Assembly (NCBI RefSeq): GCF_058153355.1 | Contig: NZ_CM177019.1 | Length of the DNA stretch: 64,000 nt | Direction: 5' to 3' (one strand) | Shown here: positions 1 through 64,000 of the stretch, piece by piece | How the letters are laid out: every line of letters starts with the position of its first letter | Position numbering within the stretch: the first letter of the stretch is position 1 | Program-made: the position numbers and the translations under genes | Notes under the pieces: model-generated | The model's database searches: none | What the model was told of the DNA's origin: nothing | Seen by the model: only the letters and a program-made list of their open reading frames with translations

Positions 1-220
1 ACCATCGGGAAAGAATCTGGTAGCGTCCAGCAGCCGTTGATTTAAGTTTTGGGTTTAGCGTGACAAGTTTGCGAGGGTGGTCGGAGTAATCAGTGAAGAG
101 TTCACCACCGACAATAACGTCATAACCGTGGTTACATGTCGGTTGCCGTCCATTATCCGTTCCTTCTGACCATGCCACCATATCGAGGAAAGCTTTACGC
201 TGGGAATTTAGTACCTGCAT
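1..220 (-). CDS. Phage endolysin, lambda R-like lytic transglycosylase (N-terminal 73 aa; C-terminus lies beyond window start)
   Basis: Manual translation from ATG at 220: MQVLNSQRKAFLDMVAWSEGTDNGRQPTCNHGYDVIVGGELFTDYSDHPRKLVTLNPKLKSTAAGRYQILSRW, near-identical in pattern to remembered lambda R; start is 3 nt after the upstream holin-position ORF stop. Confidence 0.75.
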   Translation of the reverse strand, partial: MQVLNSQRKAFLDMVAWSEGTDNGRQPTCNHGYDVIVGGELFTDYSDHPRKLVTLNPKLKSTAAGRYQILSRW

Positions 221-223
221 AAA

Positions 224-559
224 TTACTCCTTAGAGCCACCAAACTTGTTACCGATTACTCTCATTGCAGCCCCACGAATTGCATCGACCCCAATCAGCC
301 CCACCCCACCACCAATGGCAACAGAAAGCGATTTAGGCCATCCGACATACTCAAGCGCGGATGCAAAGGTCAGCGTCAGAGCGCCACAGAGCAAAATTTC
401 GAGTGTTTTTCGTTTCCAGCCGCCACCACCACCAAAATAGGCAATACGCAAACCAGCCATAACAATCGACATAATCACTGCGCCCAGCGGCGTATCTCCA
501 CGCCACCAGCTCTGGAACAACTCCAGCCAGTCCGGCCAGGTATTTGGGTTATGAGGCAT
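224..559 (-). CDS. Putative phage holin (111 aa, glycine-rich hydrophobic segments)
   Basis: ORF directly upstream of and coupled to the endolysin; hydrophobic stretches; assignment by position and composition only. Confidence 0.45.
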   Translation of the reverse strand: MPHNPNTWPDWLELFQSWWRGDTPLGAVIMSIVMAGLRIAYFGGGGGWKRKTLEILLCGALTLTFASALEYVGWPKSLSVAIGGGVGLIGVDAIRGAAMRVIGNKFGGSKE

Positions 560-636
560 TTAGTCATCTCTCACCTCGCGATTATTTGCGGGTGCTGTGT
601 TGGAAATAAAAAGGCCAAGCAACGTGGCCACCAGAA

Positions 637-1689
637 TTATTTCCCCACCAGTTCACTTACCTCTTTCACCGTCTGGTTAAACCGATCTGACTCAAACTCA
701 ACACCTAACGCCCGACGCCCCAGCGCCATTGCTGCTTTTATTGTGGAACCGGATCCCATAAAGAAATCAGCAACCAGATCGCCTGGTCGACTACTGGCAT
801 TGATTATTTGCCGGAGCATATCCGCAGGCTTCTCACACGGATGTTTACCCGGGTAGAACTGAACGGGTTTATGCGTCCAGACGTCGGTATAAGGCACGGA
901 AACTGATACGGAGAAATAGCGCCGGAGAGTTTTAAACTCATCCAGCAATTCAGAATATTTGCGATTCAGTGAATCATAAGATGCCACCAGCTGGTGGTGT
1001 GTGTGTTCCAGTTGTTGTTCCTGAAACTTCTCTGCCGCTATACGGGAAAACAGTGCCTGCAACTTTCGGTAGTCAGCCTCGTTCGGCAACTGCCACTGAC
1101 TGGCACCAAACCAGTGGGAAACCATATTTTTCTTACCAGTGGCTTCGGCAATCTGTTTTGCCGTTATCCCCAGTTCGGCACGAGCATCCCTGAAATACGA
1201 AATCAGCGGTGCCATTATGTGCTGTTTGAGTTCCCTTTCTTTTGCCGCATAGCCGTCACTTTTGCCGCGATATGGCCCCTGGTAATGTTCAGCAAACAGA
1301 ACGCGCTCTGTTGCGGGAAAATATGCGCGCAGACTTTCTTTATTACACCCGTTCCATCGTCCGGACGGCTTCGCCCAGATGATATGGTTAAGCACGTTGA
1401 AACGTTCACGCATCATGATCTCGATATCAGATGCGAGGCGATGTCCACAGAACAGGTAAAGGCTTCCGGCAGGTTTCAACACCCGCCAGAACTGGGCCAG
1501 ACAATGGTCCAGCCACTTAAGGTAATCTTCGTCCCCTTTCCACTGATTGTCCCAGCCGTTGGGTTTCACCTTGAAGTACGGCGGATCGGTAACAATCAGG
1601 TCAATGGAATCATCAGGCAGGGACTGAATAAAATACAGGCAATCAGCGTTGATTAAATCAGCACTGTTTATTTTTACAGTATTTTTCAT
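637..1689 (-). CDS. Orphan DNA methyltransferase (N6-adenine/N4-cytosine type; DPPY motif near N-terminus, FxGxGS motif near C-terminus)
   Basis: 350-aa ORF with IVTDPPYF and DFFMGSGSTIKAAM motifs; located in the phage late region between tR' and the lysis genes. Confidence 0.7.
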   Translation of the reverse strand: MKNTVKINSADLINADCLYFIQSLPDDSIDLIVTDPPYFKVKPNGWDNQWKGDEDYLKWLDHCLAQFWRVLKPAGSLYLFCGHRLASDIEIMMRERFNVLNHIIWAKPSGRWNGCNKESLRAYFPATERVLFAEHYQGPYRGKSDGYAAKERELKQHIMAPLISYFRDARAELGITAKQIAEATGKKNMVSHWFGASQWQLPNEADYRKLQALFSRIAAEKFQEQQLEHTHHQLVASYDSLNRKYSELLDEFKTLRRYFSVSVSVPYTDVWTHKPVQFYPGKHPCEKPADMLRQIINASSRPGDLVADFFMGSGSTIKAAMALGRRALGVEFESDRFNQTVKEVSELVGK

Positions 1690-1838
1690 GGATCAGTAAG
1701 CGTAACTCTGGTAGGCTCACTCTGCTTTTGCGCTAAAGCAGTGGGCCGAGGTTCGCTTGTGACCAGTAAGCATGAGCGAATGGCTGGCAGGTGCTACCAA
1801 CACCCACCAGCCGCCCATTTTCACAAATTAAAAGCCCT

Positions 1839-2057
1839 TCATTGCTGAAGGCGTCTGTAACAGCCGAACTGGTAATCTGCCAGCCCCGCCATAACCAGCT
1901 GGGTCAGTATTAACTGACAGCGTTCGCGTGAAAGGTATGTGTTTTGTGCTATCTCCCCGACTGTTGCCGGTTCGACGCTTAATTCATTAAAAACAACTTT
2001 CGCCGTTTCTGTCATATCTAGCTGTTTTAGCATGTCTTTTTTCCTTCTGGTTAACAT
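1839..2057 (-). CDS. Hypothetical small phage protein (72 aa)
   Basis: ORF from six-frame track, first ORF downstream of the tR'-like terminator; no motif recognised. Confidence 0.3.
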   Translation of the reverse strand: MLTRRKKDMLKQLDMTETAKVVFNELSVEPATVGEIAQNTYLSRERCQLILTQLVMAGLADYQFGCYRRLQQ

Positions 2058-2151
2058 GACATACCAATAACTCTTGTCTAAAAAGCCAGCAAGATAAAAA
2101 GTCAGTATTCACGACCACCAGCGTGTTTACCGTACTGCCAACATCAAGGCA

Positions 2152-2182
2152 CAAAAAAACCCGCTCAGCGGCGGGTTCTTAA
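2152..2182 (-). terminator. Rho-independent terminator (tR'-like) downstream of Q
   Basis: Minus-strand reading aacccgc-cgctga-gcgggtt (perfect 7-bp stem) followed by tttttgt. Confidence 0.6.
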
Positions 2183-2283
2183 ATCTTATCAACGGTAGAC
2201 ATACAAAGCCCATCGTTGGGACAATCTTATCCATATTTTTTGAAAAATGCAAGAATTATGTCGTCATCTTCGGCGAAAATCAT

Positions 2284-3036
2284 TTATCTCGTCACTTTTC
2301 TTAATTGCGTCTCAGCATATGCTTCTTCCTGCCAGCACTTTGTCACCAGTTTATCAATGACATCTGCATATCCTTTGTACCACTGATAATCCGTCAAATC
2401 TGGTACCAGTTTCTGTACATGACACCGCGCCAGTGTCGTTGGTAAACGGCTAAACCGGTTTCCATTGCAACGTCCACAAATCTTATAAACAGGCCTGCCA
2501 TGAAGCCGGGTCCTTTTTTCATCCAGGACAATACCTTTACCCTTACACCCTCTGCACGCTGTGCTGACTTCTCCCTTACCATGGCAATGCTGACACAGTT
2601 CCTTTACCCACTCTTCCTTGATAACAGATTCCCCGCTTCTGGAGTGTTTCACCACTTCGCGCAATACATTATGAAATCCAGTACCAGCACAATGCTCACA
2701 GCAAGCCTTACTTGCCGCAGACCTGGAATAATCAGCAAAGGCAAAATTCACAAGGTAAGGAATGATCTGTAGCCGGGTTTCTTCACTCAATTTGTTCAAT
2801 GTCGGGTTATCCAGTGCCATCGCGTAATTGAGCAGACCTTCAATCGCAAACTGAGGATCCTGAATACCAAGTTTTGCCAGGAATAAGGCAAACCCAAGCG
2901 GTGCTTTCGACTGCACCATCCCCTGCGCAGCCATTACATCCGTAATTGTTAAACCACCAGAGCCTGTCGCCGGTGCGTCATCGCTCAATATTGGAGATTT
3001 TGGGGAGTAATATTTCGGTAAGGCTTCAAGGTTCAT
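2284..3036 (-). CDS. Phage antitermination protein Q
   Basis: 250-aa ORF with YSPKSP, DVMAAQGM, FAFADYSRSAA and Cys-rich CxxC clusters resembling lambda Q. Confidence 0.75.
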   Translation of the reverse strand: MNLEALPKYYSPKSPILSDDAPATGSGGLTITDVMAAQGMVQSKAPLGFALFLAKLGIQDPQFAIEGLLNYAMALDNPTLNKLSEETRLQIIPYLVNFAFADYSRSAASKACCEHCAGTGFHNVLREVVKHSRSGESVIKEEWVKELCQHCHGKGEVSTACRGCKGKGIVLDEKRTRLHGRPVYKICGRCNGNRFSRLPTTLARCHVQKLVPDLTDYQWYKGYADVIDKLVTKCWQEEAYAETQLRKVTR

Positions 3037-3049
3037 GCTCGTTCTCCAC

Positions 3050-4045
3050 TTACGCCAGTACGCCTATTGCCAGCGCACGATCGATAAAACGAAATATCAG
3101 CTCCAGCTGGGAGCCATACTTCTCTTCAAATGCCGCGGTATCCGCATGCAACTCGTCGTGATGCTTTCTGCACAAAGGCAACACAAAGAGGTCATGCGCT
3201 TTTGTACCCATTCCGCCCTGACCGTGGCCTATCAGGTGGTGGGGATCATCAGCAGGCTTTCCACAACATGCACACGGCTGTGTCTTAACCCAGCGCGTGT
3301 ACTTTTCGTTAACCCAGCGGCGACGTTTTGGGCGTAACATAAAAGACTCCGGCGACTCCGGATCCACTTTCAGCGCCAGCACCTTTTTCACTTTATCCTG
3401 GATGATGCTGGTGGCAGGAACCGAAGGAACAAGGTCACTTTCCCGGGTGACAGACGGCACAACAGGCTTCGGTAATCTCAGTGCCTTACGGGCTGCACTT
3501 TCCGGCAAGGCACCCGCCAGGTCATTACGAACCAGCCACCAGCACAGTTCCGGCATTGTCACAACGTGACTATCATCAAAACCGAGATCCCGACGCACGA
3601 CAGACAACACCCAGCGGGCACAGTTATCCGTTGCCATTGATTCCAGCCGTTCCGTGAACTGATCGCGCAGCTGGTTATCGCAGTGCCAGCACAGACGGAT
3701 TGCGCCCGGCGCGTGTCGCATTGTGGTCATGTTCTCGCTGTGCCAGTCGGAATGAGGCCACTGACAGCCATTTTCACGAAGTAACCAGCTTTCAAGACAT
3801 TCCACGCCACCAGCACGACGGATCACTGCCTCATTGCGGAACACGCCCCGAACGGCAGGATCATCCGCCAGCGGTTGTGATACCGCCGGAACGGCACCAC
3901 TGGCGAAAGATGAATAACGTTCCGGCTCAGGCTCCAGCAGGACACGCCCCTGCATAAACAGGGGCATCAGCTCTGAACCTGGTCTGAACAATACGATCCC
4001 CATACGCGGGGCAATTTCAGGGGTCAGTAATGCTCTCACGGTCAC
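3050..4045 (-). CDS. Phage nin-region protein, DUF968-like (Cys/His motif near C-terminus)
   Basis: 331-aa ORF with C-terminal CACCGKPADDPHHLIGHG...CRKHHDELH motif; position between Q and rusA. Confidence 0.5.
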   Translation of the reverse strand: MTVRALLTPEIAPRMGIVLFRPGSELMPLFMQGRVLLEPEPERYSSFASGAVPAVSQPLADDPAVRGVFRNEAVIRRAGGVECLESWLLRENGCQWPHSDWHSENMTTMRHAPGAIRLCWHCDNQLRDQFTERLESMATDNCARWVLSVVRRDLGFDDSHVVTMPELCWWLVRNDLAGALPESAARKALRLPKPVVPSVTRESDLVPSVPATSIIQDKVKKVLALKVDPESPESFMLRPKRRRWVNEKYTRWVKTQPCACCGKPADDPHHLIGHGQGGMGTKAHDLFVLPLCRKHHDELHADTAAFEEKYGSQLELIFRFIDRALAIGVLA

Positions 4046-4046
4046 C

Positions 4047-4874
4047 TCAATGAACGGTATCGAGCAGCTTTAACAGCTCAGGGAATCGGGATTCGAAGAA
4101 ATGCGGCTGCGTCTCGCGCGGATTTGCGGGACTGGTGATGTTCTTGCCGAACATGCAGCCTTTCGCTGTCAGCGACCAGAATTTTTTGATGTTGTTAATC
4201 GCGGTACGGCTGTATCGTTCGCGTTGTTCGACGATCCCCAGCTTCGCCATCTGGTGATATGCCTGATTAGCCGTCAGGCGGATACCATACTGTTTCAGCA
4301 GTGCACTCAGCGACAGCGTAGGGCGGCTTGAACCATCTGGCGCATCAGCAGGGGCATCAATGGCATAGATCGGCATAAGTTCAGGAAGACCAGCTACCTT
4401 TGATAATTTCTGGTATGCACCAAGTTTCGAGGAGTTTGACAGATTTAGAGTCTTTGCTGCTGATTCAAGCAGAATGACCCCGGATTTGATTTTGTCGGAT
4501 ATGGTTTCTTCTGGTGATGAATTATGAAGCGCATCAAAAGTACGTATCACTTTTAAGCTGAATGCCGGGCTGATCCACATTGCATATGCATAGACCAGCT
4601 CTTTACAGACATACGTCCCACCATTGCGCCCCTGAATGGTGATGACAGGAATACTACGGGAATCTCCCGTAGTTTCTTCTTCCAATAATTCCACAAGAGC
4701 CTTCGTTTCAGGACGACGCATAAACTCGTGAACTTCCAGCGAACGGGAGGAGCGATTCTCACCAGCAGCAAGAAGAGCAGCTTTCTGAAGGTCGTTAAGA
4801 CAGTAGTTAGATTCGAAGTACTGGCGCACAGAAACGCCATCAATTACAAGCAACTGATTCATTGGTTTCTCCAC
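4047..4874 (-). CDS. Phage KilA-N / antirepressor-like protein
   Basis: 275-aa ORF in nin region; family assignment from recollection, moderate. Confidence 0.4.
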   Translation of the reverse strand: MEKPMNQLLVIDGVSVRQYFESNYCLNDLQKAALLAAGENRSSRSLEVHEFMRRPETKALVELLEEETTGDSRSIPVITIQGRNGGTYVCKELVYAYAMWISPAFSLKVIRTFDALHNSSPEETISDKIKSGVILLESAAKTLNLSNSSKLGAYQKLSKVAGLPELMPIYAIDAPADAPDGSSRPTLSLSALLKQYGIRLTANQAYHQMAKLGIVEQRERYSRTAINNIKKFWSLTAKGCMFGKNITSPANPRETQPHFFESRFPELLKLLDTVH

Positions 4875-5024
4875 AAATTTTTATCCACGAGCGGGACTGC
4901 ACTCCCTTTTCGTTGATGCAGGATGCACTTACTGCGATTTTTAATAGTTATCAAGGGCATACTGTTCATAAATACAGTATCTTTAACGAGGTAATACCCA
5001 AATTTAGGGTGTTGCTCAATTCCG

Positions 5025-5420
5025 TTACCGAGTTGCTAATTTGCAACTCGCTTTTTCGTACTTACTGATAGTGATCTCGACCTTCCCTTCCGGGATAACC
5101 GGTCCCCACTCCACCAGCATTCTTTTCACCTGACTGTCGTCTTCCCACACACCCGCGTGGGTCAGAGCGTCAAACAGCGCCTTGTTATAGTTGTCCAGAT
5201 CGCGGATCCGGTTATCCGGAGGAAACAACACGATCTCCACTGAAGCAGGTGCCGACGTTGGTTTCGGCAGACGACGTAACTGCTCAACTATTGCTGCGCA
5301 CGCCGCGCTCTGGAATTTGCGCCCCGCCGCGCTTATCAGGCTTTTACCAGCAAACGCCCCTTTGTTAGGGTGTCGCCAGTACGTATTCACGCTGGGCGGG
5401 AAAGGCAGGATCAGTTTCAT
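5025..5420 (-). CDS. rusA: RusA-family Holliday junction resolvase
   Basis: 131-aa ORF with PPSVNTYWRH and RDLDNYNKALFDALT motifs typical of RusA. Confidence 0.75.
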   Translation of the reverse strand: MKLILPFPPSVNTYWRHPNKGAFAGKSLISAAGRKFQSAACAAIVEQLRRLPKPTSAPASVEIVLFPPDNRIRDLDNYNKALFDALTHAGVWEDDSQVKRMLVEWGPVIPEGKVEITISKYEKASCKLATR

Positions 5421-5743
5421 ACTTTCAGGCCTCTCTCATGTAACCAGTGGGTTGCACGCAGCCTTGCGTTTTCCTCACCGGCAAGCAGTGAGCGGATAAT
5501 CCCGACAGCCTCGCTGTCGTCGTCCTTCACCGCGGTATGAAGCGTTATCCCCCGGGCCACGCCACGCTTTATCGTGATGACGCCTTTTTTCTCCAGTGCG
5601 CGAAGATGCTCCACCGCTGCATTCACTGAACGGTATCCCAGCATGGTTGCCACCTCCTGATTGGTTGGCGGGAAGCCACGTTCTTTCTGGTAAGAAATCA
5701 GCATATCCAGCACCTGCTGCTGGCATTGAGTTAATGTCGTCAT
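5417..5743 (-). CDS. LexA N-terminal-type winged-helix DNA-binding protein (no peptidase domain)
   Basis: 108-aa ORF, translationally coupled between the Dam gene and rusA. Confidence 0.45.
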   Translation of the reverse strand: MTTLTQCQQQVLDMLISYQKERGFPPTNQEVATMLGYRSVNAAVEHLRALEKKGVITIKRGVARGITLHTAVKDDDSEAVGIIRSLLAGEENARLRATHWLHERGLKV

Positions 5744-6393
5744 GCCGCCATCTCCCTGACCAGTTTTTCCGCCTGCTGGCGAACCTGCGCCAGAAAGGCC
5801 TCACCACATGCCTCAAGTTCATCGCGCCCGATGTAGCTGATTGCCGGTCCCTTCCAGGTCTTGTCGAAAACAACAATAGCACCAGCGAAGAAAGCGCCTG
5901 TCGGCACCTGCTTCTCGTCCTTCGGTATAAACCAGGCAGGCAGTTCAAAACCAATACGCCCGCGAATAAAAGCAATATGATCTGCATCTTCCGGCCACCA
6001 CACTTCGCTGGTGGCAGCTTTGATCAGGAAAACATAGCGCCCGCCTTTATCACGCATGGCACTGGCATGTTTCATGATGTAACGCATGCCGGTGATGTAT
6101 TGCCCCTCATGCTGACTGGCGCGGCTGTATGGGGGATTACCAAAGGCAGCACCTTTAAGCTCCGCAAGACGTTCTGACCAGTCATGCGCCAGCGCGTTGT
6201 CTTCCGCCGTGTAATACGCGGCACATTTGGCGTTATCACCGTCAGTGAACAGATCCAGAACAAACGGACCAAACAAGGTGTTAATTCCCCAGAAAATGTT
6301 GTCCGGCGTGCGCCACTGATCGCCCACTTCCTTCAGTTCATGGGCTGGTTTGTTCCGCAGTTCTACCAGCGCCTGGCAATATTTATTACTCAT
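5740..6393 (-). CDS. Phage N6-adenine DNA methyltransferase (Dam-like, NPPY motif)
   Basis: 217-aa ORF with FGNPPYSRA motif. Confidence 0.7.
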   Translation of the reverse strand: MSNKYCQALVELRNKPAHELKEVGDQWRTPDNIFWGINTLFGPFVLDLFTDGDNAKCAAYYTAEDNALAHDWSERLAELKGAAFGNPPYSRASQHEGQYITGMRYIMKHASAMRDKGGRYVFLIKAATSEVWWPEDADHIAFIRGRIGFELPAWFIPKDEKQVPTGAFFAGAIVVFDKTWKGPAISYIGRDELEACGEAFLAQVRQQAEKLVREMAA

Positions 6394-6485
6394 TAAGCCC
6401 CCACGTAAAAAGCATCCGCAATGTCTCCGGAAGTACAGCCCGGATGGGCTTCAATGAATTTCTGAACGTCATTTAACAGACTCAT
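6393..6485 (-). CDS. Small ORF (30 aa) between replication gene and Dam gene
   Basis: Manual translation MSLLNDVQKFIEAHPGCTSGDIADAFYVGA; its stop overlaps the Dam ATG (TAATG) and its ATG lies 2 nt after the upstream stop; not in ORF track because short. Confidence 0.25.
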   Translation of the reverse strand: MSLLNDVQKFIEAHPGCTSGDIADAFYVGA

Positions 6486-6487
6486 GA

Positions 6488-7480
6488 TCACCCCCTGAAT
6501 CCTGCCGGGATCTGGCTGTAGTCCACGTTGTCGTAACTGGCTTTGAAGTACGGGTCTTCACGTTTTTCTGTGTGCGTGCTGACGGACGGCGATAAGCGCA
6601 GGGAAAGCTCATCCCATTTTTCCCGCAACTTCGACGGGCTGAGCACGTTACGGCACCAGAACGGATCGCGGCTGACGCGGCTGTACATCTCGCAGATTTG
6701 TTTGTGAGTACGACCATCCTGCACACACATCAGGCGAATTTCGTTTGCCCATGCTGTCCAGTTCGGTTCTTTGGGACGAACCACCTCGCCGTCACATTCG
6801 GCGGCCTGCTCGTACAGGGCGATGATTTTTTTCCAGAGCCACTGTGCGCAGGTCAAATCATCCTGCGTTCCCCACTGGCGCTTTTTAGGGCTGAATACAA
6901 CCGCATCAGGATGGCGAGTTAAAAACTCCTGTTCAGCCGTTTGCGTGTCCGGTTGCGAAGCGTCCGGACGAGAAGAGGTTTTATTCTCTGTAGTAATCTC
7001 TGTTGTATTCTCTGTAAGATCATTGGGCCATTTTGACCCGATGACAGCGTGTCGTTTTGAACCAATGGATCGTGTCATTTTGCGCCCATCCATCAGGTCA
7101 CTTTGACCCGATGGAGAAGTGCATTTTGACCTGATGGATTCGTTCACTTTGACCTCTTCTAAAAGCTCACTTTCATAGTTGATCGTGTAGAAGTTGGTCA
7201 TGTCACGCTTCGATTTATTGAGTTGCTCGCGACGCAAAACCCCAAGTGATTTCAAGCTTGCAAATGTGCGTTTCAGAGTGGACTCTGACCAGAACGGAAA
7301 CTGCTCCAGCCACTGTTCTGTCGTGTTATAAACCCAGCGAATTCCGCCATGCTCTGTGCCTGAATTCGTTTCATTCAGCCAGTAATGAAGCTGCTGCAAC
7401 ACAATTGCCTCATTCAGACCAATACGGCATGCAAGATCACGATTTATCACAATGGGCTGGGATGTCATTAACAGGCTCAT
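6488..7480 (-). CDS. Phage replication initiation protein (O-like, iteron-containing) with DnaT-like C-terminal tail
   Basis: 330-aa ORF; C-terminus DYSQIPAGFRG resembles the C-terminus of host DnaT in this same window ([13 protein letters not shown]); internal iterons. Confidence 0.6.
   Translation of the reverse strand: MSLLMTSQPIVINRDLACRIGLNEAIVLQQLHYWLNETNSGTEHGGIRWVYNTTEQWLEQFPFWSESTLKRTFASLKSLGVLRREQLNKSKRDMTNFYTINYESELLEEVKVNESIRSKCTSPSGQSDLMDGRKMTRSIGSKRHAVIGSKWPNDLTENTTEITTENKTSSRPDASQPDTQTAEQEFLTRHPDAVVFSPKKRQWGTQDDLTCAQWLWKKIIALYEQAAECDGEVVRPKEPNWTAWANEIRLMCVQDGRTHKQICEMYSRVSRDPFWCRNVLSPSKLREKWDELSLRLSPSVSTHTEKREDPYFKASYDNVDYSQIPAGFRG
7028..7156. repeat. Iteron array (5-6 direct repeats of ~CAYTTTGACCYGATGG), candidate prophage replication origin
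   Basis: Direct repeats visible at ~7028, 7052, 7098, 7120, 7144 inside the replication gene, as for lambda ori inside O. Confidence 0.6.
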
Positions 7481-7489
7481 GACCGACCT

Positions 7490-7828
7490 CTATTTCCCTG
7501 AATTTACGACGAAACTGTTCGAGCGGACTGAAGCATTCATGTTCATAGCCTTCACGGAGGTAGATAACCCGTTGTGTTTCCGGCTCCCAACGAATGACTC
7601 TGACGGGCACTCCGTAGTGATCTTTGAACCAGCGGTTAACTTGTCGCAAAGGACTGTCTCCTTCTGCCGGTTGAAATCACCCACAGCCCACTCTGCAAAG
7701 CTGTGGGTTACAATTTCCCTGTCACCTGGTACATTCACTGCATAGCAATACTCCACCTTCGCTTTTCCACCCGGTACAGGAAGCGCAATCAGTTGCGAGC
7801 GACGGTAGTGTGTTGTTAAACTGTTCAT
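7490..7828 (-). CDS. Hypothetical phage protein (112 aa), coupled between the YdaT-like gene and the replication gene
   Basis: Start overlaps upstream stop (ATGA); its stop TAG is followed by AGGTCGGTC then the downstream ATG; an alternative overlapping frame (7437..7649) also looks protein-like. Confidence 0.35.
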
Positions 7829-8409
7829 GCGTTAGTTTCTCCACAGACACAAAACGCCACGACGCCCGGAGCTGCACACTCGCGGGCGTCACTCTTTTCT
7901 GGAGCGCAAAAGATTTTGTAGACCAGTGCTGCATGCTCCTGGAGCTTCGAAATTGACAGATACAACTCATCATTAATTACTGTCTGCTCGTGTGGCTCCA
8001 CTACCCCATCTTCGATTGCCGAACGAATCTGCTTTGAGTAACTCCCGATCTGTTCGATGACTTCCAGCAGACGCTGGTTTATATCGGCGTTCTCTACTTC
8101 CTCAATTTCAGGAAGCGATACAAACACCCCACCAGCAGACTGTGCGACAGCATCCGCAATGTAGTGAGTGCCAGCCGCGCGCTGTAAAATCATTGCCCAT
8201 CCCAGCGGGAAAATCTGATCGCCATCTGCACGAAGGCGGTTGAATAAAGCGTTCTCTGTTACATCCAGCCACTCAGCAGCTTCAGCGTAACCTCCCGGCA
8301 ACGCCGCGATAGTTTTTCTGACAGCTTTCACGTACCACTCAGGCTGTTTTTCTACTTTCCAGTGATGCTTACCCACGGCTATCTCCTTAAAACTGTGGTT
8401 ACTTTCCAT
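7825..8409 (-). CDS. Phage regulatory protein, YdaT/CII-like (194 aa)
   Basis: Position immediately downstream of the cro-like gene, as ydaS-ydaT in Rac; family from recollection. Confidence 0.4.
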
Positions 8410-8647
8410 CAGATAAGTCTTTAATCTTTTGAAAAATATCTGGACGTAATTTTTCTTTTGATACGCCAGTGGTCATTTCAATGAATATCGAGAGCTTTGC
8501 AGGGGGACGCTTTTCTCTGTTCAACCAGTTCCAGACATGTTGTTGCTTTACTAAACGACCACTGCTGGCTGTGAGCTTCCGAGCCAATTCTGATTGACCA
8601 CCAGCCAGAGCGATTGCCTCTGATAAGGCTAATTGCTCAGGTGTCAT
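8399..8647 (-). CDS. Cro-like HTH regulator (YdaS-like, 82 aa)
   Basis: Small ORF divergent from the cI-like repressor; AGGAGA RBS upstream. Confidence 0.55.
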   Translation of the reverse strand: MTPEQLALSEAIALAGGQSELARKLTASSGRLVKQQHVWNWLNREKRPPAKLSIFIEMTTGVSKEKLRPDIFQKIKDLSDGK

Positions 8648-8784
8648 AGCTTTCTCCTATCTGTAAGTAGTAAAGTTGTTGATAACTTCGATTATACAAC
8701 TACAACAACTTTTATTACAACTTTTAGATGTTGGAAAGCTAAAACATAAAGTTGTAACCTCAATAAAAACGAGGGGGATATGTT
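8648..8784. promoter_or_regulatory. Immunity-region divergent promoter/operator (OR-like)
   Basis: Repeated AAGTTGT / ACAACTT half-sites; minus-strand TTGTAA-18 nt-TATAAT promoter reading into the cro-like gene. Confidence 0.5.
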
Positions 8785-9471
8785 GTGAAAACATTGGCAG
8801 AAAGACTAAAAAGCGAAAGAGAAAAAGCAGGAATGAGTCAGGCGCAACTAGCTGAAAAAATTGGACTTTCACAACAATCCGTAGCGAAAATCGAGAATGG
8901 AGAAACTCAACAGCCTCGGAAAATTAAAGAGATTGCTAAAGTGTTAGGGGTTTCTCAAAAGTGGTTGCAATTGGGCATTGAGGATAACGCGTCTTTCCCA
9001 AACCTTGTTGTAAAGGAGGCTGAAAGTACAACATTAGATCCTGACATTTTTGCAAACATTCCTGTCCTAGATGTCGAATTATCAGCGGGTAATGGATGTT
9101 TGGCTGAAATAGTTGAATCAACTGTAGACTGGTTCCCGCTAAGAAGGATTGATTTAAGGAAAGCTGGTGTATGTGTCTCCAATGCAAAGATCGTAAAAAT
9201 TTGGGGTAATAGTTTACTACCTGTACTTAACAATGGAGATTTTGTTGCTGTTGATGTTTCCCAAACAGTTCCTATTCGTGATGGGGATCTTTATGCTATA
9301 CGTGATGGCGTATTACTTAGAGTTAAAATATTGATCAATTTACCTGACGGTGGTCTGATTCTAAGAAGTTTCAATAAAGATGAGTATCCAGATGAAATAC
9401 TCACCTTCGAAGATAGGCGTTCCAGAATTCACGTTATAGGTAGAGTATTCTGGTCATCGCGCACTTGGTAA
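8785..9471 (+). CDS. CI-like phage repressor (HTH-XRE plus S24 LexA-like peptidase domain), GTG start
   Basis: 228-aa ORF; N-terminal HTH (QAQLAEKIGLSQQSVAKIENG) and C-terminal domain of the size expected for an S24 peptidase. Confidence 0.75.
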   Translation: MKTLAERLKSEREKAGMSQAQLAEKIGLSQQSVAKIENGETQQPRKIKEIAKVLGVSQKWLQLGIEDNASFPNLVVKEAESTTLDPDIFANIPVLDVELSAGNGCLAEIVESTVDWFPLRRIDLRKAGVCVSNAKIVKIWGNSLLPVLNNGDFVAVDVSQTVPIRDGDLYAIRDGVLLRVKILINLPDGGLILRSFNKDEYPDEILTFEDRRSRIHVIGRVFWSSRTW

Positions 9472-9654
9472 TGCATCAAAAACATTCCTTCAGAAATTTA
9501 GTTACCATTATTACCCGCCTTTTCAATCTTCCTCCCGTGATTTGAGAGTTTCCAATCACGGAAGGAAAGTGTCCATTGTGTAATTAAAAGCGCATCGTCC
9601 ATACAACCTCCTTTTTTGATAACCCTAGCCCCCATTTAACATCCGTCAAAACCA

Positions 9655-9700
9655 CATAAAGTTGTTGACAACAACCAAAACAACAACTAGATTACAACTT
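9655..9700 (+). promoter_or_regulatory. PL-like promoter with overlapping operator palindrome
   Basis: 17-bp palindrome GTTGTTGACAACAAC containing TTGACA, 17 nt spacer, TAGATT; same half-site motif as in the OR-like region. Confidence 0.5.
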
Positions 9701-9803
9701 AAAGATGTTGCAGTAACGAACAGGCAGGACGCCCACGAAGTAGCCGCCGGTGGCGTATGAATGACCGGATGATTCGTTAAATACTATGTGTAAGAGAGCG
9801 CAA

Positions 9804-10006
9804 ATGAACCGTTATTTCACATGCTCGTTTTGTGGCGCAAACGAGCTGCAGGCAAAAAAATCATCGCCAAAGGCGGAAAAGATGAAGTTGCTATCTGCTC
9901 TGAGTGCGTAGTCTTGTGTGTTGGGGCATTAATCAATATCAGCACAACTATTCAGTTCACACCAAATGAGAATGCGCCTTTAGATGCGCGGAAATCTGGA
10001 GGTTAA
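9804..10006 (+). CDS. Small ClpX zinc-binding-domain-like protein; full product needs a -1 shift at the A7 tract 9854-9860 (zero frame stops after 35 codons)
   Basis: Frame 0 gives MNRYFTCSFCGANELQAKK..., the -1 frame continues IIAKGGKDEVAICSECVVLC...; joined product resembles the ClpX N-terminal CSFCGK...YICDECVDLC motif. Confidence 0.4.
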
Positions 10007-10094
10007 AGAACAAAATGAAAGTCCAGATTTTAAACAATAACTGTGAAGTCGTTTGGGCGTAAAACATGACCGCGCGTAGACCAAGGGAGGAAAA

Positions 10095-10272
10095 AGTGGG
10101 AATAGTTAGAAATCAAGCAGATATATTGAAAATCAGCTCTGAATTGCTTGGAGTTTTGAAAAGTGAGCTCACCGCACATGGCATCGAGCCCACTGACGAA
10201 AATTTAAGTTGGGTTTTGTCGATTATTCAACAATCACTCAAGCCCAGCCTCAGCAAACTTTTTATCGAGTAG
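10095..10272 (+). CDS. Hypothetical small protein (58 aa from GTG with GGGAGG RBS; ORF track lists it from an ATG at 10066)
   Basis: ORF only; convergent with and overlapping a minus-strand small ORF. Confidence 0.2.
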
Positions 10273-10425
10273 TGCTTCGAACTTATCGTAAAGCTTGCTT
10301 ATGTCGTCTATCGGGTTTTCTGACGTACTGTAATTTTTATCTGATGTCATGGCAGCAGTCTGATATGCAGTGTGAGTCTTAACCGATAGTTGGAATAAAT
10401 AAAGAATTTTTTCTTCTTTGGTCAT
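10234..10425 (-). CDS. Hypothetical small protein (63 aa from internal ATG with AAGGA RBS)
   Basis: ORF with a good RBS (AAGAAGGAAATAGTT-ATG); no motif recognised. Confidence 0.25.
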   Translation of the reverse strand: MTKEEKILYLFQLSVKTHTAYQTAAMTSDKNYSTSENPIDDISKLYDKFEALLDKKFAEAGLE

Positions 10426-10863
10426 AACTATTTCCTTCTTGGCTATATGAAAACACCAAGATACCACCGAGCCTGAAGTGGTGAAAAGACAGGCACATAA
10501 CAGCTAAGTATTTTCAACCAGAGAGAATCCTTAGCGTTGTGGTGAATGCGGCTCAGCGCACGCGGGTTAAGGTTGAGGTTGACAGTCGACCTTCTGTGGA
10601 TACCCACCCGCCTGGTGTGCAACCTTCGCCAGGCACCGGGAGGCACCCGGCACCACAACTTTATGCTGTGTGTAGTCCTCGCGGTACCAGTTTGTACACT
10701 TGCTTCCGGCTGGTACCGCTCTTTTTACAAAACAGAGAAGGGCATCACCGGACGACGGGCTCATAACCCAATCCATCCGGGCGGCTGCCACCGCAGGTGT
10801 TCTTCTCTGTTTTGTGGAGAAACCAACCGACCTTGCAGGGTCGATATGATGAGGAGCAGCAAA

Positions 10864-11226
10864 ATGGCTAGCGAACGCAGTACTGATGTGCAGGCATTTA
10901 TCGGGGAGCTGGACGGCGGCGTATTTGAAACCAAAATCGGCGCAGTTCTCAGTGAAGTCGCTTCCGGTGTGATGAACACGAAAACCAAAGGTAAGGTCTC
11001 GCTCAACCTGGAAATCGAACCATTTGATGAGAACCGTGTGAAAATCAAACACAAACTCTCATATGTTCGCCCGACTAACCGCGGGAAAATTTCCGAAGAA
11101 GACACCACCGAAACACCGATGTATGTCAATCGCGGTGGTCGCCTGACTATTCTGCAGGAAGACCAGGGACAATTACTGACTCTTGCCGGTGAACCTGACG
11201 GAAAACTACGCGCAGCAGGTCATTAA
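10864..11226 (+). CDS. YfdP-like prophage protein (120 aa)
   Basis: GAGGAG RBS 7 nt upstream of the ATG; synteny with the following yfdQ/yfdR/yfdS-like genes as in K-12 CPS-53. Confidence 0.45.
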   Translation: MASERSTDVQAFIGELDGGVFETKIGAVLSEVASGVMNTKTKGKVSLNLEIEPFDENRVKIKHKLSYVRPTNRGKISEEDTTETPMYVNRGGRLTILQEDQGQLLTLAGEPDGKLRAAGH

Positions 11227-11291
11227 TATCGTTCTTAATTAACTGATTATTTATCTCATCACTGAATATCTTTATATAGTGAGGACTTATT

Positions 11292-12116
11292 ATGTCTCAG
11301 AACTTAGACGCAACCGCAATTAATCAAATCCATGCCCTTATTTCTGCTCAGGGTGTTAATGAAATTATTAGTAAGATTGGTGCCGATGCTGTGGCATTGC
11401 CTGAGAATTTCCGCATTCATGATCTGGAAAAATTTAATTTAAATCGCTTCCGTTTCCGTGGTGCGCTTTCCACTGCCAGCATCGATGACTTTACCCGTTA
11501 TTCTAAAGATCTTGCAGATGAAGGCACCCGCTGCTTTATCGATGCCGATAATATGCGTGCCGTCAGTGTGCTTAACCTGGGTACTATTGATGAACCAGGT
11601 CACGCAGATAACACCGCCACTCTCAAACTGAAAAAGACAGCACCGTTCTCTGCTCTGTTGTCTGTTAATGGCGAGCGTAACTCCCAAAAGTCACTGGCAG
11701 AATGGATTGAAGACTGGGCCGACTACCTTGTGGGCTTTGATGCTAATGGTGACGCCATTCAGGCAACCAAAGCGGCTGCGGCGATCCGTAAAATCACAAT
11801 TGAAGCGAACCAGACCGCTGATTTTGAAGACAATGACTTCAGCGGCAAACGCTCCCTGATGGAGTCTGTCGAAGCGAAGACCAAAGACATTATGCCAGTG
11901 GCATTTGAATTTAAATGCGTTCCGTTTGAAGGCCTGAAAGAACGTCCGTTTAAATTACGCCTCAGCATTATCACTGGCGATCGTCCTGTACTGGTTCTGC
12001 GCATTATTCAGCTGGAAGCGGTGCAGGAAGAAATGGCTAACGAATTTCGTGATCTGCTTGTTGAGAAATTTAAAGACAGCAAAGTAGAAACCTTTATTGG
12101 TACTTTCACCGCCTGA
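11292..12116 (+). CDS. YfdQ-like prophage protein (DUF2303-type, 274 aa)
   Basis: Length and position match remembered CPS-53 yfdQ. Confidence 0.5.
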
Positions 12117-12243
12117 TTTCATTACTGCAAATGCCCCTGCGGGGGCATTTATGGAAACATAATTTACTCAATAATCGCCGGATGGTGAGGGCTTCCTTTT
12201 ACCAGAATTCAGCGCGGTGCAGCGCATATACGTGGAGAACAAA

Positions 12244-12780
12244 ATGTCATTTATTAAAACTTTTTCCGGGAAGCATTTTTATTATGACAAGATAAATAAA
12301 GACGACATCGTTATTAACGATATCGCGGTTTCCCTTTCAAATATCTGTCGCTTTGCAGGGCATCTTTCACACTTCTACAGCGTCGCCCAACATGCGGTGC
12401 TTTGCAGCCAGCTGGTACCGCAGGAATTTGCTTTTGAAGCGTTAATGCATGATGCAACAGAAGCATATTGCCAGGACATCCCCGCACCACTGAAACGACT
12501 TCTTCCTGACTATAAACGGATGGAAGAAAAAATAGACGCCGCAATCCGTGAGAAATACGGGTTACCCCCAGTTGTGAGTACGCCCGTGAAATATGCCGAT
12601 CTCATCATGCTGGCAACCGAACGCCGCGATCTCGGGCTTGATGATGGCTCTTTCTGGCCTGTACTGGAAGGCATCCCGGCAACAGAGATGTTCAACGTGA
12701 TTCCACTGGCACCGGGTCATGCCTACGGGATGTTTATGGAACGTTTTAACGATTTATCGGAGTTACGCAAATGCGCATGA
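12244..12780 (+). CDS. HD-domain phosphohydrolase (YfdR-like 5'-deoxynucleotidase)
   Basis: LMHDATEAY HD motif; 178 aa from the MSFIKTF start. Confidence 0.65.
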   Translation: MSFIKTFSGKHFYYDKINKDDIVINDIAVSLSNICRFAGHLSHFYSVAQHAVLCSQLVPQEFAFEALMHDATEAYCQDIPAPLKRLLPDYKRMEEKIDAAIREKYGLPPVVSTPVKYADLIMLATERRDLGLDDGSFWPVLEGIPATEMFNVIPLAPGHAYGMFMERFNDLSELRKCA

Positions 12781-13133
12781 ATGTTTTCGAAATGGAAGGG
12801 TTTCTTCGCGGGAAATGTGTACCGCGAGATCTGAAAGTGAACGAAACAAATGCTGAGTACCTGGTACGTAAATTCGACGCGCTTGAAGCTAAATGTGCGG
12901 CACTGGAAAACAAAATAATACCAGTGTCAGCTGAACTGCCACCAGCAAATGAAAGTGTTCTGTTATTTGATGCTAATGGAGAAGGCTGGCTGATTGGCTG
13001 GCGTTCTCTCTGGTACACCTGGGGACAAAAAGAAACCGGAGAATGGCAGTGGACATTTCAGGTCGGGGACCTTGAAAACGTCAATATCACTCACTGGGCA
13101 GTAATGCCAAAAGCACCGGAGGCTGGAGCATAA
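12771..13133 (+). CDS. YfdS-like prophage protein (DUF551-type)
   Basis: 120-aa ORF overlapping the upstream gene end; Trp-rich C-terminus. Confidence 0.4.
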   Translation: MRMNVFEMEGFLRGKCVPRDLKVNETNAEYLVRKFDALEAKCAALENKIIPVSAELPPANESVLLFDANGEGWLIGWRSLWYTWGQKETGEWQWTFQVGDLENVNITHWAVMPKAPEAGA

Positions 13134-13912
13134 TGACCACATTTACCAATAAAGAACTGATTAAAGAAATCAAAGAACGAATCAGCAGCCTAGAGGTTCG
13201 AGACGATATTGAGCGCCGTGCTTATGAAATTGCTCTGGCATCGCTAGAAGAGGAGCCGGTGGCATGGCTGCATTCAGAAAATGGCTTAGGTATTCCGGCA
13301 ATAACGAGGTGTAAAAACATTGCTGACAGTTGGTTATCAAAGGGCTGGTATGTTCAGCCGCTATATATAGCCAAGCCAGTGCCGGTAGTGCCAGATGCTC
13401 GTCCGTCTTTAAATAATGGCATAGTCGGTTTTGATGAAGGCTGGAACGCCTGCCGCGCCGCCATGCTTCATGGTGCCGAACCTGTAAACCAAACTTACAA
13501 GTCACCACACACGCAGTTTGAACAAGTTGCTGACCTCTACGAAATGCAATTTGATGACGGTCGCACTTGTGCCTTTCACACTGATGCGCAAAAGGCTGCG
13601 CAATGGCTTCAGGTGTGCGACGGAAACAGGGTTCAGGAATACGTTAAGCTGGAACGGCTGCAGAACGCGCTGTCTGGCAACTCTCCGGTAAGTCCGGGTG
13701 GTTGGATAAGCTGTAGTGAGCGAATGCCGAATGATAAACAGTATGTTTGGTGTTGGGGGAAGTCTTACGGCTGGACTGAGTGCGATACCTTCGAAGGGTA
13801 TTATGATTGGTCGAGAAACAAATGGTGGGCAGTTACTGACAATGAGGAAGAACAGGCATCGAAAGTAACCCACTGGATGCCACTACCGGAGCCGCCGCAG
13901 GAGGTGAAGTAA
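13133..13912 (+). CDS. Hypothetical prophage protein (259 aa, DUF551-like C-terminal region)
   Basis: Coupled ORF (start overlaps upstream stop). Confidence 0.35.
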   Translation: MTTFTNKELIKEIKERISSLEVRDDIERRAYEIALASLEEEPVAWLHSENGLGIPAITRCKNIADSWLSKGWYVQPLYIAKPVPVVPDARPSLNNGIVGFDEGWNACRAAMLHGAEPVNQTYKSPHTQFEQVADLYEMQFDDGRTCAFHTDAQKAAQWLQVCDGNRVQEYVKLERLQNALSGNSPVSPGGWISCSERMPNDKQYVWCWGKSYGWTECDTFEGYYDWSRNKWWAVTDNEEEQASKVTHWMPLPEPPQEVK

Positions 13913-14106
13913 TGAACAACTTAATGACAACTAAACAAGTCGCCGATTTCTGTGGTGTTTCAGTATCGACAGTTCTTCGCTGGAACAGCGTAAACAGGAG
14001 AACTGGTCAGAAATATAGGCCTGACTTTCCAGATCCTGATATTAAATCCTGCCCAAATAAATGGGCATCACACAAGATTTACAGATTTGCGGGAGTGATT
14101 GAGTAA
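13912..14106 (+). CDS. Excisionase / AlpA-family HTH protein
   Basis: 64-aa ORF with KQVADFCGVSVSTVLRW HTH; position next to integrase. Confidence 0.5.
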   Translation: MNNLMTTKQVADFCGVSVSTVLRWNSVNRRTGQKYRPDFPDPDIKSCPNKWASHKIYRFAGVIE

Positions 14107-14388
14107 TATGTATTAGCTTAGATGTGAGCTGACACATCTATGCTTAGATGCCAAACCTAATCTGAGCGTCCACTCTTTACCAAGAGCGGACGTTACCAAT
14201 GACCATATGACATGAATCGATAAGATCAAAACATTATCACCAAGAAATGTCATACCATTGATACAAATAAAATTGATTACCCCCTTACTCTTGTTGAAAA
14301 GTTAGTCGTAGAGTACCTATCGCAATGTAATCAGCTTTAATCATCTTAAAATTACTCCTTAAAAATTAGCTTTTATATACTGAACAAA

Positions 14389-15108
14389 TTAAATCTCTGT
14401 TTCTTTTCCTGCTCGGCTCAACCAATACTCCATTGTTTGAGTATGAATCTTTTCAGCGTATATTTTATCAATTAATTTATCTTGTTTTTCTTTAATGACT
14501 TCACGCAGTGAATCATATAACATAAAAAAACGTTCATCATCTTCCTCATTATTACCGTAATTTATTTGATTGAGCTCTGAAAAAATATGATAGTACCTTT
14601 TCTTCTTGGTCCCCGGCAATATTAAAACCAAGCCACATTGATCATATTCGAATTCACCTTTATGGGCAGCAAAGTTATGTCTAACATTCATAATAGAATC
14701 ATGTAAATCTCTGTATTTTTCTGGCACATGCTTTCTCTGCAATGTGAATCGACGCCCTTTCGCCTCTGTAAAACACTTACCGTAAGTAACAACTTTTGAT
14801 ATAAATAAAGACTTTAATATTAGATTCTTTTCTAAATCCGGATAAATAAAGTGTTGTTCTTTATTAATGTTATTACAAATGTTTTTTATTATATTCTCCC
14901 AACCAATAACATTCCGAAGATCTTTATCAAGCAACTGTAAGGCCACATATTGTTCTACAAAGCGGCCTTTTAAAGGTATTCGTGGTAATATTACACCTTT
15001 CTGCTTATAAATTCTTTCTATCGTATTATCTGGATATTGGATCTTCCTTATTTCTATTCCGTCTTCTTCTGATACCCTTACTAATGGTTCATTTTTTAAC
15101 TTTGACAT
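14389..15108 (-). CDS. AT-rich orphan gene between xis and int (239 aa, no recognisable domain)
   Basis: Clean ORF in a low-GC segment flanked by AT-rich non-coding DNA. Confidence 0.5.
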   Translation of the reverse strand: MSKLKNEPLVRVSEEDGIEIRKIQYPDNTIERIYKQKGVILPRIPLKGRFVEQYVALQLLDKDLRNVIGWENIIKNICNNINKEQHFIYPDLEKNLILKSLFISKVVTYGKCFTEAKGRRFTLQRKHVPEKYRDLHDSIMNVRHNFAAHKGEFEYDQCGLVLILPGTKKKRYYHIFSELNQINYGNNEEDDERFFMLYDSLREVIKEKQDKLIDKIYAEKIHTQTMEYWLSRAGKETEI

Positions 15109-15394
15109 GTTAACCCTCTTAAATAAAAAACTAACTTTATCCAGATAGTGTCCGTTAAGAAGTTTTCGTTACAACTAAGTTTCTAGGTAAATCATGAATC
15201 GACCTATAGTATCAAAAACATTTGGTGGTAAACATCTGCATTTATCAAATGGCAGGAGCGATTTAGGGGCATAGGGATAGTGATGATATCGATACTCGCC
15301 CCCCTCTTATGTCAACACAATGGCGTAAACTTAACGCTCACATCTCGCTCAAAGTGTGCTAGGAGATTTGGTTATGTTCAGGTGATACAAACCG

Positions 15395-16618
15395 TCAGTT
15401 TGAATCAGAGATAGTACAATTAACAATCGATTCAACCCTCTTCCACCATGCCAGGTAAGCTTTACGCTGTTCTTCTAGATAATCGCTCTTATCATAAACT
15501 TGCCATACCCCTGGCAGCTTATGACCAAGCATAATTTCTGCGATATGAGGCGCAGTAAGATCAGAAAAATTTGTTCGAGCTGTACGTCTCAAGTCATGAA
15601 GAGACCAATGAGGGAATTGATATCCTAAACACCGCCATGCGTACTGCATTAAATTGTAAGGCAGCGACTGCAATGATGTCCGACCAACGGGTTCCCTGCT
15701 TCCTTCCTTAGTAAAAAGCATATCGGAACCATTGTTCATAGAGATAGCGTACTTTATAAGCTCTTCAACCGGTTCAATAATGGGCCGCTTTAGCGGTTCG
15801 CCTGTTATCTCCCCTGTCTTATGTCGTTCTGGTGGTACAGTCCATACTTTATTAATGAAATCAAAATCGTCCACCCGGGCGGTAATTAGCTCTGAACTAC
15901 GGCAACCAAAATGCAGCAATAGTTTAATGAAGGCCCGGTATTTAGGAACCATTCGAGAACCATCGATCGCAGCATAAAGGATTTTAATTTCATCATGTGT
16001 CAGAAACCGTTTCTTCTGACCTTTACGGATATCCATATCTTTACCCGTGATATCCGACAGCGGGCGAGTTTCAATGAGCTTTCTCTTATACGCCCAGACA
16101 TGGGCCTGCTTTGCGTTAATTAGCAATCGGTCTGCTATTGCTGGAGTCTTAGTGCTAAGAGGCTCCAGGACTTCTAACCAATCATGCAATGTAGCTGCAT
16201 CGTGAGGGATATTCCCGATTTTAGAGAACAGGTGCAGCTCAAACGAGCGAAGTATCTGTTCAGAACCTTTTTTATTTTTTACACAATATGCTTCATACCA
16301 AGCACGGATCACAGACTCTACCGTCATGGCTTCAGTAGCTTTTCGTTTTTCAGCCTGCTTGACCAATCGTGGATTACGGTTTGACTCGAGTTCACCACGA
16401 AGACGGATAACTTCTTCTCTGGCCTCTTTTAATCCAGTTGCCGGGTAAGTTCCGATATCAAGACGCTCACCTTTCCCTGCCCATTGATAACGATATTGGA
16501 ACACTACGCGACCTTTCGGTGATACTCTGACAGACAGACCATCACGATCGGATTTAACCAAAACCTTATCACGTTCCTTTCCAACGACTGAACGCAACCA
16601 CGCATCAGACAGCGCCAT
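15395..16618 (-). CDS. Tyrosine-type site-specific integrase (P4-like family)
   Basis: 407-aa ORF with HDLRRTARTN and LGH...Y catalytic-region motifs and an arm-binding-type N-terminus. Confidence 0.85.
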   Translation of the reverse strand: MALSDAWLRSVVGKERDKVLVKSDRDGLSVRVSPKGRVVFQYRYQWAGKGERLDIGTYPATGLKEAREEVIRLRGELESNRNPRLVKQAEKRKATEAMTVESVIRAWYEAYCVKNKKGSEQILRSFELHLFSKIGNIPHDAATLHDWLEVLEPLSTKTPAIADRLLINAKQAHVWAYKRKLIETRPLSDITGKDMDIRKGQKKRFLTHDEIKILYAAIDGSRMVPKYRAFIKLLLHFGCRSSELITARVDDFDFINKVWTVPPERHKTGEITGEPLKRPIIEPVEELIKYAISMNNGSDMLFTKEGSREPVGRTSLQSLPYNLMQYAWRCLGYQFPHWSLHDLRRTARTNFSDLTAPHIAEIMLGHKLPGVWQVYDKSDYLEEQRKAYLAWWKRVESIVNCTISDSN

Positions 16619-17003
16619 TACTCACCTTGTACAAATCGCAAAACACCTCTGCTGTTTTGTACATTATGTACAAGCATATGTACAGATTTTTGATGAAAGC
16701 AAGCTGATCGATTTAAAGTTACATGAAAGAGTTTTCAATTAAAGAAGCTACATAAGCAAATGTATTTAAATGAGTTATATAGCTCAACTTCAATTAACTG
16801 AAAGGATTTTGAAAGAGTAAAAGAGCTTTAATTTGGACTTAATTATTGGGGTGAGAAATAATGGCAAAAGTGCGGCGCTTCGCCACCTCTTGCAAATAAG
16901 GAGACAACGTCATAATTCTTTCTTCTTGAGTAAGCGGCATCGCGCCGCGCTTGTTGAAAACGAAAAATTGCGGCTATTTTACCCATCAACGGGGGGGAGG
17001 CAA

Positions 17004-17681
17004 TCAGTGTTTACACAGGAGCTGCTCCAGTTCGTGCAACGAAGAAACGGTCCAGGTAGGCGCGATGCCTTCTGGTTGCTCGCGATTGTGCGCATTCAGC
17101 CAGCAGGTCGCAAGCCCGGCGTTGATGCCACCGAGAATATCGGACTCGGCAGTGTCGCCAACCATCAGCACGCGTGAACGGTCAGGATTGCCCGCCTGTT
17201 CCAGCGCATAATCGAAAATTTTCTTATTCGGTTTGGCTACGCCAACTTCTTCGGAAATCACCAACAAATCGAAATAATCACGCAGGCCCGTGCGTTCCAG
17301 ACGCACTTGCTGCAAGGCGCTAAAGCCGTTGGTGATGATGCCGATTTTGGCGTTGCCGCGAATGGCATTAAGCAGGGAAACCGCGCCCGGCAGCGGTGTG
17401 CAAATTTCCGCCATCGCATTAATGAAGGCCTCGTTGAGTTTACCTGGCTCGACGTTCAGCCGTTCGGCCCAGCTCTCAAAACGCCCGTGCTGAAGCTGTA
17501 ATGAAGTGATCGCACCGTTTTGATAATCTACCCACAGGGGCTTGTTAACGGCCTGATAGTCCTGAAAATCTTCAGCGGTAAAAGTGACGCTGTAATCAAG
17601 AAACATCCGCTGCAGGCCGGTGAATGAGTCAAAGGTAAACAGCGTTTCATCGGCATCAAAGAAAATCCAGTCCCACTTCAT
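17004..17681 (-). CDS. yjjG: Pyrimidine 5'-nucleotidase YjjG (HAD family)
   Basis: 225-aa [21 protein letters not shown] motif; synteny with rimI-holD-rsmC. Confidence 0.85.
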
Positions 17682-17695
17682 TATTCCACCTTGTC

Positions 17696-18142
17696 TTACA
17701 TACTGATTGGCAACGCCATGATGATGGCGTCTTCGCGACCGTCCTTGGTGGGGTAGTAATTGCGGCGAATCGTCGCCTCGTTAAAGCCTAAACTTTCGTA
17801 CAGGGCAATGGCGGCAGCGTTTGAGGCACGGACTTCCAGCCATAGCGTCGCCACGCCGCGTTTTTCCAGTTCGTCGATCAGATGTTCCAGCAGCGCCCTT
17901 CCCAGTCCCTGACGCTGATAGTCAGGATCGACCGCAATATTGAACAATGTAGCTTCATCCAGCACCACTTGCGTAATCGCAAACGCCGCCATTTTGCCGT
18001 TTTGCGTTAACTGAAAGTTGAGATAACGCTCGCCCTGATTACTGGCAAAGGTTTTTTCACTCCACGGAAAGGCGTGGGCGCGTTGTTCAATGTGGAAAGC
18101 CGTTGGTAAATCAGTCGTTTCGAGGGAAGAAATCGTGTTCAT
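17696..18142 (-). CDS. rimI: Ribosomal protein S18 alanine N-acetyltransferase
   Basis: 148-aa GNAT ORF; synteny. Confidence 0.85.
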
Positions 18143-18524
18143 ATGTGCAAATTTGTTGCCATAACGCGGCGCGTGCCGTTGGGTTTGCCCGTAATTCGGT
18201 GAGCGCCGGTGATGCCACCTGAGCGCCTTCCAGTGATAGCGGTTCGTCAGTACCCAACCGCCAGCTGTTGCAGCGACTGCCTTGCGGCAGCATCGCGATT
18301 TTTTCTGGCGTCAGTTGCAGCACTTGATCGGGGCTGACGGTTAATGCACGCAGAACATCGCTCACCAGAGGATCGGTCAGGGCGGGAAGATCGTTTGCCA
18401 CCATCACCAGACGGACGTGTGCCGGGATCGCAATGGCAATCTCCCCCTGCAACGCGCCAGGGCGACGCAGCGACCACTGGGTAATGCCCAGTTGCTGTAA
18501 CTGCCAGTCTCGTCGGGATGTCAT
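18111..18524 (-). CDS. holD: DNA polymerase III psi subunit
   Basis: 137-aa ORF overlapping the rimI start; synteny. Confidence 0.8.
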   Translation of the reverse strand: MTSRRDWQLQQLGITQWSLRRPGALQGEIAIAIPAHVRLVMVANDLPALTDPLVSDVLRALTVSPDQVLQLTPEKIAMLPQGSRCNSWRLGTDEPLSLEGAQVASPALTELRANPTARAALWQQICTYEHDFFPRND

Positions 18525-18626
18525 AGCGAATCGCTCCTGTTGTCAGGGGCGCAAATATAGCAAATTCGTCGATACCGCGCCAACATATGGCTATAATCGC
18601 CGCCAGTATCAATTGAGGAGCATTCC

Positions 18627-19658
18627 ATGTCTGCATTTACCCCGGCAAGTGAAGTCTTGCTGCGTCACAGTGATGATTTCGAACAAAGCCGTATTCTTTT
18701 TGCCGGAGACTTACAGGATGACCTGCCCGCGCGTTTAGATACCGCGGCCAGCCGTGCTCATACCCAGCAGTTCCACCACTGGCAGGTATTAAGCCGCCAA
18801 ATGGGTGATAACGCCCGTTTTAGTCTGGTCGCCACGGCGGATGACGTCGCAGATTGCGATACGCTGATTTACTACTGGCCGAAGAACAAACCGGAAGCCC
18901 AGTTTCAGTTGATGAATTTACTTTCTCTGCTGCCGGTGGGAACGGATATTTTTGTCGTTGGCGAGAACCGAAGCGGCGTGCGCAGCGCCGAGCAGATGCT
19001 GGCAGATTATGCACCGTTGAATAAGGTGGACAGCGCCCGTCGCTGTGGCCTCTATTTTGGTCGTCTGGAAAAACAGCCGGTATTTGATGCCGATAAATTC
19101 TGGGGCGAATACAGCGTCGATGGCCTGACGGTCAAAACGTTGCCGGGCGTGTTTAGCCGCGACGGTCTGGATGTCGGTAGCCAGTTGCTGCTTTCGACGT
19201 TAACCCCGCACACGAAAGGTAAAGTGCTGGATGTCGGCTGCGGTGCAGGCGTTCTTTCAGTTGCCTTTGCACGCCACTCACCGAAGATTCGTCTCACGTT
19301 GTGCGATGTTTCTGCGCCAGCAGTTGAAGCCAGCCGTGCAACACTTGCGGCCAACGGTATTGAAGGTGAAGTCTTTGCCAGCAACGTCTTTTCTGAGGTG
19401 AAAGGTCGTTTTGATATGATCATCTCCAATCCGCCGTTCCACGATGGGATGCAAACCAGTCTGGATGCAGCACAAACGCTGATTCGCGGCGCGGTGCGTC
19501 ATCTTAACAGCGGCGGCGAGCTGCGAATTGTAGCGAACGCCTTCCTGCCTTACCCGGACGTGCTGGATGAGACATTTGGCTTCCACGAAGTGATCGCGCA
19601 AACCGGGCGCTTCAAGGTGTATCGCGCCATTATGACCCGCCAGGCGAAGAAAGGTTAA
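18627..19658 (+). CDS. rsmC: 16S rRNA m2G1207 methyltransferase
   Basis: 343-aa ORF with SAM-binding [11 protein letters not shown] and NPPFH motifs. Confidence 0.85.
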
Positions 19659-19674
19659 GTATCCCGCCGCAAGC

Positions 19675-19725
19675 CTTGCCGGATGCGGCGTGCTTGCCTT
19701 ATACAACCTACAAAACCTGCAAGTT
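19675..19725. repeat. REP-like palindromic unit (3' flank of intron)
   Basis: gccggatgcggcgtg...ccttata, resembling the E. coli REP consensus. Confidence 0.4.
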
Positions 19726-19773
19726 AGCCCTGTCGGGTAGCAGCGATTCATTACTGTCTCGCCGCCCCCTAAG

Positions 19774-19807
19774 AACGGTACGTGCGAGTTTCCCCGCATA
19801 CCGCTCA
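19774..19807 (-). other. Group II intron domain V (catalytic hairpin)
   Basis: Minus-strand GAGCGGTATGCGGGGAAACTCGCACGTACCGTTC matches the domain V consensus including the AGC triad and GAAA loop. Confidence 0.7.
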
Positions 19808-19812
19808 AGCCT

Positions 19813-21492
19813 TTATAAGCCTCCACCTTGTGGGAGACCAGCGTCATTACTATGTAGTTGTCGATGGCAGTTGGGATGGAGTAGGACTAAATTGCTCACA
19901 TCATCGCTACCGCCAAGAGATTTCTTGAGCAAATGATGAACATTCCATCCTGTATCGCGATTAATCGGTTGCTCACATAAAGGGCAGCGCGATCCTTGCC
20001 TTTTCCATATAGCGAGAATCCTTTTCTGCCCCTGTTGGGATTTCTTCCATGAGTAGTCCAGCCTTCTTTCGAAGTATGTTTCCCACTCGGGATCATATGG
20101 ATTTGCCGTTCCCTTTATTTTTATATAGCGATTAATATGGATGTCGCTGGCCCGGGACAGAACATATTTCCTACCCTCCGGATCGACTCCATAAAATCGA
20201 CCATGACACATTTTTATTGTCGTGTGGTACTTTCGGAAGATCCATCTCCGGCCTTTGCCGGGATGTCTCCTTCTGCACCACTGCCAGATTTTGCGCCAGA
20301 TTTGGTTGTCGACATAGTTAAATGTCTCTGCCGATGCTACATGTTGGTGATAGTTTGCCCACCCGGTGATGATTGGATTAAGCAGATTTATTAGCACCCA
20401 TGCAGGAACCGTTCGGTTACCTTCAATAGTCTCTCTGATCTTGCTAAGAAATTGTTTAACGTTTTTCTTGGCTGGTCTGATTATGAGTTTTCTACCGAAG
20501 CGTCGGACGTGCTGCCCAAGGAAATCAAATCCGTCAGTAATGTGAGTGATGACCGTTTTCTCTTCGGATAACGTCAGCCCTCTTTCTGCAAGAAATGATT
20601 TCACCAACGGAAGAACATTCTCCTCCAGAAGTTCTTTCGACTTTCCGGAAATGATGAAATCATCAGCATACCGGACGAAGTGAACCTGATGTTTCCTGAA
20701 TGTTTTTGAGCGTTTCGGACCAAAGCGATTTTGCAGCAGTCTTTCCAGTCCATCCAGGGCCATGTTTGCCAGAACTGGAGATATGATTCCTCCCTGGGGT
20801 GTACCCGAGAGAGTTTTGCTGAATATGCTTTTTTCGATGATCCCGGCTTTCAACCAATTACGGAGTATTTGCTTGTCCATAGGAATATTTTCAAGCAGCC
20901 ACTCGTGGCTAATGTGTTCAAAGCATCCTTTAATATCGCCTTCCAGAACCCATTTCGAGGCGTTCCGGGAACTATACATATTACATACCTGTTGAATGGC
21001 GTCAGCCGTACATCGCGCTGGTCTGAAACCATAACTGTTGTGATCTGCATTAGTTTCCGATACAGGCTCCAATCCCAGCAGATGCAGGGCCTGCATTGCC
21101 CTGTCAAGCATGACGGGGATTCCTAATGGTCTTTTCTTGCCATTAGATTTGGGTATAAAAACTCTTTTTAGCGGTAGGGGCTTGTACCCTTTTCGCCTGA
21201 GTTTGAATATCGCTTCCCATTTTGATTCTGGAGTACTCCAGATTTGACCATCAACTCCGGGGGTTTTACGCCCGCTATTTTCCGTAACTCGTTTCACCGC
21301 CAGTGCTCTGGCGCTGAATGAGCGAACCAGCAATCGTTGCAATCTACCGACTGTACGCCATTGCTGGTTACATGCCGCCTTTGCGATTCTTGTCTGTATG
21401 GTTTTAACGTGTTGATGGCATTTCTTCCAGTTAATGGAATGCCAACCTTTTCCGTTGATGACCGCAGTTACATTGTTAGATGTAATTTTCAT
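19813..21492 (-). CDS. Group II intron-encoded reverse transcriptase/maturase with C-terminal HNH endonuclease
   Basis: YADD motif (RYADDFIISG), RT motifs, HNH (HHLLKKSLGGSDDVSNLVLLHPNCHRQLH); likely start at MKITSNN (ORF track starts 21 codons upstream at 21555). Confidence 0.85.
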   Translation of the reverse strand: MKITSNNVTAVINGKGWHSINWKKCHQHVKTIQTRIAKAACNQQWRTVGRLQRLLVRSFSARALAVKRVTENSGRKTPGVDGQIWSTPESKWEAIFKLRRKGYKPLPLKRVFIPKSNGKKRPLGIPVMLDRAMQALHLLGLEPVSETNADHNSYGFRPARCTADAIQQVCNMYSSRNASKWVLEGDIKGCFEHISHEWLLENIPMDKQILRNWLKAGIIEKSIFSKTLSGTPQGGIISPVLANMALDGLERLLQNRFGPKRSKTFRKHQVHFVRYADDFIISGKSKELLEENVLPLVKSFLAERGLTLSEEKTVITHITDGFDFLGQHVRRFGRKLIIRPAKKNVKQFLSKIRETIEGNRTVPAWVLINLLNPIITGWANYHQHVASAETFNYVDNQIWRKIWQWCRRRHPGKGRRWIFRKYHTTIKMCHGRFYGVDPEGRKYVLSRASDIHINRYIKIKGTANPYDPEWETYFERRLDYSWKKSQQGQKRILAIWKRQGSRCPLCEQPINRDTGWNVHHLLKKSLGGSDDVSNLVLLHPNCHRQLHSNDAGLPQGGGL

Positions 21493-22094
21493 ACATGTCA
21501 TCCAAAGAAACCTTCGCAGATGTTTCGCAATTAAAGACCAGATGGAAGTCAGCACGGTTTCCCGTTAAGGCAAATATTGAACCTCTATCCGCACGATTAC
21601 AGTCCGGCTTTCGCTTTTTCCATCCTCCTTTACCCGCATTCTCATCAGTTTGCCTTACGGTGCCCCTGCCACTAGGGCGAGAATTCGGGCTTACCAAGTT
21701 CCGACCAACATACAAAGAACGGGTTAGGTTCTGTCTATCCGCCGGGGGAGTTATTGTCCATGTATTCCCACTACGAACAGGAATAGCCTTACCCCTTACC
21801 TTTTGGTGCAAGCCTATCAGCATCTTTGGCTCGTTCTCTGTTACGACGTTTAACGACAGTTCACTATGTTAACCATACCGCCCAGCCTAGCGCTCTCGCC
21901 GCATGATGCTTGTAGCGATCAGGTTTTCTCACGATTAACTGAAGCAATATTTGCTAAGCTACATTGTCCCAAGGGCTTCAGACAGAGCCGTTACCAGCTT
22001 TGCCTGCCTCAGTAGGCTACAACTAATGGAATAGTTGGTTTTATATAAATAATTTATCAAAACAATATGTTGGACGACTTCTTGTCGCACTCGT

Positions 22095-22200
22095 AGGCCA
22101 GATAAGACGCGCCCGCGTCGCATCTGGCATCTGCACCCAAATACCGTGTCGGATGCGGCATGAACGCCTTATCCGACCTATAAAACCTGCACGTTAGTTT
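22095..22200. repeat. REP/BIME cluster (5' flank of intron): two REP-like units
   Basis: gccagataagacgcgcccgcgtcgcatctggc and gtcggatgcggcatgaacgccttatccgacctat. Confidence 0.45.
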
Positions 22201-22248
22201 CCTGATGGACATTTTTCCAGCAATTACACCTCCGTCGATAATTAACTA

Positions 22249-22276
22249 TTGACGAAAAGCTGAAAACCACTAGAAT
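22249..22276 (+). promoter_or_regulatory. leuQPV promoter (sigma-70; GC-rich discriminator)
   Basis: TTGACG, 16 nt spacer, TAGAAT, then gcgcctcc upstream of the first tRNA. Confidence 0.55.
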
Positions 22277-22317
22277 GCGCCTCCGTGGTAGCAATTCTTT
22301 TTAAGAATTGATGGTAT

Positions 22318-22404
22318 GCGAAGGTGGCGGAATTGGTAGACGCGCTAGCTTCAGGTGTTAGTGTCCTTACGGACGTGGGGGTTCAAGTCCCCCCCCTCGC
22401 ACCA
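22318..22404 (+). tRNA. leuQ: tRNA-Leu (anticodon CAG), copy 1
   Basis: 87-nt sequence gcgaaggtggcggaattggtagacgcg...cttCAGgtg...ggttcaagtccccccctcgcacca with encoded CCA. Confidence 0.9.
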
Positions 22405-22432
22405 AAAACCACGTTGATATTGCTCGCACTGG

Positions 22433-22519
22433 GCGAAGGTGGCGGAATTGGTAGACGCGCTAGCTTCAGGTGTTAGTGTTCTTACGGACGTGGGGGTTCA
22501 AGTCCCCCCCCTCGCACCA
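22433..22519 (+). tRNA. leuP: tRNA-Leu (anticodon CAG), copy 2; one substitution in the variable arm relative to copies 1 and 3
   Basis: Same sequence except gtgttcttacgg instead of gtgtccttacgg. Confidence 0.9.
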
Positions 22520-22552
22520 AACGAGGCGATATCAAAAAAGTAAGATGACTGT

Positions 22553-22639
22553 GCGAAGGTGGCGGAATTGGTAGACGCGCTAGCTTCAGGTGTTAGTGTC
22601 CTTACGGACGTGGGGGTTCAAGTCCCCCCCCTCGCACCA
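22553..22639 (+). tRNA. leuV: tRNA-Leu (anticodon CAG), copy 3
   Basis: Identical to copy 1. Confidence 0.9.
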
Positions 22640-22677
22640 ATTATCTTTACTTCCTTTCTTGTTTCTTCCCTGTTTTG

Positions 22678-22914
22678 TCATCCCTGATTCAAATTCATTA
22701 TCATCAGCATGATGCCAGCAATAAGCGCCAGGCATGATGGTAGCAAAATGTAATGCCGTAACTGTTTGTGATACAACATCACTGGCGTCATCACCAATCC
22801 CATCAGAATGACAATCCGCCACTGATCCGGCGATAAATCCGCATACATCAGCCCTGCAATCAGCAATCCCGGCAGCAACACTCCCCAACCACTGCCCAGC
22901 ATACGTTGCAACAT
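22678..22914 (-). CDS. yjjZ: Small inner-membrane protein YjjZ (78 aa from internal Met)
   Basis: Hydrophobic ORF divergent from fhuF; K-12 synteny. Confidence 0.6.
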   Translation of the reverse strand: MLQRMLGSGWGVLLPGLLIAGLMYADLSPDQWRIVILMGLVMTPVMLYHKQLRHYILLPSCLALIAGIMLMIMNLNQG

Positions 22915-22930
22915 GGTTTCATCTCTTTTA

Positions 22931-23039
22931 TTGATAATGATAACTAATATCATATGATAATTTTTATCATTTGCAAGCCAGAGAAATCCCTTGCTATCGG
23001 GTAAACCTATCGTTAGGATTAGCAATCATTATCATTTAG
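22931..23039. promoter_or_regulatory. Fur-box-containing divergent promoter region (yjjZ / fhuF)
   Basis: gataatgataactaatatcat and gcaatcattatcattt resemble the GATAATGATAATCATTATC consensus. Confidence 0.6.
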
Positions 23040-23054
23040 ATTACTATCACGATT

Positions 23055-23843
23055 ATGGCCTATCGTTCCGCACCGCTCTATGAAGATGTTATCTGGCGAA
23101 CGCATCTCCAGCCGCAGGATCCTGGACTTGCAGAAGCAGTACGGTCGACGATCGCAGAAAATCGTGAACATTTGCTGGAGTTTATCCGCCTGGATGAACC
23201 CGCCCCATTTAGTGCCCTGACGCTGGCGCAATGGTCATCACCGAATGCGTTAAGTTCTCTGTTAGCTGTTTATTCCGATCATATCTACCGCAATCAACCA
23301 ACGATGATCCGCGAGAATAAGCCGCTGATCTCCCTGTGGGCGCAATGGTACATCGGCCTGATGGTGCCGCCATTAATGCTGGCCCTGTTAACGCAGGAAA
23401 AAGCATTAGATGTGTCGCCGGAACATTTCCACGTTGAGTTTCACGAAACCGGACGCGCCGCCTGTTTCTGGGTCGATGTGTATGAAGATAAAAACGCAAC
23501 ACCACATTCACCGCAGCAGCGAATGGAAACGTTAATTAGCAAGGCGCTTGTTCCGGTTGTGCAAGCATTAGAAGCGACTGGAGAAATTAACGGTAAACTT
23601 ATCTGGAGTAATACCGGTTATTTGATCAACTGGTATCTGACTGAGATGAAACAGTTGCTCGGCGAGGCGACAGTTGAATCGCTGCGCCATGCCCTCTTTT
23701 TTGAGAAAACGCTCACTACCGGTGAAGATAATCCACTCTGGCGTACCGTGGTGCTGCGCGACGGCCTGCTGGTGCGCCGCACTTGCTGCCAGCGTTATCG
23801 CTTGCCGGATGTGCAGCAATGTGGTGACTGTACGCTGAAATAG
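23055..23843 (+). CDS. fhuF: Ferric-siderophore reductase FhuF (2Fe-2S, C-terminal Cys cluster)
   Basis: 262-aa ORF ending CCQRYRLPDVQQCGDCTLK. Confidence 0.85.
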   Translation: MAYRSAPLYEDVIWRTHLQPQDPGLAEAVRSTIAENREHLLEFIRLDEPAPFSALTLAQWSSPNALSSLLAVYSDHIYRNQPTMIRENKPLISLWAQWYIGLMVPPLMLALLTQEKALDVSPEHFHVEFHETGRAACFWVDVYEDKNATPHSPQQRMETLISKALVPVVQALEATGEINGKLIWSNTGYLINWYLTEMKQLLGEATVESLRHALFFEKTLTTGEDNPLWRTVVLRDGLLVRRTCCQRYRLPDVQQCGDCTLK

Positions 23844-23881
23844 AAAAATTTGCCGGGGAAGTAAACCCGGCATTAAGCGTA

Positions 23882-24559
23882 TTAATAGGGGTGCAACACG
23901 TTACTTGCTTCGCAATGACGCATACATAACAGAATGTCTGCGGCCTCCAACAACCCTGCATCAGAACTGACGCCCAGTTTCGACATTACATTAAATTTAT
24001 GCGCGCGGATCGTTTTGATATTGCGTTTAAGCTGCTCGGCAATTTGTGTCATTGAGTAGCCACGCGACATAAAGCGCAATATTTCTCTCTCCGTCGGGCT
24101 TAGCGTCCGGCTTTGGTTAATGTACCACTGATTGTTCAATCGGTCGGTCGCCTGACGCACACCATTTAATGACAAAAAGAGTTCCTGATGAAAAATCTCC
24201 AGCGTCGACGCTTTACTTAATACACCGTCCAGCGGTGATGGCGACAATGAACCAATCAGCCGAGCTTCAATATCATCATCCGCAATAACTAAACGGCGAG
24301 TACGCGGAAACTTAATCGCCAGTTCAGTCAGGCAAGATAATCCCTCTCTGCGTTTACTTCTCATGGCAGAAAAAGAAAAAATGACCGCCGCAAATGAGAT
24401 CCGCGACATGGCATCCTGAAATGACTCCTGACTGGTATAGATATGGAGCTTATAAGGGTTACCTGCAAACCTTCTGAATAAACTCTCAATACCGATACTG
24501 CTCATGACGCATTTTTCTATGAGTGCGACATTTCTCTTCTTAATTCGGCTGTGTTCCAT
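23882..24559 (-). CDS. bglJ: LuxR-family transcriptional regulator BglJ
   Basis: 225-aa ORF with C-terminal LuxR HTH; overlaps the yjjQ end. Confidence 0.8.
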
Positions 24560-25242
24560 TCTGCGGCATCTCCATAAACAGAAGGCAAGTTAAGTTCTCT
24601 TGCACCCTGCGCGCTATTTATCCATGCATACATTTCAGCGTTGCTGTGAATTGCCAGTCGACGCATCGCACTGTTTTTTTGGGCGCTGATAGTTTTATTA
24701 CTTTTCTTAAGCAATGAAGCTATCTGGTTGATGCCCCATCCTTTACCTAATAGCCGCAGCACTTTGCGCTCTGAAAGAGTGAGAATGACGGAGCGATAGC
24801 TAAAATCATGCGTTTCAGTCATTGCCGGAGAGGTCAGCATGGCGCTGATACGCTCTGCGTGCGTATTGCCAGAACGCACGGTCTTAACCAGATTCTCAAT
24901 GGGTTCAACATCAGACAATAATGTCGCCGTAGGGCACATGAGAAGTTCTACCGCCTGGGAATACCAGGAGCGTGACACCATGAAAACCCAGTGAATTTCC
25001 CGATATTGTGAGATTAAAGAATAATAATGTTCACAAACAAAACGTGGATCTTCACTTTCACCGGCTAAATCAGCAATGACTAATCCGGAACGACGTAATT
25101 GTAATAAAGTAAGGTCCTCCGCAGAGGCGCTGGATATTATTTTATATTCAGGGAAGTGAGTCCTCATGACCTCTTTTAACCCTGCTTGCATAACAGGTAT
25201 TTTACTGATAACAATTCCATTTTTGCAGCATCCTGGCAACAT
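24517..25242 (-). CDS. yjjQ: LuxR-family transcriptional regulator YjjQ
   Basis: 241-aa ORF; AT-rich upstream region. Confidence 0.8.
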
Positions 25243-25860
25243 ATTTCCTCCACATCCACTGTCTAAAAATCATGATGGTCTATTCAGGATATTCATTCCT
25301 TAAATGTTTCCAGCAAATTAATAGATTAAGCGAATAAATTATCCTTTGCATTCACTTTCATATCAGCATACTCCTGCTGCACAATAACTCCACTGCATGT
25401 GTCAGAAGGTTAGCATCAAATGATAACCTGGTGAAATAGCCTGGAGACATTTAAAATATCTACATTAAGTTGTTAGAAATACTTAATGAAAAACAGAATC
25501 TTCATTCATTTAATTTATAATTAACTGATATCCCTTCCCGCAGGATGCAAAATCACACAATCAATATTTATTCAATAAAATCTGATAGTTTTAACTTGTT
25601 AAAATTAAAAAACGCGCCCAGTTATCTTTTATCCTGATTCGTAAGGGCTAAACAATAAATTCATTATAGTGATAATATTCATGCGATAATTTGTTTGCGG
25701 CGAGAGATAATTCGCTTTTTAACACCGAGCTTCTCCCGATAACCAGGATTAATCAGCGCAATTTTGATCTTAACCTGCCGCAAAACAACCGCGCTTCATG
25801 ATACAAATGGATTCTCATTATCTGAACAATACGCAGCACGTCTATGACAAAGGGCGAATT

Positions 25861-27095
<1,235 letters not shown>

Positions 27096-27202
27096 AATTG
27101 CCTCACTTAAAGCACGCGGATGAGAGACAGCCTCCTCTCCTCCGTGTGTTACTATAAAAGTTATCTCCCTTCTCGTTCATCGTTCCATATTTGAGAAACA
27201 GT

Positions 27203-27742
27203 ATGTCTTCCAGAGTTTTGACCCCGGACGTCGTTGGTATTGACGCCCTGGTACACGATCACCAAACCGTTCTGGCAAAAGCTGAAGGCGGTGTGGTTGC
27301 CGTATTTGCTAACAATGCCCCGGCGTTTTATGCCGTCACGCCTGCGCGCCTGGCTGAACTGCTGGCGCTGGAAGAAAAGCTGGCGCGTCCAGGAAGCGAT
27401 GTCGCTCTGGACGATCAACTCTATCAGGAACCGCAAGCCGCTCCCGTTGCTGTACCCATGGGGAAATTCGCCATGTATCCGGACTGGCAACCCGATGCCG
27501 ACTTTATCCGCCTGGCGGCGCTATGGGGCGTGGCGCTAAAAGAGCCGGTGACCACCGAAGAACTGGCCTCATTCATTGCCTACTGGCAGGCGGAAGGTAA
27601 AGTCTTTCACCATGTACAGTGGCAACAAAAACTGGCGCGCAGCCTGCAAATCGGCCGTGCCAGCAACGGCGGACTGCCGAAACGAGATGTGAATACGGTC
27701 AGCGAACCTGACAGCCAAATTCCACCAGGATTCAGAGGGTAA
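27203..27742 (+). CDS. dnaT: Primosomal protein DnaT
   Basis: 179 aa from [10 protein letters not shown]; C-terminus ...[13 protein letters not shown]. Confidence 0.85.
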
Positions 27743-27744
27743 CG

Positions 27745-28482
27745 ATGAAAAACGTTGGCGACCTGATGCAACGCCTGCAAAAAATGATGCCTGCCCATAT
27801 CAAACCCGCATTCAAAACGGGCGAAGAACTGCTGGCCTGGCAGAAAGAACAAGGGGCAATCCGCTCCGCCGCTCTCGAACGTGAAAACCGGGCGATGAAA
27901 ATGCAGCGCACCTTTAACCGCTCCGGTATTCGTCCACTGCATCAGAACTGCTCCTTTGAGAACTATCGCGTTGAGTGTGAAGGGCAGATGAATGCGTTAA
28001 GCAAAGCGCGCCAGTATGTCGAAGAGTTTGACGGCAACATCGCCAGCTTCATCTTTTCTGGCAAGCCAGGAACCGGCAAAAACCATCTGGCGGCGGCAAT
28101 CTGCAACGAGCTACTGCTACGCGGTAAATCCGTATTGATCATCACCGTGGCCGATATTATGTCGGCGATGAAAGATACCTTCAGGAATAGCGGTACCAGC
28201 GAAGAACAACTGCTTAACGATCTGAGCAACGTTGATCTGCTGGTGATCGATGAGATCGGTGTGCAGACCGAATCGAAATACGAAAAAGTGATCATCAACC
28301 AGATCGTCGATCGCCGCTCTTCTTCCAAACGCCCAACCGGAATGCTGACCAACAGTAATATGGAAGAGATGACCAAGTTGCTGGGCGAACGCGTGATGGA
28401 TCGTATGCGCCTGGGTAACAGTTTGTGGGTGATCTTCAACTGGGATAGCTACCGTAGCCGGGTAACGGGTAAAGAGTATTAA
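27745..28482 (+). CDS. dnaC: Helicase loader DnaC
   Basis: 245-aa ORF, Walker A GKPGTGKNHL. Confidence 0.9.
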   Translation: MKNVGDLMQRLQKMMPAHIKPAFKTGEELLAWQKEQGAIRSAALERENRAMKMQRTFNRSGIRPLHQNCSFENYRVECEGQMNALSKARQYVEEFDGNIASFIFSGKPGTGKNHLAAAICNELLLRGKSVLIITVADIMSAMKDTFRNSGTSEEQLLNDLSNVDLLVIDEIGVQTESKYEKVIINQIVDRRSSSKRPTGMLTNSNMEEMTKLLGERVMDRMRLGNSLWVIFNWDSYRSRVTGKEY

Positions 28483-28520
28483 TCCCCGTTTCTGGCGGTA
28501 TACTGCGACACAATTCCACA

Positions 28521-29024
28521 TTGAGTAATAATGATAAAACTGTTAAACACCTTCTGTGCTGTGCCCTTGCCGCCAGCGCATTAATTTCCACCGGGGTGCA
28601 TGCTGCATCCTGGAAAGATGCGCTCTCCAGCGCCGCCAGCGAACTTGGCAACCAAAACAGCACGACACAAGAAGGCGGTTGGTCGCTCGCTTCATTAACT
28701 AGCTTGCTTAGCAGCGGGAACCAGGCCTTAAGCGCAGATAACATGAACAATGCCGCAGGCATACTGCAATACTGCGCCAAGCAAAAGCTAGCTTCGGTAA
28801 CCGATGCCGAAAACATCAAGAACCAGGTGCTGGAAAAGCTGGGCCTGAACAGTGAAGAGCAAAAAGAAGACACCAACTATCTGGATGGCATTCAGGGTTT
28901 GCTGAAAACCAAAGATGGTCAGCAACTCAATCTGGATAACATCGGAACGACTCCGCTGGCAGAAAAGGTGAAAACCAAAGCCTGCGATCTGGTGTTAAAG
29001 CAGGGGCTAAACTTCATTTCCTGA
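28521..29024 (+). CDS. yjjA: Periplasmic protein YjjA (signal peptide)
   Basis: 167-aa ORF with N-terminal signal-like sequence; synteny. Confidence 0.7.
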   Translation: MSNNDKTVKHLLCCALAASALISTGVHAASWKDALSSAASELGNQNSTTQEGGWSLASLTSLLSSGNQALSADNMNNAAGILQYCAKQKLASVTDAENIKNQVLEKLGLNSEEQKEDTNYLDGIQGLLKTKDGQQLNLDNIGTTPLAEKVKTKACDLVLKQGLNFIS

Positions 29025-29277
29025 TCCGCGAAACGCCGCGTTTTAGCTGTTACCCGGCTGACGCGGCTCTCTCCTGCCCTTTTCCCTGCTCCTGGACGGT
29101 TTTCCCCCTGTTACACGGGAAGCGACCGTAATCAAAAAAGTCTGTTTATAAACTAATTCCTAACAACATCGCATTTTTTTGACACTAGAATTGCAGCAAT
29201 ATGGCGACGCCATTACATTGTGCTTCTCAAAAAGCTTAAACGTTGGCTAAACGGCCCGGTTTAGTGAGGATCGCCCG

Positions 29278-31569
29278 TTGTCAGAACTACTCTCTTTCGC
29301 CCTTTTTCTCGCCTCTGTGCTGATTTACGCATGGAAAGCGGGACGTAACACCTGGTGGTTTGCAGCCACGTTAACGGTGCTGGGGCTATTTGTCGTTTTA
29401 AATATCACCCTGTTTGCCAGCGACTATTTTACTGGTGATGGTATTAACGACGCGGTTCTCTATACCTTAACCAACAGCCTGACCGGTGCTGGCGTCAGCA
29501 AATACATCCTGCCGGGTATCGGCATTGTGCTGGGGCTGACGGCGGTGTTCGGTGCGCTGGGCTGGATCCTGCGCCGTCGTCGTCATCATCCGCACCATTT
29601 TGGTTACAGCCTGCTGGCGCTCTTACTGGCGCTGGGTTCGGTGGACGCCAGCCCGGCATTTCGTCAGATAACAGAACTGGTGAAATCCCAGTCACGCGAC
29701 GGCGACCCGGACTTCGCGGCTTATTATAAAGAGCCGTCGAAAACTATCCCTGACCCGAAACTCAACCTGGTTTATATCTACGGCGAAAGCCTCGAGCGGA
29801 CCTATTTTGATAACGAGGCTTTCCCGGATCTCACACCTGAACTGGGCGCGTTGAAAAATGAAGGACTGGATTTCAGCCATACGCAGCAGCTGCCGGGAAC
29901 GGATTACACGATTGCTGGCATGGTGGCTTCTCAGTGCGGCATTCCGCTGTTTGCTCCCTTTGAAGGCAACGCCTCCGCTTCTGTTTCCAGCTTCTTCCCA
30001 CAGAACATCTGTCTGGGCGATATCCTGAAAAACTCGGGTTATCAGAACTATTTCGTGCAGGGCGCGAATCTGCGTTTTGCCGGTAAAGATGTGTTCCTGA
30101 AGTCGCACGGCTTCGACCATTTATATGGCTCAGAAGAGCTGAAAAGCGTGGTGGCAGACCCACACTATCGCAACGACTGGGGATTCTACGACGATACCGT
30201 GCTGGATGAAGCGTGGAAAAAGTTTGAAGAGCTTTCCCGCTCTGGCCAGCGATTCTCACTGTTTACCCTGACGGTCGATACCCATCACCCGGATGGTTTT
30301 ATCTCGCGCACCTGTAACCGCAAAAAATATGATTTTGACGGTAAGCCAAATCAGTCATTCAGTGCGGTAAGTTGCAGCCAGGAGAACATCGCAACGTTTA
30401 TCAACAAAATCAAAGCGTCACCGTGGTTTAAAGATACCGTTATCGTCGTCTCGTCTGACCATTTAGCGATGAACAACACGGCGTGGAAATACCTCAATAA
30501 GCAAGATCGCAATAATCTGTTTTTCGTCATTCGTGGCGACAAGCCGCAGCAAGAAACGCTGGCGGTGAAGCGTAATACGATGGATAACGGCGCGACGGTG
30601 CTGGACATTCTCGGTGGCGATAACTATCTCGGACTTGGTCGTAGCAGTTTATCCGGGCAGTCAATGTCGGAAATCTTCCTCAATATCAAAGAGAAAACGT
30701 TGGCGTGGAAGCCGGATATCATCCGCCTGTGGAAATTCCCTAAAGAGATGAAAGAGTTCACCATCGACCAGCAGAAAAACATGATTGCCTTCTCAGGTAG
30801 CCATTTCCGTTTGCCGCTGCTGTTGCGGGTTTCAGACAAACGCGTGGAACCGCTGCCGGAAAGTGAATACTCAGCACCGCTGCGTTTCCAGTTGGCCGAT
30901 TTTGCTCCACGCGACAATTTCGTCTGGGTTGACCGTTGCTATAAGATGGCACAACTCTGGGCTCCGGAACTGGCACTTTCCACCGACTGGTGTGTCTCGC
31001 AAGGGCAGCTTGGCGGTCAGCAAATTGTCCAGCATGTTGATAAAACAACATGGAAGGGCAAAACGGCATTTAAAGATACGGTCATCGACATGGCGCGTTA
31101 CAAAGGCAATGTCGATACGCTGAAGATTATTGATAACGATATTCGCTACAAAGCCGACAGTTTCATCTTTAACGTCGCCGGTGCGCCAGAAGAGGTGAAA
31201 CAGTTTAGCGGGATTTCTCGTCCGGAGTCGTGGGGCCGCTGGTCCAACGCACAGCTGGGCGACGAAGTAAAAATCGAGTACAAGCATCCGCTGCCGAAGA
31301 AATTTGACCTGGTGATTACCGCCAAAGCATACGGCAATAACGCCAGCCGTCCTATTCCGGTACGCGTAGGCAATGAAGAACAAACCCTTGTGCTGGGCAA
31401 TGAAGTAACCACCACCACGCTGCATTTCGATAACCCAACCGATGCCAACACGCTGGTGATTGTGCCACCTGAACCCGTCTCAACCAACGAAGGGAATATC
31501 CTCGGACACTCGCCGCGTAAGCTTGGTATCGGCATGGTGGAAATTAAAGTGGTGGAACGTGAAGGGTAA
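29278..31569 (+). CDS. opgB: Phosphoglycerol transferase I (OPG biosynthesis), TTG start
   Basis: 763-aa ORF, N-terminal TM segments plus sulfatase-like domain; synteny. Confidence 0.85.
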
Positions 31570-31703
31570 TTCCTGACTGATTTGTAGGTCGCATAAGGTG
31601 CGACCTACACACCTTCTCCGGCTCACAACACATTATTAAGAAACAAAAAAAACAGCGCCCAACACTTCCCCGGACGCTGCATGGCAACTTTAATAATCTC
31701 GCC

Positions 31704-32729
31704 TTATAAGAAAGTAATTACACCCTTAATCAACTCACGATTGTTAATCACATCGCGCTCATAGGTTTCTGCCAGCGTGGCGAACGGATAGCGATGGGTT
31801 AACATCATGTAGGCAGTGATTTTTCCTTCCGCCATCAGTCGACCGACTTTAGCGAAATCTTCCGGCGTGGCGTTGCGGCTGCCCATCATCGTCGTTTCTT
31901 TTTTATGGAATTCCGGATCGGAGAACTGCAACTCACCTTTAAACAGACCGACAAATACCACCGTGCCGCCGTGACGAATCAGATTCACGGTGTTATTCAT
32001 TGCATGTTGATTACCTGTCGCGTCGATCACTTTCTGCGCCAGCGAACCACCAAACTGCGCCCGCAGCTGCGCGTCAAAATCTTCGGCTGACGGGTCCAGC
32101 ACGGGCAACTCCAGACGCGTTGCCACATGTTCTCGGCGTGCCGGACTGGTATCCGCCACCACCACCTGTGCGCCATCAGCTTTAGCGATTGCCGCCGCGC
32201 CCAGACCGATTGGCCCCGCCCCGACCACCAGCACCTGCTCGCCGGGAGCAATGGCTGCACGACGCACCGCATGTGCGCTAATAGCGAAAGGTTCAATCAA
32301 TGCTGCCGCCTGCGGGTCAATACCGTCTGCGGGCAAAATGTTCGCCACCGGCACGCTCAAATACTCACTAAAACCACCATCCTGATGCACGCCAATAACT
32401 GAAATTTTTTCACAGCAATTGGTGCGACCGCTTTTACATGCCGGGCATTGCTGACAGGCAACATAAGGGATCACAGCAACTTGCTGACCATTTTTAAGAT
32501 CAGCAATATTTTTACCCAGCCCAACAATCTCCCCACATATTTCATGGCCTAAAACGCGTGGATAACTAAAAAATGGTTGATTTCCACCCCAGGCATGAAT
32601 ATCGGTACCGCAAATCCCGACAGACTTAATTTTTATTAATGCTTCATTGTCACCCGGAATAGGTATCTCGCGTTGTTTCCAGACTAATTCTTTCGGCTGC
32701 TGGCAAATTAAAACATTCATCGTAGACAT
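31704..32729 (-). CDS. lgoD: L-galactonate 5-dehydrogenase (Zn-dependent alcohol dehydrogenase family)
   Basis: GHEICGEI zinc motif and GxGxxG Rossmann motif; start at MSTMNVL assumed. Confidence 0.8.
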   Translation of the reverse strand: MSTMNVLICQQPKELVWKQREIPIPGDNEALIKIKSVGICGTDIHAWGGNQPFFSYPRVLGHEICGEIVGLGKNIADLKNGQQVAVIPYVACQQCPACKSGRTNCCEKISVIGVHQDGGFSEYLSVPVANILPADGIDPQAAALIEPFAISAHAVRRAAIAPGEQVLVVGAGPIGLGAAAIAKADGAQVVVADTSPARREHVATRLELPVLDPSAEDFDAQLRAQFGGSLAQKVIDATGNQHAMNNTVNLIRHGGTVVFVGLFKGELQFSDPEFHKKETTMMGSRNATPEDFAKVGRLMAEGKITAYMMLTHRYPFATLAETYERDVINNRELIKGVITFL

Positions 32730-32867
32730 GATTCGGCTCTCCATTTTTTGTTGCCTTAGATATCAATGAAAATGAAAAATGGCAGCGGAACGGAAAATCT
32801 GTTTTGTGAAAACACACGCATAAAAATGTTTTAAATCGGGTTTTAATGGACTCACAAGGAGGAAAAT

Positions 32868-33782
32868 ATGAGTCGCTCACAAAATTTACGCCACAATGTG
32901 ATTAACCAGGTCATTGATGATATGGCGCGAGGTCACATCCCTTCCCCACTTCCATCGCAAAGTGCGCTGGCGGAAATGTACAACATCAGCCGCACCACAG
33001 TGCGTCATATTCTCAGCCACTTACGCGAATGCGGCGTCTTGACGCAGGTTGGAAACGACTATGTTATTGCGCGTAAACCTGACCATGATGACGGTTTCGC
33101 CTGTACTACCGCTTCAATGAGTGAACAAAACAAAGTGTTTGAGCAGGCTTTTTTTACGATGATAAACCAGCGCCAGTTACGCCCAGGGGAAACTTTTTCT
33201 GAACTGCAACTGGCTCGGGCCGCGGGTGTCAGCCCGGTGGTTGTAAGAGAATATCTTTTAAAATTCGGTCGTTATAATCTTATTCAGAGCGAAAAGCGCG
33301 GCCAGTGGAGCATGAAGCAATTCGATCAATCCTACGCCGAGCAGCTGTTTGAGCTACGCGAAATGCTCGAAACGCATTCACTTCAGCACTTTCTCAACCT
33401 GCCTGATCATGATCCCCGCTGGCTGCAGGCGAAAACCATGCTCGAACGTCATCGACTACTGCGTGACAACATCGGCAATAGCTTTCGCATGTTCTCGCAA
33501 CTTGACAGAGATTTTCACTCCTTACTGCTTTCAGCTGCCGATAATATCTTTTTTGATCAATCGCTTGAGATCATCTCAGTCATCTTTCATTTTCACTATC
33601 AATGGGACGAAAGCGATCTTAAACAGCGCAATATCATTGCCGTCGATGAGCATATGACCATTCTCAGCGCTCTGATTTGCCGCAGTGACCTGGATGCCAC
33701 CCTTGCGCTCCGTAACCATTTGAATTCAGCTAAACAATCAATGATTCGATCCATTAATGAGAACACGCGTTATGCTCATTAA
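32868..33782 (+). CDS. lgoR: GntR/FadR-family regulator LgoR (YjjM)
   Basis: 304-aa ORF with N-terminal GntR HTH. Confidence 0.75.
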   Translation: MSRSQNLRHNVINQVIDDMARGHIPSPLPSQSALAEMYNISRTTVRHILSHLRECGVLTQVGNDYVIARKPDHDDGFACTTASMSEQNKVFEQAFFTMINQRQLRPGETFSELQLARAAGVSPVVVREYLLKFGRYNLIQSEKRGQWSMKQFDQSYAEQLFELREMLETHSLQHFLNLPDHDPRWLQAKTMLERHRLLRDNIGNSFRMFSQLDRDFHSLLLSAADNIFFDQSLEIISVIFHFHYQWDESDLKQRNIIAVDEHMTILSALICRSDLDATLALRNHLNSAKQSMIRSINENTRYAH

Positions 33783-33995
33783 GTACGGATTAAAAACAGC
33801 AAACTATTAGCGGGTGCACGGTTTTATCAAAAGATAAATACCGGAAAATTCCGCTTACCTATGCTCACAATCAGTCGACTAAAAATGTTTTTGTGAGCGG
33901 TAGTAAAGTCCTAAAACTTTTACCTGCCGTTAATGTCAACCTTGCGTAATGCACAATTACGTAAACAATTAAAATTATAAATACAGGAGTCCGGC

Positions 33996-35357
33996 GTGGA
34001 AAAAGAAAATATCACCCTCGATCCGCGTTCTTCATTTACTCCATCTTCGTCGGCAGATATTCCCGTGCCACCAGATGGATTAGTTCAACGCAGTACCCGA
34101 ATTAAACGCATTCAAACCACCGCCATGTTGTTATTATTTTTTGCGGCGGTAATCAATTATCTCGACCGCAGTTCACTGTCGGTAGCAAATTTAACGATTC
34201 GTGAAGAATTGGGATTAAGTGCCACCGAAATCGGCGCTTTGCTCTCCGTGTTTTCACTCGCTTACGGGATTGCGCAACTTCCTTGCGGCCCACTATTGGA
34301 TCGTAAAGGCCCGCGCCTGATGCTGGGACTGGGGATGTTCTTCTGGTCACTGTTCCAGGCAATGTCTGGCATGGTGCACAGCTTTACGCAGTTCGTGTTG
34401 GTGCGTATCGGTATGGGGATTGGTGAAGCGCCGATGAACCCATGCGGTGTAAAAGTCATTAACGACTGGTTCAACATCAAAGAGCGCGGACGCCCGATGG
34501 GCTTCTTCAACGCAGCTTCTACCATTGGCGTTGCCGTAAGCCCACCGATTCTGGCGGCGATGATGCTGGTGATGGGCTGGCGCGGGATGTTTATTACCAT
34601 TGGTGTACTGGGGATTTTTCTCGCCATTGGCTGGTATATGCTCTATCGCAACCGCGAGCACGTAGAACTGACTGCCGTTGAACAAGCCTATCTCAATGCC
34701 GGTAGCGTCAATGCCCGCCGTGATCCACTCAGTTTTGCTGAATGGCGCAGCCTGTTCCGTAACCGCACAATGTGGGGAATGATGCTCGGATTCAGTGGCA
34801 TCAATTACACTGCGTGGCTGTATCTGGCCTGGCTGCCAGGTTACCTGCAAACAGCCTATAATCTGGATTTAAAAAGCACCGGGTTGATGGCGGCTATCCC
34901 TTTCCTGTTTGGGGCTGCCGGGATGCTGGTCAATGGTTACGTTACCGACTGGCTGGTCAAAGGAGGAATGGCTCCGATTAAAAGCCGTAAGATCTGCATT
35001 ATTGCCGGGATGTTCTGTTCTGCCGCCTTTACGCTGGTAGTACCGCAAGCGACAACATCCATGACAGCGGTTCTGCTGATTGGCATGGCACTGTTCTGTA
35101 TTCACTTTGCTGGAACATCCTGCTGGGGATTGATCCACGTCGCTGTCGCTTCTCGCATGACTGCATCGGTGGGCAGTATCCAGAACTTTGCCAGCTTCAT
35201 CTGCGCCTCTTTCGCGCCGATCATTACTGGTTTTATTGTCGATACCACCCACTCATTCCGTCTGGCGCTAATCATCTGCGGTTGCGTCACCGCGGCGGGT
35301 GCACTGGCATACATCTTCCTGGTTCGTCAGCCGATCAACGACCCACGTAAAGATTAA
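33996..35357 (+). CDS. lgoT: MFS transporter LgoT (YjjL), putative L-galactonate permease
   Basis: 453-aa 12-TM-like ORF; synteny. Confidence 0.75.
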   Translation: MEKENITLDPRSSFTPSSSADIPVPPDGLVQRSTRIKRIQTTAMLLLFFAAVINYLDRSSLSVANLTIREELGLSATEIGALLSVFSLAYGIAQLPCGPLLDRKGPRLMLGLGMFFWSLFQAMSGMVHSFTQFVLVRIGMGIGEAPMNPCGVKVINDWFNIKERGRPMGFFNAASTIGVAVSPPILAAMMLVMGWRGMFITIGVLGIFLAIGWYMLYRNREHVELTAVEQAYLNAGSVNARRDPLSFAEWRSLFRNRTMWGMMLGFSGINYTAWLYLAWLPGYLQTAYNLDLKSTGLMAAIPFLFGAAGMLVNGYVTDWLVKGGMAPIKSRKICIIAGMFCSAAFTLVVPQATTSMTAVLLIGMALFCIHFAGTSCWGLIHVAVASRMTASVGSIQNFASFICASFAPIITGFIVDTTHSFRLALIICGCVTAAGALAYIFLVRQPINDPRKD

Positions 35358-35405
35358 TTTCCCTATGCCCGATAACATTTTGCTTATCGGGCATTTTTAT
35401 GGCGA

Positions 35406-37070
35406 TTAAAACGTTTCCCAGTTCTCTCCGCTATCTGCCACTGCCACTTTGCGCGGCGCAGATGGCGTCACAGTTTTTACTACTGCCGATGCTTCGCGCT
35501 GGCGTTGCTGCTCTTGCTGAATCCGGAACACTGCCACAGCTTCGGTCAGGCGACTGGCCTGCTCCTCCAGCGCGGCGGCGGCGGCGGCAGATTCTTCCAC
35601 CAGCGCGGCGTTTTGTTGGGTTACCCGGTCCATCTCAGCTACTGCTAAGCCAACCTGATCGATACCACGGCTCTGCTCATCAGAAGCCGAAGCAATTTCG
35701 CCCATAATGTCCGTCACGCGGGTCACAGCGCTGACAATCTCTGCCATGGTTTCCCCGGCGCTTTCGACCAGCGTAGAGCCAACATCCACTTTGCCCACCG
35801 AGTCTTCAATCAGGCTTTTAATTTCGCGAGCCGCCTGAGCGCTACGCTGGGCCAGATTACGCACTTCTCCCGCAACCACCGCAAAACCGCGCCCTTGCTC
35901 ACCCGCACGCGCTGCTTCAACCGCCGCGTTCAAAGCCAGAATATTGGTCTGGAAGGCAATGCCGTCAATTACGCTGATAATATCGGCGATTTTCTGCGAA
36001 CTGGTGGAGATATCGCGCATGGTCTGCACCACGTTATCCACCACTTTGCCGCCGCGTTGCGCCGTTTCGGAAGCACTTAACGCCAGGTGGCTGGCCTGAC
36101 GCGCATTTTCGGCGTTCTGCTTCACCGTTGCGGTCAGTTGCTCCATGCTGGCTGCCGTCTCTTCCAGCGAAGCGGCCTGTTGCTCGGTGCGCGAAGAAAG
36201 ATCGTTATTGCCGGTGGCGATTTCGCTGGCACCGCTATAGATAGCATTGGCCCCGTTGCGCACATCACCGACGGTACGCATCAGCTCTCCCTGCATATGG
36301 CGCAAACTCTCTGCCAGTTGCCCCATCTCATTAGAACCATCCACCTCAATCGGTTTCACCAGATCGCCACCTGCAATATGACGAATGCTGTCAATCAGGC
36401 GATTCATTGGCGCTACCAACGAGGCTTTAATACCGAACCAGACGGCGAAGATGACTGCCAGTACGACGATCATCACGCCCACCAGAATCCACATCGCCTG
36501 GCTGTAGGAGGCATTATTATCGCTGACGGCGATATCATAGAGCCGATCGTTTTGCTCCATGTAAGCCACATACTGCTTCTCGAAACCGTCCTGATATCCC
36601 TGAGTCGGCTGATCAAAGAATTCGTTGATTTTGCCTGCACCTAACAGTTGGATCAGTTCCGCCAGCGCATTGTGATAAATATCGTAATTACGTTTGATCT
36701 CTGCCGCTGCGGCGGTGCTCTGACGCGGGTCACGCGGCAATGCTTCGTAATCCGCCCAGTTTTTTTCCGCCTGTTTCAGCGAAATACTGGCACTCTGCAT
36801 CAGCTCGGCAACGGTTGAACCGCTACCAATATTGTTCTGATCCATCATGTAGCGGATCCCCGCGCGGTTGAGGGTGTTACGCGTCTGTAACAACGCGACC
36901 CAGCTGCCATTCAGCGTGGATTGCTGCTGGCGAATGGTTTGTAAAACAGTGAAATTTTCTTTGTCATTCTTTAAGGCATTAAAGAACAGACCGCCTGATG
37001 TCAGTTGTAAAAGGCCAAAAACGGCCAAAACCAGCAGTAAGCTGGTCACGATCTTGATACGTTTTAACAT
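35406..37070 (-). CDS. tsr: Methyl-accepting chemotaxis protein I (serine chemoreceptor)
   Basis: 551 aa from MLKRIKIV; conserved MCP signalling domain and C-terminal NWETF pentapeptide. Confidence 0.9.
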
Positions 37071-37102
37071 GGTTTCTCTTTCCACTAGACAGATACACTG
37101 GT

Positions 37103-37128
37103 TGTCGGCCTGGTGGTGGAAAACTTTA
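37103..37128 (-). promoter_or_regulatory. Sigma-28 (FliA) class 3 promoter of tsr
   Basis: Minus-strand TAAAGTTT-N11-GCCGACAA matches the TAAAGTTT-N11-GCCGATAA consensus. Confidence 0.7.
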
Positions 37129-37251
37129 TGCTGTGGAAAAGCGTCGGCACTGCTTTTGTTGCAGCAAACTTGCGTTTTTTGTGAGGGTCACACTCTATAG
37201 CGGCAGTTTATGGTACAAAGTATCAATCTTCTTCGAACCAGTGATACTCCC

Positions 37252-38115
37252 ATGGCTTATAGCATCGATATCATCTCCTGTATTACCGAACGGTTTATGG
37301 CGTTAACCGCCACTGAAAAGCGTATCGCACAATTTATTCTTGATGACGTCTCTGCCGCAGTAGAGTTGCCAATTGCTGAGCTGGCACGGTTAACGCAAAC
37401 CAGTCAGGCGTCGGTGACGCGTTTTGCCCGTGCTCTGGGGTGCAAAGATGTCCGCGAGTTGAAAGTCAAACTGGCGCAGTCACTGGCTGTCGGGCAGCGG
37501 TTTATTCTCGATGTACCGGATCTTGACGGTGTTCAGGGGATCTACGAAGCGATTATTAGCGTGCTGGAAACGCATCGTCGTTCGCTGGATATGAATGCCA
37601 TCAGCCAGGCTGTAAGCTGGTTAAGTCAGGCGCGGCAAATTCTTGCGTTAGGAACTGGCGGCGGTTCCACTATCTGTTCACAGGAGATTCAGTACCGTTT
37701 ATTCCGTCTGGGGCTACCGGTGGTCAGTCAGAATGATGCCCTGATGATGAGAATGATGTGCTCGGCAGTGATGCCGCAGGATGTGGTGATTGTGCTGTCG
37801 CTGGGCGGTTATACACCGGAAATCATCGAAAGTGCGGCAATCGCCCGTCAGTATGGCGCGCGTGTTATTGCCATTACGCCAGCACAAACACCGCTGGCAG
37901 AACAGGTAGATCTGGTATTGCCGTTACTGGTTCAGGAGAGTGATTACATTTTTAAGCCCACCCCTTCCCGCTACGCGATGTTAGCCATGGTCGATGTACT
38001 GGCAACAGAACTGGCAATGGCAAATAAAGCGCAGGCGAAAGATCGCCTGCGGCGGATAAAACTGGTGTTAGACAGCCACCGTGGGGGCGCTAACCGCCAG
38101 CCACTTGGCGATTAG
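37252..38115 (+). CDS. RpiR/MurR-family transcriptional regulator (HTH + SIS domain)
   Basis: N-terminal HTH region and C-terminal SIS-like region; start at MAYSID assumed. Confidence 0.7.
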   Translation: MAYSIDIISCITERFMALTATEKRIAQFILDDVSAAVELPIAELARLTQTSQASVTRFARALGCKDVRELKVKLAQSLAVGQRFILDVPDLDGVQGIYEAIISVLETHRRSLDMNAISQAVSWLSQARQILALGTGGGSTICSQEIQYRLFRLGLPVVSQNDALMMRMMCSAVMPQDVVIVLSLGGYTPEIIESAAIARQYGARVIAITPAQTPLAEQVDLVLPLLVQESDYIFKPTPSRYAMLAMVDVLATELAMANKAQAKDRLRRIKLVLDSHRGGANRQPLGD

Positions 38116-38124
38116 CATTGTCGG

Positions 38125-39594
38125 TTATGCTTCTTCAGGTTTGGTGATCACGACACTCTGGTTTTCACGCTCATTGGTGATAATAGCCAAAGCTTCTTCC
38201 CGGCTGACCTGACTTGCTGGCGTTACCAACGTCACCAGTACGCCAGCGACCAGGCTGCCCAGCACTGACGGAATACACGGGTTACCCCAGTAAGCCAGCC
38301 AGTCGGCATTCATCAGCACCACAATTGACATCACCATACCGCTCACTAACGCCGCCAGCGCGCCCTGCCAGTTAAAGCGTAGCCAGAAGCGACCGAGAAT
38401 CGAGCAGATAAACAGCCCGGACATCAGCATCGAAATCATTTTGGTAATGTAGCTGATGATGTCATTAGAGGTCAGAGCAAAGACCAGCGCCAGGCCAATA
38501 ACAAAGGTCAACATCCAGCGTGAGTAAGTAATGGCCTTGTCCTCCGGCGGCATTCTGCCGGTAATCATGGTGTAGACGTCGCGCATCATAATCGCCACCG
38601 CCGCGATGGCATCGGAGCTGGCGGAAGACATGGTGGCTGAAAGCCCGGCAATCAGCACCACCAGCCCAAGAATGGCAGGTAAGAAACTGGTCGCGAACAA
38701 GAAGGCGTAGTTGCTGTTTTCCAGATTTGGGTTCATGGTGAACGCCGCCATGCCGATAATGGCAGGCAGAATCGAGAAGAACAGATACAACACGCCAGTA
38801 ATAACAAATGAACGCCGTACAGAGGGAACGTCTTTTCCCGAGTAAATACGCTGGCGATAAGACGGTGTTGCCAGCACACCTACGCCAATAACCAGTGCCA
38901 GCGAAAGCGCAGGCAGCACGCCCATTTTATCAATCGCAAACAGGCTCATCGCTTTTGGGTCCATCGCCTGCTCAATCGCACTCCAGCCGCCAACGTGAAC
39001 AACGGCAAGAATAGCCATTAATATAAAGCCAAAGAACAGAATTAGGGCCTGAATAGTATCTGTCCACACTACCGCCGAATAACCGCCGATAATAACGTAA
39101 ATCGCAAAGGCCAAAGCGATAATTAATTTTGCTACAGTAAGATCAATACCCGTCGCCCAGGCAAGATACATACTGCCACCTAATATATGCGCTCCCAGCC
39201 AGCCAATAGAGGCAATAAATATCATCAGGCCGACAATATTTTTAATTAAATGGCTGCCGCCAGTATAATAAGATATTTCTTCACTCATGGTCATAAAACG
39301 TAATTTACGTACCGGTGCAAACAGCCACGCCACCAGTAATATACCTACGGCCCCACCGACGCCATAAAGCATTCCGGCCCAGCCATTGCTGTAGCCAAAG
39401 CCCACTGCGCCCATACTGGAACCCGTGCCAACCATCGTGGCAACGGTTGACCCCAGCGTCAGAAACAGCGGCAGCGAACGCCCGCCCAGCAGAAAATCTT
39501 CTCCGCTTTTCTGATTACGAGAAACAAACCAACCAAGCCAAATCATGGCGATGGCATAAATAATAAAGCCGACTAAAAAGATATGACTGTTCAT
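38125..39594 (-). CDS. Sodium:solute symporter family transporter
   Basis: 489-aa polytopic membrane ORF with SSF-like N-terminus. Confidence 0.7.
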   Translation of the reverse strand: MNSHIFLVGFIIYAIAMIWLGWFVSRNQKSGEDFLLGGRSLPLFLTLGSTVATMVGTGSSMGAVGFGYSNGWAGMLYGVGGAVGILLVAWLFAPVRKLRFMTMSEEISYYTGGSHLIKNIVGLMIFIASIGWLGAHILGGSMYLAWATGIDLTVAKLIIALAFAIYVIIGGYSAVVWTDTIQALILFFGFILMAILAVVHVGGWSAIEQAMDPKAMSLFAIDKMGVLPALSLALVIGVGVLATPSYRQRIYSGKDVPSVRRSFVITGVLYLFFSILPAIIGMAAFTMNPNLENSNYAFLFATSFLPAILGLVVLIAGLSATMSSASSDAIAAVAIMMRDVYTMITGRMPPEDKAITYSRWMLTFVIGLALVFALTSNDIISYITKMISMLMSGLFICSILGRFWLRFNWQGALAALVSGMVMSIVVLMNADWLAYWGNPCIPSVLGSLVAGVLVTLVTPASQVSREEALAIITNERENQSVVITKPEEA

Positions 39595-39696
39595 AATTCA
39601 CATCCTGCCAGTAGAGAGAAATTAATGTAAGAGTTCCCGGAGTGCTGAATGTATTCAGCACTCAATTGCGGTCTGTTTTTTTAATTCTTAAATTTA

Positions 39697-40092
39697 TTAG
39701 CGGGTCGCGTTATAACAGGTCACATCGACTTCGACTTTACAATCGACAACCAGATCAGCCACACAACAAATACGTGCAGGCGGATTCTCGCCAAAAAATT
39801 CTCTGAATACTTTATTAAATGACTGGAAATAGCGGGCGTCGGTCAGGATCACTTTCACGTGAACCACATCCGCCAGGCTATAACCGGCTTCAGTCATGAT
39901 GTCGACACAGTTTTGGATCGCCAGTCGTGACTGTTCAACGATTCCGCCTTCTACCACTTCACCGTTTTTCATGGGTGTTTGCCCGGAGACGTACAGCCAG
40001 CCGCCCGCCTCAACCGCCCTGGCAAAAGGCAAATGCTGCCCGCCAGTGCCTGTTCCACCTTCCGTACCGTAACGTTTAATGCTCATATTCAC
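39697..40092 (-). CDS. RidA/YjgF-family enamine/imine deaminase
   Basis: 131-aa ORF; family from recollection of RidA-type sequences. Confidence 0.65.
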   Translation of the reverse strand: MNMSIKRYGTEGGTGTGGQHLPFARAVEAGGWLYVSGQTPMKNGEVVEGGIVEQSRLAIQNCVDIMTEAGYSLADVVHVKVILTDARYFQSFNKVFREFFGENPPARICCVADLVVDCKVEVDVTCYNATR

Positions 40093-40095
40093 TCC

Positions 40096-41547
40096 TTAAT
40101 GTGAGGTCTGCCGGCGCAGGAAGCGTCCCGCACGGCCTGTAATGTGTTTATCGCGACCATAGCTCATAACGCCGTTCACCATCACCGCCTCAATGCCATC
40201 TGCCGGGCGTTTGGGATCAGAAAAGCTGGCAACATCACGAATGGTTTGTGGATCGAACAACACCAGGTCCGCAAAATAGCCAACTTTCACCAGTCCACGC
40301 TGGGGCAGGCGAAAACGGCTGGCAGAAAGCCCGGTCATTTTGTGGATAGCCGTGGTCAGTGGGAATAAGCCTTCATCACGGCAATAGTGGCCCAGCACGC
40401 GAGGGAAGGCGCCCCATAAACGTGGATGCGGCATGGGATCATTGGGCAGGCCGTCAGAGCCAATCATACTGACCGGATAACTCAACACTCGGCGGACGTC
40501 GCGCTCGTCCATGTTGTAATAGATAGCCCCGGCAGGCATTAGCAGCTTCGCGGCCTCCAGCATACTCATCTGCCAGTCGATGGCGATTTGCGCCAGTGTT
40601 TTCCCGGCCTGCTGCGGATGTGTTTGTGACCAGGTGATCACAATATCGAATTCGTCGGTGACTTGTTTGAGATCCAGCGTTGAAGAGCTGGCTGAGTAAG
40701 GGTAGACATCGCAGCCAATTTCCTGGTGTTGACGCATTTGGTCAAAAAAAGCCAATGTTTCTTTTGTCCGCCCCCAGTTTTTCGCCCCGGCGCATTTATG
40801 GTGGGAAACCACGATAGGCACTTTGCCATGACGCCCAATACGAAACGCCTCATCCAGGGCATCGAGAATCGGTTCAAATTCAGAACGCAGATGGGTGGTA
40901 TAAACGCCCTTCTCACCGGCTAATTCTTCCGCCAGCGCCATGACTTCTTCGGTAGTCGCCTGAAATGCCGTTGCATAGGCCAGCCCGGAACTTAACCCCA
41001 GCGCCCCCTGACTCAACGCCAGACGTAAGTCGGCACGCATAGCGGCAATTTCATCCACCGTCGCCGGGCGAAACAGGTCGTCCATATGGTTATTACGCAG
41101 CGCCGTATGACCAATCAGCGTGCCAACGTTCAGTGACGGCCTGGCTGCTTCCACTGCCTGGGCATAGCTTTCAACGGTGGGATAAATAAAGTGCTCTGCT
41201 TCCCCCAACAGATTCATCGGGTCAGGAACTTCACCTTTCATTTTCGCCGACGCCGCACTAATCCCGCAGTTACCGACAATCACCGTAGTGATCCCCTGGC
41301 TGATCTTTGGCAGATATTCCGGGATGCGAATAACGTTGATATCGTCATGGGTATGAACGTCGATAAACCCTGGTGCCAGCACCCGCCCTTCCCCGTCAAT
41401 GACCTGCTGCGCCGTAACGTTAAGCGCAGGGGCAATATCGACAATCCGATCACCTGTTATTGCCACGTCACCGCGAAATTCAGGGCCGCCGCTACCGTCG
41501 ATAACGGTCACATTTTTGATTAACCAGTCAACCTGCATGTTCGTCAC
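40096..41547 (-). CDS. N-acyl-D-amino-acid deacylase (D-aminoacylase, amidohydrolase superfamily)
   Basis: GFIDVHTHDD metal-binding motif near N-terminus; 483 aa. Confidence 0.7.
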   Translation of the reverse strand: MTNMQVDWLIKNVTVIDGSGGPEFRGDVAITGDRIVDIAPALNVTAQQVIDGEGRVLAPGFIDVHTHDDINVIRIPEYLPKISQGITTVIVGNCGISAASAKMKGEVPDPMNLLGEAEHFIYPTVESYAQAVEAARPSLNVGTLIGHTALRNNHMDDLFRPATVDEIAAMRADLRLALSQGALGLSSGLAYATAFQATTEEVMALAEELAGEKGVYTTHLRSEFEPILDALDEAFRIGRHGKVPIVVSHHKCAGAKNWGRTKETLAFFDQMRQHQEIGCDVYPYSASSSTLDLKQVTDEFDIVITWSQTHPQQAGKTLAQIAIDWQMSMLEAAKLLMPAGAIYYNMDERDVRRVLSYPVSMIGSDGLPNDPMPHPRLWGAFPRVLGHYCRDEGLFPLTTAIHKMTGLSASRFRLPQRGLVKVGYFADLVLFDPQTIRDVASFSDPKRPADGIEAVMVNGVMSYGRDKHITGRAGRFLRRQTSH

Positions 41548-41671
41548 TCCATTTCTGCAATGGTGACAAGTTAACCATTTACAAGGACGAAAAACAGTGG
41601 AAAACTACGCAAAACCCAGATGATTTTATGATACTTTTATTCATAAACTATAAGATAAATAAACTAAATAT

Positions 41672-41698
41672 TTATATTTCATTTAGTTACAAATGATA
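41672..41698. promoter_or_regulatory. Inverted repeat AACTAAAT-N11-ATTTAGTT in divergent promoter region, candidate regulator binding site
   Basis: Perfect 8-bp inverted repeat seen in sequence between the divergent D-aminoacylase and DSD1 genes. Confidence 0.3.
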
Positions 41699-41738
41699 CC
41701 CATATCCGATACGGTGAAAAACTTAAAAGGTAAATGTT

Positions 41739-42959
41739 ATGAAATACCACTCAGAACCTCTGGTTCCCCATAAATCGGCCCTGATGCAAATGCCCGCAAA
41801 TCTCCTTGCCGAAGATGTCTGTTTACCTGCCGCGATCATTAAAAAGCAGGCCCTGGAGAACAACATTACGTGGATGCAACGCTACGCTGACGCGCGCGGC
41901 GTTTCACTGGCACCGCACGGTAAAACCACCATGACGCCGTGGATTTTTCAGGCGCAGCAGGCGGCAGGCGCCTGGGCAATAGGTGTCGGTAGCGCATGGC
42001 AGGCTGGTGCGGCAATGGCGAGCGGTATTCAGCGTGTGCTGATGGTTAACCAGTTGATCGGCAAGGCAAATATGCAGTTGATTGCCCGGTTGCAACGACA
42101 TTACCCGACGGTCGATTTTATCTGCTGTATCGACAGCATTGAGAACGCCCGCGCTTTGTCTGCCTTTTTTGCCAGTCAGCAACAGACACTGAACGTGATG
42201 ATTGAGCTGGGTGTTCCCGGCGGACGCTGTGGTTGCCGCTCAACGGATGCAGCACTGGCACTGGCTAAACAGGCGGCCCAATTACCAGGGCTACGTCTGC
42301 GCGGGCTTGAGTTATATGAAGGTGTTTTACACGGTGACGATCCACAACCGCAGGTAGAAGCTCTGCTGCGGGATGCCGCACAACTGGCCTGTGATATGGC
42401 AAGTTTGGTTGATGGCGAGTTTATTCTCACCGGAGCAGGCACGGTCTGGTATGACGTGGTGTGCAATATCTGGCTGGCGGCAGAAAAGCCTGATAACTGC
42501 CGCATTGTTATTCGCCCTGGCTGCTACATCACTCACGACACCGGGATCTACGACGCGGCACAACAACAGTTGCTCGCCCGTGATCCTGTGGCCTGTGATC
42601 TGGCAGGCGATCTCACATCTGCGCTGGAACTGGTCGCCATGGTGCAATCGGTGCCGGAAGCTGATCGTGCGGTGGTAAATTTTGGTAAGCGTGATTGCGC
42701 CTTCGACGCCGGACTGCCGCAACCAGTCGCCCACTATCGCAACGGCAAATCACTGGCATTTGATCCACAGGCGATTCGCAGTACAGGTATTATGGATCAG
42801 CACTGCATGTTGCAACTGTCAGCTAATAGCGACGTGCAAGTGGGGGATATTCTGGTGTTTGGCACATCGCATCCGTGCCTGACCTTCGACAAATGGAAAA
42901 CGTTGTTATTGGCTGATGACGACTACAACGTACTGGCGGAATTAGACACTCTCTTCTAA
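41739..42959 (+). CDS. DSD1-family PLP enzyme (D-serine dehydratase-like / D-threonine aldolase-like; alanine-racemase-fold)
   Basis: PHGKT lysine motif near N-terminus; 406 aa. Confidence 0.6.
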   Translation: MKYHSEPLVPHKSALMQMPANLLAEDVCLPAAIIKKQALENNITWMQRYADARGVSLAPHGKTTMTPWIFQAQQAAGAWAIGVGSAWQAGAAMASGIQRVLMVNQLIGKANMQLIARLQRHYPTVDFICCIDSIENARALSAFFASQQQTLNVMIELGVPGGRCGCRSTDAALALAKQAAQLPGLRLRGLELYEGVLHGDDPQPQVEALLRDAAQLACDMASLVDGEFILTGAGTVWYDVVCNIWLAAEKPDNCRIVIRPGCYITHDTGIYDAAQQQLLARDPVACDLAGDLTSALELVAMVQSVPEADRAVVNFGKRDCAFDAGLPQPVAHYRNGKSLAFDPQAIRSTGIMDQHCMLQLSANSDVQVGDILVFGTSHPCLTFDKWKTLLLADDDYNVLAELDTLF

Positions 42960-43349
42960 GAATACCCCTTCGGTTAATTATCGAAGGGGCATTTTTATTG
43001 TGATCTCAATCACATATCCACCCGACGAATAATTCTTGCCCAACCGCTCACCGCCATTCCTGACCGCTTACGTCCCAAATATAACCACTCAGTTATTTAC
43101 CTTACTTTACGCGCGCGTAACTCTGGCAACATCACTGCAGGATAGCGGTCAATTTACCTCCTCAAACGCAACGCAAACCTAGAACGGCTTCGGCCTATGA
43201 TTAACAAATTACTCTATGGATTTTGGTTTGCAGGAAGGCAGCAAGTGAGTGAATCCCCGGGAGCTTACAAAAGTAAGTGACAGGGGTGAACGAACGCAGC
43301 TGCCGCACCTGTAAGCCAAAAGACGACGAGTAAAATGCCAGGTTTTACT

Positions 43350-45500
43350 ATGGATACGAAAAAACTATTCAAGCACATACCCTGGGTGATTCTTGGAATC
43401 ATCGGTGCATTCTGCCTCGCGGTAGTTGCATTACGTCGGGGGGAGCACGTCAGCGCCCTGTGGATCGTGGTCGCCTCTGTGTCGGTGTATCTGGTGGCTT
43501 ATCGCTACTACAGTTTGTACATCGCCCAGAAAGTGATGAAACTCGACCCCACGCGCGCGACGCCTGCGGTTATTAACAATGACGGTCTGAACTATGTTCC
43601 GACCAACCGTTACGTGTTGTTTGGTCACCACTTCGCCGCTATCGCCGGTGCTGGTCCGCTGGTTGGTCCGGTTCTCGCCGCGCAGATGGGCTACCTGCCT
43701 GGCACGCTGTGGTTGCTGGCGGGGGTAGTGCTGGCCGGTGCGGTTCAGGACTTTATGGTGCTGTTTATCTCCTCTCGCCGTAACGGCGCATCTCTCGGTG
43801 AGATGATCAAAGAAGAGATGGGACCAGTACCGGGGACTATCGCGCTGTTTGGCTGTTTCTTAATCATGATCATCATCCTCGCCGTTCTGGCGCTGATTGT
43901 GGTTAAAGCCCTGGCCGAAAGTCCGTGGGGTGTCTTCACCGTTTGCTCAACCGTACCAATTGCGCTGTTTATGGGTATCTACATGCGCTTTATCCGTCCG
44001 GGGCGTGTAGGTGAAGTCTCTGTTATTGGTATCGTGCTGCTGGTTGCCTCTATCTACTTCGGTGGTGTGATTGCTCACGATCCGTACTGGGGTCCGGCAC
44101 TGACCTTTAAAGACACCACCATTACCTTCGCACTGATTGGCTATGCGTTTGTTTCCGCACTGCTGCCGGTGTGGCTGATCCTCGCACCGCGCGACTATCT
44201 GGCAACCTTCCTGAAAATCGGCGTTATCGTCGGCCTGGCGCTGGGTATCGTGGTGCTGAACCCGGAACTGAAAATGCCTGCGATGACCCAGTACATTGAC
44301 GGTACTGGCCCGCTGTGGAAAGGCGCTCTGTTCCCGTTCCTGTTCATCACCATCGCCTGTGGTGCGGTATCTGGCTTCCACGCGCTAATCTCTTCCGGTA
44401 CGACGCCGAAACTGCTGGCTAACGAAACCGACGCGCGTTTCATCGGCTACGGTGCAATGCTGATGGAGTCCTTCGTGGCGATTATGGCGCTGGTTGCTGC
44501 GTCCATCATCGAACCGGGTCTTTACTTCGCGATGAATACTCCGCCTGCGGGCCTTGGCATCACCATGCCTAACCTGCATGAGATGGGTGGCGAGAACGCG
44601 CCGATCATCATGGCACAACTGAAAGACGTTACCGCACACGCGGCAGCGACCGTCAGCTCCTGGGGCTTCGTGATTTCGCCAGAGCAGATCCTGCAAACCG
44701 CGAAAGACATTGGTGAGCCTTCTGTCCTGAACCGTGCAGGTGGTGCGCCGACGCTGGCGGTAGGTATCGCTCACGTGTTCCACAAAGTGCTGCCGATGGC
44801 TGACATGGGCTTCTGGTATCACTTCGGTATTCTGTTCGAAGCCCTGTTCATCCTGACCGCGCTGGATGCGGGTACCCGTTCTGGCCGCTTTATGCTGCAG
44901 GACCTGCTGGGTAACTTCATCCCGTTCCTGAAAAAAACCGACTCTCTGGTTGCTGGTATCATCGGTACTGCGGGCTGTGTGGGTCTGTGGGGCTACCTGC
45001 TGTATCAGGGCGTGGTCGATCCGCTGGGCGGCGTTAAGAGCCTGTGGCCGCTGTTCGGTATCTCCAACCAGATGCTGGCAGCCGTGGCGCTGGTACTGGG
45101 CACCGTTGTGCTGATTAAGATGAAACGCACCCAATACATCTGGGTAACTGTTGTTCCGGCTGTATGGCTGCTTATCTGCACCACCTGGGCGCTGGGCCTG
45201 AAACTGTTCAGCACCAACCCGCAGATGGAAGGCTTCTTCTACATGGCAAGCCAGTACAAAGAGAAGATTGCTAACGGTACTGACCTGACGGCACAGCAGA
45301 TTGCCAACATGAACCACATCGTTGTGAACAACTACACCAACGCAGGCCTGAGTATTCTGTTCCTGATTGTGGTGTACAGCATCATCTTCTACGGTTTCAA
45401 AACCTGGCTGAAGGTGCGTAACAGCGACAAACGTACTGACAAAGAAACACCGTACGTTCCAATCCCGGAAGGCGGCGTGAAGATCTCTTCGCACCACTAA
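43350..45500 (+). CDS. btsT: Pyruvate/H+ symporter BtsT (CstA family)
   Basis: 716 aa from MDTKKLFKH; polytopic; synteny. Confidence 0.85.
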   Translation: MDTKKLFKHIPWVILGIIGAFCLAVVALRRGEHVSALWIVVASVSVYLVAYRYYSLYIAQKVMKLDPTRATPAVINNDGLNYVPTNRYVLFGHHFAAIAGAGPLVGPVLAAQMGYLPGTLWLLAGVVLAGAVQDFMVLFISSRRNGASLGEMIKEEMGPVPGTIALFGCFLIMIIILAVLALIVVKALAESPWGVFTVCSTVPIALFMGIYMRFIRPGRVGEVSVIGIVLLVASIYFGGVIAHDPYWGPALTFKDTTITFALIGYAFVSALLPVWLILAPRDYLATFLKIGVIVGLALGIVVLNPELKMPAMTQYIDGTGPLWKGALFPFLFITIACGAVSGFHALISSGTTPKLLANETDARFIGYGAMLMESFVAIMALVAASIIEPGLYFAMNTPPAGLGITMPNLHEMGGENAPIIMAQLKDVTAHAAATVSSWGFVISPEQILQTAKDIGEPSVLNRAGGAPTLAVGIAHVFHKVLPMADMGFWYHFGILFEALFILTALDAGTRSGRFMLQDLLGNFIPFLKKTDSLVAGIIGTAGCVGLWGYLLYQGVVDPLGGVKSLWPLFGISNQMLAAVALVLGTVVLIKMKRTQYIWVTVVPAVWLLICTTWALGLKLFSTNPQMEGFFYMASQYKEKIANGTDLTAQQIANMNHIVVNNYTNAGLSILFLIVVYSIIFYGFKTWLKVRNSDKRTDKETPYVPIPEGGVKISSHH

Positions 45501-45508
45501 CCGTGTTT

Positions 45509-45536
45509 AGCCCCGCTTCGGCGGGGCTTTGTTCTT
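45509..45536 (+). terminator. Rho-independent terminator after btsT
   Basis: agccccgc-ttcg-gcggggct followed by ttgttctt. Confidence 0.6.
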
Positions 45537-45549
45537 ATCAGAGTGAACT

Positions 45550-45753
45550 ATGTTTGGTAACTTAGGACAGGCAAAAAAATATCTCGGCCAGGCGGCGAAG
45601 ATGTTGATTGGCATTCCAGACTACGACAACTACGTCGAGCATATGAAGACCAACCATCCCGACAAGCCGTACATGAGCTATGAAGAATTCTTCCGCGAAC
45701 GCCAGAACGCGCGCTACGGCGGCGATGGTAAAGGCGGTATGCGCTGTTGTTAA
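45550..45753 (+). CDS. yjiX: Small protein YjiX (DUF466)
   Basis: 67-aa ORF ending ...GGMRCC; synteny. Confidence 0.8.
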
Positions 45754-45763
45754 TGGAGAGAGC

Positions 45764-46720
45764 ATGAACCCGATTGCAGTTACCCTACTCACCGGTTTTT
45801 TAGGCGCAGGCAAAACCACCCTGCTGCGCCATATTCTTAATGAACAGCACGGCTACAAAATTGCCGTGATTGAAAACGAATTCGGCGAAGTCTCCGTTGA
45901 TGATCAACTGATTGGCGACCGCGCCACGCAGATCAAAACGCTGACCAACGGCTGCATCTGTTGTTCGCGCTCCAACGAGCTGGAGGACGCGCTACTCGAC
46001 CTGCTGGATAATCTCGACAAGGGCAATATTCAGTTCGACCGTCTGGTCATTGAATGCACAGGCATGGCCGATCCCGGCCCGATTATTCAGACCTTTTTCT
46101 CCCATGAGATTTTATGCCAGCGTTACCTGCTGGACGGCGTGATTGCGCTGGTGGATGCGGTACATGCCGATGAGCAGATGAACCAGTTCACCATCGCCCA
46201 GTCACAGGTTGGCTACGCCGACCGCATTCTGCTGACCAAAACCGACGTCGCAGGCGAAGCAGAAAAACTGCGTGAACGCCTGGCGCGCATCAACGCCCGC
46301 GCACCGGTCTACACCGTCACCCACGGCGACATCGATCTGGGCCTGCTGTTCAACACCAACGGTTTTATGCTGGAAGAAAACGTCGTCAGCACCAAACCGC
46401 GTTTCCACTTTATCGCGGATAAACAAAACGATATTTCGTCGATTGTGGTGGAACTGGATTACCCGGTAGATATCAGCGAAGTTTCTCGGGTGATGGAAAA
46501 CCTGCTGCTGGAATCGGCGGATAAACTGCTGCGTTACAAAGGGATGCTGTGGATTGACGGCGAACCAAATCGCCTGCTGTTCCAGGGCGTCCAGCGCCTC
46601 TACAGCGCCGACTGGGACCGCCCGTGGGGCGATGAAAAACCGCATAGCACAATGGTGTTTATCGGGATTCAGCTGCCGGAGGAAGAGATTCGGGCTGCGT
46701 TTGCGGGGTTGAGGAAGTAA
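45764..46720 (+). CDS. yjiA: CobW/P47K-family GTPase YjiA
   Basis: 318 aa from MNPIAVTLLTGFLGAGKTT (Walker A); GCICCS motif. Confidence 0.85.
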   Translation: MNPIAVTLLTGFLGAGKTTLLRHILNEQHGYKIAVIENEFGEVSVDDQLIGDRATQIKTLTNGCICCSRSNELEDALLDLLDNLDKGNIQFDRLVIECTGMADPGPIIQTFFSHEILCQRYLLDGVIALVDAVHADEQMNQFTIAQSQVGYADRILLTKTDVAGEAEKLRERLARINARAPVYTVTHGDIDLGLLFNTNGFMLEENVVSTKPRFHFIADKQNDISSIVVELDYPVDISEVSRVMENLLLESADKLLRYKGMLWIDGEPNRLLFQGVQRLYSADWDRPWGDEKPHSTMVFIGIQLPEEEIRAAFAGLRK

Positions 46721-46788
46721 GTTCGGGAAAGATCAACTTTTTGAGAGTTCCACCGCAATATTATTACGAGTGGAACTCTTTAGATATG

Positions 46789-48463
46789 TCAGACCAACCA
46801 AAGCTTCTTCAATTGCGTTTTCATTTTTTCATGTCTCATTTTCAGTTCAGCCAATCCCCATTCTGAAGAATTACAAACATCTTTTGTTAAATCAAAAGAG
46901 CTTTTACTATTAAGTTTCTCATAAATAGATTTCTTTTTGATAAAATCATAGTGTTGTGCTTCAGAATTTTTGGAACCACTTATGAGTGTTAAATTACCTA
47001 TTTTATGCAGCCAGTAGACATGCTCTTGAGGTTGGAATCTATTAATCCAGTATTCATTAACTAATGCTTGAGGAAGAATATGCTCAATTGTGATTCTCCC
47101 CGTATAGGTTTTAATCACGCTCTCATCTTGTTGCTCCATATCTAAGCGAAGCAAAATTGCTTTTATTAAGTTCACTTGATTCGGACGAGGCTCATATAAA
47201 TCTTCATCCAGTGCAGCTATAAAACCTGAATTATCTGCATGTTGGTTTATCTGATTTATCACAGAATCAAAAGGCATATCATTATTTATTGCTACCAGAG
47301 CTGAATAACAAACCATTTCTCTTTGGCTTTTAATTTGTTTTTTTAACCACCCATGCATATATACCTTCTCAAAGGCGGTAATAAATTGAGAAAAATCATC
47401 TAAATTAAAATCTTCTGTACGAGCCATTCGATTCATGAATGCCATAACCGGAGGAATCCACTCATCTACCCCTAAATTACTTAGCGATGCTATTTTTCGT
47501 CGTATTGAAGGGTGTTCAAAATCATTCTCTAAAATCTTAGTATAATTTTTTGCAGAATTAACCAACATCAGTGACATAGCAATAGCATCTCCATCAAATT
47601 GCTGCTGGAGATTTTCAATAAAAGCTTCAAAACCTTTTTGTAACACCCTGTCACGATCTTTTTTCTCGGAAAGCTTATGAAGAGTAAGAAATTTATCAAG
47701 CCGTCTCACTCCAACCATATCTTCAATTTGCGACCATGCTGATTCTATTTGCTCTAATTTTTTATTATGTGTAGAAGCTGATTCAAACAGTGCATTTTTT
47801 AAAAGAACTGCATTACTTAAAGGTAAACCTCGACTATTTAATACATTAAAGAGTCTAAATGATGATGCGAAATCATCTGTTTGCACAAATACGATATATA
47901 CATTTTGCAAAATATATTTAGCAAGCAACTTCAACTCATCAACAGATAACCGCAACAAATAATCTCTAATTGTTTCAGCGTTGCTAATGAATACTAAATC
48001 AGTATCCGATGGCTTTTCAGGCTTATAATCTTTAGAATCCTGCAGTATATAATATTTATAAAGATCATACTCTTTTTTTCTAACAATTAGTCTTGGTTCA
48101 TCTGTTTCATCAGAATAAACATCAATAGGTAGAACTCTTTTTTTGCAAATCATCTTTTATCCCCTGAATCGGGATGATTTTTTTTAGCTCGGAGACAATA
48201 ATACTTAACGTTGTAAGACGTTGTTGCCCATCTACAACTTCATACTGATTTTGCCCTTTATTGATACAAATCATACTCCCAATAAAATATTCATTCTCTT
48301 CTGATTGAGAGCTTTTATAAATGTCATCAATGAGTTGCTCTGCATTATCTACCGTCCAACTGTAAGGACGCTGATAAGAAGGAATAATAAACTTTTTGTT
48401 TTCAGTAAGGATATCCTGCACCTTACATTCTTTAGCTTCCATTTCATATACCCAATCAAACAA
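46789..48463 (-). pseudogene. GmrSD-like type IV restriction endonuclease (DUF262 + DUF1524), interrupted by a frameshift in an A7 tract (plus-strand T7 at 48137-48143)
   Basis: Upstream 113-aa ORF carries DUF262 motifs (YQRPYSW, DGQQRLTT); downstream 454-aa ORF carries the DUF1524 motif (IEHILPQ...IGNLTLIS); the frames join if the A7 run were A6. Confidence 0.7.
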
Positions 48464-48599
48464 TCAACAATAACATTATCTTTCTTGCCCGAAAGAAACG
48501 CAACTATAAGATTTTTATATATTTTGTTAGAGATATTAGTAGCAAAAGGCCACGATAAATTTCTCTCCCCTTCCCCATACGGGAAGGGGAAATACCCCC

Positions 48600-48764
48600 T
48601 CACTCCACATCCTCCCTGCGTAACCCAATATCCCTCAACCGTTCATCACTCATCTGCTGTAACACGCGTCGGGTCTGCATTTGCCGCCGCCAACGCCTCA
48701 CCGCCTGCCAGAGTTGCACCAGGCCGATAAACGGCGCTTTAGCTCTGTTTTCGTGAAATACCAT
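48600..48764 (-). CDS. yjiS: Small protein YjiS (DUF1127), 54 aa
   Basis: Manual translation MVFHENRAKAPFIGLVQLWQAVRRWRRQMQTRRVLQQMSDERLRDIGLRREDVE; not in ORF track because short. Confidence 0.6.
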   Translation of the reverse strand: MVFHENRAKAPFIGLVQLWQAVRRWRRQMQTRRVLQQMSDERLRDIGLRREDVE

Positions 48765-48940
48765 CTGCTGCCTCCTCATCTTTCAGAGGCTTCATCATCC
48801 GCCTTCTGGCAGTTCACAATACAGATGCAAATATTAGTTTTATTTAACATACAGACAGGTTAAAACAACATCTGCATCCGGTTTTTTAGCCTCATCTGTA
48901 CCGGTTTTTCTCTCTGTATGGTCCAAATAAGGAGTACAGC

Positions 48941-50353
48941 ATGACGCGTTATCAACATCTGGCGACTCTGCTTGCCGAACGGATTGAGCAAGGGCTGTAT
49001 CGTCACGGGGAGAAATTGCCGTCGGTGCGCAGCTTAAGTCAGGAGCACGGCGTCAGTATCAGCACCGTGCAGCAGGCGTATCAGACGCTGGAGACGATGA
49101 AGCTCATCACTCCGCAGCCGCGTTCGGGTTATTTTGTCGCACAACGTAAAGCCCAGCCGCCAGTACCGCCGATGACGCGTCCGGTGCAGCGCCCGGTGGA
49201 AATTACCCAGTGGGATCAGGTGCTGGATATGCTGGAGGCGCATAGCGACAGTTCCATTGTTCCGTTAAGCAAAAGCACGCCGGATGTCGAAACGCCCAGC
49301 TTGAAACCGCTGTGGCGGGAGCTAAGCCGGGTGGTGCAGCATAATCTGCAAACCGTTCTCGGTTATGACTTGTTAGCCGGTCAGCGAGTATTGCGAGAGC
49401 AGATTGCCCGCCTGATGCTCGACAGCGGCTCGGTAGTCACCGCCGATGACATCATTATTACCAGCGGCTGCCATAACTCGATGTCGCTGGCGTTAATGGC
49501 GGTGTGTAAACCGGGCGATATTGTCGCGGTCGAATCCCCCTGTTATTACGGTTCGATGCAGATGCTGCGCGGCATGGGCGTGAAAGTGATTGAAATCCCA
49601 ACCGATCCAGAAACAGGCATCAGCGTTGAAGCGCTGGAACTGGCGCTGGAACAGTGGCCAATTAAAGGCATCATTCTGGTGCCAAACTGTAATAATCCGC
49701 TGGGATTTATTATGCCGGACGCGCGCAAACGGGCCGTTCTCTCTCTCGCTCAGCGTCATGATATTGTGATTTTTGAAGATGATGTCTATGGCGAACTGGC
49801 AACGGAGTATCCGCGCCCGCGGACCATTCATTCCTGGGATATCGACGGGCGAGTGCTGCTGTGCAGTTCGTTCAGTAAAAGCATTGCACCAGGCCTGCGC
49901 GTGGGTTGGGTCGCACCGGGGCGTTATCACGATAAACTGCTGCATATGAAATACGCCATCAGCAGCTTTAATGTGCCGTCCACGCAAATGGCGGCGGCAA
50001 CGTTTGTGCTGGAAGGTCACTATCATCGCCATATCCGGCGGATGCGGCAGAATTATCAGCGCAATTTGGCGCTTTATACCTGCTGGATACGGGAATATTT
50101 TCCCTGCGAAATCTGTATTACGCGCCCGAAAGGCGGATTTTTACTGTGGATAGAATTGCCTGAACAGGTCGATATGGTCTGCGTTGCGCGACAGCTGTAC
50201 CGCATGAAAATCCAGGTGGCGGCAGGCTCGATTTTCTCGGCTTCCGGCAAATACCGTAATTGTCTACGCATCAACTGCGCTTTACCGCTCAGCGAAACCT
50301 ATCGCGAAGCACTGAAGCAAATTGGCGAGGCCGTGTATCGGGCAATGGAATGA
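48941..50353 (+). CDS. yjiR: MocR/GntR-family regulator with aminotransferase domain
   Basis: 470-aa ORF, N-terminal GntR HTH plus aminotransferase-like domain. Confidence 0.85.
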   Translation: MTRYQHLATLLAERIEQGLYRHGEKLPSVRSLSQEHGVSISTVQQAYQTLETMKLITPQPRSGYFVAQRKAQPPVPPMTRPVQRPVEITQWDQVLDMLEAHSDSSIVPLSKSTPDVETPSLKPLWRELSRVVQHNLQTVLGYDLLAGQRVLREQIARLMLDSGSVVTADDIIITSGCHNSMSLALMAVCKPGDIVAVESPCYYGSMQMLRGMGVKVIEIPTDPETGISVEALELALEQWPIKGIILVPNCNNPLGFIMPDARKRAVLSLAQRHDIVIFEDDVYGELATEYPRPRTIHSWDIDGRVLLCSSFSKSIAPGLRVGWVAPGRYHDKLLHMKYAISSFNVPSTQMAAATFVLEGHYHRHIRRMRQNYQRNLALYTCWIREYFPCEICITRPKGGFLLWIELPEQVDMVCVARQLYRMKIQVAAGSIFSASGKYRNCLRINCALPLSETYREALKQIGEAVYRAME

Positions 50354-50439
50354 ATTCGAAATAGTGGCGAAGCGCCTGATTTCCTCTCACGAATCGCGTG
50401 TGACTCGTTTTATCTTTGCTGGGTCATCGCCACGTTCCA

Positions 50440-50570
50440 GCCTGAATTAGGCAAAGTGCGCTTTGTTCATGCCGGATGCCATGTGAACGCCTTACCAGGT
50501 CTACAAAATCTTTAAAGTTCAATATATTTAATGGGTTATGTAGACCTGATAAGTGTAGCGCATCAGGCTG
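50440..50570. repeat. REP/BIME palindromic units between yjiR and rpnD
   Basis: gccggatgccatgtgaacgccttaccaggtctac and gtagacctgataagtgtagcgcatcaggc. Confidence 0.45.
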
Positions 50571-50595
50571 CTTTGCGTTTGTCATCCGTCTCTGA

Positions 50596-51552
50596 TTAGT
50601 ACTCGATCCATGGATCACGCTTGCTTTCAGGCAAGGGCTGATCTAATGCCTGCATTTGCTCTGCCGAAAGTCCGGTATATCGTTGTATCCATTCAGGATC
50701 GGCCCCATTCTGCAACAACAATCGGAGGAGGCTCCGTTCCCCTTCTACTTTCCCTTCTTTCCTCCCCCTCTCCCTTCCCAACAGCCATCCATCATTATGA
50801 ATTCGCTCTGCAATTGTCATTATTCGCTCCCTGTGGTGTGGCATTCGCCTGGTAAGTTCGCTGATAAACGCCTTAAAACGCGCTTCATCGCCAGTCAGTA
50901 AAATGTAATTTAACAGCGCAGTTATCTGGCTGTCATTAGCGCACCCTGTAACCAGTAATACTGCCAGTTGATCAATAAGCCCCATTAGATCGCGCTGGCG
51001 AATATGCTTTTGGATCAACTCCAACAGGGCGACTCTGCGATGCTGCACAATCTCGTCATCCGGCACGATAGTGATATCCACCAGCGGGAACGCGGCGTTA
51101 TAAAGCTTCCGTGCGGTAGTCGGGTCGGCAAATTCGTCCAGCCAGCACAAAGACCAGGGATAAGGACTACGGCTACCGTGATAAAACAGCATCGGGATGA
51201 CCAGCGGTAGCGGTCGGCGTTTATCATGTTCGATATGGCGCTGCATCACCGCCATGGAATAGCGCATCAGGCGAAAAGCCATGTGAATATCCTCACGGCT
51301 CTGATGTTCAATCACCACATAGATATAGCCATCTCCTTTACGGGTCTTTACCGACCACAGAATATCGGAATGTAGCGCCCGTAATTTTTCATCGACAAAG
51401 CTGGCGGATTCCAGTTTTAAGCTATCGAGATCGCACAGTTCACGTAAATCTATTGGTAAGTGGATCTCCATAAAATCCCGCGCGGTGTCAGGGTGGGTGA
51501 GAAAGGATTTAAATAATGCGTCATGCGGCGTACTGGTCGTGAAGTTTGTCAT
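50596..51552 (-). CDS. rpnD: Rpn-family recombination-promoting nuclease (PD-(D/E)XK, YhgA-like), apparently intact 318 aa
   Basis: N-terminal [11 protein letters not shown]...DILWSV motifs typical of Rpn/transposase_31 proteins. Confidence 0.7.
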
Positions 51553-52029
51553 GGCGATCCGTCACCTGTAGATAAGATGGCCCGACTTTAGCGACTAACA
51601 AAACCATTCTCACCCGGCTATTTTCCGTTCCCCGAGGCGCTTTCTAGGCTATTTTTGTTCCTCTGCAAACGATACATTTTTCCGGAAACAGGCTCGCGTT
51701 TTACATTTCCTGTACCCGGCAGATATTCCCCTTTCCACCGCGCTCTTTTGATTAACCGCAAATTTTAATTACACTTAAGGTGTATATTTTCTATGCAACC
51801 CATCAATTCAAGAGGTGTAATGTGCTGATGACTATTTGTAATCGTTATACATTCTGACCCGAAGTCAGAAAGTATTTCACTGTCTGTGTGTTCACAGGCA
51901 GTGTGGTTGATTACATGAAATTCAGTACATTTGCAGTCTCGTTGCCCTTCTCACCTGCCTTTCGTCATTACCGACGGTATTGAATTTCGTTTTCCCCGTT
52001 GGGGTTCTCCGGACAAGGAGTTGTTTGTT

Positions 52030-53262
52030 ATGCCACGTTTTTTTGCCCGCCATGCCGCTACGCTGTTTTTCCCGATGGCGTTGATTTTGTATGACTTTGC
52101 CGCGTACCTGTCGACGGATCTGATCCAGCCTGGGATCATTAATGTGGTCCGTGATTTTAATGCCGATGTCAGTCTGGCCCCGGCTGCCGTCAGTCTCTAT
52201 CTCGCTGGAGGCATGGCATTGCAGTGGCTGCTGGGGCCGCTTTCCGACAGGATTGGCCGCAGGCCGGTGCTGATTACCGGAGCGCTAATATTTACCCTTG
52301 CCTGCGCTGCGACAATGTTCACCACGTCTATGACACAGTTTCTTATCGCGCGTGCAATTCAGGGCACCAGTATCTGTTTTATTGCCACCGTTGGTTATGT
52401 CACGGTGCAGGAAGCGTTCGGGCAGACAAAAGGGATCAAGTTGATGGCGATTATCACCTCCATCGTACTGATTGCGCCAATTATCGGCCCGCTTTCCGGC
52501 GCAGCTCTGATGCACTTTGTGCACTGGAAAGTCCTTTTTGCCATCATTGCGATTATGGGTTTTATCTCATTTGTTGGCTTACTGCTGGCGATGCCAGAGA
52601 CAGTGAAGCGCGGCGCGGTTCCGTTTAGCGCCAAAAGCGTCTTGCGCGATTTTCGTAATGTCTTTTGCAATCGGCTGTTCCTCTTTGGCGCAGCAACCAT
52701 CTCTTTAAGCTATATCCCGATGATGAGTTGGGTGGCTGTCTCGCCGGTGATCCTTATCGATGCAGGCGGCTTAACAACTTCGCAGTTCGCCTGGACACAG
52801 GTTCCGGTGTTCGGCGCGGTGATTGTTGCGAATGCCATCGTGGCGCGTTTCGTTAAAGATCCGACCGAACCGCGGTTTATCTGGCGTGCCGTACCCATTC
52901 AACTGGTCGGCCTCTCGCTGTTGATTATCGGCAATCTGCTGTCGCCGCACGTCTGGCTGTGGTCGGTGCTGGGCACCAGTCTGTATGCTTTCGGGATTGG
53001 TTTGATTTTCCCGACCTTATTCCGCTTTACGCTGTTTTCCAATAACTTACCGAAAGGGACCGTCTCCGCATCGCTAAATATGGTGATCCTGATGGTGATG
53101 TCGGTCTCGGTCGAAATCGGCCGCTGGCTGTGGTTTAACGGCGGTCGCTTGCCGTTTCATCTGTTAGCCGTTGTGGCGGGCGTTATCGTCGTTTTCACCC
53201 TGGCGGGATTGCTCAATCGCGTGCGCCAGCATCAGGCAGCCGAGCTAGTGGAGGAGCAGTGA
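52030..53262 (+). CDS. mdtM: MFS multidrug efflux transporter MdtM
   Basis: 410 aa from MPRFFARH; 12-TM MFS. Confidence 0.8.

Positions 53263-64000: not shown

Follow-up and report, generated by a model that had tools for sequence, protein, structure and literature searches.

Why should a single prophage carry two DNA methyltransferases with no restriction endonuclease beside either of them? The question is raised by a 64,000-nucleotide stretch of contig NZ_CM177019.1 (RefSeq assembly GCF_058153355.1), referred to here as the window, in which an earlier note had read two orphan methyltransferase genes within one prophage. Both genes are present on the minus strand at the positions given in Table 1, and their catalytic motifs are intact, with DPPY and FMGSG in the late enzyme and NPPY in the Dam-like enzyme. 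They lie in the early-right segment and the start of the late segment of an SfV/mEp460-like lambdoid prophage that extends to the left of position 1, beyond the window. We consider it probable that the early enzyme modifies GATC and that the late enzyme, which depends on Q, gives progeny DNA a broad methylation ahead of packaging, as an anti-restriction measure.

Table 1. Features of the methyltransferase region, in window coordinates
Feature	Position	Strand	Description
Holin S	224-559	-	First lysis-cassette gene; PF05106 match, E 2.6e-27
Weak terminator-like hairpin	613-629	-	Between methyltransferase stop and holin S; consensus scan
Late methyltransferase gene	637-1689	-	350-aa beta-class N6-adenine methyltransferase, M.EcoGI/II family; predicted non-specific m6A
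Structured RNA leader	1687-1829	-	About 140 nt; ends at methyltransferase AUG
Terminator-like hairpin	1836-1851	-	Overlaps stop codon of small winged-helix ORF; consensus scan
Small winged-helix ORF	1839-2033	-	64-aa stand-alone winged-helix protein; SfV orf47, phrog_331
tR'-type intrinsic terminator	about 2153-2180	-	10-bp G+C-rich stem, 6-nt loop, U-run; sequence and fold
Candidate late promoter pR'	2224-2252	-	TTGCAT, 17 nt, TAAGAT; read from sequence
Antitermination protein Q	2284-3036	-	PF03589 match, E 1.1e-52
DUF968 protein	3050-4045		HNH-like
LexA-DBD-only protein	5417-5743	-	108 aa; PF01726 and phrog_362 matches; start overlaps dam-like stop codon
Dam-like gene	5740-6393	-	217-aa phage Dam-family N6-adenine methyltransferase, nin region; predicted GATC

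The Dam-like protein matches the Pfam family PF05869 (Dam; E 6.9e-46, 156.5 bits against a cutoff of 28.1) and the NCBIfam equivalog TIGR01712, 'phage N-6-adenine-methyltransferase' (253.8 bits against 97.05). Its NPPY motif occupies residues 86 to 89, and in an alignment with the Dam proteins of SfV, HP1, and VT2-Sa, the W-x-T-P, L-D, N, and NPPYS columns are invariant. Identity is 99% to the SfV dam (orf41) product, 32% to VT2-Sa Dam, and 27% to HP1 Dam; a PDB sequence search with the 217-residue enzyme found no relative. Hia5 and Hin1523 were considered as members of PF05869 alongside this enzyme and rejected, being published as alpha-class Dam relatives. SfV orf41 was reportedly shown by experiment to be a Dam methylase, by Allison et al. 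in 2002. The depositors of the SfV sequence name the gene 'dam, DNA adenine methylase' in GenBank and, judging by the 99% identity, the window enzyme most likely methylates GATC.

The dam-like gene sits in a nin-type region, with an O-like replication gene on one side and genes for the LexA-DBD protein, RusA, KilA-N, DUF968, and Q on the other. The early-right operon is gapless, running from the O-like gene through a 30-codon ORF, the dam-like gene, and the LexA-DBD gene to the RusA gene; synthesis of the Dam-like enzyme thus probably coincides with that of the replication proteins. Its place in the early operon among replication and recombination genes (O-like, RusA) would also suit an enzyme that serves phage DNA transactions rather than anti-restriction, be it the timing of replication, escape from mismatch repair, packaging, or the control of gene expression, as with P1 Dam at pac. 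P1 packaging needs Dam methylation, the in vivo role of phage Dams has been described as unclear (PMC12707154, PMC7556043), and the host enzyme Dam-methylates only about 50% of lambda DNA (PMC3299994). However, the related phage SfIV has no dam gene (PMC3851460), so that dam is dispensable for this phage type, and counts of GATC and other 4-mer palindromes in the prophage part and the host part revealed neither depletion nor enrichment; GATC occurs 60 times in the prophage part against 66 to 71 expected, with no clustering. Because GATC is neither depleted nor enriched, composition is uninformative on the role of the Dam-like enzyme. We regard a role in DNA transactions as somewhat unlikely; it is compatible with, and not exclusive of, the main explanation.

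The late protein matches PF01555 (N6_N4_Mtase; E 1.4e-41, 143.3 bits against a cutoff of 26.7) and has the beta-class order, with motif IV (DPPY, residues 35 to 38) N-terminal, a central recognition domain, and motif I (FMGSG, of the form FxGxG, residues 310 to 314) C-terminal; solved beta-class structures align with it at both ends. It is 97% identical to the SfV orf48 product, 87% to the reconstructed ancestor Anc291, 82% to P27p24 of phiP27, 80 to 81% over the full length to M.EcoGII, 69% to SUPREM, and 53% to ARM81ld_p56, and in the target-recognition region (residues 160 to 237), 59 of 78 residues (76%) are identical to those of M.EcoGII. This full-length homology, recognition domain included, to experimentally non-specific enzymes places it in the M.EcoGI/II clade. 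Every tested member of the family is non-specific for adenine, as established by experiment for M.EcoGI and M.EcoGII (PMC5778455), for ancestral variants (PMC11551740), and for Serratia OS31_p25 and Aeromonas ARM81ld_p56 (PMC7556043), and such relatives bracket the window enzyme at 53 to 82% identity. Non-specificity has been predicted for Escherichia phage homologues (PMC7556043), and from the characterized homologues (PMC5778455, PMC7556043), we infer that the late enzyme would methylate adenine in any context. M.EcoGI, M.EcoGII, and M.EcoMV are toxic on expression and give no methylation signal or transcript in lysogens (PMC5778455, PMC4659465), the silence having been checked for two E. 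coli members; silence and toxicity are also described in PMC12707154.

As the earlier note had placed it, the late gene lies between tR' and the lysis genes, with Q and a strong terminator on one side and holin S on the other. Late transcription of the methyltransferase and the lysis genes is predicted to depend on Q. The candidate pR' is a low-confidence call, since it shares only 7 of 12 positions with the consensus and escaped the consensus scan; it was chosen for lying between the stop codon of Q and the terminator. The SfV counterpart of the tR'-type terminator is annotated as a putative rho-independent terminator; the SfV annotation also has a putative terminator for the hairpin between the methyltransferase and holin S, the fold of which (-7.5 kcal/mol) is no better than those of shuffles. 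Since the late gene lies behind Q, the candidate pR', and the strong tR', it would be transcribed only upon Q antitermination, in the late lytic phase. The gene is no arbitrary moron: the order of antiterminator or promoter plus terminator, methyltransferase, and holin recurs in O157 prophages, phiP27, N15, Aeromonas phiARM81ld, and Morganella and Hafnia phages. Stx phages (phiP27, for example) and O157 prophages carry this methyltransferase module directly 5' of tRNA genes; in phiP27, stx comes next.

We suggest that the two methyltransferases act at different times. The Dam-like enzyme may keep fast-replicating phage DNA fully Dam-methylated or may supply Dam in dam-poor hosts, whereas the late enzyme would methylate progeny-DNA adenines in nearly any context just before packaging, and with this broad m6A, virion DNA would reach the next host already shielded from most of its Type I, II, and III restriction systems, in the manner of Mom in Mu. 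As such an enzyme is toxic, it would be kept off in the lysogen, and the leader RNA and the upstream winged-helix protein may act after transcription as an additional brake or timer. The prophage context of the late gene and its position behind Q and tR' are seen in the sequence, and the specificity and timing proposed for the methyltransferases are read from homology and position. Against this explanation, broad m6A would sensitize DNA to m6A-dependent Type IV nucleases, and the literature searched contained no lambdoid phage with virion DNA hypermethylated by an M.EcoGII-type enzyme and no report of a plating defect for a deletion mutant of such a gene. This prophage type would be a convenient system for direct evidence on whether the late enzyme hypermethylates virions and thereby widens host range.

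The earlier note had offered anti-restriction or host epigenetic modulation as the function of the pair. The former is the probable one and is the role assumed in the literature for the late enzyme (PMC5778455, PMC12707154), whereas the latter is not supported, given homologues that are silent in lysogens. Reprogramming of host gene expression through new methylation marks laid down by one or both prophage-expressed enzymes would have precedents, in that some phage-borne methyltransferases alter host transcription (M.EcoGIII, part of a restriction-modification system, is an example cited in PMC6602927), and a separate dam promoter is annotated in SfV. That promoter, however, is not conserved in the window, where homology does not set in until about 17 nt ahead of the ATG; the late gene is preceded by Q and then by a strong terminator, and its relatives M.EcoGI, M.EcoGII, and M.EcoMV combine silence in lysogens with toxicity. 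GATC methylation, moreover, would duplicate that of host Dam, which Dam+ hosts already have, and extra Dam homologues were indistinguishable from host Dam in the methylomes of PMC6602927. Host reprogramming therefore appears improbable. It is very improbable that the late enzyme acts mainly on RNA (host or phage m6A) or as a host-shutoff toxin and not on progeny DNA: in vitro, RNA and DNA:RNA hybrids are also substrates of M.EcoGII (PMC5778455), and the leader of the late gene is itself a structured RNA with an A-rich tail, but the initial rate on RNA is approximately 100-fold below that on DNA (0.12 versus 11.12; PMC11551740, Table S3), and expression just before lysis would leave little time for RNA-level effects.

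The neighboring proteins tested against Pfam and PADLOC gave no restriction endonuclease match, in agreement with the earlier reading, and as no model of a cognate restriction endonuclease matched among them, both methyltransferases are filed as orphans. That one of them belongs, as the modification partner, to a cryptic restriction or defense system, with the DUF968 protein or an unrecognized neighbor as the nuclease, is extremely improbable, for although the DUF968 protein has a sub-threshold HNHc_6 match and a PHROGs family label of 'HNH endonuclease', it has no PADLOC match, other genes separate it from both methyltransferases, the late methyltransferase occurs without it in N15, phiARM81ld, and Morganella and Hafnia phages, and a non-specific methyltransferase makes no sensible pairing with a site-specific nuclease.

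Homologues of the late and Dam-like genes occur in 2648 and 2119, respectively, of 5426 complete E. coli genomes, each thus in roughly 40 to 50%, and both rank with the commonest prophage genes of the species. With the identical pair and gene order also found in SfV, the unusualness implied by the earlier note was overstated. Neither gene is new, both families having been described, and earlier publications already cover the pair, its positions, and the anti-restriction role that it probably has, so that the finding as stated adds little. One item is possibly new, a conserved folded RNA leader just 5' of the late gene.

The leader comprises a closing stem, a long hairpin (P1), P2 with a UCAC loop, P3, and an A-rich tail; its fold has an energy of -58 kcal/mol (z -2.9), and none of 200 shuffles was as stable. 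A first scan for related loci recovered only copies 97 to 98% identical, and diversity was obtained with Morganella and N15 homologues as queries. The RNA is conserved across genera: a covariance model (R1) matches 91 of 100 sources, namely, 99 methyltransferase-homologue loci and the window, which is among those matched. Across the alignment, 91.9% of cells are paired, compared with 34 to 42% in slid controls, and 22 of the 28 pairs have changes on both sides, so that covariation is strong. Searches of Rfam 15 with the window and six diverse loci returned no match at E <= 1 except weak, terminator-driven leader ones. The alternative of a small ORF was rejected, as the 33-codon frame of the window is cut short by a stop codon in O157 and, in Hafnia, continues into the methyltransferase gene in a different reading frame; the prophage anti-sRNAs AgvB and AsxR, of 51 to 60 nt and located downstream of moron genes (PMC4104026), are a different element.

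In the 12 nt immediately preceding the AUG, pairing prevails (mean unpaired probability, 0.39), though not in every lineage, and a loop-to-tail helix is 83.5% paired against at most 39% in slid controls, with two-sided changes mostly from one clade; the case for sequestration of the translation start by the leader is suggestive only. We tentatively advance the view, which we would not yet favor over its negation, that this RNA is an undescribed class of cis-regulatory leader dedicated to M.EcoGII-family genes, shared by temperate phages of the lambdoid, N15-like, and Aeromonas groups, that gates or times translation of a toxic enzyme. Gating would be achieved, for example, by pairing of the P2 loop with the 4 to 8 nt before the AUG, and possible effectors of the RNA are the winged-helix protein, the enzyme whose gene it precedes, and small molecules (SAM, SAH, for example). 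M.EcoGII is a widely used tool for chromatin footprinting and RNA methylation that is hard to express because of its toxicity, and natural RNA control of this type of enzyme, if true, would interest phage biologists and tool builders.

The small ORF lies upstream in 84 of the 87 loci recovered through the RNA pattern. Its product, which would have 72 residues from an alternative ATG at 2057, matches phrog_331 with an E value of 2.5e-34; three homologues have sub-threshold matches to TrmB, MarR, and DprA_WH, and an AlphaFold2 model (pLDDT 88.6) has the order H-H-H-strand-strand, with winged-helix domains as its best fold matches. With regard to translational control of the Com/Mom type, no Com-like zinc-finger gene lies directly 5' of the late methyltransferase in the window, and the winged-helix protein has only two Cys residues.

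Among the closest known systems is SfV, the dam (orf41) and orf48 products of which are 99 and 97% identical to the window proteins and which shares the order dam, LexA-like, RusA, ..., DUF968, Q, terminator, orf47, orf48, terminator, S; it differs in the genes 5' of dam, which are orf39 and orf40 in place of the O-like gene, and in its annotated dam promoter, which the window does not conserve. The SfV genome paper is reported to have already noted multiple methylases. M.EcoGII and M.EcoGI, from prophages of E. coli O104:H4 C227-11, are likewise prophage-borne orphans of 349 to 350 residues with the beta-class order (PMC5778455), but M.EcoGII diverges by about 20% from the window protein, and by 24% in the recognition region, and Anc291 is closer to it. 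In phiARM81ld, p56 belongs to the same protein family and lies directly 5' of the holin gene, the leader RNA is matched by the covariance model, and p56, like Serratia OS31 p25, adjoins the lysis cassette (PMC7556043); there, a Com-like zinc-finger gene lies between RNA and methyltransferase, whereas the window has the winged-helix ORF 5' of the RNA. Mom/Com of Mu and Hia5/Hin1523 of Mu-like prophages resemble the late enzyme as late, toxic, tightly controlled, broad-spectrum adenine modification that is silent in lysogens (PMC3299994, PMC12707154), but Mom is an acyltransferase-fold enzyme and Hia5 an alpha-class Dam relative, neither homologous to it, and the window has no Com homologue. The Dam-like enzyme shares PF05869, the conserved motif columns, and an early or nin-region location with the small orphans HP1 Dam and M.EcoVT2Dam, from which it differs in its low identity and in being about 45 residues longer, with insertions after NPPYS and near the C terminus.

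Every gene at positions 1-8650 of the window lies on the minus strand, and because of this uniform orientation the interval is the right arm of a lambdoid prophage. Compared with the collection's complete E. coli genomes, the prophage block reaches at most ~97% identity and the host part 97.5-98.4%, with no exact match to the window; the DNA therefore comes from a lineage of Escherichia or Shigella that this set does not cover. The earlier note described two orphan DNA methyltransferases in this one prophage, and profile matches and motifs confirm both. The late enzyme matches PF01555 and carries DPPY at residues 35-38 and FMGSG at residues 310-314, with solved beta-class enzymes aligning to it at both ends; the Dam-like enzyme scores far over the cutoffs of PF05869 and of the NCBIfam equivalog TIGR01712, carries NPPY at residues 86-89, and keeps all of the invariant columns in an alignment with the Dam proteins of SfV, HP1, and VT2-Sa. 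Since the motifs are present and the invariant columns are kept, closer alignment finds the catalytic motifs intact in both enzymes, not inactive, the outcome named beforehand as telling against the claim. The absence of an adjacent restriction endonuclease was also upheld, as none of the neighboring proteins tested matched the restriction endonuclease models of Pfam or PADLOC.

Features of the prophage and its host flank, in transcription order from the Cro-like gene to holin S, followed by the remaining landmarks
Feature	Position	Strand	Remarks
Cro-like gene	8399-8647	-	
CII-like gene	7825-8409	-	
O-like replication gene	6488-7480	-	
30-codon ORF	6393-6485	-	Fills gap between O-like and dam-like genes; overlaps dam start (TAATG)
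Dam-like methyltransferase, 217 aa	5740-6393	-	PF05869, TIGR01712
LexA DNA-binding-domain-only protein, 108 aa	5417-5743	-	
RusA	5025-5420	-	
KilA-N protein	4047-4874	-	
DUF968 protein	3050-4045	-	
Antiterminator Q	2284-3036	-	
Small winged-helix ORF, 64 aa	1839-2033	-	Between terminator tR' and leader RNA
Leader RNA, ~140 nt	1687-1829	-	Ends at late-enzyme start codon
Late methyltransferase, 350 aa	637-1689	-	PF01555
Holin S	224-559	-	
cI-like repressor gene	8785-9471		Divergent from minus-strand arm
Integrase	15395-16618		
Prophage/host junction	near 17000		Host genes yjjG, rimI, holD, rsmC
leuQPV	22318-22639		Three tandem tRNA-Leu(CAG) genes

The pair is ordinary, both genes being already known and common. 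In a set of 5426 complete E. coli genomes, 2648 contain DNA similar to the late gene and leader stretch, 2119 have the dam-like gene (identity, ≥95%), and at least 270 have the 5.7-kb block in full; yfdM of K-12 is a remnant of the dam-like gene. The closest phage records are those of SfV (a Shigella flexneri phage), mEp460, and several Stx2c and Stx2a phages. The SfV order of dam (orf41), LexA-like gene, RusA, and, further on, Q, terminator, orf47, orf48, terminator, and S is that of the window, with protein identities of 99% (dam) and 97% (orf48). In the original SfV record, orf41 is entered as "dam, DNA adenine methylase," and the authors of that genome reportedly confirmed dam experimentally and pointed out the multiple methylases. 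The LexA-like protein of the window is devoid of a peptidase domain. In SfV, as in many prophages of E. coli, it is conserved together with RusA and dam; interference with SOS control or repressor control is a possible function.

M.EcoGII and M.EcoGI, the founding nonspecific adenine methyltransferases, are prophage encoded and unexpressed in the lysogen, and their constitutive expression is harmful (PMC5778455). The late enzyme is 80-81% identical to M.EcoGII over its full length, as compared with a sequence machine-read from a supplementary table (PMC11551740); a homologue in ST131 was silent by RT-PCR (PMC4659465). Two remoter relatives, ARM81ld_p56 of Aeromonas (53% identity to the late enzyme) and OS31_p25 of Serratia, were found to be nonspecific by experiment, and the same authors predicted nonspecificity for the Escherichia phage homologues (PMC7556043). 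Because the tested enzymes (53-81% identity) are spread over the family, in Escherichia, Aeromonas, and Serratia phages, the sequence relationship argues strongly that the late enzyme is nonspecific for adenine.

The two genes appear to be expressed at different points. The dam-like gene would belong to the early-right operon, because it has no room for a promoter of its own, the 30-codon ORF occupying the gap behind the O-like gene; because the start of the next gene overlaps its stop; and because the annotated dam promoter of SfV has no conserved counterpart in the window. The overlap of the 30-codon ORF with the dam start suggests translational coupling of the two. The late gene is preceded by a candidate pR' (TTGCAT, 17 nt, TAAGAT), which is weak and was missed by a consensus scan, and by a strong terminator (10-bp stem, U-run), and it is followed, after a weak hairpin, by the holin gene. 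Its position between tR' and the lysis genes agrees with the moron slot proposed earlier, but N15, the Aeromonas phage phiARM81ld, and Morganella and Hafnia phages, which are unrelated temperate phages, have an antiterminator or late promoter plus terminator, methyltransferase, and lysis genes in the same order, and this recurrence identifies a conserved first late function and not a random moron.

The leader RNA may be the only part of this region that is new. The small ORF and the late gene are separated by a 149-nt spacer that folds at -58 kcal/mol (z, -2.9), far more stably than shuffles; its nucleotide conservation exceeds that of the coding sequence downstream, and it contains blocks that are invariant in E. 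coli, Klebsiella, Hafnia, and Morganella phages. A coding role for the spacer was ruled out, since it contains no conserved ORF. Twenty-two nonredundant copies were used to build a covariance model, which matched 91 of 100 sources (the window and 99 methyltransferase-homologue loci) in lambdoid, N15-like, and Aeromonas phages. In almost all matches, N15 among them, the RNA runs up to the start codon of the methyltransferase. It stops further upstream in three loci, those of phiARM81ld and two related ones; in phiARM81ld this endpoint is the start of a gene annotated as Com-like, which overlaps the methyltransferase. In the model-fitted alignment, 91.9% of cells paired, against 34-42% with slid partners, two-sided changes were present in 22 of 28 pairs, and none of 500 shuffles matched the observed scores; an independent RNAalifold run kept the closing stem and long hairpin, with two-sided changes in 15 of 17 pairs. 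G-U pairs were far more numerous than A-C, which fits a leader transcribed in the sense of the methyltransferase gene. When a pattern from the RNA alone was searched in viral contigs, the methyltransferase lay 129-134 nt downstream in all 87 loci recovered (one distance outlier derives from the tblastn alignment), and the small ORF was upstream in 84. No family in Rfam 15 matches the RNA, and the known prophage anti-sRNAs are of another size and position (PMC4104026).

We read this element as a putative cis-acting leader that helps to restrain or time the toxic late enzyme. Pairing of the P2 loop with the 4-8 nt before the AUG, which would mask the start, is suggestive, with support largely from one clade. 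The start codon lies in a conserved GATC(C/T)ATG (1687-1694), and E. coli copies carry no obvious Shine-Dalgarno sequence; other genera have AAAAAAGG 13-17 nt ahead of the methyltransferase start codon. The P3 loop (window ~1720-1740) contains lineage-specific short palindromes (GCGC, GTGCAC, ACGCGT, and GTCGAC; alignments A5 and A6), which hint at loop-loop dimerization or a dimeric binding site. The small ORF corresponds to SfV orf47 (phrog_331). Its product was modeled with confidence as a winged helix that stands alone (pLDDT, 88.6), and among its fold matches are the N-terminal domain of IclR and the winged-helix domains with which SelB binds mRNA; it accompanies the methyltransferase among lambdoid phages, but neither N15 nor phiARM81ld has it, and it may be a regulator. 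In O157 and other E. coli prophages and in phiP27, the module of winged-helix ORF, leader RNA, and methyltransferase (~80% identity) is preceded by Q proteins of different families and lies directly upstream of tRNA genes (Ile, Arg), after which, in phiP27, comes stx2e.

Of the roles suggested in the earlier note, anti-restriction is the best supported, by the late placement of the gene and its nonspecific relatives; we infer that the late enzyme would methylate adenines of progeny DNA broadly, just ahead of packaging, as a pre-emptive defense against restriction. Modulation of the host epigenome, the other role put forward, is poorly supported, as homologues are silent in lysogens, the late gene lies downstream of a terminator, and host Dam already methylates GATC (PMC6602927); GATC frequency was uninformative as to what the Dam-like enzyme does. 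A hidden restriction partner is unlikely, since the candidate, the DUF968 protein, is weakly HNH-like, adjoins neither methyltransferase gene, and is missing from many methyltransferase-carrying loci. That protein has a subthreshold HNH-like C terminus and belongs to the YdfU family, labeled "HNH endonuclease" in PHROGs; its gene is common in the nin region and is unlinked to the methyltransferases in other phages. No paper in the literature searched directly shows anti-restriction methylation before packaging in a lambdoid phage. Broad adenine methylation by the late enzyme, as proposed here, would be functionally like the activity of Mu Mom or of the Hia5 group (PMC3299994, PMC12707154).

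Follow-up and report, generated by a model that had tools for sequence, protein, structure and literature searches.

The stretch of DNA analysed here (the window, 64,000 nucleotides) carries both the replication initiator gene of a lambdoid prophage and the host genes dnaT and dnaC. The features on which our analysis is built are as follows.

6488–7480, minus strand: replication initiator gene of the lambda-O type, 330 aa (phrog_391, E 1e-101)
7151–7480, minus strand: presumed origin-binding N-terminal domain, residues ~1–110, without a Pfam family (Pfam search)
7021–7156, no strand assigned: iteron array of 5–6 copies, in the part of the gene that encodes the inter-domain linker
6961–7020, no strand assigned: A+T-richer stretch adjoining the iterons (60% versus 50% for the gene), presumed unwinding element
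6581–6928, minus strand: lambda-O C-terminal domain, residues ~185–300 (exhaustive search and match to lambda O)
6536–6580, minus strand: variable linker, residues 301–315 (most family matches stop near residue 300, after which the sequences diverge)
6491–6535, minus strand: DnaT-type terminal peptide YDNVDYSQIPAGFRG, residues 316–330, with the core IPAGFRG at 6491–6511
6491–6496, minus strand: last two codons AGG GGG, probably doubling as a Shine-Dalgarno sequence (junction comparison)
27203–27742, plus strand: host dnaT, 179 aa, from the ATG at 27203 to the stop codon at 27742 (NCBIfam equivalog NF002770, E 4e-105)
27745–28482, plus strand: host dnaC, 245 aa, 2 nt past the dnaT stop; proposed receptor of the tail

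The product of the minus-strand open reading frame (ORF), whose C-terminus reads ...SYDNVDYSQIPAGFRG, has a full-length match to PHROG 391 ('replication initiation O-like'), in agreement with the original prediction of an O-like initiator. An exhaustive search with residues 175–330 as the query found 2674 representative proteins possessing the domain at residues ~185–300. Residues 171–273 of lambda O align to this domain with 76 bits, which makes lambda O itself a member of the family. No significant match for the 330-residue protein was found in Pfam, in NCBIfam or, using phmmer, among PDB sequences. The Phage_rep_O domain (PF04492), present in lambda O and in the related locus L106, is not matched by the N-terminal half of the initiator. 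Because this group is known for exchanging N-terminal domains, the missing PF04492 match lowers only the strict lambda-O membership of the protein. RefSeq names the gene product 'hypothetical protein' (WP_000054957.1), and other pipelines have labelled it or near-identical genes 'DNA replication protein O', 'O protein' or 'Primosomal protein I'. E. coli and Shigella prophages and phages, SfII, SfIV and mEp460-like phages among them, commonly carry a near-identical gene. The gene is thus of a known and common kind; what appears to be new is the link between its terminal peptide and the type of helicase loader, together with the implication of this link for DnaT.

The gene lies within an operon of the lambdoid early-right type. 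It is preceded, in order, by genes for a cI-like repressor and a cro-like protein, by cII and by a small ORF. Downstream lie a truncated ORF and genes for a Dam methylase, a protein with a LexA DNA-binding domain, RusA, KilA-N, DUF968 and Q. Between cro and Q of this prophage there is no helicase, lambda-P-like or DnaC-like gene, and tblastn likewise gave no P homologue. Similarly, no loader gene was found in 39 kb of SfII or in the complete genome of SPN1S. The host DnaC gene is present in the same window as this loader-less initiator.

The initiator gene also contains a putative origin. Five copies of ATCGGGTCAAAATGAC (at most 3 mismatches, core of about 16–17 bp) are found at 7027–7135 with a spacing of 23–24 bp, and a sixth, weaker copy is found at 7138–7154. 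By chance, 0.85 matches per window are expected, and six were reached in 0 of 100 shuffles. The array of iterons predicted at 7028–7156 is therefore real, consists of 5–6 copies and had been placed accurately. The adjoining A+T-richer stretch is presumed to be the unwinding element by analogy with lambda ori, where the corresponding element is similarly placed and the iterons are annotated within gene O. The putative origin, comprising iterons and A+T-rich DNA, sits between the two domain-coding parts of the initiator gene. The N-terminal domain of the window type is accompanied by the same iterons where other C-terminal modules follow it (loci L100, L143 and L313). As judged from sequence, the origin-binding domain and its own iterons appear to be one exchangeable unit, the classical lambdoid arrangement.

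A terminal peptide shared with DnaT

The match between the C-termini of the initiator and host DnaT, which first drew attention to this locus, is borne out. BLASTP aligns SQIPAGFRG of the initiator with SQIPPGFRG of DnaT (8 of 9 residues identical), both at the extreme C-terminus; in dnaT, the tail is coded at 27683–27739. Among the 366 stop-to-stop frames of 60 aa or more that the window contains, the IPxGFRG ending is found only in these two proteins. The prediction had gone further by proposing a DnaT-like C-terminal domain in the initiator, and this part did not hold. BLASTP finds nothing significant between the two proteins outside the terminal peptide, and neither the DnaT domain (Pfam PF17948) nor NF002770 gives a match in the initiator. 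Profile-profile comparison (hhalign) of the lambda-O and DnaT C-terminal domains (CTDs), with the tails removed, yields a probability of 0.07%. Taken together with phmmer searches against PDB sequences, these Pfam, NCBIfam and hhalign results rule out a DnaT-like domain. According to BLASTP and domain architecture, the initiator also lacks the N-terminal oligomerisation domain and the acidic PriB-binding linker of DnaT. The similarity is therefore confined to a peptide, a result that the original prediction had itself specified as its refutation.

This peptide is a portable module. In its full form it reads R-D-V-N-x-[IV]-S-x-P-D-x-x-I-P-x-G-F-R-G-COOH, and an extended form, R-[DC]-[VP]-N-x-[IV]-S-x-P-D-x-x-I-P-x-G-F-R-G, is present in most scan hits among the matches listed. 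The window tail, DYSQIPAGFRG, is a shortened variant with D-x-x-x-I spacing and without the RDVNxxSEPD part. A scan of viral contigs for D-x-x-I-P-x-G-F-R-G followed by a stop codon returned at least 120 loci, of which 119 are true C-termini, nearly all in ORFs of 180–400 aa. Among the matches listed, the 106 tail proteins of at least 180 aa fall into 26 clusters. At least seven different domains precede the tail, including the lambda-O CTD, the DnaT CTD, Phg_2220_C and several without a Pfam family, and at least four types of N-terminal domain are found on tail proteins (Phage_rep_O, HTH_36, DUF1376 and the window type). In relatives of the initiator, the tail is kept while the preceding residues diverge, as in KSKYECDTRIPEGFRG and NHISEPDTEIPPGFRG. 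Within DnaT, conservation peaks at the IPPGFRG core (identity of 0.91 over 164 orthologues), ahead of the DNA-binding domain (0.84) and the preceding linker (0.70). The pattern scans fixed the amino-acid motif, the window's own variant lies outside the pattern and only the matches listed were counted, so the tail and loader counts reported here represent samples. Protein-level searches free of the DNA pattern also recover the tail in diverse initiators that have no loader of their own. A search for related loci with the lambda-O CTD alignment returned only copies 97–100% identical and was of no help in assessing diversity. The IPxGFRG motif string was absent from the searchable literature, in which we also found nothing relevant on 'DnaT-like' phage proteins or on the function of YdaU/YdaV.

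Tail type and the adjacent loader gene

Proteins with the lambda-O CTD have one of a few recurrent and mutually exclusive endings: the DnaT-type tail, ...D(W/F)DNTDWAxG... or ...HWNSxEAWE.... Lambda O itself, ending in LDLTNTDWIYGVDL, is of the NTDW type. Among the matches listed, these tails are distributed with respect to the next gene as follows.

DnaT-type tail: DnaC next in 52/89 loci, lambda P next in 0/89, neither in 37/89
NTDWA[DE]G tail: DnaC next in 0/43 loci, lambda P next in 42/43, neither in 1/43
HWNxxEAWE tail: DnaC next in 0/100 loci, lambda P next in 100/100, neither in 0/100

Thus, the type of tail predicts which loader gene adjoins, DnaC or lambda P. For the NTDW and HWNxxEAWE tails combined, a lambda-P gene comes next in 142 of the 143 loci listed and DnaC in none. 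The partition persists after clustering at 60% identity (15/0 versus 0/31, Fisher p=2e-12 for clusters that are not fully independent). The phage DnaC following a DnaT-type tail starts 2–6 nt past the stop codon and matches the DnaC of the window with E-values of ~1e-76 to 1e-80. An earlier idea, based on 0/7 cases, that the tail signifies the lack of a phage loader was overturned by the phage DnaC directly downstream in 52 of the 89 loci listed.

The scaffold carrying the tail does not predict the loader. Lambda-O CTDs bear either tail, each with the matching loader, so that one finds a lambda-O CTD with a DnaT-type tail adjoining DnaC. The swap is also seen the other way: in phiV10-like phages (38 proteins), a DnaT CTD with an HWN tail adjoins P. 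Rac-SA53 YdaU ends in ...LDCTDWRDD, a TDW-type tail, and its neighbour is a short P-family protein. The tail of Aeromonas phage pAEv1818 reads ...EKPPGFN, and this phage has its own DnaC.

Since host DnaB is the helicase delivered by either type of loader, the partition is most simply explained by the tail contacting the loader. The same consideration bears on the possibility that the tail directly binds another protein of the host replisome, namely DnaB, the β-clamp or SSB. Hubs of this kind are typically docked by short C-terminal peptides, and QIPxGF loosely resembles clamp-binding hexapeptides. However, phage modules of the DnaC type and of the P type share the DnaB, clamp and SSB of the host, and a tail directed to any of these should not switch with the loader. 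Moreover, in the matches listed from the viral scan, the residues preceding IP are variable (SQ, TE, KT, SA and others), so that Q is not maintained before IP, whereas clamp-binding motifs keep theirs. We therefore dropped the β-clamp motif (QIPxGF compared with QLVLGL), which also leaves the loader partition unaccounted for, and regard direct binding to any of the three hubs as quite unlikely.

The co-variation could in part reflect physical linkage of tail and dnaC within one cassette, given that the ribosome-binding site of dnaC coincides with the final two codons of the tail. Where dnaC follows, AGG GGG are the last two codons in 27–28 of 28 unique junctions, and they probably constitute the ribosome-binding site of the coupled gene; the host dnaT-dnaC junction reads AGA GGG TAA CG ATG. 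One might then suppose that the tail is maintained mainly at the nucleotide level, as an AGGGGG coupling signal of a mobile dnaC cassette, and is merely a leftover in phages without a loader. The near-invariance of AGG GGG is in line with this, all the more so as AGG is a rare codon. In the window, too, the same codons precede a truncated 32-codon ORF, which begins at the stop codon (GTG/ATG at 6491/6485). Yet freezing is limited to the final two codons: synonymous changes are seen in the remaining eight codons of the motif, among them those of D, I, P, G and F, and the module extends over ~20 residues. At loci without dnaC, R and G are retained with codons relaxed to CGG/CGC and GGA/GGC/GGT. 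The recovery of the tail by protein searches in diverse loader-less initiators also speaks against a leftover. The synonymous variation and the retention of R and G in the absence of dnaC indicate that the tail is selected as a peptide, the ribosome-binding site constraining only its end. We consider conservation mainly at the nucleotide level highly improbable.

Host DnaC as the candidate partner

If the DnaT-type tail binds a loader, then in the window prophage, which has none, the partner would have to come from the host. We consider it probable that the tail of the initiator docks host DnaC, within the DnaB6-DnaC6 complex, at the opened origin, rather than PriA or PriB. The host range of the tail is compatible with this idea. 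In a genome scan with one genome per species, 80 titled loci were available among at least 120 listed. Within these 80, all genuine tails (66/66) come from Enterobacterales, and the remaining 14, from other phyla, have no ORF and match by chance. Among the matches listed, dnaC follows every host dnaT for which sufficient flanking sequence is available. To our knowledge, Enterobacterales are the only gamma-proteobacteria to have DnaC. The same view is attributed to Brezellec et al. in the passages of PMC5509034 that cite their work. The restriction of the tails to Enterobacterales fits dependence on DnaC, inasmuch as DnaC is regarded as confined to that order.

Structure modeling was in line with such docking. 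We used AlphaFold2 to model DnaC fused, through a Gly-Ser linker of 30 residues, to the C-terminal 26 residues of DnaT. With 18 operon-paired sequences, the mean pLDDT was 58 and that of the tail below 50. With 28 paired sequences, the last ~11 residues reached a pLDDT of ~85, compared to ~34 for the linker. The DnaC part of the latter model (mean pLDDT 76) matches chain G of 6QEM with a TM-score of 0.77. DSSP assigns a bridge at R300 of the tail and new isolated bridges at T110 (in the Walker-A loop) and at residue 234. These features have the signature of a predicted docked peptide, which we count as supportive only, the model having come without coordinates, PAE or a scrambled control.

The original prediction was that the phage initiator borrows a surface of DnaT to recruit the host primosome. 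Sharing of the tail with DnaT stands, but PriA and PriB are less likely partners than DnaC, because the tail co-varies with loader type over about 230 phage loci listed. On one hand, assembly of the PriA-PriB-DnaT restart primosome at the phage origin, through mimicry of a PriA/PriB-binding surface of DnaT, would explain why the tail is common to the initiator and a preprimosome protein. In addition, the contacts of DnaT residues 154–179 have not been described in structures: the 2026 cryo-EM study of the preprimosome places the DnaT CTD (84–153), the linker and the N-terminal domain, and does not discuss residues 154–179 (PMC13377028). On the other hand, the contacts with PriA and PriB described for the cryo-EM structures are made by the DnaT CTD, into which the 84–153 crystal structure was fitted, and by the acidic linker, not by the tail (PMC13377028), and both of these regions are missing from the initiator. 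A PriA/PriB partner also gives no reason for the DnaC/P partition or for a phage dnaC right after the tail. Mimicry of this kind is accordingly very unlikely in our estimation.

According to another interpretation, the tail is an arm for binding single-stranded DNA, with its aromatic F and basic R acting in DnaT filaments and at the opened origin, and with only an indirect link to DnaC. GFRG resembles RGG-like nucleic-acid-binding motifs, which we count in favour of this interpretation. Further support comes from Liu et al. (2014), who found that DnaT 84–179 binds dT30 ~2.7-fold better than 84–153 and that the cooperativity of single-stranded DNA binding falls without the C-terminus (PMC4132743). 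The ~2.7-fold gain points to a different activity for DnaT residues 154–179. However, a generic arm would not be expected to give way to acidic/aromatic peptides (DWDNTDWA, HWNSPEAWE) in precisely those cases where P, rather than DnaC, is the loader. The strict extreme C-terminal position and the invariant I-P-x-G-F are more suggestive of a protein pocket, and AlphaFold puts the tail on DnaC at a pLDDT of ~85. We therefore see a DNA-binding arm as unlikely, and docking to DnaC as the preferable explanation.

The literature on replication restart leaves room for such a contact in the host as well. How DnaT hands over to, or recruits, DnaB/DnaC is called unknown from a 2018 review (PMC5778457) through 2024 biochemical work (PMC11087952) to the 2026 structures (PMC13377028), and according to the 2024 study no binding of DnaC to PriA, PriB or DnaT has been demonstrated (PMC11087952). 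The DnaC1331 substitution (A84Y) blocks the PriA/PriB/DnaT pathway (PMC11087952). In our alignments of host and phage DnaC, residues Q81, A84 and A88 are invariant. [quoted passage not shown]

A proposed mechanism and its relation to known systems

In the mechanism that we propose, the N-terminal domain of the initiator would bind the iterons, the neighbouring A+T-rich DNA would be opened, and the C-terminal half would bring in host DnaB. In lambda, O binds the phage loader P to bring in DnaB. The window initiator retains the lambda-O CTD, but in place of the last ~15–30 residues it carries the terminal peptide found in host DnaT. This flexible terminal peptide would serve as a docking tag for loaders of the DnaC family, tethering host DnaC within DnaB6-DnaC6 to the opened origin. 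With host DnaC tethered in this way, the phage would need only one replication protein. In DnaT, the same peptide would recruit DnaB6-DnaC6 to the PriA/PriB/DnaT preprimosome.

A broader version of this proposal amounts to a 'loader code', in which IPxGFRG would dock loaders of the DnaC family, and NTDW and HWNxxEAWE, including the end of lambda O, would dock those of the lambda-P family. IPxGFRG might then be the missing means by which DnaT recruits DnaB6-DnaC6 in replication restart, possibly at the surface marked by dnaC1331 (A84Y), and dnaT-dnaC would represent a domesticated phage initiator-loader pair. We put this broader version forward tentatively, as plausible but somewhat short of an even chance. 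If anything was borrowed, the direction may have been from phage to host rather than from host to phage. This is suggested by the presence of the tail on many phage scaffolds beside phage dnaC in the dnaT-dnaC geometry (2–6 nt), and by the view that dnaC is phage-derived (PMC5509034).

The comparison with known systems shows which elements are shared. Like lambda O/P, the window system has a two-domain initiator with iterons and an A+T-rich region inside the gene, a homologous CTD and the cro-cII-O gene order. It differs in lacking the Phage_rep_O N-terminal domain and a P gene, in its loader, which we infer to be host DnaC, and in its end, ...IPAGFRG instead of ...LDLTNTDWIYGVDL. With E. coli DnaT-DnaC it shares the core IPxGFRG-COOH, and many of its phage relatives have dnaC 2–6 nt downstream with AGG GGG as the apparent ribosome-binding site. 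Unlike DnaT, the window protein has no DnaT N-terminal domain, acidic linker or three-helix domain binding single-stranded DNA, and it would act at a sequence-specific origin instead of a PriA-marked fork.

Phage initiators with a DnaT-type tail also include the Rac YdaU/YdaV-type and the SPN1S/epsilon15-type ('primosomal protein I') proteins. They differ from the window protein in having DUF1376 or other N-terminal domains and DnaT-CTD or other middle domains. In a cluster of DUF1376-type, YdaU-like proteins (L133), phage DnaC is encoded next door; in SPN1S, the tail initiator stands alone. We found no biochemical study of the Rac YdaU, SPN1S or epsilon15-type initiators in the literature. 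A precedent at the domain level is the domesticated lambda O/P-like pair DopC/DopE, in the description of which O-like initiators, the DnaT C-terminal domain and loaders were presented as exchangeable modules (PMC5509034). There, the likeness is one of domains (DnaT_C in DopC beside a P-like loader), not a link between terminal peptide and loader. Brezellec et al. (2017) described domain mosaicism among lambda O, DopC and DnaT, with exchangeable modules and phage-derived loaders, and did not describe the tail (PMC5509034).

As for the tail itself, an analogy is offered by SSB, although its sequence and partners are unrelated to those of IPxGFRG. The acidic tip of SSB, ...DDDIPF, is a portable C-terminal docking peptide that follows a flexible linker; its docking role is experimentally established, and that of the window tail is proposed.

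If correct, the proposal would nominate a specific peptide of 7–20 residues on each side, for the handover between DnaT or the preprimosome and DnaB/DnaC, and for the contact between lambda O and P, described as still unresolved (PMC12661323). It would also account for single-protein replication in a sizeable class of prophages frequent in E. coli and Shigella (SfII, SfIV, mEp460-like and SPN1S-like). Tail type offers a simple annotation rule, by which phage replication modules could be assigned as DnaC-dependent or P-dependent. Finally, the proposal suggests a peptide-pocket interface on DnaC that might be targeted.

Tail codons and the dnaC Shine-Dalgarno sequence

The tail, the C-terminal peptide (core IPxGFRG) common to the prophage initiator and host DnaT, was compared at its junction with dnaC.

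27736-27747: end of the tail and junction with dnaC, compared with DnaT-type-tail loci L095-L214

Among the matches listed at these loci, the final two tail codons are fixed as AGG GGG when dnaC comes next (27-28 of 28 unique junctions; the host dnaT itself reads AGA GGG), and AGG is a rare Arg codon. Therefore, the same six bases encode both the peptide's C-terminal Arg-Gly and the Shine-Dalgarno sequence of dnaC.

Genes around the prophage initiator

In the prophage, AGGGGG in the initiator's final two codons is the ribosome-binding site of a truncated ORF.

6393-6491, minus strand: truncated ORF of 32 codons, VIMSLLNDVQKFIEAHPGCTSGDIADAFYVGA followed by a stop, starting at the initiator stop codon
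5740-6393, minus strand: phage Dam methyltransferase, directly downstream of the replication gene
5417-5743, minus strand: LexA-DNA-binding-domain-only protein, 108 aa, directly downstream of the replication gene together with the methyltransferase
7437-7649, minus strand: small DUF4222 gene, overlapping the initiator start by 44 nt

RefSeq labels the truncated ORF an incomplete pseudogene in E. coli 13E0780. Since SfII has a PerC-family gene in its place, a deletion has probably occurred at this site. The 108-aa protein, from which the S24 peptidase domain is absent, could interfere with SOS regulation. On the other side, the DUF4222 gene may be a conserved accessory of such replication modules, because it also lies directly upstream of initiators with unrelated tails in two comparison loci (L006 and L007). 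Within the region encoding the initiator N-domain there is a short palindrome, TTTCAAGCTTGCAA (7250-7263), along with several weak inverted repeats.

The closeness of the prophage to dnaT-dnaC in this window is coincidental, because other E. coli strains have the same replication region elsewhere in the chromosome; in 13E0780 (L522), it adjoins zur and a truncated dihydrouridine-synthase gene.

Candidate contacts between initiators and helicase loaders

27745-28482: host DnaC, residues of interest 81, 84 and 88
L399 1889-3561: initiator and DnaC homologue of Aeromonas phage pAEv1818
L008 387-1286: lambda O, C-terminal residues LDLTNTDWIYGVDL

Q81, A84 and A88 are invariant between host DnaC and phage DnaC homologues of only ~50% identity, and the dnaC1331 change, A84Y, blocks the PriA/PriB/DnaT pathway (PMC11087952). 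The surface at A84 is a candidate for tail binding.

A divergent tail-loader pair is possible in pAEv1818, whose initiator combines a DnaT-type domain with a degenerate tail, ...EKPPGFN. After the initiator, the phage encodes a DnaC homologue of its own, which has a separate ribosome-binding site. The host order of this phage is regarded as lacking DnaC.

In lambda-type modules (L215-L398), the C-terminal end of lambda O belongs to a recurrent terminal motif, and a second such motif is HWNSxEAWE. A lambda-P-family gene comes next after either motif in 142 of the 143 loci among the matches listed, a pattern that points to the very end of O as the probable element for docking P.

Follow-up and report, generated by a model that had tools for sequence, protein, structure and literature searches.

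Relative to the cI promoter PRM, the lambda operators OR2 and OR3 lie at about −42/−43 and −19, respectively, 24 bp apart. In its complexes with DNA, the 434 repressor reads the ACAA found at either outer 5′ end of a site. The operators of phage 434 are 14 bp long and have the form ACAA-N6-TTGT; the repressor contacts the outer 5+5 bp, conservation covers the outer 4+4 bp, and readout of the centre is indirect (PMC1636474). Herein, we analysed a 64-kb stretch of DNA (the window) that carries, at about 8380–9727, the lysis–lysogeny control region, or immunity (imm) cassette, of a lambdoid E. coli prophage. The type of switch is ordinary, and for its DNA-binding specificity no earlier description was found.

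Genes and promoters of the immunity cassette

The cI-like and cro-like genes diverge from a 137-bp intergenic region (8648–8784), and both the ORFs and their domains agree with the divergent arrangement reported in the initial annotation. The repressor gene (8785–9471, plus strand) starts with GTG and encodes 228 aa with a 434-like HTH and an S24 domain. Pfam HTH_3 was matched over residues 8–57 (E = 1.2e-15) and Peptidase_S24 with E = 1e-13, and the best PDB match was the DNA-binding domain of the 434 repressor (E = 1.2e-14). The cleavage site Ala101-Gly102 and the dyad Ser143 + Lys181, all invariant columns in the alignment, align with A111-G112/S149/K192 of lambda CI and A84-G85/S119/K156 of LexA. 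Searching the C-terminal domain alone against PDB sequences gave spurious matches only and was replaced by Pfam and this direct alignment.

The cro-like gene (8399–8647, minus strand) encodes 82 aa, with the SD AGGAG 8 nt ahead of its ATG. Its product is a YdaS-family HTH protein (Pfam YdaS_toxin, E = 3.6e-14) that matched PHROG 35, transcriptional repressor. Cro of a Xylella prophage (3bd1) was the best PDB relative, a weak one (E = 0.12), and the recognition helix is probably VKQQHVWNW. After cro, the PR side carries a cII-like gene (Phage_CP76), an ORF in the position of a replication gene, Dam, and Q, and the integrase lies on the PL side of the cassette. Most of the examined groups with cI identity of at most 92% have a BRCT gene of 295–296 aa between cI and OL, on the opposite strand to cI; the window holds its remnant (9498–9635, minus strand), from which ~720 bp was lost internally. 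When OL was inspected by eye for a minus-strand promoter of the BRCT gene, no convincing hexamers were seen.

A promoter scan of 8350–9900 revealed two promoter-like sites only, PR and PL, each with hexamers matching at 10 of 12 positions. The PR-like promoter of cro (8691–8720, minus strand) consists of the −35 element TTGTAA (8720–8715), an 18-bp spacer, and the −10 element TATAAT (8696–8691), the latter being kept in relatives. The PL-like promoter (9665–9693, plus strand) consists of TTGACA (9665–9670), a 17-bp spacer, and TAGATT (9688–9693); both hexamers are conserved in relatives, and the spacer is variable. This OL/PL-like region lies about 180 bp beyond cI. For cI, a putative PRM (8731–8760, plus strand) was picked by eye and is under the scan threshold. 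It would comprise TTGGAA (8731–8736), an 18-bp spacer, and TAACCT (8755–8760), with a start near 8767 ahead of the SD GAGGGGGA and the GTG at 8785. The sequence TTGGAAAG is invariant in OR and missing at the corresponding position of OL.

A 62-nt RNA element, supported by covariation and unannotated, was also observed at the start of the PL transcript. This leader matched no Rfam family, and when it was considered as an HK022 put element, its covariance model had no match in HK022 20000–40751.

Half-site clusters and the palindrome at PL

A half-site recurring both between cro and cI and downstream of cI had been described in the initial annotation, and the counts bear this out. AAGTTGT/ACAACTT occurs 14 times in the 64-kb window (8.4 expected), with 6 copies within 8673–8755 and 9659–9700. 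The pentamer ACAAC/GTTGT has an overall density of 2.1 per kb, and the densest 90-bp stretches of the window are OR and OL, with 6 pentamers each, the next having 3. In 200 dinucleotide shuffles, the maximum per 90 bp averaged 2.9 and never exceeded 5. With the half-site core in both clusters and a strong PL-like promoter beside the downstream one, the lambda-like OR/OL layout proposed earlier also stands.

The same annotation had taken TTGTTG-N-CAACAA as the unit from which both clusters are built, and had given a perfect 17-bp palindrome at TTGACA. The palindrome is indeed perfect and overlaps TTGACA, but its length is 15 bp (GTTGTTG-A-CAACAAC, 9661–9675), the next outward pair, A/C, being non-complementary. 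Because the full TTGTTG-N-CAACAA occurs in a single copy, what the two clusters have in common is limited to the half-site core. The best match in OR, TTGTTGATAACTT at 8676, deviates at 3 positions, and allowing up to 3 mismatches gave 46 matches across the window versus 39 expected, indicating chance level.

Four conserved 15-bp candidate operators

Phylogenetic footprinting was carried out with 80 related loci (cI 58–100% identical, including IMG/VR) and E. coli genomes. The sequence comparison suggests that cI would most likely bind four conserved 15-bp sites of the form ACAAC-N5-GTTGT rather than the palindrome at PL. In the window, each of the four has exactly one mismatch to this form.

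In OR, the candidate operator OR-a (ACAACTTTTAGATGT, 8717–8731) is conserved in relatives, overlaps the −35 element of PR by 4 bp, and ends with the first T of the PRM −35 element. Its centre lies at about −40 of PR and −43 of PRM, a position like that of lambda OR2, and in every relative it reads ACAAC-N5-GrTGT. The candidate OR-b (AAAACATAAAGTTGT, 8741–8755) is located in the PRM spacer and touches the −10 element, with its centre at about −19 of PRM, a position like that of lambda OR3. In OL, the candidate OL-a (ACCACATAAAGTTGT, 9651–9665) shares the 12-mer ACATAAAGTTGT with OR-b, ends with the first T of the PL −35 element, and is centred at about −42 of PL; in the group with ~60% identical cI it is perfect, ACAACATAAAGTTGT. 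The candidate OL-b (ACAACTTAAAGATGT, 9694–9708) covers about −6 to +8 of PL. Most relatives have it as ACAAC..G(A/G)TGT, and eight distinct relatives as ACACC..GTTGT; it is never perfect, and the variant L029 has a second mismatch. The position-4 mismatch of OL-b thus switches halves, as expected of dyad-symmetric recognition with tuned affinity, although the relatives share phylogeny and this move may represent just one or two events.

When ACAACNNNNNGTTGT was searched with at most 1 mismatch, 5 matches were found in 64 kb (2.0 expected), 4 of which were in OR/OL. The fifth (10655–10669) falls in an STnc100 sRNA match and does not exceed the number expected by chance (2 per window). Across 48 distinct OR+OL combinations, convergent N5 pairs averaged 1.96 per OR and 1.98 per OL; of all spacings between N0 and N23 in either polarity, this was the only geometry with two matches in both OR and OL. 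All four sites are kept across the range of 58–100% cI identity, except OR-b in the ~60% group. Column conservation was 0.97 at 8704–8762 and 0.94–0.95 in two OL blocks, compared with 0.67 at third codon positions of cI and 0.52–0.57 at intergenic positions outside the sites. The site centres are almost all A/T (TTTTA, ATAAA, TTAAA). With at most 1 mismatch, both the window and the relatives have only two full sites in each cluster instead of three, and neither the PR −10 element nor the start point is covered by a full operator.

A proposed repressor–operator switch

We propose, with a probability of roughly 0.7, that an SOS-cleavable cI acts on 15-bp ACAAC-N5-GTTGT operators, two in OR and two in OL. 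Of this, the analysis shows the genes with their domains, the promoter-like hexamers of PR and PL, the half-site clustering, and that the four sites are conserved and symmetric. The repressor, with its 434-like N-terminal domain, would bind each operator as a two-fold symmetric dimer, its Gln-Gln recognition helix reading the outer pentamers and leaving the A/T-rich centre uncontacted. In a lysogen, cI at OL-b would block the start site of PL, and cI at OR-a would occlude the PR −35 element. From its position at about −43, OR-a could also activate the weak PRM in the manner of lambda OR2, and OR-b at about −19 of PRM could provide negative autoregulation, like lambda OR3. OL-a, at about −42 of PL, may add cooperativity or OL–OR looping. 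Repression would end on RecA-stimulated cleavage at Ala101-Gly102, after which Cro, expressed from PR, would occupy the half-sites that cI uses. The binding, the assignment of PRM, the activating and repressing roles, and the targets of Cro are what we infer here.

Several features of the sequences fit the convergent-dimer model poorly. OR-a and OL-b also admit the reading ACAAC-N8-GTTGG; this 18-bp form fits these two sites only (1.04 and 0.52 matches per locus), not OR-b or OL-a. In the ~60% cI group, OR-b has 2 mismatches at N5 but contains a perfect ACAAC-N7-GTTGT, a form that is perfect solely at that site and in that group. Conserved lone half-sites at the PR and PL cores are likewise unaccounted for by the model.

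Lone half-sites and alternative readings

Four such half-sites were observed. The first, h1 (AAAGTTGT, 8672–8679), corresponds to about +5 to +12 of the transcript predicted from PR and shows 97% column conservation versus 57–72% at adjacent positions. In the PR spacer, h2 (ACAAC, 8696–8700), which abuts the −10 element, and h3 (AACAACTTTT, 8704–8713) are in direct orientation (8696–8713 together); both are kept in all relatives, with 3 variable bases separating them (column conservation 0.52). In OL, h10 (ACAAC, 9683–9687) is conserved and abuts the PL −10 element. The N16 spacing of h1 and h2 is fixed among relatives. Pairing h1, h2, h3, and h10 at N5 with weak partners was rejected, the partners matching at 0–1 of 5 positions.

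These sites raise the alternative that there is no fixed dyad operator, and that the repressor and/or Cro would read single ACAAC(TTT) half-sites, of which there are about 12 in OR and OL, as an oligomer or through flexibly linked domains with mixed spacings and polarities; the 15-bp pairs would then be part of the array. The lone sites are as well conserved as the paired halves, h1 and h3 share the extended ACAACTTT with the strong operator halves, and Gln-Gln opens the recognition helices of both cI and Cro. The fixed spacings of h1–h2 (N16) and h7–h10 (N17), about two helical turns, point the same way, but promoter geometry partly forces them, and promoter or UP-element constraint may explain part of the conservation. 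The convergent N5 pairing is far too regular to have arisen incidentally, with two pairs in OR and two in OL in nearly all 48 combinations, and the OL-b mismatch that switches halves favours dyad recognition. We therefore regard this alternative as unlikely.

It is also quite unlikely that one pentamer serves two dyad polarities, cI binding convergent ACAAC-N5-GTTGT and the YdaS-type Cro binding lone or divergent sites. The helix of Cro also starts with Gln-Gln but would be presented by another fold and another dimer surface. Its sites might bracket the PR and PL cores, as GTTGT-N16/17-ACAAC here, and Cro might occupy GTTGT-N5-ACAAC in the ~60% cI group and in the OL of the present lineage. 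If this were true, PR would have no classical OR1, and the targets of the two regulators would be partly separate while being made of one half-site.

That the operator is the divergent palindrome itself, TTGTTG-N-CAACAA or, in terms of the pentamer, GTTGT-N5-ACAAC, with a dimer on the PL −35 element and spacer and weaker copies in OR, is very unlikely. Besides the perfect 15-bp palindrome overlapping TTGACA, this idea draws on AAGTTGT-N5 (or N4)-ACAACTT, a divergent palindrome near the PR start in the ~60% cI group, and on the extra ACAAC copies that the lineage of the window gained in OR and OL. Against it, the right arm of the palindrome falls in the poorly conserved PL spacer, at 57% column conservation versus 94–95% in the flanking blocks, and is missing from 37 of the 39 distinct OL sequences. 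A perfect palindrome is confined to the lineage whose cI is ≥98% identical, represented by the other two sequences (16 of 81 loci); it combines the right half of OL-a with lineage-specific ACAAC copies in the PL spacer, and an L001-type relative has GTTGTTGACAACATT in its OL, without the palindrome. Among relatives, the averages for divergent N5 pairs were 0.08 in OR and 0.15 in OL, compared with 1.96 and 1.98 for the convergent type, OR has no such unit closer than 3 mismatches, and a 434-like domain is expected to read ACAA at both outer 5′ ends of a site, in convergent polarity (PMC1636474). The operator assignment of the initial annotation is thus not upheld.

Finally, the idea that the repeats are promoter or UP elements, host-factor sites, or slipped CAA repeats is highly improbable: several motif copies do overlap promoter hexamers or spacers, and ACAACAAC, present 3 times in this lineage, could come from slippage, but the 15-bp unit is found beside three different promoters, each time in another register, is kept at 58–100% cI identity while adjacent bases vary freely, gives way to wholly different repeats in SfV (both flanks shared, other cI/cro), and has a half-site fitting the expected target of a 434-like Gln-Gln helix.

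Distribution and significance

This immunity type was found in 71 of 5426 complete E. coli genomes (~1.3%) and in many uncultivated prophage contigs, and is absent from the sequenced phages in INPHARED. A distinct immunity specificity, as predicted earlier, is in agreement with these data, since none of the phage records contains a repressor with over 45% identity to cI and the repeats of SfV differ. The repressor of mEpimmI (PMC11893012) was found to be a different one, and literature string searches with the operator and leader sequences returned unrelated matches only. Neither the operator consensus nor the recognition helix changes even where repressor identity drops to 58%, so the carriers may make up a single broad group with cross-immunity. 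Sequence alone defines the probable operator code of this immunity type, and the general understanding of such switches is unaltered.

Comparison with lambda, 434, and SfV

The cassette resembles lambda in having cI and cro divergent around OR and a second cluster at PL past cI. The S24 residues make cI a LexA-like self-cleaving repressor for which RecA-stimulated cleavage is predicted, and the OR sites lie at about −42/−43 and −19 from the putative cI promoter, 24 bp apart, like OR2 and OR3. Relatives also carry an accessory gene between cI and OL, as lambda carries rexAB. Unlike in lambda, this BRCT gene runs on the opposite strand and is reduced by deletion to a remnant in the window, the predicted operator is 15 bp instead of 17 bp and of another sequence, each cluster has two full sites with no equivalent of OR1, and OL-a and OL-b are 43 bp apart.

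Compared with 434, the recognition helix is SQQSVAKIENG instead of TQQSIEQLENG, with the Gln-Gln-Ser start kept, and the equivalent of 434 Pro-Arg (Arg43) is kept in cI. The solved 434 structures comprise the DNA-binding domain only, and only the N-terminal ~65 residues of cI resemble the 434 repressor. As in 434, the half-site begins with ACAA, the outer pentamers are conserved around an A/T-rich, variable centre, and the OR/OL layout and an S24 C-terminal domain are present. The candidate operator differs in being 15 bp long (5+5+5), that is, ACAA-N7-TTGT. Direct reading of OR and OL revealed no ACAA-N6-TTGT, the nearest form being ACAt-N4-TTGT within OR-b and OL-a. Being 1 bp longer than the 434 operator, the site does not allow the 434 analogy to be transferred geometrically. 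Further differences are two full sites per cluster rather than three, none of them on the PR −10 element, a Cro of the YdaS family instead of the 434 type, and the additional conserved lone half-sites. The site may represent a natural variant of 434 recognition with one extra central bp, which could help in studying spacing and indirect readout in specificity.

Prophages of the SfV/SfII/CPS-53 type (Shigella, E. coli) have both flanks of the cassette in common with the window: the cII/YmfL side up to about 8380 and, from about 9727, the PL leader and the yfdP/Q/R-type early-left genes. Between these flanks, SfV has an unrelated cI/cro pair and repeats of the TTGTACC-N5-GGTACAA type. SfV and the prophage in the window are different immunity types on the same chassis, a classic swap of the imm module.

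Gene content and half-site recurrence

The cI position is occupied by a gene (8785-9471, + strand) for a 228-aa protein with HTH_3 and Peptidase_S24 domains, and the cro position by a gene (8399-8647, - strand) for an 82-aa YdaS-family helix-turn-helix protein. Beyond the cro-like gene come a cII/YmfL-like gene (Phage_CP76), an unassigned 330-aa ORF at the usual place of the replication genes, and the genes for Dam and a Q antiterminator. On the opposite side lie yfdP/Q/R-type early genes and a gene (15395-16618, - strand, opposite to PL) for a tyrosine integrase carrying an Arm DNA-binding domain, with chromosomal genes from ~17 kb. The gene content on both sides indicates that this is the immunity region of a lambdoid prophage, genuine but ordinary. 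Considering that a chromosomal HAD hydrolase gene (17004-17681, - strand) directly adjoins the integrase, the prophage end was placed at about 16.7 kb; further out is a tandem array of three tRNA-Leu(CAG) genes (22318-22639, + strand).

The half-site recurrence claimed in the initial annotation was borne out. AAGTTGT/ACAACTT occurred 14 times in the window, six of them within 8673-8755 and 9659-9700. Over the 64 kb, copies of the pentamer ACAAC/GTTGT were most crowded in the cI-cro intergenic region (OR) and the second cluster ~180 bp past cI (OL), each having 6 in a 90-bp stretch against 3 in the next best; the maximum per 90 bp averaged 2.9 and never exceeded 5 in 200 dinucleotide-preserving shuffles. 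A promoter scan of 8350-9900 returned only two promoter-like sites, a PR-like one (8720 to 8691, - strand; TTGTAA-18-TATAAT) and a PL-like one (9665-9693, + strand; TTGACA-17-TAGATT).

The operator unit

To define the unit, spacings from N0 to N23 in three arrangements were scored over 48 distinct OR and OL combinations. Only the convergent ACAAC-N5-GTTGT yielded about two sites in each of the two regions at practically all loci (means of 1.96 for OR and 1.98 for OL), whereas the divergent N5 arrangement, the polarity assumed initially, gave 0.08 and 0.15, respectively. The four candidate 15-bp operators in the window were OR-a (ACAACTTTTAGATGT, 8717-8731), OR-b (AAAACATAAAGTTGT, 8741-8755), OL-a (ACCACATAAAGTTGT, 9651-9665), and OL-b (ACAACTTAAAGATGT, 9694-9708), each with exactly one mismatch and with almost purely A/T centres. 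Five such 15-mers were found in the 64 kb against 2.0 expected, four of the five in OR and OL. The fifth, ACAACTTTATGCTGT at 10655-10669, is probably a chance occurrence; it lies inside an Rfam STnc100 sRNA match (10506-10728, + strand) that scores 49.8 bits against a gathering score of 47 and sits ahead of yfdP in the early-left region.

Phylogenetic footprinting outlined conserved blocks around these sites. Among 51 distinct modules with cI at least 65% identical, column conservation was 0.97 for both 8704-8762 and AAAGTTGT at 8672-8679, compared with 0.67 at cI third codon positions and 0.52-0.57 for the intervening intergenic bases. In OL, the blocks 9644-9670 and 9682-9708 were conserved at 0.94-0.95, and the 11 bases separating them, within the PL spacer, at 0.57. 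OL-a was perfect in the group with cI ~60% identical. OL-b was never perfect in relatives: most had ACAAC..G(A/G)TGT, eight distinct ones had ACACC..GTTGT, and one variant (L029) carried a second mismatch. Such a shift of the same position-4 mismatch to the other half is what recognition with two-fold symmetry and a tuned affinity would lead one to expect.

The initial annotation was right about the half-site core and the OR/OL layout and chose the wrong palindromic unit. It had built both clusters on TTGTTG-N-CAACAA with a perfect 17-bp copy; that copy, GTTGTTG-A-CAACAAC at 9661-9675, is 15 bp long and the unit occurs once, OR having the left arm only and loose matches across the window being at chance level. 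The right arm falls in the variable PL spacer. Of 39 distinct OL sequences, 2 had the palindrome in perfect form, both belonging to the lineage whose cI is at least 98% identical. The palindrome was created by one of the ACAACAAC copies (at 8702, 9668, and 9680), extra ACAAC copies gained by the window's own lineage.

Predicted promoter control

OL-b covers approximately positions -6 to +8 relative to the PL start, where a bound repressor would be expected to prevent initiation. OR-a overlaps the PR -35 element by 4 bp and shares its final T with the start of a conserved TTGGAA (8731-8736), which with TAACCT (8755-8760) at an 18-bp spacing would form a weak PRM-like promoter before the Shine-Dalgarno sequence and the cI GTG; this promoter was assigned by eye and is under the scan threshold. 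OR-a and OR-b, 24 bp apart, would then sit at about -43 and -19 of the putative PRM, the positions of OR2 and OR3 in lambda. As OR-a does with the TTGGAA, OL-a overlaps the PL -35 element by a single base; it sits at about -42 and may have a part in cooperativity or in looping between OL and OR.

At odds with this scheme, the PR -10 element and start point are not covered by a full operator; conserved lone half-sites occur there instead. These are h1 (AAAGTTGT, 8672-8679, about +5 to +12 of PR), h2 (ACAAC, 8696-8700, abutting the PR -10), and h3 (AACAACTTTT, 8704-8713), with h10 (ACAAC, 9683-9687) abutting the PL -10. The divergent polarity and N16 spacing of h1-h2 were fixed among relatives. 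In the cI ~60% group, a divergent palindrome, AAGTTGT-N5/N4-ACAACTT, lies just past the PR start, and the recognition helix of the related Cro is likewise conserved, VKQQQIWNW versus VKQQHVWNW in the window. Possible roles for the lone or divergent half-sites are as targets of Cro or as third contacts for repressor oligomers; alternatively, they may reflect promoter constraints.

An RNA element in the predicted PL leader

A conserved, structured RNA element of ~62 nt (9715-9780, + strand), present once in the window, begins directly past OL-b, at approximately position +15 in the predicted PL transcript. It was also found downstream of PL-like promoters in ST64B and ZF40 (L088 and L089, both 1599-1672), phages of other immunity types, and in SfV (L084:2669-2742). 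In the predicted fold, an outer stem pairs CGAAC with GATTCG and a small hairpin has the sequence GGC-AGGAC-GCC; the inner hairpin is 5 bp long, and 4 of its pairs vary on both sides. Over 30 sequences, 96.8% of cells were paired, compared with 21-45% in slid controls, and 45 cells were compensatory double changes versus 16 in shuffles, none of 500 reaching the observed value. The predicted structure is therefore well supported. In blastn it was found in 53 phage records, including SfV and mEp460; of the ~30 listed, all but a few lacked an annotation for it. It belongs to no Rfam family, and a covariance-model search of HK022 20000-40751 gave no hit. Candidate roles are a leader/antitermination element or a transcript stabiliser.

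No N-like protein was recognised by Pfam or PHROG among the first two small ORFs of the PL operon, which encode 61 aa (9821-10006, + strand; PHROG 5259; a weak ClpX-type C4 zinc-finger match, E 1.8e-4, under the Pfam cut-off) and 68 aa (10066-10272, + strand; PHROG 15476). In L001-type relatives only, a hairpin and a boxA-like GCTCTTTAACAA follow the element (L001:4640-4690), resembling nutL. Since the window has different sequence and ORFs there, prophages that are otherwise homoimmune may differ in how antitermination of the left operon is arranged.

Relatives and module exchange

Of 5426 complete E. coli genomes, 71 carried the cassette, at ~99%, 85%, and 75% DNA identity. An IMG/VR scan gave 80 loci with repressors 58-100% identical, and none of the phage records encodes a repressor more than 45% identical. 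SfV shares both flanks with the window but differs in the cI/cro pair and the repeats: homology extends across the cII/YmfL gene as far as its start, stops at ~8380, is absent across cro-OR-cI-OL, and restarts at ~9727, right after OL-b, at the leader RNA, which marks the right-hand junction. By this comparison, the cassette is a classic exchangeable imm module with sharp mosaic junctions. The operator strings had no match in the searchable literature and no cultured phage carries the cassette, so the DNA-binding specificity appears undescribed.

Most of the groups examined with cI at most 92% identical carry a BRCT-domain gene of 295-296 aa between cI and OL on the opposite strand (intact at L001:3563-4453 and L082:3167-4054). 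It matches PHROG 3989, of unknown function, and, weakly and partially, the PADLOC candidate PDC-S48 (E 2.4e-7). Its position resembles that of lambda rexAB, which suggests by analogy a lysogen-expressed accessory or defence gene. In the window, ~720 bp are deleted and 34-45 codons remain (9498-9635, - strand). Just past the cI stop, this remnant contains an inverted repeat (9529-9567; 17-nt arms, 88% complementary, 5-nt loop; fold z-score -2.4), also present in L001. Lacking a U-tract, it is not an intrinsic terminator of the canonical kind, though transcription of cI or convergent transcription might still stop there.

Comparison with the 434 repressor

When the repressor was aligned with lambda CI and LexA, its Ala101-Gly102, Ser143, and Lys181 lined up, in invariant columns, with the residues of their cleavage site and catalytic dyad. 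Among solved structures, the N-terminal domain was closest to the DNA-binding domain of the 434 repressor (E 1.2e-14). Its recognition helix reads SQQSVAKIENG versus TQQSIEQLENG in 434; its Gln-Gln and next Lys are invariant throughout the repressor family, and the equivalent of 434 Arg43 is retained. In 434 complexes, Gln28 and Gln29 read the first three base pairs of ACAA, so the conserved ACAAC at the outer 5' ends is what a 434-like domain would be expected to read. The window operator is one base pair longer than that of 434, and no 14-bp 434-type site is present here. The 434 operators are 14 bp, with the outer 5+5 bp contacted, the outer 4+4 (ACAA...TTGT) conserved, and the centre read indirectly (PMC1636474). 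By analogy, the region is 434-like in its working, yet not imm434.

Follow-up and report, generated by a model that had tools for sequence, protein, structure and literature searches.

In E. coli, ClpX's N-terminal zinc-binding domain (ZBD) is required for the degradation of lambda O, and a hydrophobic patch around its residues F16 and I46 binds lambda O, SspB and RssB (PMC7804408). The isolated ZBD binds the XB peptide of SspB with nanomolar affinity (PMC12373786). Domains of this kind are also common in stand-alone proteins: in a representative set of 1.8 billion proteins, those with one to four ClpX-ZBD-like repeats gave 154 matches at E <= 1e-3, mostly 60 to 250 aa long. One protein of the representative library (P0016, 2505 aa) matches the ClpX-ZBD-like query over 22 separate stretches, and many of the other matches have two to four tandem repeats within 100 to 300 aa. 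For the ClpX-ZBD-like proteins of phages, a literature search returned no characterised member and no experimental paper on the family. As regards shifts of reading frame, slippery heptamers without stimulators have been found to shift at 2 to 10 times a background of 0.055%, A_AA.A_AA.A being listed above 0.10% (PMC4066793). In bacteria, efficient slippage of transcription is documented at runs of 9, and a G7 run in herpesvirus TK has established the concept of a 'savior indel' (PMC5009743 for both).

The window, by which we mean the whole 64-kb stretch of DNA that was analysed, is an E. coli-type chromosome with a lambdoid prophage, whose immunity region includes the ORF under study, hereafter the zinc-finger ORF. 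This region encodes a CI-like repressor on the + strand (8785-9471) and, on the - strand, a Cro-like regulator (8399-8647), a CII-like regulator (7825-8409) and an O-like replication initiator (6488-7480). A PL-like sigma-70 promoter, TTGACA-17-TAGATT (9665-9693, + strand; 10/12 in a consensus scan), is located 3' of the repressor gene amid operator-like GTTGT/ACAAC repeats; at related loci, many different promoter/operator sequences occupy this position. The zinc-finger ORF is the first ORF after the promoter, and yfdP, yfdQ and yfdR are downstream genes. The gene family is found in enterobacterial prophages of the lambdoid type, relatives of SfII, SfV and CPS-53. In many E. coli prophages, the repressor gene is separated from the PL promoter and leader by a gene for a 'BRCT domain-containing protein' on the opposite strand (for example L007, 613-1503 (-); H49-H75), which resembles an inserted, moron-like cargo gene and is absent from the window.

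The zinc-finger ORF begins at an ATG at position 9804, with a weak Shine-Dalgarno (SD)-like AAGAGAG (9792-9798, + strand) located 5 nt upstream. Read in frame 0, it gives MNRYFTCSFCGANELQAKKSSPKAEKMKLLSALSA and stops after 35 codons at a TAG (9909-9911). It contains a run of seven A residues (A7, 9854-9860, + strand) in the phase A_AAA_AAA, with GCA at 9852, AAA at 9855 and AAA at 9858, followed by TCA in frame 0. The -1 frame reads ...KKIIAKGGKDEVAICSECVVLCVG... and ends at a stop at 10004-10006. If base 9860 is read twice, the two frames are joined into a 67-aa product with the pattern C7-x2-C10 ... C32-x2-C35; taken singly, the peptide of 35 aa from frame 0 and the ORF of 61 aa downstream have one CxxC pair apiece. 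All the elements on which the original prediction was built are thus present: a zero frame with CSFCG and a stop after 35 codons, a -1 continuation with ICSECVVLC, and at the join a heptamer A_AAA_AAA in the X_XXY_YYZ zero-frame phase. Runs of A7/T7 or longer are not rare in themselves, since 25 of them are found in the 64-kb window.

The resemblance to the ClpX ZBD, which was also part of the original prediction, proved to be well founded. The Pfam model zf-C4_ClpX (PF06689) matches the joined product with high significance (i-E 2e-10; residues 6-40, positions 2-34 of the 39 in the model), which settles the proposed profile search against the ClpX zinc-finger family in the affirmative, and phmmer matches it to the ClpX ZBD in the PDB (2.5e-4; chains 2ds5 and 1ovx). 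The four zinc-ligand cysteines, C7, C10, C32 and C35, are invariant in 30 aligned relatives, E. coli ClpX included. An AF2 model built from this 30-sequence alignment has block-mean pLDDT values of 81-95 over residues 1-40 and of 76 over residues 41-50. When the model was compared with the PDB by Foldseek, the confident matches were ClpX ZBD structures only (2ds5/2ds6/2ds7; TM(target) 0.79-0.84, rmsd 1.5-1.9 A, probability 1.00), and the next match, to a non-ClpX structure, had an E-value above 1. Models of full-length ClpX (NCBIfam NF003745 and TIGR00382) gave 25.8 and 22.7 bits, for cutoffs of 359 and 371, and it is only their first ~40 residues that match the joined product. PHROG 5259, a family of 'unknown function', matches over the full length (2e-31), and the PADLOC defence models returned no match. 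We conclude that the joined product is a genuine stand-alone ClpX-type C4 zinc-binding domain, with a resemblance far beyond chance, and that it belongs to PF06689 by profile, ligands and fold without being a ClpX.

How such a domain came to be divided between two frames is best seen by comparison with other copies of the gene. The joined product is identical to WP_001083098.1 of E. coli ECCHD184, an annotated RefSeq protein that is encoded contiguously, with a run of eight A residues (A8). Measured against such intact alleles, the gene in the window consists of a 5' part in frame 0 (9804-9860, + strand; MNRYFTCSFCGANELQAKK, with the first CxxC), which is the same as their first 19 codons, and of a 3' part in the -1 frame (9861-10006, + strand; IIAKGGKDEVAICSECVVLCVG..., with the second CxxC, the C-terminal helix and the stop). 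Alignment and allele census both identify the A7 tract as the A8 of the intact genes, where GCA AAA AAA ATC encodes A-K-K-I, minus one A; it is through this deletion that the premature TAG is met in frame 0. Near-identical prophages have A7 in the window and in UPEC_U013, A8 in K-15KW01 and Z1323PEC0011, and A9 in CX strains, and the A8 alleles of K-15KW01 and Z1323PEC0011 are annotated as an intact 204-nt CDS, 'ClpX C4-type zinc finger protein'. Over the 3.7 kb around the gene, the tract is the only coding indel between the window and its close A8 relatives, and the neighbouring genes are intact. A run at 9477-9481, just 3' of the repressor stop, is A5 in the window and A6 in three of the loci compared (L001, L002 and L004); it is non-coding and its length has no coding consequence.

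A census of alleles was carried out by exact-match queries. In 98 records from complete E. coli genomes, A8 was counted 64 times, A7 24 times and A9 five times, the five others having SNPs in the flanks; among 42 loci on IMG/VR viral contigs, there were 37 A8 and five A7, with no A9 and none of any other kind. A7 thus accounts for 12 to 24% of copies across both censuses, a figure inflated by clonal sampling. The more distant homologues are contiguous as well. In Salmonella phage 118970_sal3 (~77% nucleotide identity), the sequence is GCAAAAAAAATT, with GCA AAA AAA ATT in frame and a contiguous A8; 20 IMG/VR loci have GCG followed by ATA or ATG, then AAG ATC (AIKI or AMKI), in a single frame with no A run at all; and six loci have GCAAAAAAGCTC, with GCA AAA AAG CTC (A6), also in a single frame. 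Every one of the diverged subfamilies is single-frame, the run being A8, A6 or absent, and the A8 tract is missing from ~26 diverged loci. Because these relatives are single-frame and some have no run, the A run is no more than one spelling of Ala-Lys-Lys-Ile.

Other rearrangements of the gene were encountered along the way. In Salmonella phage 118970_sal3, the zinc-finger ORF is a 57-aa gene that overlaps the next ORF (ATGA; L006, 1587-1927), and in an alternative form, found on 1000 or more contigs of monophasic Typhimurium, the two ORFs are fused into one of 101 to 112 aa (P0012/P0013); the two forms differ at a junction near ACAAAAGAAG, a second frame change in the zinc-finger gene family. 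At two IMG/VR loci (L128 and L129, 3001-3120), the first 15 zinc-finger codons (MNNYHTCSFCGANEM) are fused straight to the downstream ORF (NNAASIEFWQ...) by an internal deletion, and the remaining domain is lost.

Taken together, these data make it very probable that the locus is a frameshift-inactivated A7 allele of an ordinary 67-codon prophage gene, and not a site of programmed frameshifting. The normal form of the gene is a continuous frame in which Ala-Lys-Lys-Ile is spelled GCA AAA AAA ATC, that is, A8. Slipped-strand loss of one A, spontaneous and heritable, would then have turned A8 into A7 at what is presumably the most mutable site of the gene; in a lysogen, where the gene would be repressed, there may be little selection on it. 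The deletion breaks the frame after codon 19 and brings in the premature stop, so that neither half has all four zinc ligands; in the A7 allele, the four cysteines are indeed divided between two frames. Ribosomal -1 slippage on A_AAA_AAA, without assistance, or slippage of RNA polymerase, might still yield a trace of full-length product, of the order of 0.1-0.5% at most. Such a trace is expected from A7, and nothing points to its selection. The gene itself is already known, its intact form, as opposed to the broken allele, being annotated in RefSeq. As a candidate for recoding, the locus is of no significance, since what it carries is an annotated gene in an allele short of one base. It does hold a caution, in that a slippery heptamer between two domain halves may be nothing more than a homopolymer that has been broken.

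The foremost alternative is that the deletion does not exist, the true genome being A8 with an intact gene and the missing A a homopolymer miscall of sequencing or assembly. Homopolymers are the classic site of long-read errors, and other genes nearby are likewise flagged as 'frameshifted' in the five clonal CX assemblies that show A9. The distribution of A7 argues against this. It is found in at least three flank backgrounds, each time beside A8 siblings, and in one case the two alleles are in two prophages of the same genome (L012 with A7, L013 with A8). The four A7 loci of one background group together in a separate sub-lineage with three haplotypes; the deletion was therefore passed on as this sub-lineage diverged. 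In the set of complete genomes, A7 is found at the same chromosomal coordinate throughout a clonal E. coli lineage whose many records were deposited separately and come from several sources (dog, human, cat and sewage). A7 therefore tracks haplotypes and is inherited within lineages, and it is also found in IMG/VR viral contigs, most of which have genome-type IMG identifiers. To this must be added, for the window itself, the intact neighbouring genes and the lack of any second coding indel over 3.7 kb. Recurrence and inheritance within lineages both point to a real one-base deletion, and A7 arose at least three times, as a genuine, recurrent and heritable deletion in a homopolymer prone to mutation. 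Given how common it is, a real A7 allele is the default expectation for the window, and we consider an error unlikely.

If the deletion is real, it could be asked whether the tract is kept for its mutability, A8 serving as a mutational ON/OFF switch of the first PL gene and A7 providing, through slippage, a low dose selected in the manner of a 'savior indel'. The tract is polymorphic in length (A7, A8 and A9), A7 has at least three independent origins, and a share of 12 to 24% of copies is high for a random lesion. Against this, the tract is not conserved across the zinc-finger family, A7 is stable through the diversification of its lineages with no sign of flickering, and no credible back-switching was seen; GCA-AAA-AAA-AT is moreover a common spelling of AKKI under E. 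coli codon usage. We did not take A9 as evidence of two-way switching, because it comes from the five clonal CX assemblies with flagged genes nearby and is not trusted. Compared with homopolymer contingency loci, a run of 8 A residues is short. A selected switch is, on these grounds, very unlikely. The same low probability is given to a more elaborate scheme, in which a trans-acting N-domain decoy would shield phage proteins such as the O-like initiator soon after induction, A8 would be a heritable switch of its dose, and A7 would deliver ~0.1-1% of the product, by slippage of ribosome or polymerase without assistance, as a selected 'savior indel' in lysogens.

Programmed recoding, in which the zinc finger would need a -1 ribosomal shift, or the insertion of an A by RNA polymerase, on A7, is the least tenable of the alternatives and can be practically dismissed. 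In its favour are the correct X_XXY_YYZ phase of the heptamer, the use of A_AAA_AAA by some IS elements and its shifting above background without stimulators. Against it, contiguity is seen in most alleles and in every diverged homologue, whole subfamilies have no run, frame 0 yields a fragment of 35 aa that has half a zinc site, and the efficiency expected is below 1%. Stimulators were sought on both sides of the tract. The 70 nt located 3' of it fold at -16.7 kcal/mol, compared to a mean of -16.6 for shuffled sequences (z -0.03), which gives no indication of a stimulatory structure, and on reading the sequence no GGAGG-like element was seen 10 to 14 nt upstream. The search for a homologue lineage in which the two-frame arrangement is conserved found none, and the shift site is not conserved. 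The original prediction held the -1 shift to be required, as a designed feature, and this is the part of it that does not survive, given the majority of contiguous A8 alleles, the single-frame subfamilies and the lack of a downstream stimulator. It had also proposed a comparison of homologues for a contiguous A8 or a conserved A7, and had stated that it would be refuted by uniformly contiguous A8 homologues; the comparison gave this outcome, with contiguous A8 in the majority.

With the locus taken as a broken allele, the role of the intact protein can be considered apart from that of the tract. ClpX F16 corresponds to F9 of the phage protein, which is invariant, and the position aligned with I46 is small or hydrophobic, namely A, V, I or T, among relatives (A42 here). 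The same prophage encodes an O-like initiator. The intact protein could behave like a detached ClpX N-domain, either by binding ZBD-dependent substrates or adaptors or by pairing with the ZBD of ClpX itself. Such a free domain, as the first product of PL, might compete for these partners and so alter ClpXP turnover early after induction. That the protein changes ClpXP turnover in this way is a tentative proposal, to which we give somewhat less than an even chance, its basis being homology only. The variability of the residue aligned with I46 and an insertion of three residues in the hairpin count against a decoy function. The intact family remains a modest lead, as a free-standing ClpX N-domain that is expressed first from PL in phages which also have an O-like initiator. 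If the proposal is correct, it would plausibly be a phage route to interfere with the docking of substrates or adaptors on ClpXP.

A more valuable by-product of the analysis is found between the PL-like promoter and the gene. The 5' end of the PL transcript contains a structured leader RNA of ~64 nt (9715-9778, + strand), with three helices, P1 (9715-9720/9773-9778), P2 (9723-9725/9731-9733) and P3 (9747-9751/9764-9768). It was delineated by covariation, RNAalifold and a covariance model. In 33 diverse sequences, 93.5% of cells were paired, compared to 69% on shuffling (0/500) and 23 to 44% with the partners slid, and 11 of the 14 pairs were changed on both sides. RNAalifold returned the same helices independently. 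The covariance model (R1) scored 91 bits at 9713-9782, the only credible match in the window, the next best being 13.4 bits (E 0.036). None of the coding sequences nearby is conserved as strongly as the leader block, and its junction CCACGAAGUAGC and loop GGCRUAYGAA are invariant, which is partly due to how the sequences were collected. A scan of positions 9300-10500 with Rfam 15 (E <= 1) gave no match, and a literature search for the sequence of the leader motif returned unrelated primer matches only.

The leader stands behind at least 125 different upstream contexts and at least 30 different pairs of promoter hexamers. In 62 of the 67 contexts with a strong promoter, 9 to 23 nt separate the end of the -10 hexamer from helix P1, and the leader begins within ~3 to 17 nt of the PL start site. 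It was found in 53 sequenced phages, from the genera Escherichia, Salmonella, Shigella, Klebsiella, Yersinia, Citrobacter, Pectobacterium, Pantoea and Aeromonas, as well as in Providencia phages of the T5 type, and is almost never annotated; in the temperate phages examined, it is located just 3' of a cI-type repressor gene, at the head of the early-left operon. The zinc-finger ORF follows it in 38 of the 125 promoter contexts only, and we therefore consider this ORF an optional cargo gene, a module separate from the leader. The position of the leader suggests a candidate put-like, polymerase-modifying or antiterminator RNA, or another 5'-leader function. What gives it its interest is that it is widespread at the heads of early-left operons, is not in Rfam and was not found in the literature searched.

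Some variants of the leader lie outside this arrangement. The Rac prophage of K-12 MG1655 has no more than a diverged or degenerate, partial copy in the racR/ydaG gap (L256, 7517-7553 (-); AAGUAGCC...GGCGUAUGAA, 11.9 bits), 3' of a TTGACA promoter. The small RNA KilS of K-12 Rac, upstream of kilR, was considered as a possible identity of the leader and rejected, being a different sequence at a different locus. T5-like Providencia phages (Demerecviridae) carry the leader too, in phage PR1 within the terminal repeat. The Providencia leader is behind an extended -10 promoter, TGTGATAAT; in Providencia phage PSTCR5 (L133), it spans 1205-1270, and ~10 nt after it, at 1279-1288, CGCTCTTTAA resembles boxA.

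Several known systems can be set beside this locus. Starting with the leader, it shares with the HK022 put RNA the features of a structured RNA of ~65-70 nt close to the PL start, in phages without an annotated N. It differs from put in having three helices instead of two long stems, and one copy per genome with none found 3' of PR; when the covariance model was used to look for another copy downstream of PR in the window, none was found. Identity with put was rejected, since there is no blastn similarity and the covariance model had no match on the PL/PR region of HK022 (putL, putR). As for the gene, it was said to sit where lambda has N, and it is indeed the first ORF after a PL-like promoter, beside a CI-type repressor gene. 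The likeness is positional only: this place in the operon is what it has in common with lambda N and HK022 Nun, without relationship of sequence or domain, and Pfam, PHROG and NCBIfam searches bearing on the N/Nun family return ClpX-ZBD-type or unknown families only.

The tract, for its part, has an in-phase slippery lysine heptamer in common with the bacterial -1 programmed frameshift sites of dnaX and of IS911/IS3 (A_AAA_AAG with an SD and/or a hairpin or pseudoknot). Unlike them, it has no stimulators and is not conserved, the contiguous form is the norm, and the zero-frame product is not useful. With the G-run 'savior indel' of herpesvirus TK and with homopolymer contingency loci, it shares a recurrent one-base indel in a coding homopolymer that slippage can partly bypass; it differs from these in being short and not maintained across the family, with no sign that an OFF or leaky state is selected.

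The nearest relatives of the gene are those annotated in RefSeq as 'ClpX C4-type zinc finger protein' in E. coli prophages (WP_001083098.1, WP_033545897.1; PHROG 5259), which have the same operon position; unlike these, the window has the A7 frameshifted allele, to which annotation pipelines give no gene call. Compared to E. coli ClpX, the protein is phage-encoded, 67 aa in all, devoid of the AAA+ module and provided with a disordered C-terminal tail. Its hairpin is three residues longer than that of the ClpX ZBD (KGGKDE against GP-S), and its residue aligned with I46 is variable. With the N-terminal ZBD of E. coli ClpX (PDB 1OVX, 2DS5-2DS8; PF06689), it nevertheless shares the four cysteines, spaced as CSFCG...ICxEC, the Phe that is conserved in the hydrophobic patch, and a zinc ribbon made of a beta-hairpin with a helix after it, the predicted fold superposing at 1.5-1.9 A.

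Follow-up and report, generated by a model that had tools for sequence, protein, structure and literature searches.

What occupies the interval between the small ORFs behind the PL-like promoter of this prophage and yfdP, the first protein gene beyond it? A first-pass annotation, made from the letters of the window (the whole stretch of 64,000 nucleotides analysed here, from contig NZ_CM177019.1 of NCBI RefSeq assembly GCF_058153355.1), had described the interval as GC-rich compared with the surrounding phage DNA, apparently non-coding and structured, and had proposed either a structured RNA or a cis-acting site involved in antitermination, recombination or replication. The compositional contrast is real: GC content is 55-60% over 10500-10800 and about 40% in the flanks (window base counts of 0.555 at 10500-10699, 0.595 at 10600-10799 and 0.535 at 10700-10899, compared with 0.38-0.44 upstream, at 10100-10599, and 0.365-0.425 downstream, at 11100-11399). 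In complete Escherichia coli genomes carrying near-identical segments, the gene order is a cI-like LexA-family repressor, small ORFs, an antisense ORF, the segment, yfdP, yfdQ, yfdR, xis and int, and related sequences are placed likewise, in the leftward early operon and 3′ of the repressor, in e14 of strain K-12, Salmonella phages ST64B and 118970_sal3, and Cronobacter phage phiES15. Segment-like sequences are present in 2814 of 5426 complete E. coli genomes. The segment is not one element but two independent RNA modules with an intrinsic terminator between them (Table 1), and we consider it probable, on balance, that 10500-10863 as a whole forms a non-coding RNA island with two independent RNA genes, placed in the early-left (PL-type) operon of a lambdoid prophage of the SfV/e14/ST64B kind.

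Table 1. Features of the RNA island and its immediate setting (positions in the window).
Feature	Position	Strand	Basis
cI-like repressor gene	8785-9471		In window
PL-like sigma-70 promoter, downstream of the cI-like repressor gene	9665..9693	+	TTGACA-17-TAGATT, 10/12 consensus matches; gene order
Mini-module GTGGTGAAAAGACAGGCACATAAC	10478..10501	+	Direct reading
5′ hairpin GCUAAG...CUUAGC, 5′ of the STnc100 closing stem	10503..10535	+	Inverted repeat I4, minimum-free-energy fold, inside Rfam match
Module 1, STnc100-family small RNA (Rfam RF02076)	10506..10728	+	49.8 bits vs gathering score 47, full model 1-206
Multi-branched core of module 1	10536..10659	+	Closing stem GUUGUGGUG 10536-10544 with CACCACAAC 10651-10659
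Family-invariant hairpin CCGGG-AGGCA-CCCGG, last of four in the core	10636-10650	+	Rfam alignment, fold
Intrinsic terminator of module 1: GCGGUACCAG, 19-nt loop, CUGGUACCGC, UCUUUUU	10681..10726	+	Perfect 10-bp inverted repeat I5, Rfam 3′ hairpin
Module 2, three-way-junction tRNA-like RNA	10722..10820	+	Fold z = -5.94; R1 91.5 bits over 10740-10802; covariation
P1, closing stem of module 2	10722-10746 with 10796-10820	+	Fold; starts directly after U-tract
P2 hairpin, base CCGGACG with CAUCCGG	10748..10780	+	Folds, covariation
P2 invariant tip GACGGGCUCAUAACCCAAUCC	10754-10774	+	GGG 10757-10759, loop CUCAUAA 10760-10766, CCC 10767-10769
P3 hairpin GCGG-CUGCCA-CCGC; sequence and length differ among relatives	10781..10794	+	Folds, covariation
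Conserved GGAGAAACYAAC linker and small hairpin (10828-10843), just 5′ of the yfdP ribosome-binding site	10816..10843	+	Fold
yfdP, first protein gene past the RNA island; coding control	10864..11226	+	PGAP annotation in near-identical genomes, phrog_204, 23/23/76 periodicity

Codon-position conservation, which would have spoken for a protein, was looked for among 99 distinct homologues and is absent: variable sites at the three codon positions number 24/29/33, 24/24/23 and 41/49/43 in the three candidate frames, against 23/23/76 in the adjacent yfdP by the same count. Of the 39 distinct indel events in 10500-10863, only one has a length divisible by three, and indels of 1, 5 and 20 nt occur across e14, ST64B, sal3 and phiES15. 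The lack of codon periodicity, together with the Rfam match and the covariation described below, bears out the earlier description of the segment as non-coding, structured RNA in a prophage early operon.

Module 1 is a divergent, early-operon member of the known STnc100 family. In the covariance-model scan that the first-pass annotation had suggested, it matched the full-length family model above the gathering score, by a small margin, and the closing stem, the invariant 3′ hairpin and the terminator hairpin of the family are all present. The region 10500-10730 folds at -93.4 kcal/mol (z = -3.73, with 0 of 200 shuffles as stable) into the 5′ hairpin followed by the closing stem around four hairpins. 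All three complementary pairs cited in the annotation exist and are helices both in the Rfam STnc100 alignment and in the minimum-free-energy fold. The pairs CCTGG/CCAGG (10611-10615 with 10629-10633) and CCGGG/CCCGG (10636-10640 with 10646-10650) are as described, whereas the first pair had been placed about 10 nt off, GTTGTGGTG being located at 10536-10544 rather than at 10546 and CACCACAAC at 10651-10659 rather than at 10640. A 25-nt inverted repeat (10727-10751 with 10791-10815), absent from that annotation, belongs to the second, separate structure.

The 22-mer CACCGGGAGGCACCCGGCACCA (10634-10655) of module 1 recurs exactly in more than 120 IMG/VR contigs. We grouped 127 distinct copies of the family into 44 sequence clusters, whose common plan starts with an invariant 5′ (R)UGGUGAAU and proceeds through a first hairpin and a variable interior to an invariant 3′ hairpin with the closing strand. 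Across the clusters, the invariant ends are GUGGUGAAU on the 5′ side and CACCGGGAGGCACCCGGCACCA on the 3′ side, and the interior hairpins vary; in one locus (L282), the 3′ hairpin reads GGUGG-AGGCA-CCACC, a compensatory variant. The relatives of module 1 in e14, ST64B, sal3 and phiES15 score below the RF02076 threshold. The stem of the module 1 terminator consists of 10 perfect base pairs (10681-10690 with 10710-10719), and a simple terminator scan misses it because the loop exceeds 8 nt. ST64B and phiES15 carry, at the same position, hairpins of unrelated sequence followed by a T-run; the position is thus kept and the sequence replaced, which argues that termination at this point is functional. 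Just upstream of module 1, the mini-module at 10478-10501 looks, from its sequence, like an STnc100-like closing stem devoid of its interior, and the same string (GTGGTGAAAAGACAGGCACATAAC) is found in two other loci (L012 and L369) immediately 5′ of the conserved tail, the terminator and module 2.

Most members of the STnc100 family are located between Q and the lysis genes (for instance, HK639 44780-44985 and loci L151 and L371), many of these late copies starting about 7 nt after a TTGACN-17-TAAYNT site, and one copy has been reported 75 nt after stx2B (PMC12370729). By contrast, module 1 resides in the early-left operon after a cI-like gene, rather than in the Q-lysis interval or after stx2B. 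Unlike many late-operon copies, it is not adjoined by a promoter-like site in a consensus promoter scan of the window, and its first hairpin is GCGGC...CACGC, with two non-standard pairs, instead of the CCCCC...GGGGG of STnc100. STnc100 is a prophage small RNA reported to be related to PasD1 and PasD2, which RIL-seq identified among the RNAs on Hfq and northern blotting confirmed (bioRxiv 10.64898/2026.05.13.724894). Module 1 resembles STnc100 and PasD in the closing stem, the 5′ GGUGAAU, the 3′ CACCGGGAGGCACCCGGCACCA, the terminator at the 3′ end and the carriage by a prophage. By analogy with family members, which bind Hfq and pair with many mRNAs, its most likely role is that of a trans-acting, base-pairing regulator. 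Transcription presumably starts at the PL-like promoter, and RNA made from it would fold into the closing stem with its four internal hairpins. After induction, transcripts from this promoter would end at about position 10726, with the STnc100 fold as their 3′ domain, and stopping at the module's own terminator would leave a 3′ hairpin with a U-tail, as in Hfq-dependent small RNAs. Module 1 may then act through Hfq as a base-pairing regulator, as reported for its relatives.

Module 2 starts where the terminator ends. The region 10722-10865 folds at -58.5 kcal/mol (z = -5.94), with 0 of 200 shuffles as good, and a search of module 2 against Rfam 15 returned only chance microRNA-like matches. 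When more than 30 distinct module 2 sequences were folded singly, each yielded the same three-way junction. Since MAFFT, applied to all types of module 2 together, failed to align the 3′ strand of P1 correctly, we used instead the structural alignment produced by a covariance model, R1, which was built from 8 module 2 sequences and recognized 41 copies in 100 loci. In this alignment, 96.1% of paired cells hold a base pair, compared with 31-44% when the partners are slid, and compensatory changes, which the first-pass annotation had proposed to seek among related prophages, occur in 12 of 21 pairs, with 0 of 500 shuffles reaching the observed covariation score; as the alignment was fitted to the model, these pair counts lean its way, and the single-sequence folds are independent of it and agree. 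Many of the pairs are G-U, which would be A-C on the other strand and hence fit the plus strand only, indicating that the functional molecule is on the plus strand, in the sense of the operon.

The variation within module 2 is unevenly spread. P1 ranges from 5 to 25 bp among the types, and the GGAGAAACYAAC linker that follows is kept among variants, with differing stems in the small hairpin at 10828-10843. The loop of P2 deviates in some copies, reading UUAAUAA in e14, CUAAUAA in locus L329 and CUCAUUA in ST64B, and the type found in tRNA arrays has a G-U at the third stem pair. The copies recognized by the model alone drift to a limited extent (GUCAUAA, UUCAUAA, UUCAUAC, CUCAUUA, and AAU for CAU in e14 and L329). 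Several known elements were considered for this structure and rejected. A hammerhead ribozyme is contradicted by the junction sequence, which is CUGAUGA in one type only (CGGACGA in the window and CGGGUGA in the second type), and by the lack of an Rfam ribozyme match. On inspection, the sequence fits neither a kink-turn in the internal loop of P2 nor an integron attC-like site (GTTRRRY).

Viral contigs scanned with the P2 tip yielded more than 120 loci, and three types stand out among their distinct sequences. The window type, with a 25-bp closing stem, lies 3′ of an STnc100 terminator. The second type has other P1 and P3 sequences (ACGCAACACACAAGAGCAUC with GGUGCUCUUCUGUGUUGUGU). The third, from Klebsiella-like phages, starts about 6 nt past the 3′ end of a tRNA, has a P1 of 6-7 bp and ends in RCCA; in one locus (L114), module 2 is found between tRNA-Asn and tRNA-Ser. 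The RCCA end and the tRNA-array position are confined to this one sequence type. In one phage contig (L009), a copy that resembles the second type occurs together with another of the tRNA-array form. Scanning of genome contigs with a degenerate pattern gave mostly chance matches, from all phyla, of which R1 kept 11 among the first 100 of 120 loci. The copies that passed this filter come from Enterobacter, Citrobacter, Pseudescherichia, Pseudocitrobacter, Pluralibacter and Pantoea. An Acidobacteriaceae genome has one further copy, of a form that lacks P3; the region around it is prophage-like, and its ORFs, judged by eye from their translations, include those of a cI-like repressor, a Dam-type methylase and a lysozyme-like product. 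A metagenome scan from which the enterobacterial flank was excluded added 27 loci, mostly of further sequence types. One of these (L371) is flanked by a Q-like gene on one side and by holin-, endolysin- and spanin-like ORFs, again judged by eye, on the other, and follows an STnc100 copy by about 245 nt; another, from human-gut contigs (L373), is downstream of a CI-like repressor. Thus, two places recur, namely, downstream of cI-like repressors (the window and L373) and between Q and the lysis genes (L151 and L371). Overall, the phages that carry the motif also include those of Shigella, Salmonella and Klebsiella; Citrobacter and Enterobacter genomes have it in prophage regions, and uncharacterised metagenome contigs, some of them from human gut, contain it as well. 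The metagenome and Acidobacteriaceae types fold on the same plan, yet none of their P1, P2 and P3 sequences resembles that of the window type, whereas the 21-nt tip GACGGGCUCAUAACCCAAUCC is constant, an invariance that is partly a matter of ascertainment, the tip having been the search bait. Full-text literature searches returned nothing relevant on lambdoid-phage RNAs that act as initiator-tRNA decoys or resemble tRNA, and no description of module 2, which is apparently an uncatalogued RNA of many temperate phages.

The constant tip itself points to what module 2 may imitate. Fourteen of its nucleotides, CGGGCUCAUAACCC, are identical to the anticodon stem-loop of E. coli tRNA-fMet, the shared part comprising three consecutive G-C pairs that close the loop CUCAUAA with its anticodon CAU. 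Three consecutive G-C pairs beside a CAU loop are the hallmark of initiator tRNA. The tRNA-fMet sequence used for the comparison has 100% identity to annotated tRNA-Met genes, at a median of 4 places per genome (4 in each of two listed records). The tip displays what defines a tRNA anticodon arm, that is, a 7-nt loop, U33, a purine at position 37 and a GGG/CCC stem. Nevertheless, module 2 is not a true tRNA: ARAGORN called no tRNA at module 2, whether in the window or in 12 tRNA-array-type loci, and the Rfam tRNA model RF00005 did not match it even at E-values up to 10. Compared with tRNA-fMet, module 2 lacks the D arm and the T loop, the window type also lacks the 7-bp acceptor stem, and a conserved 2x4 internal loop (GAC and AAUCC) takes the place of the tRNA pairs beneath the three G-C pairs. 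The likeness extends to the one module 2 type which occupies a tRNA slot and ends in RCCA. The designation tRNA-like is thus based on size, position, RCCA end and anticodon arm only; module 2 is not a tRNA, yet it faithfully presents one part of a tRNA.

Because the tip copies the initiator anticodon arm and one type occupies a tRNA-array slot and ends in RCCA, we read module 2 as a tRNA-like decoy. Barring an unmapped start site, module 2 would be transcribed only by read-through of the terminator, the polymerases that pass it producing module 2 together with the yfdPQR message. The product would be a stable tRNA-like RNA that offers a decoy anticodon arm to a host factor which reads initiator tRNA. 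A tRNA-fMet-specific VapC-type nuclease occurs in Shigella and Salmonella. We tentatively propose that module 2 is an initiator-tRNA anticodon-arm decoy, a reading that may well be wrong, and conjecture that the best candidate target is a VapC-type nuclease of this kind. In its broadest form, this proposal would make module 2 a widespread counter-defence RNA of temperate phages of several phyla, a decoy that blocks or soaks up host enzymes attacking or reading tRNA-fMet, such as VapC-type PIN toxins acting in abortive infection, and that is expressed from early or late operons, sometimes posing as a gene of a tRNA array; so framed, it is a doubtful, if possible, explanation.

As the main alternative, module 2 could serve as a signal for RNA processing or punctuation, with RNase P (in the tRNA-like types) or RNase III (on the long P1 of the window type) separating the upstream small RNA or tRNAs from the downstream mRNA, the hairpin at 10828-10843 shielding the new 5′ end, and the tip serving folding or an accessory factor rather than mimicry. 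We hold this to be possible but tentative as well. The element is always found where one transcription unit meets another: it follows a terminator or a tRNA, separates two tRNAs, or directly precedes holin, yfdP or other genes; the P1 of the window is a near-perfect duplex of about 25 bp, the size of an RNase III substrate; one type ends in RCCA and has P1 and P3 of 12-14 bp, like an acceptor/T-arm minihelix; and a conserved hairpin follows module 2. However, the range of P1 lengths counts against this reading, and processing enzymes need no invariant 21-nt tip, whereas this one persists from Enterobacteriaceae to Acidobacteriaceae and gut metagenomes although all of the stems differ. Nor does processing explain why this tip should be the anticodon arm of initiator tRNA.

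A role at the level of DNA, part of which the first-pass annotation had raised as a recombination- or replication-related site, has a small chance of being right. On this account, the inverted repeats would be junctions of lambdoid recombination or the ends of small mobile cassettes, the RNA structure being incidental. The two halves of the segment do recombine separately from each other, the mosaic breaking sharply at 10681, and many Stx2c, mEp460 and cdtI phages have only 10681-10863 in common with it; junction strings, GUGCUCUYUUC-GUUGUGG among them, are found again on either side of the modules; the mini-module at 10478-10501, shared with L012 and L369, has the closing stem but no interior; and in one strain a 655-bp insertion adjoins module 1. 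Against this, the compensatory changes and the abundant strand-specific G-U pairs reflect selection on a plus-strand transcript and hence point to a role at the RNA level, the invariant tip is a loop rather than an arm of a repeat, and members of the family of module 1 have been detected as RNAs on Hfq.

A parallel for a cis-acting role comes from the put antiterminators of HK022 and HK639. They too are structured leader RNAs of lambdoid early operons, about 70-126 nt long and operating with no dedicated phage protein (PMC9378689; HK639 annotation), and the segment could similarly act as a processive antiterminator, modifying RNA polymerase to read through the terminator at 10681-10726 and later ones. 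Its position after the PL-like promoter and the cI-like gene is that of putL, no N-like gene was recognized among the small ORFs, and late leaders rich in terminators, downstream of Q, house other members of the family. Yet a put-like antiterminator is unlikely, its chance being slim, and the antitermination function suggested earlier, like the other cis roles, found no support. The put RNAs are two adjacent, open hairpins with no closing stem (PMC9378689), whereas both modules are closed multi-branch junctions. R1, which models module 2 only, gave at most 8.3 bits on the early region of HK022 and no match in HK639, and by direct reading the putL-like RNA of HK639 shares no invariant strings of either module; HK639 carries its STnc100 copy separately, in the late region. 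Moreover, module 2 lies past the terminator that would have to be suppressed, and the interior of module 1 and the P3 of module 2 are too variable for a fixed polymerase-binding surface.

Annotation pipelines do call proteins here. In K-12, ymfH (b1142) is annotated over the homologous e14 stretch, on both RNAs, and PGAP places a CDS for a "frameshifted hypothetical protein" over the segment in near-identical genomes. The YmfH of K-12 matches phrog_33599 only, through residues 60-96, which are those over module 2; the 75-aa ORF in the window has no PHROG family, and the literature on ymfH yielded no evidence of expression. Given the flat codon-position counts, the non-triplet indels and the confinement of the YmfH match to residues over the RNA, the ymfH and PGAP calls are probably artefacts of conserved RNA sequence. 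That the segment encodes a small protein, YmfH-like or otherwise as called by PGAP, is hardly credible despite these annotations and the PHROG match, as no frame has the third-position excess so clear in yfdP, most indels are not triplets, the reading frame is broken differently from genome to genome and the YmfH match is limited to the conserved tip region of the RNA, so that a YmfH-like gene shows neither codon-position bias nor a conserved frame.

Returning to the tRNA-like decoy, module 2 has partial counterparts among phage and bacterial RNAs. The T4 species 1 and 2 RNAs are small stable RNAs of unknown function encoded inside the phage tRNA cluster. By their description, they resemble module 2 as structured non-tRNA RNAs that share an array with phage tRNAs and presumably undergo maturation along with them; module 2 differs in being found also without a tRNA neighbour. 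Pseudo-ToxI, RNA anti-CRISPRs and the thrS operator, which mimics tRNA-Thr, are short structured RNAs that copy the protein-recognised part of a cellular RNA. The principle proposed for module 2 is the same, the likeness being conceptual only. Module 2 is best described as a variant within the known tRNA-like and mimic RNAs of phages.

Collectively, our results extend a known prophage small-RNA family by a divergent branch from an early operon and show the closing stem and the 3′ hairpin to be the fixed parts of the family, with an interior that is free to vary. Module 2, a strongly covarying motif with no Rfam match, is the more interesting of the two. The identity of its tip with the initiator anticodon arm provides a concrete, testable idea of tRNA-fMet mimicry by phages, at a time when tRNA-targeting defences and the phage countermeasures against them form an active field. 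If module 2 does prove to be a counter-defence decoy, it would be an RNA of a kind not described before.

Many of the late-operon copies of the STnc100-family RNA, which forms the first module of the RNA island in the window, are preceded by a promoter-like site of the form TTGACN-17-TAAYNT, located approximately 7 nt before the start of the RNA (see table). In the phage locus L151, the one case in which the neighbouring genes were checked, this site and the start of STnc100 lie just 3' of a Q-like gene, and STnc100 is therefore the leader of the late transcript in this locus. The gene order is Q, STnc100, tRNA-Asn, tRNA-Arg, module 2 (the three-way-junction RNA that follows STnc100 in the window) and endolysin. 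An Rfam match to a different RNA, isrK, is located in the rightward early region of Salmonella phage ST64B.

Module 2 is present twice in the viral contig L009, at 6060-6124 and 14614-14682. One of the copies is similar to the second sequence type, which is found elsewhere after a terminator, and the other shares its P1 stem and its terminal RCCA with the tRNA-array type, despite which no tRNA was found by ARAGORN in the examined part of the contig. In the e14 element of E. coli K-12, the copies of both the STnc100-like RNA and module 2, the latter with a degenerate loop, UUAAUAA, are exactly covered by the annotated gene ymfH. The sole PHROG match of YmfH, phrog_33599, is confined to residues 60-96, which map onto module 2; ymfH is probably a spurious ORF.

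In some strains, a 655-bp insertion with an additional ORF (3344-3619 in L002, the E. coli O19:H7 locus) directly precedes the STnc100-like RNA and looks like a moron-type insertion at a module boundary. In the window, an ORF of the conserved phage family phrog_2605 runs opposite to the PL-type operon, overlapping the end of the plus-strand ORF at 10066-10272 and ending just 5' of the island. On the other side, the interval from module 2 to the ribosome-binding site of the gene that follows (10816-10843) contains GGAGAAACYAAC, a linker that is conserved, and a small hairpin. This hairpin, whose stem varies between variants (CGACCU/GGGUCG in the window, CGGCGG/CCGCCG or CCCUUU/GAGG elsewhere), may have a stabilising effect on the mRNA 5' end. 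Farther along the window, 2 group II intron matches, a naRNA4 match and 3 tRNA-Leu(CAG) genes lie side by side (19732-22639).

Coordinates of the RNA matches, ORFs and insertion
Feature	Location	Strand	Remarks
Group II intron catalytic core	window 19732-19808	-	Rfam
Group II intron domains D1-D4	window 21891-22038	-	Rfam
naRNA4	window 22096-22178	-	Rfam; adjoins group II intron matches
tRNA-Leu(CAG), 3 in tandem	window 22318-22639	+	adjoin group II intron matches
isrK (Hfq-binding sRNA)	L237 (Salmonella phage ST64B) 21-97	-	Rfam, 64.3 bits
STnc100 after promoter-like site	L151 1640-1870		also L132, L134, L137, L138, L153, L175, L176
655-bp insertion	L002 (E. coli O19:H7 730V1) ~3127-3894		window equivalent between ~10425 and 10539
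phrog_2605 ORF	window 10234-10467	-	conserved phage family
ymfH (b1142)	L236 2540-2851		E. coli K-12 NC_000913 1201069-1201380; e14 annotation

Upstream of module 2 in 4 loci (L262, L095, L094 and L282), the STnc100-like stem is repeatedly preceded by junction strings such as AGUGCUCUCUUC-GUUGUGGUG, which are similar to the 3' strand of P1 in module 2 (GGUGCUCUUCUGUGUUGUGUGG) and mark repeated module boundaries. In L262 and L095 an extra module closed by GAGAGCAC and GUGCUCUC is found upstream of this stem. A segment at 10478-10501 in the window, GTGGTGAAAAGACAGGCACATAAC, resembles the STnc100 closing stem without its interior, and in loci L012 and L369 the same string lies immediately 5' of the conserved tail, the terminator and module 2. 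This interior-less stem and its placement suggest that the STnc100 closing stem is a frame that accepts different interiors.

Follow-up and report, generated by a model that had tools for sequence, protein, structure and literature searches.

A candidate stand-alone HEPN-like abortive-infection protein in the excisionase-integrase slot of an Escherichia coli lambdoid prophage

What is the role of a 239-residue protein encoded in AT-rich DNA between the excisionase gene (xis) and the integrase gene (int) of a prophage? The question was raised by a stretch of 64,000 nucleotides from contig NZ_CM177019.1 (RefSeq assembly GCF_058153355.1), referred to here as the window. The original prediction, which was made from the sequence of the window, regarded the open reading frame (ORF) as a candidate defence or abortive-infection (Abi) gene. 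Our analysis pointed to an uncharacterised stand-alone HEPN-like Abi candidate on a prophage, which none of the Pfam, NCBIfam, and PADLOC models scanned recognises.

A gene under purifying selection at the end of a prophage

The ORF was found exactly at the predicted place, 14389..15108 on the minus strand with an ATG start, and its product was assigned to phrog_8440, a PHROG family of unknown function, with an E-value of 1.4e-142. The predicted position between xis and int was also borne out by the neighbours. The left border of the slot is the excisionase gene on the plus strand (13912-14106; phrog_1553, E 4.1e-36), and the right border is a tyrosine integrase gene on the minus strand (15395-16618; phrog_1, E 7.6e-74). 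The region from 16619 to 16890 represents the prophage end and attachment region, as blastn similarity to the sequenced temperate phage 2H10, which carries the 239-aa ORF as well, extends up to 16,890, and yjjG starts beyond the prophage end at 17,004. The host gene order yjjG-rimI-holD-rsmC was identical across all related loci, and the presence of these four genes past the integrase showed that a lambdoid prophage of E. coli ends in this region of the window. The ORF had been described as standing alone and opposite to the early operon. It does oppose the early operon and xis, but it is co-oriented with int and follows it on the same strand at a distance of 286 bp, and a site scan found no terminator-like site between the two genes.

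The segment was as AT-rich as predicted, with a GC content of 31.5% for the ORF against 48.5% for the whole window. Along the sequence, the GC fraction was 0.29-0.35 over 14,200-15,250 and 0.42-0.52 on both flanks. The chance of 239 stop-free codons at the composition of the ORF was 1.6e-9, and comparison with an 86%-identical copy from Cronobacter gave 21, 14, and 67 differences at the first, second, and third codon positions with a dN/dS of 0.10. On these two grounds the ORF did not arise by chance, and it is a real gene under purifying selection.

The leader and promoter region that travels with the gene was defined by DNA similarity to the Cronobacter copy as 15109..15265 on the minus strand. 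A ribosome-binding site, AAGAGGG, is located at 15120-15114 ahead of the ATG. A consensus scan detected no promoter in the upstream region, and a possible extended -10 element, TGaTACTAT at 15214-15206, is a weak call read by eye. The RNA fold of the upstream 162 nt was no better than that of shuffled sequences (z -0.5). An upstream RNA antitoxin was considered as a general feature of the family and rejected, since the P2-type relatives of the gene abut or overlap int and have no upstream space. With the unremarkable upstream fold and these int-abutting relatives, no partner RNA is proposed, although one of an unconventional kind may exist.

Two other genes near the slot were noted. A YfdR-type 5'-deoxynucleotidase gene (12217-12780; phrog_318, E 5e-110) belongs to the early operon and lies a short way upstream of the slot; it is ordinary for this phage group, but the nearby slot often holds nucleotide-depleting defence genes (dCTP deaminase, dGTPase). 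Compared with its counterparts in phage 2H10 and in six related prophages, the DUF551 gene at 13133-13912 carries 53 extra codons in frame at 13503-13662, so that its protein has 259 aa in the window and 206 aa in the relatives.

Conserved motif and predicted fold of the protein

Sequence models gave little information on the protein. Pfam showed nothing significant for the query and 23 close relatives, and the query matched none of the Pfam HEPN families HEPN_AbiU2 (PF18734), HEPN_Cthe2314 (PF18730), HEPN_AbiV (PF18728), and HEPN_Apea. Among 130 diverse members, none had a Pfam match at E ≤ 0.001; three of them gave weak matches to HEPN_AbiU2 (best E 5.6e-3), and none matched Cthe2314. NCBIfam gave no significant match for the query and 20 relatives. 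PADLOC-DB 2.0.0, which includes AbiU, AbiV, ApeA, PD-T7-4, PDC, and HEC candidates, gave no match at E ≤ 0.001 for the query and 20 diverse relatives, the only entries being weak and partial (PtuB, 0.033; LmuA, 0.0017). PD-T7-4 is reported to overlap integrase genes often; identity with this system was rejected because no PADLOC model matched. A profile search of the protein database with the diverse family alignment did not reach beyond the family or to any Pfam-annotated relative. No experiment on any family member was found in the searchable papers and supplements: the accession WP_000040219 was not found in a full-text literature search, and the parts of the DefensePredictor supplements that were searched contained neither the accession nor the motif strings.

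The original prediction saw no recognisable motif in the protein. This is true for an unaided reading, but the family alignments revealed an invariant R-x5-H. The codons at 14662..14682 on the minus strand encode RHNFAAH from R143 to H149, a candidate for the HEPN Rx4-6H catalytic motif. R143 was invariant in 148 aligned family proteins and H149 was present in 147 of the 148; the two residues were invariant or nearly so in more than 140 proteins at 20-40% identity. Together with R143, Y109 and H136 were invariant in the family alignments, and D63, W70, K111, F113, R119, A148, H149, and G151 were near-invariant.

AlphaFold2 gave a confident model of the protein from 23 homologues (pLDDT 87.4, pTM 0.76). 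In the model, three to four short strands at the N-terminus are followed by a four-helix bundle consisting of helices 49-79, 92-111, 130-148, and 188-221, with a beta hairpin (157-180) inserted before helix 4. The R143-x5-H149 motif is located at the C-terminal end of helix 3 (130-148), and the loop 112-129 between helices 2 and 3 carries the conserved CFTEAKGRRF, which includes the near-invariant F113 and R119. By the definition of Anantharaman et al. (2013, PMC3710099), a HEPN domain is a four-helix up-down bundle in which helix 3 ends with the Rx4-6H motif and an insert separates helices 2 and 3. [quoted passage not shown] R143 and H149 are putative equivalents of the HEPN active site, as judged by their secondary-structure position and conservation rather than by residue superposition. 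The optional conserved acidic residue of HEPN helix 2 was absent, and the near-invariant D63 is found in helix 1.

The fold search was consistent with this assignment. Foldseek against AFDB50 gave matches over the full length of the model. One of them, with a probability of 1.00, was an entry named "Cthe-2314-like HEPN domain-containing protein" with 32% sequence identity (E 3e-18, TM 0.83); others were "Apea-like HEPN", several "HEPN AbiU2-like", and one "AbiV family abortive infection protein" entries with E-values of 1e-7 to 1e-10, all of these HEPN matches being annotated AlphaFold models and not solved structures. Against the PDB, nothing was significant (best E 0.068), and by this search neither a member of the family nor a close structural relative is among the solved structures; sequence searches of the PDB with the protein and two profiles yielded nothing relevant. 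Structure prediction followed by a fold search had been suggested along with the original prediction, and it returned a HEPN-like fold with matches to Abi-type HEPN models in AFDB50. At the level of the predicted fold, the protein probably belongs to the HEPN superfamily, near Cthe_2314, AbiU2, ApeA, and AbiV.

Two copies of the protein were folded together because HEPN RNases usually work as dimers. When a 30-residue GS linker connected the copies, the model reached a pTM of 0.79, compared with 0.76 for the monomer, a score that covers the placement of the pair and not the juxtaposition of the motifs. The linked model suggests a confidently placed pair forming a defined dimer. From the modelled fold and the conserved residues we infer that the 239-aa protein would have a metal-independent RNase activity dependent on the Arg and His of the motif.

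The slot as a variable cargo site and the spread of the family

The AT-rich block at 14107..15394 (33.7% GC) occupies the xis-int slot, and the 239-aa ORF is its sole substantial gene. By blastn, homology to eight prophages with other cargo (L012-L015 and L017-L020) ended at 14,102-14,191, just past the xis stop, where the left flank was shared, and in the pairwise comparisons with the same eight it resumed at 15,364-15,417, at the int stop. Since these breakpoints coincide with the AT-rich block, the block was recognised as a variable cassette. A search of 5426 complete E. coli genomes found the integrase in 699 (~13%) and the ORF region in only 70, which corresponds to ~10% of the prophages with the same integrase. 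Comparison of the locus across related prophages, which had been proposed as a check, therefore showed that the slot varies, the opposite of the presence in all related prophages that had been named as evidence against a defence role.

The content of the slot, taken as the segment between xis/DUF551 and int, was surveyed in 13 sampled loci of the 699 with the same integrase beside yjjG. Recognised defence systems were present in 6 of the 13: Dsr1 occupied three slots, an anti-phage dCTP deaminase two (one of them scored with PADLOC, E 1.9e-164), and a dGTPase one (PADLOC, E 9e-105). One slot held the 239-aa ORF. Each of the others was seen once: a DUF4365 nuclease-like protein with a weak PADLOC match to Aga_REase (L017:2210-3229; E 9e-9), a trio of an ATP-binding protein (ATPase), a STAS-like protein, and a 164-aa protein without a PADLOC match (L019:1351-3203), and unannotated proteins of 331 aa (L012:2121-3116), 515 aa (L014:1769-3316), and 413 aa (L018:2054-3295, minus strand), for which Pfam and PADLOC gave no significant match, and of 271 aa (L036:3032-3847, minus strand). 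The 271-aa cargo, from strain 214-4, has the same position and orientation as the 239-aa ORF and was considered as its homologue; on comparison the two were unrelated. No annotated anti-defence gene was found among the 13 sampled slot occupants.

With a variable segment, conserved flanks, and known defence genes in related elements, the cassette is the cargo of a prophage defence hotspot. The junction of xis and int in lambdoid prophages that integrate at yjjG, which ~13% of complete E. coli genomes carry, is thereby identified as such a site. The other unannotated cargos are defence candidates too, given that Dsr1, dCTP deaminase, and dGTPase occupy the same slot, and at least five of them are ready for discovery screens. 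The arrangement resembles the P2/P4 hotspots, for which Rousset et al. (2022, PMC9122126) describe variable cassettes between conserved phage genes, differing defence systems in one slot, and AT-rich inserts that are often single genes. The two differ in location, as the slot here is the xis-int junction of lambdoid prophages integrating at yjjG. The terms yjjG, rimI, prfC, holD, and "lambdoid" did not occur in a survey of E. coli defence islands (PMC10121019).

Where xis and the ORF converge, an inverted repeat search detected hairpins at 14,115-14,144 and 14,167-14,192. The minus-strand RNA of 14,107-14,388 folded with a z of -3.6, and none of 200 shuffles was as good; this convergence region includes an 11-bp hairpin whose loop is GGUA. 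The cargo breakpoints of related prophages cluster at the 14,115-14,192 hairpins, which may terminate transcription in both directions, affect RNA stability, or form borders prone to recombination.

The protein itself is widespread. The identical sequence was present on at least 885 public contigs, always named as hypothetical, and an exhaustive HMMER search (E ≤ 0.001) gave at least 500 representatives at 50% identity, nearly all of 220-260 aa. Ten diverse relatives mapped to phrog_8440 and to nothing else. In Cronobacter, the 86%-identical copy follows tail-fibre genes and umuDC, at the other end of the prophage. The window has DNA in common with the Cronobacter cassette only between 15,265 and 14,381, starting 157 bp ahead of the ATG and ending 8 bp beyond the stop codon, and this confinement of the similarity identified a unit of promoter plus gene. 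Relatives at ~40% identity are located 5-52 bp after, or overlapping, a P2/186-type integrase gene at the end of the cI-int operon (L002:4989-6732, L010:4962-6708, and L057-L060). The placement just downstream of int thus recurs behind an integrase family unrelated to that of the window. Other relatives lie between the lysis cassette and the terminase in the direction of the late operon, another adjoins P2-type portal and ogr genes, and another is found in a Vibrio filamentous phage. Relatives were also carried by 22 IMG/VR viral contigs, in 20 of which the match was within ~3 kb of the contig end. The contexts of the relatives are all accessory positions of temperate phages.

No recurring neighbour gene was seen across the inspected neighbourhoods, which were compared by inspection and not by formal clustering of flanking ORFs, and the cassette contained neither a tandem-repeat array nor an Rfam match. 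Two small ORFs were considered as partners and rejected: one of 19 codons (14,343-14,284, minus strand), outside the unit common with Cronobacter, and one of 46 codons (14,113-14,253), which is likewise outside the shared unit and straddles the cassette border. With no recurrent neighbour, repeats, or Rfam RNA, and with the small ORFs outside the shared unit, the gene appears to act alone. The 19-codon ORF, MIKADYIAIGTLRLTFQQE, begins 46 bp past the stop of the 239-aa ORF with a strong AAGGAG Shine-Dalgarno sequence ahead of it; as the Cronobacter cassette lacks this ORF, it probably represents a remnant or a coincidence.

Damaged copies of the gene were also observed. In E. coli DETEC-S792 an IS1 in the 3' end of the gene alters the C-terminus, in strain 2013C-3033 an IS3 lies just downstream of the gene, and two IMG/VR viral contigs (L053 and L054) carry truncated or frameshifted copies, which indicates that the gene is occasionally decaying.

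Proposed role, alternative explanations and known HEPN systems

The ORF can be described as a self-contained accessory unit, a promoter region plus a gene, in the integrase-proximal cargo slot of a yjjG-adjacent lambdoid prophage. We consider it likely, short of confident, that this gene encodes a HEPN-type RNase that acts alone in abortive infection and is expressed from the lysogen, a reading supported by the predicted fold and by the genomic context. Three computational lines, regarded as independent, lie behind the defence role: the slot, whose sharing with defence genes suggests such a role, the prevalence, and the fold with its motif. The defence part of the original prediction was partly supported, by the company of defence genes in the slot, by the prevalence of ~10%, and by the HEPN-like predicted fold with its Rx5H, but the protein matched no curated defence or HEPN model. 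In the proposed mechanism, the protein would be made in the lysogen from its own promoter, by read-through from int, or both, and its resting state would be an inactive homodimer or a larger oligomer. Infection by a phage would activate this assembly, upon which the paired Arg/His sites would cut RNA (tRNA, rRNA, or mRNA) without metal; translation would then halt and the infection abort, protecting the clonal population and the resident prophage. We infer all of these steps, from expression in the lysogen through RNA cleavage upon a phage trigger to abortive infection, on the model of HepS and AbiV. In the P2/186-type relatives the gene is the last of the lysogenic cI-int operon.

A broader proposal, which we offer tentatively and hold to be possible rather than likely, is that phrog_8440 as a whole may be an unrecognised and widespread anti-phage family of stand-alone sensor-effector RNases, with at least 500 clusters at 50% identity in lambdoid, P2-like, and filamentous phages. 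The N-terminal beta element and the hairpin before helix 4 would serve as a built-in sensor of a phage protein, comparable with HepS and Tha and their tail proteins, and would free a latent HEPN-type site without an antitoxin. The placement after two unrelated integrase families would then reflect selection for expression from the int transcript in the lysogen.

The same fold and context were weighed against other roles. The helical bundle might bind a ligand, a protein, or a nucleic acid without cutting RNA, as the product of some other lysogenic-conversion or fitness gene whose likeness to HEPN is structural only. We regard this as rather unlikely, because an Arg and a His kept invariant or nearly so in more than 140 proteins can hardly be accounted for unless they serve catalysis or form a specific binding site, the Foldseek matches with a probability of 1.00 concentrate on Abi-type HEPN families, and the slot-mates include defence genes. 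An active RNase could also be a toxin that serves the prophage itself in addiction, stabilisation, or induction control and is restrained by an unrecognised RNA or host factor. HEPN proteins are common as toxins of toxin-antitoxin (TA) systems (PMC3710099), AbiV and AbiF need an RNA partner, ~157 bp of upstream DNA is co-conserved with the gene, and the IS insertions and truncated copies are as expected of a costly gene. However, there is no partner ORF, tandem repeat, or Rfam match, the upstream RNA folds like its shuffles, and the relatives that abut or overlap a P2-type int leave no room for an upstream RNA gene, so that we judge this role unlikely; TA and Abi roles are in any case not mutually exclusive.

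The position of the gene bears on two further roles. A counter-defence or host-takeover gene would aid the phage during lytic growth, for instance through the breakdown of RNA from the host or from rivals, and would fit the fact that phage accessory slots also hold anti-defence genes and that some relatives are placed between the lysis genes and the terminase, oriented with the late operon. This is very unlikely for the gene of the window, which opposes the early operon and follows int, ends the lysogenic cI-int operon in its 186/P2-type counterparts, and shares its slot with Dsr1, dCTP deaminase, and dGTPase in a sample where no anti-defence gene was annotated. An accessory factor of integration or excision is suggested by the position between xis and int only. 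About 90% of the prophages with the same int and xis lack the gene and carry unrelated cargo instead, the gene also occurs far from any recombinase, and the protein has no DNA-binding domain. The slot comparison and the occurrence away from recombinases effectively refuted this role, and we consider it extremely improbable.

If the stand-alone HEPN-type protein proves protective, it would represent a compact single-gene RNase immune module missed by PADLOC, Pfam, and NCBIfam. Stand-alone HEPN Abi proteins on prophages have already been documented (HepS, Tha, AbiV), and for specialists the result is expected in kind.

[quoted passage not shown] ApeA proper differs by a ~300-aa N-terminal beta-rich domain, whereas the 239-aa protein has only ~40 residues of beta structure, and AbiU2 (lactococcal AbiUii) is itself not the protective component of AbiU. 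AbiV is likewise a small HEPN protein of ~200 aa with the same Rx5H spacing (RNHKSKH, compared with RHNFAAH here). It forms a dimer with a contribution of a beta hairpin, is made constitutively, and aborts infection by cutting rRNA (bioRxiv 10.1101/2024.05.05.592566). AbiV and the 239-aa protein do not match at the sequence level, and the R and H are not strictly conserved in the AbiV family, whereas they are invariant or nearly so in phrog_8440. AbiV also requires the upstream abiV2 RNA, whereas the upstream DNA here has no special fold and is missing in the relatives that abut int. The marks of a type III TA system, a repeat array like that of ToxIN/AbiQ or a structured RNA as in AbiV/AbiF, were not found at the locus.

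No likeness to HepS was detected, either by sequence or by Foldseek against the PDB. HepS is a stand-alone HEPN Abi protein of the Salmonella prophage Gifsy-1 that acts without a partner (Nature 2026, PMC13043305); although its expression is constitutive, it stays inactive until phage tail-tip proteins trigger it, and it then cuts tRNA anticodon loops (PMC13043305). Like the 239-aa ORF, HepS is a single gene in an accessory slot of a lambdoid prophage, and it is the best functional analogue of the candidate described here.
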